Assembly: GCA_002269645.1 (NCBI GenBank)
Contig: NIVC01004708.1
Location: 1-37,351, forward strand
DNA: 37,351 nt
Direction of reading: 5' to 3'
Origin: Macrostomum lignano
Lineage: Eukaryota
Part shown: piece after piece, positions 1 to 37,351 of the stretch
Position numbering within the stretch: position 1 is the stretch's first letter
How the letters are laid out: the number at the start of each line of letters is the position of its first letter
Translations under genes and position numbers: made by a program
Notes under the pieces: model-generated
Told to the model about the DNA's origin: nothing
The model's database searches: none
Seen by the model: only the letters and a program-made list of their open reading frames with translations

Positions 1-849
1 TAGTTTAGCAGATCGGCAGGCCGCTTCCACCCTTAGACTTATAGTGTTGCTTAAGACAGCTTAGATTTAGATATAGAAATTTGCTAGGATCGGGATCAGT
101 TGATTAATTAATTGGGCCGAGGTAGGCGGCGGAGAGTTGAGGCAAGGAGGCCGGATAGCTAAGGGGTTCGCGAGCCTAGAGCGAGAAGCGAAGCAACGAG
201 GGAGGGAAAGAGCGAGCGGCCGCTGACTGCAAGTGTAAGCATACTCGTACACTCAACAACATTAAAAAGTCACCACCTTTGAGAGTGCGCAGTAAATTCC
301 AGCTCAGTATTGACTTTTGAGTGACGCAACTTGCGCCACGCGATGCAAAGTTGGGCTGGGTGAGGAGGGATTAGGAAGAGCGGAGGGCGAATATCGGATT
401 GACTGAAGCTTTCGCCCGGTTTTCATTGTTTTTTTCATTGTTTTTTCAAGTATTTTCAATATCAAAATGGTTGGCCAGGTGATAGACGCTGGTCGAAAGA
501 CACTGCTCACTATGGCAAAGGGTGGCGACTTTTCAATGTTGCTGAGTATATATTTAATTGGTAGGTAAACAGATAACAACAACACCCCTAATCCAAAACC
601 CAGACAAGCCCCCCACGCGCAATGTACATGTACAAATTAATCGATAAAATACTTGGGGATCTTTGGATTTTGAATGGTCAGCGTCGTTGGAAAGGCAGGG
701 CACTGGAATAGCTAGATGTTCAACGGAATTTTTTGGAGCACGGCGGGCAAGCAGGGGTCATGCATAGTTGATGGGATTGTACGCTCGTAAGGTGCGCACC
801 ACTGGAGCTGGGACAGAGTCACTGCTAGGAGGGAACTCAGATGCGTCCA

Positions 850-1150
850 TACAATCCGCTCTCTGTTGAGGCCGAATTTTTTCTGGTTTTTCTGCTTTTC
901 TGTCGTGTGCAGCATGTACTTGACGAGCTCGTGCAGTGGGGCAGGCAGCTGAGGGACTGGCTGGTAGACGGAGGTGCAGATCAGTGAAGGGAGGCGAGGT
1001 CAGTTAGGATGTAGCGATGCGATAACAACTTTGTCTATGGTGGCCTGTTCCGGAGCCGGCCTAGTTTTGAAATGCTATTCAAGCGACCGAGTTTGTGTCA
1101 GCGTCCGATCCAATGTTGTAGAGCAGGACGGTCTCGACTACAGCATATAC
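850..1150 (-). mobile_element. Probable degenerate non-LTR retrotransposon (LINE) fragment, region C-terminal to the RT core
   Basis: Minus strand 1144-1115 reads AVVETVLLYN and, after a frameshift, RTLTQTRSLE. This resembles the 'xVExVLLYxxETWTLT' motif downstream of RT in RTE-like LINEs. Stops and frameshifts surround it. Recognised from memory, not by alignment. Confidence 0.4.
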
Positions 1151-2564
1151 ATGTATCGTCTGATCAGAACAGGTTTGTAATGATGATTAGGTAGGGTCTG
1201 ACTAAGGAACTAGAGCGAAAGTATATGTACGTATATAAGCCCCTGACAAGGCAGGAGCGCCGACGCTGCAGAACGTCGAAAACGATGTGAACCAAAATTG
1301 TACATGATGTATGTACATTACTCGTATAATACGTGTAGATACCTCGACCTCCAGTCGATTTTGATGATTCTGCTGACATCGGTGAAGTTTGGTTGTCGAT
1401 TGCCATGCAGCGTCTGCGTCCGGGATGTTCATCTCAGTATTTACATGTATCACCACGGGTATAACCAGCGCGTTTGAATTCAGCTGTTGCAATTAACTGT
1501 GGCCACCCAAAATTACAGCTATGCGAGATAATCCTTGGTAGATGTTTTTGCGATCGTCTCGTTACAGTAATTTTTTAATACAGTATTACGGTAATTTCTA
1601 TCATTAATTACATCTAAAATTTTAAAATTTTGGTGATTGTTAATTTTTCTGTGCTCTTCCCCTCCGGGATTTATATTCTAAAAGCTTATACCCTGAGAAA
1701 AAATGTATGCAAGAAGAGGCCTCGCACGCGGAAAAGACATTTTTCAACTGTTGATGCCGCCTAATTACTATAATACATATATTATACATGTAAAACTCTT
1801 CAAGTAGCAACTACCAAGTGCATCGATCCCGTCAATTATACTTTATTTTTTTCATGTACTTCACAACTTCATGTACGATTATCGTCTTTTTGTCTGGTAC
1901 CCTAGAGATACAAAATTAGTATTAGAGCAGCACCAAGTCAGTTCCTGCACATTAAAGCAAGTTGCAACATAAAAATAGAAGCGCAGCATGCAGTTTATGT
2001 TGGGTACAGTGCCACTTTGTCGGGAGTAAGGCCTTTAGTTTGTAAGAAGAAAATTTATAATGTTAGTTAAACAATTTTCTGCCTAATTCTTTTAAAATTG
2101 GTTTTATTTAAAAGGTTTTTATAGTTATAACTTTCAACTTTGTTTTACTTAAATAAAACAACTTTTAAATTGCGTTTAAGTTTATAAATATTAAGATTGC
2201 GAGACGTCCAGGACCAGGACCAGTAGTAACATTAGTACGGATTAGGTTCAAAGAAGTAACTTCTCAGGCTTAGTTATATAGATTACATTTACCTTGTCCT
2301 TAAAACCTCTAATATTAGACTAAATTTGCCATGGCTCAAAGTGGCTCGTAAGTATATTTCATTTTGAATACTATGAAATATATTTTTTATATAGAAATCA
2401 TTTGGTAGCAGCCTAAACAATTTTTTGCTGTAAACTGTATTATATTTAAAAGGGGTATTTTTGCAGATGCCAATAAGATGATAGTCTAGTGCAATTAAAA
2501 AATTGGTTGGCATAGGGCCTAGGCCCAAGGGGAACAGGACACCAAGGCTTATTAAGGTGTTTTG

Positions 2565-2931
2565 GCAATGTCCTAGTTTCCCACATTAAATTATTTTGAC
2601 CCAATTTTTGTATTTTTAGCATAGGCCCTAAATCATGGCTGGACGACCTCAAGCGCTTGTAAATAGCCTATTGTACCTCCTGCCAATTTGTGGCCATCGG
2701 GCAATCTCTGTGACCTTGAGATCAGTCACTGCAATCTGGTACTGTTAACAGTTGATGCTGAGTCGACTATGCATTGGCTGGCGACCTATCATCTAATAGC
2801 CAACTCACTCACAGAACTGCAGCCACTGTCAGGAAGGCTGACACTTTCTTTTGAAAAATTGCTCTTGTTTGTTTGGTTTCAAATTTTGGGTCAAAATAGG
2901 CCTAATTTAACATGGGAAAGTAGGACATTGC
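2565..2931. repeat. Imperfect ~50-bp inverted repeat pair (MITE-like remnant)
   Basis: gcaatgtcctagtttcccacattaaattattttgacccaa (from 2565) matches the reverse complement of ttgggtcaaaataggcctaatttaacatgggaaagtaggacattgc (ends 2931) with a 6-nt indel. No clean TSD. Confidence 0.6.
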
Positions 2932-3750
2932 TAGTGTTTTTACTTATTTATATTTAGTTGGATATAGACATAGTTGAAGGCCATAGTCCATTTTATGCTT
3001 AGAGTTACACTAGAAGAAAACTGATGAAATGCATCATTTATACCAGTCTTATGCCATATACTAGGCATAATGCCTAGAGTCTAGATTAAGGAAAGGATTA
3101 TAGGGCAGTTTATACAAATAATTTTTTAATTTAAAAAAGTTTTATATTTCTATTTGTATAGGGCGAAATCCAAAAACGTGGGATAAAACAGTAAAACAAA
3201 TCTGCGGACATTCGATGGAAAGTAATGTATCTAAAAAAGGTTTTTGAAAGATAGATAGGTCTTTAGAAAATAGTTCTGGATAAAAACTATTGTTTTCATG
3301 CTTTATATTGTTGAATAAATAAGAAAAAACCACAAAAAAGCATTTTGAAAGTCCGAGTTGACCAATTTGCATTTTTTTGTTTCACTTTTTTCATTATTAA
3401 ACAATTAATTTTAAAGACTTGTAGGCCTTAGAGAAGGCTAATTTTTTTACTACTTACAAAACAGAAAGTAATCTGTGTTTTACTTTTTATTCAATTCAAA
3501 AAGATGAAGTATTTCTAAGGATTTCAAAGTTTTTCTAAAACCATATAAACTCGCAAAAATTCATACTAATATAAAGTGCAAAGTTTGCCAGCAAACATCT
3601 TTCTCTAAAAGTAAATATATTGCTAATTCCTTGTTGCAAAATAATCTTTAAGTTGTTTTCTTTCATTTAAATATCAACTTGCATAGTATTAGTATTTGTA
3701 TATGCCTATATTTAGACTTAAAAATTTTGGGTAAAAAATGGTACCACAAA

Positions 3751-4282
3751 ATGTGAACCCGGTATCCTAATCAGATGCTTACTGTATGCTCATTAAGCAA
3801 TGAAGAACAATGAAATTACACTAAAACATGTATCATCGCGGCGTGTATGCAGGAAAAAAAAGAATTTTCCAAATCGCTTTAGTAGAAGCTGAGTAAAATG
3901 CAATTTTCCAATCCTTATGGGAATTCCAATGTGTTACCCGGCTTCCAAATCAGATGCTTACTGTATGCTTATTAAGCGACGAAGAACAATGAAATTACAT
4001 TAAAACATGTATCATCGCGGCGTGTATGCAGGAAAAAAAGAATTTTCCAAATCGCTTTAGTAGAAGCTGAGTAAAATGCAATTTTCCAATCCTTATGGGA
4101 ATTCCAATGTGTTACCCGGCTTCCAAATCAGATGCTTACTGTATGCTTATTAAGCGACAAAGAATAATGAAATTACACTAAAACATGTATCATCGCGGCG
4201 TGTATGCAGGAAAAAAAGAATTTTCCAAATCACTTCAGTAGAAGCTGAGTAAAATGCAATTTTCCGATCCTTATGGGAATTT
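3751..4282. repeat. Tandem repeat, ~178-179-bp unit, ~3 copies
   Basis: tcagatgctt recurs at 3771, 3950 and 4128; the intervening sequence is near-identical. Confidence 0.9.
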
Positions 4283-6993
4283 GTATGTTTAAATAATAAA
4301 CTTATGTTGAATACAATTTATTGCAAACGAACTCTATAAAATACACGTTGTCAAGAGTAACAAAAGTGATAAACAAATAAACCCTTGAAAATAATGTTAA
4401 ATATGTTGTAGAATTATAAAGTGTAACATTATAAGATAGTTAAAGCTAATAAAATACATTATTATAGCTTTTCTATCATTTTCATTAGACTCATTTTAGG
4501 TTGTAATTAAACTTACCATTTTAACAAATCATTTTATTAAAAATAAAGCTATACAAAAATAATTTGTGCTTTAATAGACTTTTTTACTTTTTAAAAACTT
4601 GAATAAATTTATTTTATTGCTTTATTGCTTTCAAATTGCCAAAAAACGAATTTTCATAAAACTTGCCCCCGATTTTTGGATTTCCCCATAGGAATAGGCC
4701 TATTATAATAGCCCAATTATAGTTATAAATTTATCAATTTATATATATAAGTATTAAACAGATAAAAATGTGAAAGTATTTATGCTATAGCATAATTTCT
4801 AGGTTTTAAACTTTGTTTTACTTTTTACAAATGATAGTCCTAGGCCTAAAATATATCTATATTTAGTCATTTAATTTTTTTGTTTTCTTTAAATACAAAA
4901 AATTACATGATCATTGAACACTACACCATAAGATCAAACATCTTTTTTTAAATTTTTATTAAAATATTTTTTCATTTAAATTTGTCTTAATTTTCTAAAA
5001 ACTAAGTTATGATCATATTATTCAAGAAATCAATACTAAAATAGATAATCATATTTTATAATATTGATCAAAACAACATATAGCATGGTTGATAGATTTG
5101 ATCTTTATCTAATTAAGACTTCTTAATATATATTCTAAGTGCTACCTATAGTTTTATGGATATGCCATTTGCATAGAAATATTTTTTGGCTATTGTGGAA
5201 GTTGCACAGAGTGTATAGCCAATAGTTATGCTTTTTACATAGGGGCCCATAAGGCATTGTGACAATAAAGGACATTTTTGATGTTGCAACAAATGTAAAA
5301 AACTTTTTTAAATAAGCATAATAAAAAGTCTATTATTGGACAAAATTTTATTTTTTCTCTTATATTAATTCATTTTAATAAAATTTGTCACACTTTTTTC
5401 TTTCAAACAAAAAATATCTTTGCTAATTTAGTTTTTGACTTTCAATTTGCTATACGCACTAACTGCTTGACTATATGTCAATAAAAAAGGCTCTATGTTG
5501 CAGTTTGTGTTTGTAGTACAAATTTTTTAAAGCTTGTGTGCCTGGGAATTTTCACCAAAAAAGGCCTTCACAAGACTATGAAGTGCAGCCTTATATATAT
5601 AAAATATAGCAAATATATTTAAATCAATTGGATTTTTCTGAAATAAAAATTGTTAATTTAACAAAATAGATATTACTTTTATTCCAAAAATAAAATGTTT
5701 TATAAAGTATTTATATTTGTTATTAGTGACTTTATTGCTATTTGTTTTAATCTAAACTATATTCAAAATTGCTAAATTAGAATCTTTAAACTTGAAAAAT
5801 GCAAAAAGATCAAGGCTTATAAGAAGAATACTGTCTCTTAAAAATTCTAAGATGTTAAGTCTTATAGGATGAATTATTAGGATATCAAAGCTCATAGATA
5901 GATCACTAAAATGCTATAGTTTTTCAGCCTCACTTTGGAAGGTTATATATATGCTAGAAATTTCTGGCTTACTAGTAGATATTTCAATTGTTTTGGCATA
6001 CCACTTTTGTACCAACCTTTACTTACTAAAACTTCAAAACTTTGACAAATATAAAGTTATATACACATTGCAAAAAGTAAAAATTAAAAAGTACATGTGC
6101 TACTAGAGTTTCATAGAACTGAAATTTTATTAACAAAACAAATAGTAGTTCTTGGTAGCAATAAATTTTCTATAAGTAAGGTGTGTTAGAAAATTATTGT
6201 TATAATATTTCTTCAGAAAAAATGAAACAAGTTTCTTCAATCACATTTTTCTTAAAGAACTTTGCAACTATAAGAAAGGTCCTTTATTTTTCAATTGCAG
6301 AAAAGTCCTTTATTGTCAATATTTTTCCAATGAAAGTCAAATCTTGCATGTAGTTTAGTAAAGAAATTATTCCTTTCTTTGTTGCCTCCCTAATAGGCAG
6401 CATAAATTGCTAGCAATCAGTGCCCCTGTTAGGGAGCTAACAAAGAATGGAATATAATTTTTAATAGCTTCTGACCTCAGCCTTGGCATCTCAGCAATTC
6501 TTCCAAAGAGTCACAGAATATTAGCAACTCCCCCAAGCCTTGACATTGTAGCAATTCCCAAATAGATCTTTTGTTTGACATGGCACTTTTTTATATTTGT
6601 GTAGAGCCTATCTATGTGATATTTATAAGGGAAAATGTACTTCATTTCCTCTAAGTCAGGGAAGAAAGTAAATATTAGTTTGTTATAAGGTATGTATATA
6701 ATGCTATGATGTAGTGTTTTTGCCTTTGCCTCTCTTTTTCCTAAAGTATATTTCCATAAATATCAAATTTTTGAGTTATAATATTAACTATATTAATTAC
6801 AATCAAGGTATATATACATTTAGTAATAATTTGATTTAGATTAATTACAATAATAAAATGTCTTAGTAGCTATTGAATATTTATTTTATGAGTATGATTC
6901 ATGTCATTCATACACAGCAATGTAGTGTATTCTTATAATATTCGATGTTATGCATCATATTTCATTGAAATTTTCCACCCAACTTATTCACAG

Positions 6994-9900
6994 GCCACCT
7001 GGCAGGAAAGACTACAGAAAAAATATGCTGAGCATGATCTCCCCAGCTCGGGCAGACATGTTCCAGGATGGTAAGCGAATCTGGCCTAATTAATTGCTTG
7101 ATTACTGAACTCAATCTACCTGCTTATATTTCTGCAATGCTGAACAGACTAATTAATGACTGATAATGCAATTTCATAGTGGCTATGAGATGAAACTCTG
7201 CTGTATGGGGGATTATTGCTCTAGTATTAAGCAAATAGTTTGCCATCTTTTACTCCCTAACAATGGCTACGGCTTTCCCCATTCTTTTTTCATTCCCTAG
7301 CAACTCGCCAGCCGCCCTGAGCCCCCGCCCCAAGCCCAGAAAACATGGGCCGGTGGCGTCTCGGTGCTCAGAGACTGCCAGTCCAGCGCTGACAAATTTT
7401 TGAGGTTTGTTTGCTGTGTGTTTTTTCAACTATGAAAATTTCCAGAGCAGACATCAAATCAGCAATGCTTTGTGTTTCTTTTCTCTTCTTTTTCAAGCGG
7501 AGAGAGAGAGAGAGATGGAGCTGGAGTGCCAATCAGCTGCTGACTGTTCGCTCAGCTCTGCAACAGCGACTGCGGGTTAGCTTGAACTCGAAATTATTGA
7601 GCCCGAAGAATTGTGTGCTTTTTGGATTATGGGGATGGTACCTAAGAGTTAACTCATCATCATAGCCACTAAAATGTGAATTGCATCCTGAAGTATCCGT
7701 TTTAGCCATTGGCCGCTCGTCTACATTTGGCTCCGCGGTGTCGGCCCTGCCGGAGTGCACCAGAGTGTCTTTATCGGCTGCAACCAGTTTTTAGGCTCTA
7801 AAGTTATTAAATTGAATTTGCTAAATTCTACTGTAGCTGAGAAGAAGCTTAACAATTTTGTGCAAATGGTAAACTACAATAACTAGGTATTTTCAAGTCA
7901 GCATTAAAATGAGTTAGTCTATATGTATTTACGAACGTAATTGTTAAATGTTTTTTACAATCTGTTTACTAAATTTCTCTTCCCCCCTCTGCTCCCCTTT
8001 CCCTTCCGCCCCCGAAACTCAACATTGTCCAAAATTTACAGGCGGCAAAACGCCGGACAACAGCCTGCAGACGTATCGAGACATAATGCAGTCACAGGCG
8101 CTGACCAGGCAACAGGCCGAGCTGCGTCAGCAAATGGCGGAGAAGTTCAAGGCTGGCGAGCTGCGCACAGTGATGCCGCAGCAGCAGGAGGCTGCGCCGG
8201 CCAAGAAACGCGGTCGGTGGGACGTCCCGGCCGAGAGCGGAGACACTCCGCAGGCCAAGAAGGTAGATTTTTGTATTTCAGTATGGTTGCTAGGGTGTTT
8301 ATGGGTTTAGTTGTTAGGTGTCTGCAGTGGTTGCTAAGGTGTTTATGGGTTTGGTTGTTAGGTGTCTGCAGTGGTTGCTAGGGTGTTTATGGGTTTGGTT
8401 GTTAGGTGTCTGTGGTGGTTGCTAGGGTGTTTATGGGTTTGGTTTTTAGGTGTCTGTGGTGGTTGCTAGGGTGTTTATGGGTTTGGTTTTTAGGTGTCTG
8501 CGTGCGGTGGTTGCTAGGGTGTTTATGGGTTTGGTTGTTAGGTGTCTGCGGTGGTTGCTAGGGTGTTTATGGGTTGGGTTGTTAGGTGTCTGCGGTGGTT
8601 GCTAAGGTGTTTATGGGTTTGGTTGCTAGGTGTTCAGGGATTGGTTGCTAGGTGTTCAGGGATTGGTTGCTAGGTGCCTGGGCTGGTTGCTAGGTGGCAC
8701 TTTTTACACTAAAGTTTGATCATAAGATATTAAGCTCATGTCAGATAAATGACATAAACGCTAACATGTAATTCTTCCAGACCGGCTTCGAGGCGGATGC
8801 CGGCACCCCGTCGGCCATGTCGGCCAGCGGCTCCGCCACCCCGTCGGCCAGCGTGCGTCAGTGGGCGGAGACGCCCGGCCGCATCAGCGGCGGCGACGCC
8901 ACGCCTGCACCGGGGCAATTCAACGAGCGGCAGTGGGCGGAGACGCCCGTACATATGTCAACTCGGGGTGAAACGCCCGGCCACTTCGACGCCACGCCGT
9001 CAGCTACAACACCAATGGGCCGGCGAAATAGATGGGACGAAGCGACTCCCGGTGGCTGGGGCGAGACGCCGCGCGCGGACCGGACCGCCGCCGACCTGAT
9101 TCAGGAGACGCCGCAGACTGGCAAGCGGCGCTCGCGTTGGGACGAGACGCCCGGCGAGACGCCGTCAAATGTCGCCGACGCAACGCCGAGCGTAGCAACG
9201 CCGGCGTCGGCCACGCCGAGCGGTTTTACACCTGGCGGGGTCATGACCCCAAGCGGGGTGACTCCGATGGGCGTGAAGGCAATGGAGATGGCCACGCCCA
9301 GTGCAGCAGTTGCAGCCGCCGCCATGACCCCGGAGCAGCTGCAGCTATTCTCCGCGCAGAAGGAGCTGGATGACCGCAACCGGCCGCTCTCTGACGAAGA
9401 TCTGGATGCCATGCTACCCGAAGGCTACAAGGTGCTGGCTCCGCCGGCTGGTTATGTGCCGCTGCGAACGCCGCGTCGTTTGACTGCAACGCCGACTCCG
9501 CTGACGACGCCCGGTGGCTTCAAGATGGCCACGCCGGATGTTCGGACGTCTACGGGCACAGCCTTGGCGGATATGCAGCCTAAAGGCACCAATCTGCCAA
9601 TGCTGAAGCCCGACGATATGCAGTACTTCGACAAGCTGCTCACCGATGTTGACGAGGACAGCCTGTCGGCCGATGAGCTGCGGGAGCGTCGTATTATGAC
9701 TCTGCTGTTGAAGATCAAAAACGGCACGCCACCGATGCGCAAATCCGCGCTCCGCCAGATCACCGAGAAGTCCAGAGAGTTCGGTGCCGGCCCGCTCTTC
9801 AATCAGATCCTGCCGCTGTTGATGTCGCCGACACTGGAGGATCAGGAGCGCCACCTGCTTGTGAAAGTGATTGACCGGGTGCTCTACAAGCTGGACGATT

Positions 9901-12408
9901 TGGTGCGGCCGTTCGTCCACAAAATCCTGGTAGTGATTGAGCCGCTGCTCATCGATGAAGACTATTATGCTCGCGTAGAAGGCCGCGAGATTATTTCTAA
10001 CCTGGCCAAAGCGGCCGGCCTGGCAACCATGATCACCACAATGCGTCCGGATCTGGAGAACATGGACGAATACGTGCGTAACACCACGGCCAGAGCTTTC
10101 GCTGTGGTGGCCTCAGCGCTAGGCATTCCCAGTCTGCTATTGTTTCTCAAGGCCGTGTGCAAGTCGAAGCGTAGCTGGCAGGCCAGGCACACTGGTATCA
10201 AAATAGTGCAACAGATTGCCATCCTGATGGGCTGCGCTGTGCTGCCGCATCTGCGCTCTCTGGTTGAAATTATCGAACTGGGCCTGGTTGACGAGCAGCA
10301 GAAGGTGCGAACTATCACCGCTCTGGCTCTGGCAGCTCTGGCCGAGTCCGCCACGCCCTACGGCATTGAGTCGTTTGATACCGTGCTCAAACCGCTATGG
10401 AAAGGCATCCGTACCCACCGAGGCAAAGGTCTGGCCGCTTTTCTCAAAGCCATTGGCTACCTCATTCCCTTAATGGACGCCGAGTACGCCAATTATTATA
10501 CTCGCGAGGTTATGCTCATCTTAATCCGCGAGTTCCAGTCGCCTGACGAAGAGATGAAGAAAATTGTGCTCAAAGTAGTGAAACAGTGCTGCTCCACCGA
10601 GGGTGTTGAGCCGGCTTACATCAAGAAAGACATTTTGCCGTCATTTTTCAAGCACTTCTGGACCCAGAAGATGGCCTCGGACAGGCGGAACTACCGCCAA
10701 TTGGTGGACACCACAGTCGAGATTGCCAACAAAGTTGGTTCGGCAGAGATTCTCAATCGAATTGTGGACGATCTCAAAGAGCCATCTGAGCAGTATCGCA
10801 AAATGGTCATGGATACGGTTGAGAAGGTGCTCAACAATCTGGGTGCCACTGAGGTTGACTCGCGTCTCGAAGAACAGCTAGTCGATGGCGTAATGTTCGC
10901 CTTCTCGGAGCAGACAAACGAGGACGCTGTGATGCTGAACGGCTTCGGCACCCTGGTGAACGCTCTGGGTAAGCGGGTGAAGCCCTACCTGCCCCAGATC
11001 TGCGGCAACATTCTCTGGCGCCTGAACAACAAGTCGGCCAAAGTGCGCCAACAGGTGGCCGATCTCATTAGCCGCATAGCTGGCGTTATGAAAGCCTGCC
11101 AGGAGGAGCGCTTGATGGGCCATCTTGGCGTTGTGCTGTACGAGTACCTCGGCGAGGAGTACCCGGAGGTCCTAGGCTCGATTCTAGGCGCATTGAAAGC
11201 CATCGTGAATGTCATCGGGATGAACAAGATGACGCCGCCAATCAAGGATCTGCTTCCTAGGCTGACGCCTATTCTAAAGAACCGGCACGAGAAAGTGCAG
11301 GAGAACTGCATCGACCTGGTTGGCCGCATCGCCGACCGCGGCTCCGAGTTCGTCAGCGTCAAGGAGTGGATGCGCATCTGCTTCGAGCTGCTCGAATTGC
11401 TCAAGGCGCACAAGAAGAGTATCAGACGGGCCACAGTTAACACGTTCGGCTACATTGCCAAAGCTATTGGTCCGCATGATGTGCTGGCAACTCTGCTCAA
11501 TAATCTCAAGGTGAGGCCGATATTGCTTGCTTACCGAGACACTTTGTACTTGAATATTATGTAGCTCGAGGCCTACGACTACTCAATTCCTGTAGCTAAT
11601 ACTCGTATATGTTAAATCATACCATTAAGTTTTCTTTTCTTGGAGTGTCCCCGTTTTTTGTTGTCTTCTAGCTACTTAATAAGTAGTAAGTTGATAAAAT
11701 ATGGTTTTTTTCTGAGTAGTTGAGAATCGCCATCTTTAAATCTCGTCTTAAAACAGAATCAAAGAATCGCTGTTTCAACCCCATCCAACCCATCCGCAGG
11801 TGCAAGAACGCCAGAACCGTGTCTGCACAACAGTGGCCATCGCTATTGTCGCTGAGAACTGCTCGCCGTTCACCGTATTGCCTGGCCTAATGAACGAGTA
11901 CCGCGTACCTGAGCTCAACGTTCAAAACGGTGTACTGAAATCGCTTTCATTCATGTTTGAATACATCGGCGAGATGGGCAAGGACTACGTTTACGCGGTG
12001 GTCCCTCTGCTGGAGGACGCCCTGATGGACAGGGACCTCGTGCACAGGCAGACAGCCATGTTTACCATCGGCCACATGGCTCTGGGTGTGTACGGTTTCG
12101 GCTGCGAGGACGCGCTCACTCACCTGCTTAATTTTGCCTGGCCAAACGTGTTTGAAACATCGCCGCACGTTGTGCAAGCATTCATGTCCGTTGTTGAAGG
12201 CTGCCGGGTCAGCCTGGGCCACACCCGGGTGCTGCAGTACTGCCTGGCTGGCCTGTTCCATCCGGCTAGGAAGGTGCGCGACATGATGTGGAAGGTGTAC
12301 AACACAGTATACATTGGCAATCCCGACTGTTTGGTCAGCGGCTATCCCAGCGTACCAGACGACGATAAGAACAGTTATAAGCGGCACGAACTCTTTTATG
12401 TCCTCTAA
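6994..12408 (+). CDS. SF3B1: Splicing factor 3B subunit 1 (SF3b155), 5'-partial, spliced
   Basis: Exons 6994-7070 (..[12 protein letters not shown]), 8042-8262 (GGKTPD..KRGRWD), 8781-11510 and 11800-12408 (TAA). All have GT..AG boundaries with matching phases. The protein has RWDETP motifs, TP repeats, the [18 protein letters not shown] p14-binding region and near-invariant HEAT repeats ([48 protein letters not shown]). Roughly the first 100 residues were not found. Confidence 0.98.
8281..8696. repeat. G/T-rich ~44-bp minisatellite in SF3B1 intron, ~8 copies, degenerating to shorter units
   Basis: Unit gtggttgctagggtgtttatgggtttggttgttaggtgtctgc(a/g), starting just after the 8263 donor. Confidence 0.9.
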
Positions 12409-12540
12409 CAATTATTATTATGTTACAACTAATGGTAGAAAAACTACTTGGAGTAGGGGTGTGAGAAAAACGTTGCTGATTGTATTTTATGTATTTAGTG
12501 GCAAAAAAATGTTTTAGTTCACCCTGTTCCTCATGCTGTC

Positions 12541-13609
12541 CAGTTTAATAAATTTTCCTTTAAAAACCCGTTGATCACTACTAGTGCCCGATATTTATCG
12601 CCTCCTAAAGTTGAAATGTTTTTATCAATTAAGCATCATTGCTATCCAGTTTAATAAATTTTCCTTTAAAAACCCGTTGATCACTACTAGTGCCCGATAT
12701 TTATCGCCTCCTAAAGTTGAAATGTTTTTATCAATTAAGCATCATTGCTATCCAGTTTAATAAATTTTCCTTTAAAAACCCGTTGATCACTACTAGTGCC
12801 CGATATTTATCGCCTCCTAAAGTTGAAATGTTTTTATCAATTAAGCATCATTGCTATCCAGTTTAATAAATTTTCCTTTAAAAACCCGTTGATCACTACT
12901 AGTGCCCGATATTTATCGCCTCCTAAAGTTGAAATGTTTTTATCAATTAAGCATCATTGCTATCCAGTTTAATAAATTTTCCTTTAAAAACCCGTTGATC
13001 ACTACTAGTGCCCGATATTTATCGCCTCCTAAAGTTGAAATGTTTTTATCAATTAAGCATCATTGCTATCCAGTTTAATAAATTTTCCTTTAAAAACCCG
13101 TTGATCACTACTAGTGCCCGATATTTATCGCCTCCTAAAGTTGAAATGTTTTTATCAATTAAGCATCATTGCTATCCAGTTTAATAAATTTTCCTTTAAA
13201 AACCCGTTGATCACTACTAGTGCCCGATATTTATCGCCTCCTAAAGTTGAAATGTTTTTATCAATTAAGCATCATTGCTATCCAGTTTAATAAATTTTCC
13301 TTTAAAAACCCGTTGATCACTACTAGTGCCCGATATTTATCGCCTCCTAAAGTTGAAATGTTTTTATCAATTAAGCATCATTGCTATCCAGTTTAATAAA
13401 TTTTCCTTTAAAAACCCGTTGATCACTACTAGTGCCCGATATTTATCGCCTCCTAAAGTTGAAATGTTTTTATCAATTAAGCATCATTGCTATCCAGATT
13501 AATAAATTTTCCTTTAAAAACCCGTTGATCACTACTAGTGCCCGATATTTATCGCCTCCTAAAGTTGAAATGTTTTTATCAATTAAGCATCATTGCTATC
13601 CAGATTAAT
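12541..13609. repeat. Tandem array, 106-bp unit x10, near-identical
   Basis: Unit starts (cagtttaataaa/cagattaataaa) at 12541, 12647, 12753 ... 13495, with a terminal partial unit at 13601. Period is exactly 106. Confidence 0.97.
12547..12552 (+). promoter_or_regulatory. Putative SF3B1 polyadenylation signal (first of 10 tandem copies)
   Basis: First AATAAA about 140 nt after the SF3B1 stop codon, inside unit 1 of the 106-bp array. Confidence 0.55.
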
Positions 13610-13642
13610 ATTACGTCGTATATTATTAAGGCATCTGTAAAC

Positions 13643-14105
13643 CACAGATACTAGAATAACTAGATGGGCCACTCAGCACATTTGCATGTAAGCTACTTTC
13701 AGCTCAGTAGTAAGTTAAACTGAAGCATTTTAATGTATTTTTGAAGACAAGTCTCATTTATTGGCTCTTACCACCCTCATGGGCCCCCCAGTTTAAAACC
13801 TTAAACCGCGCCTTTCTACACTGCCCCCCGCCCCGCCCCAATTTTTATTGTATTCCTCGGAATTCCAGCCTAAAGCTGCCATGTACATTTCAGTGGACTG
13901 GCTAATGTACATTATTGCTAAACCAATTAGCAAATTCTTTACGACTGCAAGCTTGGGCTTCTAAACTTGTTAGTCGTTTCAGCTGCCTTTTTTATAAAAT
14001 AGCCTAAATGCATTCTTCTTTGCTACTGAACTGAAAGTAGAAAGCTGATATACTATGTAAGATATATATGCCTGAGTGGCCCATCTGGTTATTTTAGTAT
14101 CTGTG
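13643..14105. mobile_element. Non-autonomous DNA transposon (MITE), 463 bp, ~34-bp TIRs, 8-bp TSD (hAT- or P-type)
   Basis: Left TIR cacagatactagaataactagatgggccactcag (13643-13676); right TIR ctgagtggcccatctggttattttagtatctgtg (14072-14105), 2 mismatches. Identical 8-mer ctgtaaac flanks both ends (13635-13642, 14106-14113). Confidence 0.9.
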
Positions 14106-14229
14106 CTGTAAACCGGCTGGCATGTAAGCTAGCTTTATGAGGGACGATAGAAAAGCTGTCACTGGGAATATTAACTGGAAACAAATTAAACACCAATGCG
14201 ATTGTCAAACGTCCTGAACATTTCCATCC

Positions 14230-15082
14230 AAGTTTCCATGCAGTTGACACGTACTTGACGCAGCAATCGGCACTTAACTGCCTTCTAAATACCACTCCTC
14301 ATCCTGGTGTTTGCACCACTGGTTCACTGAGGAAGCCAGCCCAGTCACTGGAGCTCAGTGTTGGCCCAGCAGCGAATTCTTTAAAGTTGGAAACAGAAAT
14401 CCGACGGAGGCAAGGAAATTGCACGGTGACCTTGGTGACCTTACCACAAGCCTATTCTCTTTGATGGCCCTGAGCTGGCGCAATGTGGCGTAGTGCACTC
14501 AATCTGCAGCACTCTGTCGATCCCAGAAAATATTGCTCATTATTTTCTTCCTCGATGACACTACACTGTCTTGGCCTTCAGCAGAGTGGCTTCATCGTAG
14601 CGCTTCCACTGCATACTCTAGACTTTAGCCTCCGACTCATGAAGGGATAACAATAAATGAGAACAAAAGTCTGGATAGAGTCCAGAAACTTGTGTCTCGG
14701 CGATACTGCATCAGGTGGAGCAGCTGTTGGCATGCTTGTACCTACTTTTGGCACCAACCTGGCACAATTTTGACATTCCAAGTTGGATGGTCAGGATGGA
14801 CTGCGCACTGCCATAGTTGATGCCACAGGCTTCTGCTACTTCAGCCTGTCTTCGTCTGACATGCTCAACGGCAGTCTGGCTGGTGGTAGAGGTCCTTAAG
14901 TCGCCCACTGCGTGGTTCATCAATCCATCAGATGATGCCGCAGCTTCCATGGGCTTCGATTTCTTTCGAGATGAAAAGAACTACGAGATCTTGAGCTGAG
15001 AAGGTAAAGCTACAAAGTTTTCCCAAGTATGGAACAATGTGTGTTTGTAGTAACACCTGAAATCAAATTTTAAAAACTTCCA
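14230..15082 (-). mobile_element. Decayed Tc1/mariner (mariner-type) transposase pseudogene
   Basis: Minus-strand fragments in the expected order: DEPRSGR, VAEACGINYGSAQSILTIQLGMSK (HTH), CARLVPK (WVPK-like), FLDSI, SMQWK, KIMSNIFWD, AIKENR, FLFPTLKNSLLGQ, VNQWCKHQDEEWY. Multiple stops and frameshifts. TIRs not identified. Confidence 0.85.
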
Positions 15083-15379
15083 TGTACTGAAAAAATTAGC
15101 AGTGACAACCTTTTTGATCATCTCTCGTACCTGCCAACTTATATTCCAGTGAAGAACTTGTCTGAGTGTGCAACAATAAGTGCATCGCCACCTGTCTCAA
15201 ATTGTATGTCTAATCGTTTAATAAATATATGTGCACTGCATAGGCACGGCTTCAATGCACATCGTTGCCGAGATTTTGGCTATAATCAGCCATGCTTAAA
15301 AATTTTAAATTAATTAATTTCAACAGAGTCAATACTGGAAAAACTCCTGTTCAATTTTTTGCAAGAAGTAAAATAAATT

Positions 15380-15385
15380 TTTATT
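15380..15385 (-). promoter_or_regulatory. Putative polyadenylation signal of the neuropeptide precursor
   Basis: tttatt on plus (AATAAA on minus) about 200 nt downstream of the TGA at 15584. Confidence 0.45.
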
Positions 15386-15583
15386 TTTGGGAATTCGTCG
15401 CAGTGCGCTGGTGTCTGATTTTCTAAAGCGGGTCTGCTCTTGCGACTGTATTTGACGAAGTTCTTATCTTTTTGCTAGACTTATTTGCTTTTTTAAGTTC
15501 TTAAGTTTAAGTTTTTAAGTTTAGCGTATTCGTTTTTTAATTCTAAATCTTTGCGAATTCTCGGACGCAACCAAGAATATTGT

Positions 15584-16588
15584 TCAGTCACGAATCTTGT
15601 TCTCCTTGCTTGAAGCGAAGGAGCCGCTTCGCTTTCCAAGAAGTCCAGAGTACATAGCTCGCTTTCCAAGAAGTCCGGAGTACATATCTCGCTTTCCAAG
15701 AAGTCCAGAGTACATATCTCGCTTTCCAAGAAGTCCGGAGTACATATCTCGCTTTCCAAGAAGTCCAGAGTACATATCTCGCTTCCCGAGCAGTCCAGAG
15801 TACATCGCTCGCTTCCCGAGCAGTCCAGAGTACATCGCTCGCTTTCCGAGCAGTCCAGAGTACATCGCTCGCTTTCCAAGCAGTCCAGAGTACATCGCTC
15901 GCTTTCCGAGCAGTCCAGAGTACATCGCTCGCTTTCCGAGCAGTCCAGAGTACATCGCTCGCTTTCCAAGCAGTCCAGAGTACATCGCTCGCTTTCCAAG
16001 CAGTCCAGAGTACATCGCTCGCTTTCCGAGCAGTCCAGAGTACATCGCTCGCTTTCCGAGCAGTCCAGAGTACATCGCTCGCTTTCCGAGCAGTCCAGAG
16101 TACATCGCTCGCTTTCCAAGCAGTCCAGAGTACATCGCTCGCTTTCCGAGCAGTCCAGAGTACATCGCTCGCTTTCCGAGCAGGCCGGAGTACATTGCTT
16201 TCTTTCCAAGAAGTCCAGAGTACATATCTCGCTTTCCAAGAAGCCCGGAGTACATCGCTCGCTTCCCGAGCAGGCCGGAGTACACTGCTTTCTTTCCAAG
16301 AAGTCCAGAGTACCTATCTCTATTTCCAGAATTAGCTTCTCGCTTTTTCGATTGTGGAACAATAGCGACGTCTTCCAATCCCTCAATTAGCTTTGAATCG
16401 TCTTCCTCCTGCGGCAGCAAAGCTTTAATTGGGATAGCAATGGGCTCCGAGCGCTTGCCGAGAACGCCAGAGAAAATGCTCCGTCGGCTGGTCGATCCGG
16501 CTTCGTCAGTCGGTAATTTTTGTGGCATCGCGTCACCAGTTCCCCAGACCATCGGCATTAGCAGAAACAGGCACAGCTTGAGCATCAT
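15584..16588 (-). CDS. Multi-copy amidated neuropeptide precursor (xxYSGLLamide), 334 aa, intronless CDS
   Basis: N-terminal hydrophobic signal peptide (MMLKLCLFLLMPMVWGTGDA), RR-SIFSGVLG-KR, an acidic spacer, then 23 units xxYSGLL-G-K[R/K] (16 AM, 5 DM, 1 AV, 1 DR). Gly plus a dibasic site is the canonical amidation/prohormone-convertase signature. Variation among the 30-bp units is largely synonymous in this frame. Confidence 0.95.
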   Translation of the reverse strand: MMLKLCLFLLMPMVWGTGDAMPQKLPTDEAGSTSRRSIFSGVLGKRSEPIAIPIKALLPQEEDDSKLIEGLEDVAIVPQSKKREANSGNRDRYSGLLGKKAVYSGLLGKRAMYSGLLGKRDMYSGLLGKKAMYSGLLGKRAMYSGLLGKRAMYSGLLGKRAMYSGLLGKRAMYSGLLGKRAMYSGLLGKRAMYSGLLGKRAMYSGLLGKRAMYSGLLGKRAMYSGLLGKRAMYSGLLGKRAMYSGLLGKRAMYSGLLGKRAMYSGLLGKRDMYSGLLGKRDMYSGLLGKRDMYSGLLGKRDMYSGLLGKRAMYSGLLGKRSGSFASSKENKIRD

Positions 16589-17593
16589 AGCAGACGGGGC
16601 CGGCTCTGCATGGATGAAATGTTCAATGTGCTCGTAAGAATCTACGCTAGTAGAGGTGTGATTTCTCTTGTGTTTTATATTTTTATCCCGTAGATTCTTA
16701 ACATTTCTATATTGTAACGAGTGTATTAGCTACACTCAATTTTTTGAGCGATGAATGAAAAGAAAACTGTGTCTTATCTATCAAAGCCTCATCTAGAGCT
16801 GTGCTCGGATACGGGATTGTGTTCCGCTAGCAGAATTCTTAAAATCGATCCTGTCGTGCTCTGCTAGCAAACAACTGCTGTTTAACAGCGATTGCTTGCC
16901 TGGGAACATTCCTGCCAACTGGGTACTGCAGTCTGCCGTATGGATGCCTCCTGTGACCTGTAGGATAACTTCCCATGCAGGCAGCTCCACCTGAGCTTCA
17001 CCTGAATATATCTATTGTCTATACTCGTACGAATGAAACCTTGCTCGCAGAACTCGCTCTCTAGTTGCTGCTGCTGCCTATCTTGAGTCGACTGCCATGC
17101 AGTCTGTACCCGCGGCCCCAACACCTGCATGATTCATAAGAAGCCAAGTCGTTTTGGCGATGTTATTGCTGTCTTGTGCCCAAATGACTCCAAAATGGAA
17201 TTTTATAACGGTATCTTATTATCTGCTTCTGTCTGTGGCTTTGATTGAAAAGCAAAGGCATAACTTTAGGAAGAAATGCAAGGCTATGGCCGATTCGGTA
17301 TCCGGGATATTCATAATTCAAAGGTGGAAATGCACGTGTTCTGATGCAGTGAAAGCAATAACATTCTGATTTCTTGGCATTGCTCAACCATAAAAAAGTT
17401 GCCGCGCTGTAGGCTTCGACATAAATGTGATTTTTATCACCATTATTGAGGCTAATGCGTCCTGTTTTGCGGACATTAACTCGCGTTGCCAGCAATAAGG
17501 CGGATTAATCAATCTGCTACCGCATAGCTACCGAAGAAACCCGCTGGGGACATCTACGGTTATAATTTCCGTCGGGGCCGTTAGGGCACTCAC

Positions 17594-17880
17594 CGGGCCA
17601 AGGCGATCGTGTGCAGCGGCTGAACGGATGGCTGGCTGTCAATTTGTTCCTTTTAGTTCTCTTCTGTTTCGTCCCTTCTTTCACTTAGCTAGCTGGCAGT
17701 CTTCGTTTGCGAGTGCTGGTCCGAATCAGAGCGAGCGACAGGAGTTGCACTGAGAGTGGAGCTTGAGTCGGAGGTCTCCTCTGCATATAGAAGTTGTCTC
17801 TACCTGCAGTGCAGCAGGAATCCGACTGCACGGTAATGCTAGATATTTATACAGAAATCGGCGGCAATCCGATTGGCTGC
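17594..17880 (-). promoter_or_regulatory. Putative promoter and non-coding first exon of the neuropeptide gene
   Basis: On minus: CCAAT (17876-17872), TATAAATA (17851-17844), donor CCG|GTGAGT at 17593, and acceptor catgcag| at 16606, 17 nt upstream of the ATG. Motif-based inference only. Confidence 0.4.
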
Positions 17881-18102
17881 AACCTGTCATGCAGATGCAG
17901 CTGAGGACAATGCAGCTCACAGGAGTTCGAATCCGCATTGGATGCTGTCTGCTGAGAAGCTCTACAGGAGAAAGGAGTAACAAGGATCGGATAGATAAGA
18001 TATGAATTAATGAATGAGAGAAAAGATAAGACAAGAGCGATACATGTAAGACAATGGAGAAGGAAACAGAAAGAAGAGAGCTGAGAAAAGATGTCAATCT
18101 TG

Positions 18103-18192
18103 AGCGGGCCGGGTTGCTATATTGGTGAAGTTTCAAAGGACCCGAGGGCCGGATAGAGATCGGCTTCGCAGGCCGGAGTTTGCCGACCCCTG
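18103..18192. mobile_element. Solitary hAT (Charlie-like) transposon end
   Basis: ...gggccggat...gcaggccggagtttgccgacccctg (ends 18192) is the reverse complement of the typical CAGGGGTCGGCAAACT hAT terminus, with GGGCCGG subterminal motifs. Partner end not found. Confidence 0.7.
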
Positions 18193-18209
18193 CTCAAGGA
18201 CAACTCAAG

Positions 18210-18817
18210 GGTAAATGTTTTGAAGGCAAGCCGAAAAATACACTACAGGGATAGGAGGTTTTAATTTTTTCAGCACAAAAATTGTTATTGCTTTCGATAG
18301 GAGAAAGACCCAATGTTCATCTTTTGATATGTTGTGCCTTTCTTATAGCTCTATTGATATTCATAAAGCATTTGTTCAGAAAATTAGGATTCAATGTTCA
18401 ATTCTTATTCTACGTACATTTGCATGTCTCCTGTGCCTAAAAATCATTAAAATGGCACGGCTCAGCTCATTGGTTTTATGAATCCATTTTGTTATTCTTA
18501 GCTGACTGTGTAACAATATGTGTAACAGAGATGATAAAATAGATTCATAGAACCAAAGTTTGGAGCAGTGCCATGCATTTTTTTATTTTTAGGTACAGGA
18601 TGTACGTAGAATAAAACATTAGCATAGAATCCTAATTTTCTGAACAAGAAGCTTCATGAATATCAATAGAGCTAAAAGAAAGGCACAGCATATCAAAAGA
18701 TGAACATTGGGTCTTTCTACTATCGAAAGCAGTAACAATTTTTGTGCTGAAAAAAATTAAAACCTCCTATCTCTGTAGTGTATTTTTCGGCGAAAAGTTG
18801 CCTTCAAAACATTTACC
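18210..18817. mobile_element. Fold-back / MITE-like element: ~235-bp inverted arms with ~140-bp spacer
   Basis: 18210-18444 (ggtaaatgttttgaaggcaa...tgtgcctaaaaat) pairs with 18585-18817 (atttttaggtacag...ttgccttcaaaacatttacc) over nearly the whole arm, with scattered mismatches and indels. No TSD seen. Confidence 0.85.
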
Positions 18818-19055
18818 ATAGATTTCGAGTGTTGCGTCCTTCCATATTGTATTTTTGATTCTATTTTGAAGAAGAAGCGACTCTGAATTTGGCTTTTACT
18901 TTTTGCCACCACTGATTGACTGGCTGCTTCGTGACTGCATCTTTGTGAGAAACGTATTTGATTTGTCTATGGTCGGAATCAAATGGCCTAAGCCTATAAT
19001 GTCTATCAATCAGATGGGATGCCCCCGAAAAATAAGATATCGAAGTTCATATATG

Positions 19056-19160
19056 ATAAACGCCGCTTAATTCACCATAGTCTGTGGTTAGAATATCCTC
19101 GGCTACAATCAATGGTCCTCGGACATTCTAACCACAGAATGTGAATTAAACGGCGTTTAT
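19056..19160. repeat. Short palindromic hairpin (~42-bp stem, ~22-nt loop)
   Basis: ataaacgccgcttaattcaccatagtctgtggttagaatatcc versus the reverse complement of ggacattctaaccacagaatgtgaattaaacggcgtttat. Confidence 0.8.
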
Positions 19161-19281
19161 TATTTAAATATATGTTACTTGAGTAGTCCTTGCCCCTGCT
19201 CTATTAGGTAAACTAGCTATATAGTAATCGTCCGACTTTCTTGTTGATTTCGGAATAACAATTGGGAGGATTGCTTTTTGG

Positions 19282-19615
19282 GGGGCCGTAGCCCAGCGGT
19301 AGCGCAGCTGCTCTGGTGTGCCAGCGACCCAGGCTCGATTTCCAAGTGCAGTTACATAAATTGGGGCTGAATTGGAATCTCGGCTTAGCTCTGCTCGTGC
19401 AATTAACGGCCTTGAGAGCCAACCCCCCAAGGCGCGGTGAAGTGTACATGCCTAACGATAATATAAAGTTAGGGCCGCTGTACACTCCTGTGTGAGTGTG
19501 TGCCTGCGTACGTATCCGCGCGCTTGTATGCCTGCTCAGGGGAGTCGGCGGAATGGGCAGTAATGCCTCTCGCCGGTTGTGTGCCCATGTCGCTTAAAGT
19601 GCGCCAGGGTGCACA
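19282..19615 (+). mobile_element. tRNA-derived SINE-like element, copy 1
   Basis: tRNA-like head ggggccgtagcccagcggtagcgc (A box), then ggctcgatttcc (B box, 19332-19343), followed by a body shared with copy 2. Confidence 0.65.
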
Positions 19616-19747
19616 CAACCCCCTGCCTCTAATAAGATGATTGCTTTTGTCTGTTGGATTTTACGAGTAGGTTGGAGCGAAAGTTCTTCAAATTGATATA
19701 AAAATACCCCTAAGACTAAATAAGCAATCTGCAACATAGAATGAGGG

Positions 19748-20040
19748 AGGGGGGCAGAGCAACTCAGCGTTAAGCGCTTCTGACTCCCGCTCCTACTGCT
19801 TCGATTCCGGGTGCACGCGCGGCTTGATCGTTGATCAGGGATTGTGTACCAAATTTGGTCCGGGGCTGTCGATCGGGCGATTCACACCCATTGAAGGCCA
19901 ACCCTCCGCAAGGCACAAGAAGAGTAGATCATGTATGACGATTATAGAAAGTCAGGGCCGCCAGCTGTACACCCCGTGTGAGCGTGTGAGCTCGGTAGTC
20001 GGGTGCACTCATGCACAGCCCTCCTGCGAATAGCGAATAG
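19748..20040 (+). mobile_element. tRNA-derived SINE-like element, copy 2 (diverged)
   Basis: B-box-like gcttcgattcc (19798-19808). Shares gccaaccc..caagg, acgat(a/t)ata..aaag..agggccgc and ctgtacac.cc.gtgtgag.gtgtg with copy 1. Confidence 0.55.
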
Positions 20041-20157
20041 AATTAGAGCCACAGACTAAAAAGCTTAAAAACTAAATATAAGTCAAACAGATACTCTAGA
20101 AAGTAGCGAAACGTTAAGAGTTTGCAGTTGAAAGAACTCATTGGAATACGGACAAAA

Positions 20158-20568
20158 ATGAAGTCATTACATAACTCGAAGAGCTTCATCATCATCTGCA
20201 TGACAGCTATCCAGACTCTCAATAAGTCCGTCTGTCTGGCCGACGAGATTTGCTACGAAAATTTCCTCGGCCAGGCGAACCTGTCCTACCTGTGTCCGAC
20301 CTACTGCTGCGGCGAGGCCACCACCTATCCCCACCCCTTTCTCTACTGCTGCGACGTCTGCTCTCACAGCTATTATCGCAATGAGAAACTCGTCACCTGC
20401 TATCCGGACATTGTCACGCACCACAGCACAATGAGAATCCTGTTTATGCTGTCGTTTAGCCTTGTGCAGGCCTGCCTGGTCAAGGCGACCCTCACCAACC
20501 TGATGCAGATTGTTTCTAGGAATAACGACATGACGGCCGTCGCTGGTCGACAGGACAGTCCGAATTGA
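20158..20568 (+). CDS. Small Cys/Tyr-rich putative single-pass membrane protein (Shisa/CYYR1/VOPP1-like cysteine pattern), 136 aa
   Basis: GC-rich, coding-like ORF in AT-rich flanks. It has a moderately hydrophobic N-terminus (SFIIICMTAI), C-x13-CPTYCCG-x11-CCDVC, and a hydrophobic segment ILFMLSFSLVQACLV. Candidate acceptor tttgcag at 20127; AATAAA at 20834. Confidence 0.65.
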   Translation: MKSLHNSKSFIIICMTAIQTLNKSVCLADEICYENFLGQANLSYLCPTYCCGEATTYPHPFLYCCDVCSHSYYRNEKLVTCYPDIVTHHSTMRILFMLSFSLVQACLVKATLTNLMQIVSRNNDMTAVAGRQDSPN

Positions 20569-22601
20569 CGCTATTATTATAGCTTCACACTGACCAGACG
20601 TTCGCGATTGTTTGAAATTTTGAAACGTGTACAGTAGTAAAGATACTCGATCATACAAATTGATTCTCCGCACTAATTTTTTTCCATTTGCTTTTTTCAT
20701 TCTTTTGTACTTTAGGCTGCAAGTACGATAATTATTTACATGTACATGTAGCTAGTTAGTTATAACAAATTTCATATCGACATACTAGATCGTATGATGA
20801 TTATATACATGTAATTCTATGACATCTTTTCATAATAAAATAATAAAAAATGCTCCTAATTGTAAAATCGATTCTTTGACGCAACAAAGTTTTTCTGGAA
20901 ATATATATAGAACACGAATAAAGAGGCCCATTTAAAATGACCAAAAACTATGGGTTTAAGCTTTATTGATTTGCATAAGCAGATTTTTCAACTGAAGATA
21001 TGATACAGCTAGCTAGGGGACCTTTTCTCAACAGCCTGCATGCATTCAGCGCCATGCAGTGAATCATTTTAAATGTATCATCATTTTTCACGCAATTAAA
21101 ATCTGCTTTCTGAAGAAATAAAAGTATTCATCGATCGTCATAGAGGCGCTCCTGTGGATTCTACCTCGTAGAAGTTTTGCTTCTCCTAAAAGCAGCAAGC
21201 ATTTTTGAGCATGCGCGCTCTTTAATGAAGAAAAAATTGCGACAGTTTCATTGCTTCCTCACAAACCCCTAAAACGCCTCCGCTTTGTCTCTAGTCAAAC
21301 ATTCATTTTTTCATCCTGTGCAGCAGCAACAGAAACTGGTGTCACCTGGGCAAATACTGTACTGAGCTGTTTGACATTGCTGGTGCTTGAAGCTAATTGG
21401 CCTATGCAGCTGCCAACCTGCTGTGCGACTTCTTCAAGCCCCGTATGGCTCTTTTCTCATGCAGTCGATCCGTTAAAATACGACTGCTGTATGACATTCA
21501 GCTCGTGCATGCGGGATAAAACCCATGCATACAGCTGTGTGTATCTGAACTTCGGGGTAAGGAGAAATCCAGCGGTTCATACATGTAATTAACGGTGGAC
21601 AACAGCAGGCGTGTGTAATGTTGCCACCTGCGCGAATTTCACCATCGCCTAATATGGTATTTACAGAATAAGGTAAAAAAGTGCTAAAAAATTCAACCGT
21701 ATAATTATACGAGATCCCTAATAGCCCTCATGCGAGATATACATTAAAATGTGTTATGATTATTATTTAATTATTTCGTACACAAATGATATCAAAACTA
21801 TATGCACTAGCTCCCTAACCAAGCAGATTTAATATAATGAACATCCCTACTAACTTGCACTAGGAAACCCATGGTTACATGCAGTATATATACACTGTAA
21901 ATTGACGCCGCGCGAAGCGATGATGATGCAGTCAAATTGTAGAATTAAAAAAATTATTGATGCAAAATCCAAATACAAAATTTACATGACAAGCATATGT
22001 GCAAATTAGACGGGTAAATTTCATCTGCAGGCATTTTTATTTTTGCCCTGTTTCTATTCTGATTCTGAATTCTTCGGGCCGGGGAGTTCTGCCAACAAGT
22101 CAAAGATCGTGCTCCGATTGAGTTAACAGTATATGAGAGCAACGAATTTTATTTTTTTACTTTTTAGTGCCATGTATATATGACAAGTAATTAAGCCTAC
22201 AATTAAGCCTACTAATTTTAAGCTGAGGTCCCGGTATCTGGAAGTTTTTACTGTTAAGACCTTGACGTTAATATAGTAGTAAAACAAAACTTAAGATGTA
22301 GTAAGTTAAACTATTCATTCTAATAATAGTTCTTACACAGTTGCGCAGTTAATTTTGCTATTCAATCAAAAATAATTTTTCTAAAAACAAATAAGTATTT
22401 CAAAACTAATGTAAATAGTTTTATTTTATTTGAAAGAACTTCATAACATTTTTTTCGGATAAATCTGTACCGTTAAACAGTTATAATTTTTTTAGGATTC
22501 AGTTGAAATCCGCACGATATTAAATAAACTTTACTGAATTGAAAACTGATTCAAAATTTTTTTTATTAACCAAACCGTATTAATTCAAAAATAAAATAAC
22601 G

Positions 22602-30011
<7,410 letters not shown>

Positions 30012-30388
30012 GTTTATTCATTATGTATATTAGTACATATTCTTATCCTTACGATTGTGGCTGCGTTTATCTAGCATGCTTTTGTTAATGTCAATTATAG
30101 CATTAATCTATCCCTCGGCTTTACTCCATTTGCCTTTGATATGAAAGAAATTTGCTTAAAATAAATCTAATCAGCTTTTGCATTGAATAACTTTTTCAAG
30201 ACTTTTAAATATTTATAAAATTATACAAATTTGCCCTACTAAAGTTTCAGTCACAGTTAAAACGATGGGTGAAATAAAATCATGGCTACAGCCTACAATC
30301 AGTATTCAGTATGGGGTAGAGTTCAGAAGGAAAAAAATGAGGCAAAAGGATAAAACTTATGCGGCTATTCAGAGGCAGGGGTTGCCTT

Positions 30389-30800
30389 GAGGTGGCTGTC
30401 GCTTTGGGGGATAGAAAACCTTTAGGCAATATACATAGCCAGCGCATTCGTGTAGGTTAGAGAGCAATAAAAATAGGGCACAAGGTTGGGCTTGAGGTGG
30501 CTGTCGCTTTGGGGGATAGAAAACCTTTAGGCAATATACATAGCCAGCGCATTCGTGTAGGTTAGAGCGCAATAAAAATAGGGCACAAGGTTGGGCTTGA
30601 GGTGGCTGTCGCTTTGGGGGATAGAAAACCTTTAGGCAATGTACATAGCCAGTGCGTTCGTGTGGGTTAGAGAGCAATAAAAATAGGGCATAAGGTTGGG
30701 CTTGAAGTGGCTGTCGCTTGGGGGAATGAAAAAAGATAAGGAAACCCTTAGTCAATGTATACCCAGCGCGTTCGCGTTGGGTAGGGAGCAATAAAATTGG
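30389..30800. repeat. 105-bp tandem repeat (~4 copies, last diverged)
   Basis: ga(g/a)gtggctgtc starts at 30389, 30494, 30599 and 30704. Confidence 0.92.
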
Positions 30801-31499
30801 GATAGAGGGGAAGTGTTAATTGGTTCAATGTTAATGTTCAAGTGTTAATTGCTGCCACTTTAGGTATGAAAAATAGAAAAACTTATTAGTTAATCTGTAC
30901 ATTACGTACACATAACCATGTGTCCCTTCCTTTGCTATATATAACTCCGTGCCTGGCGTGTTCAACATTTAATCCTTGCATTCGCTTTCAGATGGGACAC
31001 AAGCCGGCTTATCGCCACGTCCATGGTGAAATAGAAAGGAAAGAAGAGGCTGAGGGGAGGAGATACAGAGATTAAGAGCAGGTTAAATTGTAGCAGGTGG
31101 CTCTGTCTCTACCTGTCTGCTTTTTGCTTTGCCTATTGATCTCTTTGCTAGAACACGCGATCAGATGACACTGGTGGGGCCTACATTAAAGAGCAATGCA
31201 ATGCAGATGCCAGAGATGCCAGATGATGATGTAGCCAATACTCGTATTAGCTCAGCTGCTCTGATGTTTGCTGCGCAGCGTAACTTAGGTATTGATGTAT
31301 CTCACACACCGCACACTCGCAGCGCGCTATTGCAAAACCTTATCCTCATCTCGGCTAATACGGTCGTCGGTCGTATCTCGTTTCTTCGAGTCGTCTACCG
31401 GATGTACTCAGCTACAGCTGTAATGTCACGTGTAAAGGAACCACGAGCATGCCTTGAAGGCGTAGCCTAAGGGGCTTTTTGGGGCCATTTTGGAGGCGC

Positions 31500-31856
31500 C
31501 ATTTCATTTGAGGGTGTGCCATTTTATTGGAGGAGGCACCATTTCAATTGAGGAGGCGACATTTCATTTGAGGAGGCGACATTTCATTTGAGGGGGCGCC
31601 ATTTCATTTGAGGGGGCGCCATTTCATTTGAGGGGGCGCCATTTCATTTGAGGGGGCGACATTTCATTTGAGGAGGCGACATTTCATTTGATGAGGCGAC
31701 ATTTCATTTGAGGGGGCGCCATTTCATTTGAGGGGGCGCCATTTCATTTGAGGGGGCGCCATTTCATTTGAGGGGGCGACATTTCATTATTAGGGGGCGA
31801 CATTTCATTTGAGGAGGCGCCATTTCATTTGAGGGGGCGACATTTCATTTGAGGGT
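31500..31856. repeat. 20-bp minisatellite (~18 copies)
   Basis: Unit atttcatttgagg(g/a)ggcg(c/a)c. Confidence 0.95.
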
Positions 31857-33302
31857 GCCTCAAACCAGGTAAAAGTACATTTGGAGCGGCTGAGTCGCGA
31901 ATGGCACTGCTTAAGCCCTACTGTCTGTGCCGCGCGACAGCCGTGGTTTATGAGCGCAATACTGTGCGCGAGCGATCGAGTAATGTCCATATAATTCTCT
32001 CCTCATTCTTGAATTCAGCGTTGCCAGCGCAGGTACGGCTGCTGGACGGCAAAGTCACCTGCGACACTGAGAAGCTGGATGGCGGCGCTTCTCTGATGCA
32101 CGCGCCTTGCTGCTCCAAATAATGTAGTAAAGAAAGGAATTGCTTTTATTTAGAACAGTCAGCCTCTTTCACTGTGAATATTTGGCTTTCTTGCATCAGT
32201 AATGAGAACTTGCTTTCTATCAGAGTGATCTATCCATACATCCAATCCTTTGTTTTCATGCGCTCTATGTTTTGCTTTTAATTAATTAGCACCGGCGTGC
32301 TTGTGGCCAGATTTGAGTAGCGGAACTTTGAGTTGCTAATGCTCAGCACGCACAAAACTAAAACTCGAACGCTGATCTAGTCTAACTTGCACACAGAAGA
32401 CTCTGTTCTACATCTGCTCTGCTTTGCCAGCTGCTCAAGCTTTGTTTTCTTAGAATTTTTTTTGCTTTCAGCACCCAAACTGAACGCGAGTCGGATTAAT
32501 CTCACCTGCCTTGTACTTCTCGTCTCTGCAGGTGGAACACGCAGGCCATGATTGCCAGTGTGGTGGCGCAGAGCTCAACTCAGCAGGCTACAGGGGAACT
32601 GGAGAAGCTGCGAGGCGAGCCTTCATCATCTTGAGCAGAGCGGGCCCTGCTGCGAATGCTTAAACCCATCATTGTTACCTGTGTTCGAATATTAATGTTT
32701 ATTTATAGACTGCTCCATATTAACAGAAAACAAGTGACTCGGGCCTATTATGTTTTGTAATTTGCTTTTTGCATAAATATCGATTTTTCACGCGCATGAA
32801 ATTACACGAAGCTACAAAGGTTTTTTAATCCTAAACGAAGAGACTATTTCTGGGAAGTTTATTTGTCTTCGGGGTGAAAATGAAGCAGACCACGAAAGCT
32901 TTGCTTCTCCTGTCCTGAGCTTGAAGACGCAAATAAATGGATTTGGCGATTCGTTCGTATGAAAAAGTGCAACAATGAGAGTCTGCAGGCAGGCGATGTT
33001 CGCATCCTCACTATCCGATAGTTCCGTTAGCGCACCTGGTCAGCCATCAGAGTGGATGTGGATTTGAGGTTGGGAAAGGGATACGGCGGTTTTCAGTCCC
33101 TCCACGGTGATTAACTGACTGGCTTGGTTGCTAGGCAGAGCATTGAGCACAGGGGGGATCCGGCCTATCCTCCCCGTTCCCAAATTTCACTCCACTCACT
33201 CCCGATCCTCTCGCTAATGCAAGGTGGCCGATGGGGGAACAAATAGAGGCTCCTCTATAGGGCGCCCCGTGCATACAGCAGAAACTAAGAAGGCTTGGTG
33301 CG

Positions 33303-33305
<3 letters not shown>

Positions 33306-33337
<32 letters not shown>
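33306..33337. repeat. (TG)n microsatellite
   Basis: Uninterrupted run of about 15-16 TG/GT units. Confidence 0.9.
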
Positions 33338-33338
<1 letters not shown>

Positions 33339-34464
33339 CACAAGCCTCTTCTCCAGCCCCTCCAGCCTCCGCCCTGCATCGCAGTGCTGCAGCTCATCTC
33401 TCGTTGATTTGTGAGCCCTCAGCCCGGATGCCCCATCCCAGATTGCAGCTGCCCGAGGGGGGGGGGCTCAGCTGCTCCCATAGCCTACCGAGTCAGCCGA
33501 GTCAGCCCGCCGGGCTCGGGACATCGGGATCGGGAGGGAGGAGAGGACTCTCTGTGATGCCCGCCCCATCCTACGCCAATCTCTTGCTCCGATAGTCAAG
33601 CAGGAGGCGCCCGGCAACTCCCTGCAGCCTGGCTGGCCTTTGGCAGGAAACGGGGGGAGACTGCAAAAGCAGGCAGGCAGCGGAGAAAAGATGAAAAGAC
33701 TCAGCAAGGCCCACAGAAAGTGGGGAGTTTAGGGAGCGTAGGACGCCAGCCTCTCGTTCTGCGTAGGAGGCAGCGAGATGGGGGAGGGAGATGTTAAGCC
33801 GCAGGCCTGAAGGCTGAGTTGAGTACAGCTCAGGCTGTTCAACGTGGCTCGGCCATTCTGAGCGCTGGGCGCATTTCCTTGCCCCAGCATTTCTATCCTC
33901 TTTCTCTATCCCTCGGCCGTCTTCTCCATCTCCATAATCCCTTCGGATTGAGTCTCGGTACCAGCATCCTTGGATGAAGGCTTTAATTCTATTTTTATCC
34001 CACACACTTTTCCTTCCTCCGTGCACCGTACGCAGCGAGGCTCTTTCTCTCTGTCGCTCTCTCCATCTTTCCTTCCGTTCCCGCCTCTCCCCGCCGCCGC
34101 GGAGCGCCAGCAGAGATCGACGCATGCGGGGAAGGGGGATCTCTATAAGTTCCCGCCCGGCGCCCCAAGGAGGGCTCTCTCTCTCGCGCGCGCACTCGCT
34201 GTGCTCCGGCCTGCAGACAGATTCGGGGCGAGATAGAGAGAGAGAGGAGAAGAAACGATAGCAAAAAATCGAGCAGCCAGGAGTTGACTCCCGGCTGATT
34301 CTGCCGCATCTTTTACATCTTTTACATCTTGTTGCCGAATTTTTCTACCCTGCTTCTACCTGCCTGCATGTTCTGGAGATCTCACCGTGAGTGAGCGAGC
34401 CCAGTAGCCGATCGCGCGTCATTTAGCAGCAGCAGCTGAGGCGACTGAAGCTGTTTAACAAATT

Positions 34465-37351
34465 ATGGCGCCAGTGATTCGGCCTATGCACGGATCAGCT
34501 GATTCTGCTATGCAACCAGGTGAGTTTCAAGTTTAGTAGCATTCAGCTAAACCTACTCGGGTCCTTTGGAATTTACAACAGCAATCCGGCCCGCTCCAGG
34601 CTTGCGTCTCTTCTCAGCTTTCTTCTCTCTAATAATCTCCTCTCTTTTCTCTCCTCTTCTCTTCTCTCCTCTCATCTCTCTCGTCTCTTTTCTCTTCTCT
34701 TCTATCCTCTCCTCTCTCGTCTCTCCTCTCGTATCTCCTCTCTCGTCTCGCGTCTCTTCTCTCCTCTCCTCTCTCGTCTCTTTTCTCTTCTCTTCTATCC
34801 TCTCCTCTCTCTTCTATCCTCTCGTATCTCCTCTCTCCTCTTCTCTATAGAGGAGATATATAGTTTGTTAGTTAGTCATCACTGTCCTGAAAAGGGGTTC
34901 CTAAACCTTTACTTCGTATTCGGGCTCAAGTGAGGTCTGTAAATGGGACTGTATCGATTAGTCAAGTTTGGCTGTGGCATGGCCAGTGCTCAGGGGGCTT
35001 GCATGTAACAGCTGAGAGTCGCACTACCCATCCCGCAGTGAGTCTGGGCGGCATGAGCATCGGGGCGGTCGTGGCCCTGACCGTTGGCGCCGTGTTCGCC
35101 GTCGCCGGGCTGGCAACCTACGGCTACAAGTCGCTGAAACGCCGTCGCGAAGAGTCGCCCGGCTTCCGCCTGTCCAGCGTCATCAAGCGCAGCCTGGCCG
35201 AGGAGGGCCGGGCCCAGAAGATCAGCCGGAACCTTTCGCTGCACAACCAGCAGCAGCGCCAGCAGCAGCAGCAGCAGCGGCAGGGCGAGTCGCCGACAAC
35301 CCCGGACGCGCTGCAGATGATGTCCGAGGGCAACTCGCCGGTGTCCGACACGGGACCGCAGGCGGAGGAGGCGGCCGGCAATCTGGGCAGTTTGACCTTC
35401 TCTGTTCTGTACGACAAGTGCAAGCAAACTCTGCTGGTGACCATCGTCCGCTGCGAGGACCTGCCGGCCAAGGACGCCCACCTGGGCTCCTCGGATCCTT
35501 ACGTGAAGCTGCAGCTGCTGCCGGAGAAGCGGCACAAAGTGAAGACCCGCGTGCTGCGCAAGACCTGCAGCCCGGTGTACGAGGAGACGTTCAGCTTCTA
35601 CGGGATGCGCCCGGCCCAGGTGAAGTCCGCCAGCCTGCACTTTGTTGTGCTGAGCTTCGACAGGTTCTCGCGCGACCACATCATCGGGGAGGTCCTGTTC
35701 CCCATGGGCGAGACCGAGACGGACGACCTACTGAGCGTGACCAGGGAGATTCAGCCGAGGCAGTTCAAGGTGCTTGGCTTGTTGCGTTCTCTTAACTCCA
35801 TAGTTTATTCCTTTTCTCAGTACGAGCGATCTTGAACCATCTTTAGCCATTTAACCGCTTAGCCATTTTAGCGCTTCTCTCAGTAACTTTAGCCATTTAA
35901 CCATCTCAGTAACTTTAGCCATTTAACCGTCGCTTATCTCAGTAACTTTAGCCAGTTAACCATCTCAGTAACTTTAGCCATTTAACCGTCGCTTATCTCA
36001 GTAACTTTAGCCAGTTAACCATCTCAGTAACTTTAGCCATTTAACCGTAGCTTATCTCAGTAACTTTAGCCAGTTAACCGTCTCAGTAACTTTAGCCATT
36101 TAACCGTCGCTTATCTCAGTAACTTTAGCCAGTTAACCATCTCAGTAACTTTTAGCCATTTAACCGTCGCTTATCTCAGTGACTTTAGCCATTTAACCGT
36201 CGCTTATCTGAGCATCTTTAGTCTAGCGCTTCTCTCAGTAACATTAGCCATTTAACCGTCTCTTATCTCAGTAACTTTAGCCAGTTAACCATCGCTTCTC
36301 TCAGTAACTTTAGCCATTTAACCGTCGCTTATCTCAGTAACTTTAGCCAGTTAACCATCTCAGTAACTTTAGCCATTTAACCGTCGCTTATCTCAGTAAC
36401 TTTAGCCAGTTAACCGTCTCAGTAACTTTAGCCATTTAACCGTCGCTTATCTCAGTAACTTTAGCCAGTTAACCATCTCAGTAACTTTAGCCATTTAACC
36501 GTCGCTTATCTCAGTAACTTTAGCCAGTTAACCATCTCAGTAACTTTAGCCATTTAACCGTCGCTTATCTCAGTAACTTTAGCCAGTTAACCGTCTCAGT
36601 AACTTTAGCCATTTAACCGTCGCTTATCTCAGTAACTTTAGCCAGTTAACCATCTCAGTAACTTTAGCCATTTAACCGTCGCTTATCTCAGTGACTTTAG
36701 CCATTTAACCGTCGCTTATCTGAGCATCTTTAGTCTAGCGCTTCTCTCAGTAACTTTAGCCTCTTAACCGTCGCTTATCTCAGTAACTTTAGCCATTTAA
36801 TCGTCGCTTATCTGAGCATCTTAAGCCCAGCGGTTATCTCAGTAACATTAGCCATTTAACCGTCTCTTATCTCAGTAACTTTAGCCAGTTAACCATCGCT
36901 TCTCTCAGTAACTTTAGCCATTTAACCGTCGCTTATCTCAGTAACTTTAGCCATTTAACCGTCGCTTATCTCAGTAACCTTAGCCAGTTAACCATCGCTT
37001 CTCTCAGTAACTTTAGCCATTTAAATGTCGCTTATCTGAGCATCTTTAGCCTAGCGGTTATCTCAGTAACTTTAGCCATTTAACCGTCGCTTATCTCTTA
37101 TCGCTGCATCATTATCTCTTTATGAGTGTCTGATTTTGAAGCTGTATTTTGCCTGATCTGCAAATAATTATCGCTCGCTTATGCCGGACTATAAGAAACC
37201 AGCCTCAATTCCCGAAATTTCGCACCAAACCCAGGTGAAGAACCAGAACCGTGGCGAGCTGCTGGTGAGCCTGTGCCACCAGCCTGCGGCTAACCGTCTG
37301 ACCGTTGTTGTGCTGAAGGCCCGCAACCTGCCGAAGATGGACGTGACCGGA
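34465..37351 (+). CDS. SYT4: Synaptotagmin-4/11 family protein, 3'-partial, spliced
   Basis: Exons 34465-34519 (MAPVIRP..), 35039-35769 ([24 protein letters not shown]; C2A with [25 protein letters not shown] and LSFDRFSRD) and 37235-window end (C2B start [34 protein letters not shown]). Phases match. The Asp-to-Ser change in 'LSFDRFS' is the Syt4/11 hallmark. Confidence 0.93.
34620..34848. repeat. CT-rich low-complexity tract, SYT4 intron 1
   Basis: Almost purely pyrimidine ctct/tctc variants. Confidence 0.9.
35840..37092. repeat. Compound minisatellite (26-bp and 33-bp units alternating), SYT4 intron 2
   Basis: cagtaactttagcca(g/t)ttaaccatct alternates with cagtaactttagccatttaaccgtcgcttatct; unit starts include 35881, 35907, 35940, 35966, 35999. 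Confidence 0.95.

Follow-up and report, generated by a model that had tools for sequence, protein, structure and literature searches.

The minus strand of the window, by which we mean the whole 37,351-nucleotide stretch of Macrostomum lignano DNA that was analysed (contig NIVC01004708.1, positions 1 to 37,351), encodes what is very probably a bona fide secreted precursor of multi-copy amidated peptides. The more specific reading is that it is a functional multi-copy proneuropeptide gene of the buccalin/allatostatin-A type, whose peptides would be neuromodulatory via a GPCR of the allatostatin-A/galanin type. We put the probability of this reading at roughly 0.6.

The ORF list of the window contains a minus-strand ORF of 334 aa at 15584-16588. 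Its start codon is the ATG at 16588, the first one past the in-frame stops. The gene and its surroundings contain the following features.

15584..16588, minus strand: precursor CDS, complete and single-exon, 334 aa plus stop (ORF list; first ATG after in-frame stops).
16529..16588, minus strand: signal-peptide-like N-terminus, aa 1-20, which begins MMLKLCLFLLMPMVWGTGDA (hydropathy, (-3,-1) rule).
16481..16528, minus strand: short propeptide, aa 21-36, with an RR cleavage site at its end (translation, dibasic-site map).
16451..16480, minus strand: stand-alone unit SIFSGVL-G-KR, predicted product SIFSGVL-amide (unit parse).
16340..16450, minus strand: acidic spacer SEPIAIPIKALLPQEEDDSKLIEGLEDVAIVPQS-KKR (unit parse).
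16289..16339, minus strand: first tandem unit, N-terminally extended, EANSGNRDRYSGLL-G-KK (unit parse).
15629..16318, minus strand: 23 tandem 30-nt units, xxYSGLL-G-K[R/K] (unit parse, Tandem Repeats Finder, codon-level analysis).
15587..15628, minus strand: C-terminal tail of 14 residues, SGSFASSKENKIRD (unit parse; kept past a frameshift in the copy on NIVC01003891.1, see below).
16674..16679, minus strand: candidate TATA box (TATAAA), which precedes the ATG by 86-91 nt (motif position).
15380..15385, minus strand: candidate poly(A) signal (AATAAA), some 200 nt past the stop (motif position).

The N-terminus consists of the n-region MMLK and the h-region LCLFLLMPMVW (aa 5-15). Kyte-Doolittle means over nine residues were 1.7-2.6 across aa 1-8 and fell below 0 by aa 15, and the (-3,-1) rule gave three candidate cleavage sites (after G16, G18 or A20). 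The signal peptide of the original prediction is hence supported as signal-peptide-like by hydropathy and by the (-3,-1) rule. A spacer of acidic character is a usual feature of proneuropeptides.

AMYSGLL accounts for 16 of the 23 tandem units and DMYSGLL for five; AVYSGLL and DRYSGLL occur once each. Together with SIFSGVL, this makes 24 units of the pattern xx[Y/F]SG[L/V]L-G-[KR][KR]. The parse reproduced exactly the unit counts first reported, including the single SIFSGVL. Glycine plus a dibasic site was found in 24/24 units, with the ending GKR in 22 and GKK in 2. The extended first unit is followed by 22 units back-to-back. Tandem Repeats Finder placed a 30-bp repeat at 15629..16313, with 22.8 copies and 92% matches.

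Two Pfam matches to the precursor were discarded. The ITAM match (1.7e-25) is an artefact of the 23 YxxL repeats and contained no individually significant stretch, and the Phage_Gene33 match falls below its cut-off. An Rfam scan of the whole window gave no match.

At the DNA level the 23 tandem units fall into 11 distinct sequences, at the peptide level into only 5. There were 11 variable nucleotide columns, five of them in the YSGLLGK core, and all five were third codon positions and silent. Amino-acid changes were confined to the two N-terminal residues (A/D and M/V/R) and to K/R swaps at the cleavage site. Departures from the unit consensus were 33 synonymous vs 10 non-synonymous in the precursor frame, and the other two sense frames of the array showed no synonymous departures. 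The precursor ORF is under coding constraint, and selection acts on the peptide, not on the DNA repeat. ORFs that read the array in antisense or in another frame (297 aa and 346 aa) were dismissed because they showed 0-1 synonymous changes or mirror-image wobble only and have neither a signal peptide nor cleavage sites. At least three G[KR][KR] sites occurred in only two ORFs of the window, the precursor and SF3B1. As a separate observation, the large SF3B1 exon at window 8817..11564 is 99% identical to M. lignano UniProt A0A1I8H332, in agreement with an origin of the window in this free-living flatworm.

These data bear on a second explanation of the array, namely a non-coding 30-bp minisatellite that is open in one frame by accident. 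Minisatellites are abundant in the window and yield long spurious ORFs in several frames, and the YSGLL array itself is open in three frames. The restriction of silent-only core variation to the precursor frame speaks against this explanation, as do the perfect Gly-dibasic spacing of the units and, outside the repeats, the signal-peptide-like N-terminus and the separate, divergent SIFSGVL unit. All of these are consistent with a peptide precursor gene.

A HMMER search matched a GenBank record, PAA49395.1 (P0121), of 180 aa and with 99% identity to precursor residues 1-180. It is labelled "hypothetical protein, partial" and lies on contig NIVC01003891.1 of assembly GCA_002269645.1. An exact-sequence look-up of the 334-aa protein gave no database record. 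The database search for relatives that had been proposed thus yielded no entry for the 334-aa protein, and it did reveal the gene in GenBank as the unnamed, truncated PAA49395.1. Over 16.6 kb, NIVC01003891.1 runs colinear with window 27210..8884 (identity 94-98%). Its locus is therefore either the window locus itself, as represented in the older assembly, or a homeologue that arose by recent duplication. Blocks of 95% identity or more are known to make up about 180 Mb of GCA_002269645.1.

The array of the NIVC01003891.1 copy has 16 units, compared with 23 in the window, and carries DMYSGLL in place of the extended first unit (DRYSGLL) of the window gene. A single base is lost in an AAA run (GGAAAGCGA in the window, GGAAGCGA in the copy), and the frame is shifted past the 11th unit. 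Five further units and the same tail follow the frameshift in phase. It is because of this 1-nt frameshift in the array that PAA49395.1 is a truncated, "partial" model. While a frameshift in one copy is compatible with a non-coding minisatellite, this one takes a single nt out of an AAA run and leaves the later units in phase. It has the look of a long-read indel error, or else of a lesion acquired very recently, and not of an old pseudogene.

The 270 nt of non-repeat CDS were 100% identical between the window and NIVC01003891.1, and the 300-nt flanks on each side were ~94% identical. This is suggestive of a non-repeat CDS that is more conserved between the copies than its flanks, where the probability of 0 differences in 270 nt ranges from 0.16 to 3e-5 and is set by the flank rate chosen. 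The annotation of GCA_002269645.1 was built from RNA-seq and transcriptome evidence only, plus TransDecoder. As it is transcript-derived, the PAA49395.1 model provides indirect evidence of a sense transcript, which is a further argument against a minisatellite. This transcript support is indirect and pertains to the NIVC01003891.1 copy, with its 1-nt frameshift and fewer units.

A second M. lignano record retrieved by the HMMER search, PAA58165.1 (BOX15_Mlig014178g1), is likewise labelled "hypothetical protein, partial". Its genomic ORF (12721..13275 of its locus, L002) is separate from the window locus. Like the window gene, the PAA58165.1 locus encodes a signal peptide (here MLTLKLFRLVMAVQCCLLLGALIGCCDA) and tandem 30-nt units. 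The number of units is 13 (24 in the window gene), and the acidic spacer is missing. The units are mostly AG[Y/F]RGLL-GKR, and GAYYGLL, GPYHRLL and RVYQRLL also occur. Compared with the window gene, position -4 is Arg instead of Ser and position -6 is Gly instead of Met. The consensus units of the two genes have 21/30 nt in common, and a 15-nt stretch, CTGCTCGGAAAGCGA, which codes for L-L-G-K-R, is identical. Core variation in PAA58165.1 is likewise limited to silent third positions, the Y/F swap excepted. By these similarities, the two genes are true paralogues that go back to one ancestral unit. A diverged paralogue that retains the peptide end also argues against a minisatellite, which is strongly disfavoured as a rival to a neuropeptide gene and which we regard as extremely improbable. 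The call of a secreted polyprotein with Gly-dibasic sites held up: 24/24 units carry G-[KR][KR], the N-terminus is signal-peptide-like and the codons bear a purifying-selection signature. It is also backed by the transcript-based model at the homologous locus and by the paralogue of the same architecture. A possible third relative (P0148) is encoded on an anonymous 976-bp environmental JGI contig with ten copies of GS[M/L]RGLL-GKR.

A buccalin-like peptide gene of the same worm is already on record. In the part of PMC9114394 that quotes McVeigh 2009, M. lignano npp-9 is given as "buccalin-like" with the peptide GAYSGFL-G. As quoted there, npp-9 shares with the window gene the species, the Y-S-G-x-L-amide core and the amidation Gly, and it differs at one core position, -2, which is F in npp-9 and L in the window gene. 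By this account the window gene is not a new kind of gene, as npp-9 dates from 2009. In a six-frame scan, no GAYSGFL/YSGFL unit was found in the window, in the NIVC01003891.1 copy or at the PAA58165.1 locus. Because of this, the window gene is taken as a sibling of npp-9 (or npp-9 was read from another copy). In M. lignano, the window gene, the AG[Y/F]RGLL gene and npp-9 would together form a small family whose precursors give rise to [Y/F]-x-G-[L/V/F]-L-amides.

Nothing relevant on YSGLL or SGLLamide was found in the searched full-text literature, and the planarian peptidome paper contained no SGLL or GLLG peptide. The earlier statement that this is not a described peptide is correct in so far as YSGLL was absent from the searched literature, and has to be qualified in so far as the sibling npp-9, in the quotation cited above, had already been called buccalin-like. 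The statement that no named family could be assigned no longer stands: via the quoted npp-9 peptide (GAYSGFL-amide) and the motif, a tentative buccalin-like assignment is possible.

For mollusc buccalins (allatostatin-A type) the reported motif is 'GxLamide', as seen in FXGGIG and RLDRFGFAGQL-amide of Biomphalaria and in ..FFGSL-amide and ..FYGSL-amide of scallop. In the window gene, 24/24 units conform to this mollusc pattern, [F/Y]-x-G-x-[L/I]-amide: position -5 is aromatic, -3 is G and -1 is L. The same three positions ([F/Y] at -5, G at -3, L/I at -1) are satisfied by the PAA58165.1 units and by npp-9 as quoted. The arthropod hallmark Y/F-x-F-G-L/I-amide was absent from the units, which have no FGL end and carry G-L or G-V at -3/-2; arthropod Y-S-F-G-L-GKR units align with the window units at 6/8 positions. 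Buccalin and allatostatin-A precursors resemble the window gene in that multi-copy L-amide peptides are set between dibasic sites. They differ in that a buccalin usually has 8-13 residues and one precursor carries diverse buccalins, whereas the window peptides are near-identical heptamers. On balance, the window gene is probably of the buccalin/allatostatin-A type. The assignment to the buccalin type is made tentatively from a single 5-residue motif. The M. lignano [Y/F]-x-G-[L/V/F]-L-amide family would most likely be the flatworm version of this type.

At first a likeness to two families had been noted, buccalin/allatostatin-A and the molluscan LASGLV/I-amides. The buccalin/allatostatin-A motif fits the window peptides better, judged by residue positions, and the LASGLV/I-amide motif fits only in S-G-L plus an aliphatic residue. 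Nevertheless, the window gene could be the flatworm orthologue of spiralian LASGLV/I-amide and not of buccalin/allatostatin-A. The two share an S-G-L-[L/V/I]-amide end and a high copy number; scallop LASGLV/I precursors contain 11 YxxxSLASGLI-amide peptides. A 'LASGVamide' precursor has moreover been reported in a polyclad flatworm, where it is separate from an AstA/buccalin precursor. The end L-A-[S/N]-G-L-[V/I]-amide was not found in the window units, which have M-Y at -6/-5. LASGLV/I peptides have Leu-Ala at -6/-5, are longer (~12 residues) and are without an aromatic residue, whereas the window peptides are heptamers in which -5 is always aromatic (Y in 23, F in 1), as it is in PAA58165.1. 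In addition, LASGLV/I-amide was recovered as mollusc-restricted in one survey. We therefore consider LASGLV/I orthology decidedly improbable and the buccalin/allatostatin-A type the better assignment.

The HMMER search returned 521 proteins at E < 0.001, of which the best 150 were inspected. Most of these were multi-copy precursors in which G-K-R likewise recurs every 10 residues, such as arthropod xMGSEFL-GKR (GSEFLamide), allatostatin-A xPYSFGL-GKR, myomodulin xMLRL-GKR and FxxWx; unrelated low-complexity proteins were also among these 150. Allatostatin-A precursors were matched (e.g. P0138, 1e-23), and GSEFLamide and myomodulin precursors scored equally or higher via the GKR periodicity. 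As only periodicity and linker are shared, these matches are unusable for orthology. The best non-self matches were arthropod GSEFLamide (EFLamide) precursors, with 55-66% identity across the array (A-M-x-S-x-x-L-G-K-R). GSEFLamide orthology was rejected: the E-F-L core is replaced by G-L-L, and the likeness consists of the linker, the periodicity and the A-M prefix. Proteins with 'AYSGVLGRT' were rejected as relatives, being without a signal peptide and without dibasic sites. Outside M. lignano, HMMER found no homologue other than the 976-bp environmental contig with GS[M/L]RGLL-GKR. A word-indexed homology search with the full precursor and with a repeat-segment profile gave no match, though PAA49395.1 and PAA58165.1 are both in the collection. 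The word index appears to be blind to these repeats, and its null result is not evidence of absence.

The HMMER results are also relevant to the question of convergence. The [Y/F]xGLL-amide peptides might be an invention of Macrostomum or of flatworms, with a convergent likeness to buccalin and a receptor outside the allatostatin-A/galanin clade. The environmental contig as the sole homologue beyond M. lignano is in line with such an origin, and so is the inability of HMMER to separate the candidate families. Short C-terminal motifs are prone to convergence, and many flatworm npp families have been reported as flatworm-restricted. Against this stands the agreement with mollusc buccalins at three constrained positions in 24/24 units, together with the presence of allatostatin-A-type receptors in flatworms and the AstA/buccalin precursor reported in polyclads. 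We rate an independent origin as unlikely and retain the buccalin/allatostatin-A type as the preferred assignment.

The processing of Gly-dibasic sites by prohormone convertases, carboxypeptidase and PHM/PAL is established prohormone biology. Applied to the window gene, it predicts the following course. The signal peptide would direct co-translational entry into the ER and would then be removed. Prohormone convertases would cleave the precursor after RR, KR, KK and KKR, carboxypeptidase would remove the basic residues from the fragments, and PHM and PAL would convert the exposed C-terminal Gly into an amide. The predicted yield per precursor is 16 AMYSGLL-NH2, 5 DMYSGLL-NH2 and 1 AVYSGLL-NH2, plus single copies of (EANSGNR)DRYSGLL-NH2 and SIFSGVL-NH2. 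The calculated [M+H]+ is 753.396 for AMYSGLL-NH2 and 797.386 for DMYSGLL-NH2, and AVYSGLL-NH2 and SIFSGVL-NH2 are isobaric at 721.424. The YSGLL-amide peptides would then be neuromodulators, probably of muscle or feeding, and act through a GPCR of the allatostatin-A/galanin type. Their processing and amidation, their expression in neurons, the type of their receptor and their role in physiology are thus all inferred.

An invariant Y-S-G-L-L-amide end combined with a variable N-terminus is expected if the C-terminus binds the receptor. The receptor of the YSGLL-amides would most likely be a GPCR of the allatostatin-A/galanin clade.

The source of the peptides could also be non-neuronal and secretory (gland or reproductive), in which case they would serve as an allohormone, a pheromone or a defensive peptide outside the body or in the mate. 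Snail buccalin precursors embed the love-dart allohormone, and buccalins are found in mucus. M. lignano is hermaphroditic and has many secreted reproductive proteins. At least 20 short amidated heptapeptides parted only by G-K-R are, on the other hand, the standard layout of a neuropeptide precursor, and the sibling npp-9, as far as the quoted account goes, originates from a neuropeptide survey. A glandular or reproductive role is hence very improbable compared with a neuropeptide function.

The window supplies a full-length, intact and very high-copy neuropeptide gene, of which public databases offer no more than a truncated, frameshifted "hypothetical protein". The lone flatworm "buccalin-like" peptide of 2009, as it appears in the later quotation, becomes one of at least three genes of a family. 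The general understanding of neuropeptide precursors is unchanged.

S. mansoni and F. hepatica are reported to carry receptors of the allatostatin-A type (allatostatin-A/galanin/kisspeptin clade), for which they have no known endogenous ligand. Because parasitic flatworms keep such receptors without a known ligand, the YSGLL peptides are candidates for deorphanisation. A wider and rather doubtful proposal is that the Macrostomum genes for YSGLL-, [Y/F]RGLL- and YSGFL-amides are the surviving ligand family of flatworm allatostatin-A/buccalin-type receptors. If this were true, the ligand gene would have been expanded in an early-branching flatworm and lost in planarians and parasites, and AMYSGLL-amide would be a natural agonist scaffold for the orphan receptors of schistosomes and liver flukes. 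Within M. lignano, which is transgenic-capable, the precursor is likely to be a strong marker of one peptidergic cell population, and the region upstream of it is a candidate promoter for these cells.

The precursor copy in contig NIVC01003891.1 of the older assembly (the homologous locus or homeologue of the window) contains 16 units, as opposed to 23 in the window. It also has a 1-nt deletion within an AAA run (positions 10570–10600 of that contig), and the GenBank protein of this copy (PAA49395.1) is cut to 180 aa because of this deletion. The differences between the two copies are explained either by copy-number variation together with a homopolymer assembly error, or by a homeologue that has been newly disabled.

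A paralogous precursor of M. lignano was located in a further contig:

NIVC01002405.1, 12721–13275: precursor with 13 predicted amidated peptides of the [Y/F]RGLL type

In GenBank, this paralogue (PAA58165.1) is labelled as a hypothetical protein only, and its annotated model includes extra upstream exons outside the signal-peptide ORF. The word-indexed protein search missed repeat-rich precursors that were demonstrably present in the searched collection. Its negative results for tandem-repeat proteins therefore do not mean absence.

Two of the peptides predicted from the window precursor, AVYSGLL-NH2 (16259–16288) and SIFSGVL-NH2 (16451–16480), are isobaric ([M+H]+ 721.424 each). Hence, they would be inseparable in peptidomics by mass alone.

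Further features of the window were as follows:

8817–12408, plus strand: SF3B1 (splicing factor 3B subunit 1), encoded by an exon of 915 aa and another of about 200 aa, both very large
12534–13610: near-perfect tandem array, 106 bp × 10.2 (99% matches)
20122–20568, plus strand: small Cys-rich ORF, its N-terminus resembling a signal peptide, with a hydrophobic segment at the C-terminus
24400–29450: dense block of 15–18-bp minisatellites with a strong GC skew
34930–35835, plus strand: exon with a transmembrane segment and a C2 domain (Pfam C2, 5.9e-24)
35872–37097: 33/59-bp tandem array, following the C2-domain exon

The larger SF3B1 exon was 99% identical to M. lignano A0A1I8H332, while another SF3B1 copy of the species reached 89% identity only. 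This second copy is consistent with the hidden polyploidy of M. lignano. The 106-bp array lies directly downstream of SF3B1 and separates it from the neuropeptide gene.

The Cys-rich ORF had no match to any Pfam family; its counterpart in NIVC01003891.1 is a transcript-based gene model of 136 aa (6022–6432). The exon with the transmembrane segment and the C2 domain looks like part of a synaptotagmin gene.

Long open frames arise from the minisatellite block in several frames. The older annotation assigns to the stretch homologous to this block a gene of 571 aa, whose match to MORN is weak.
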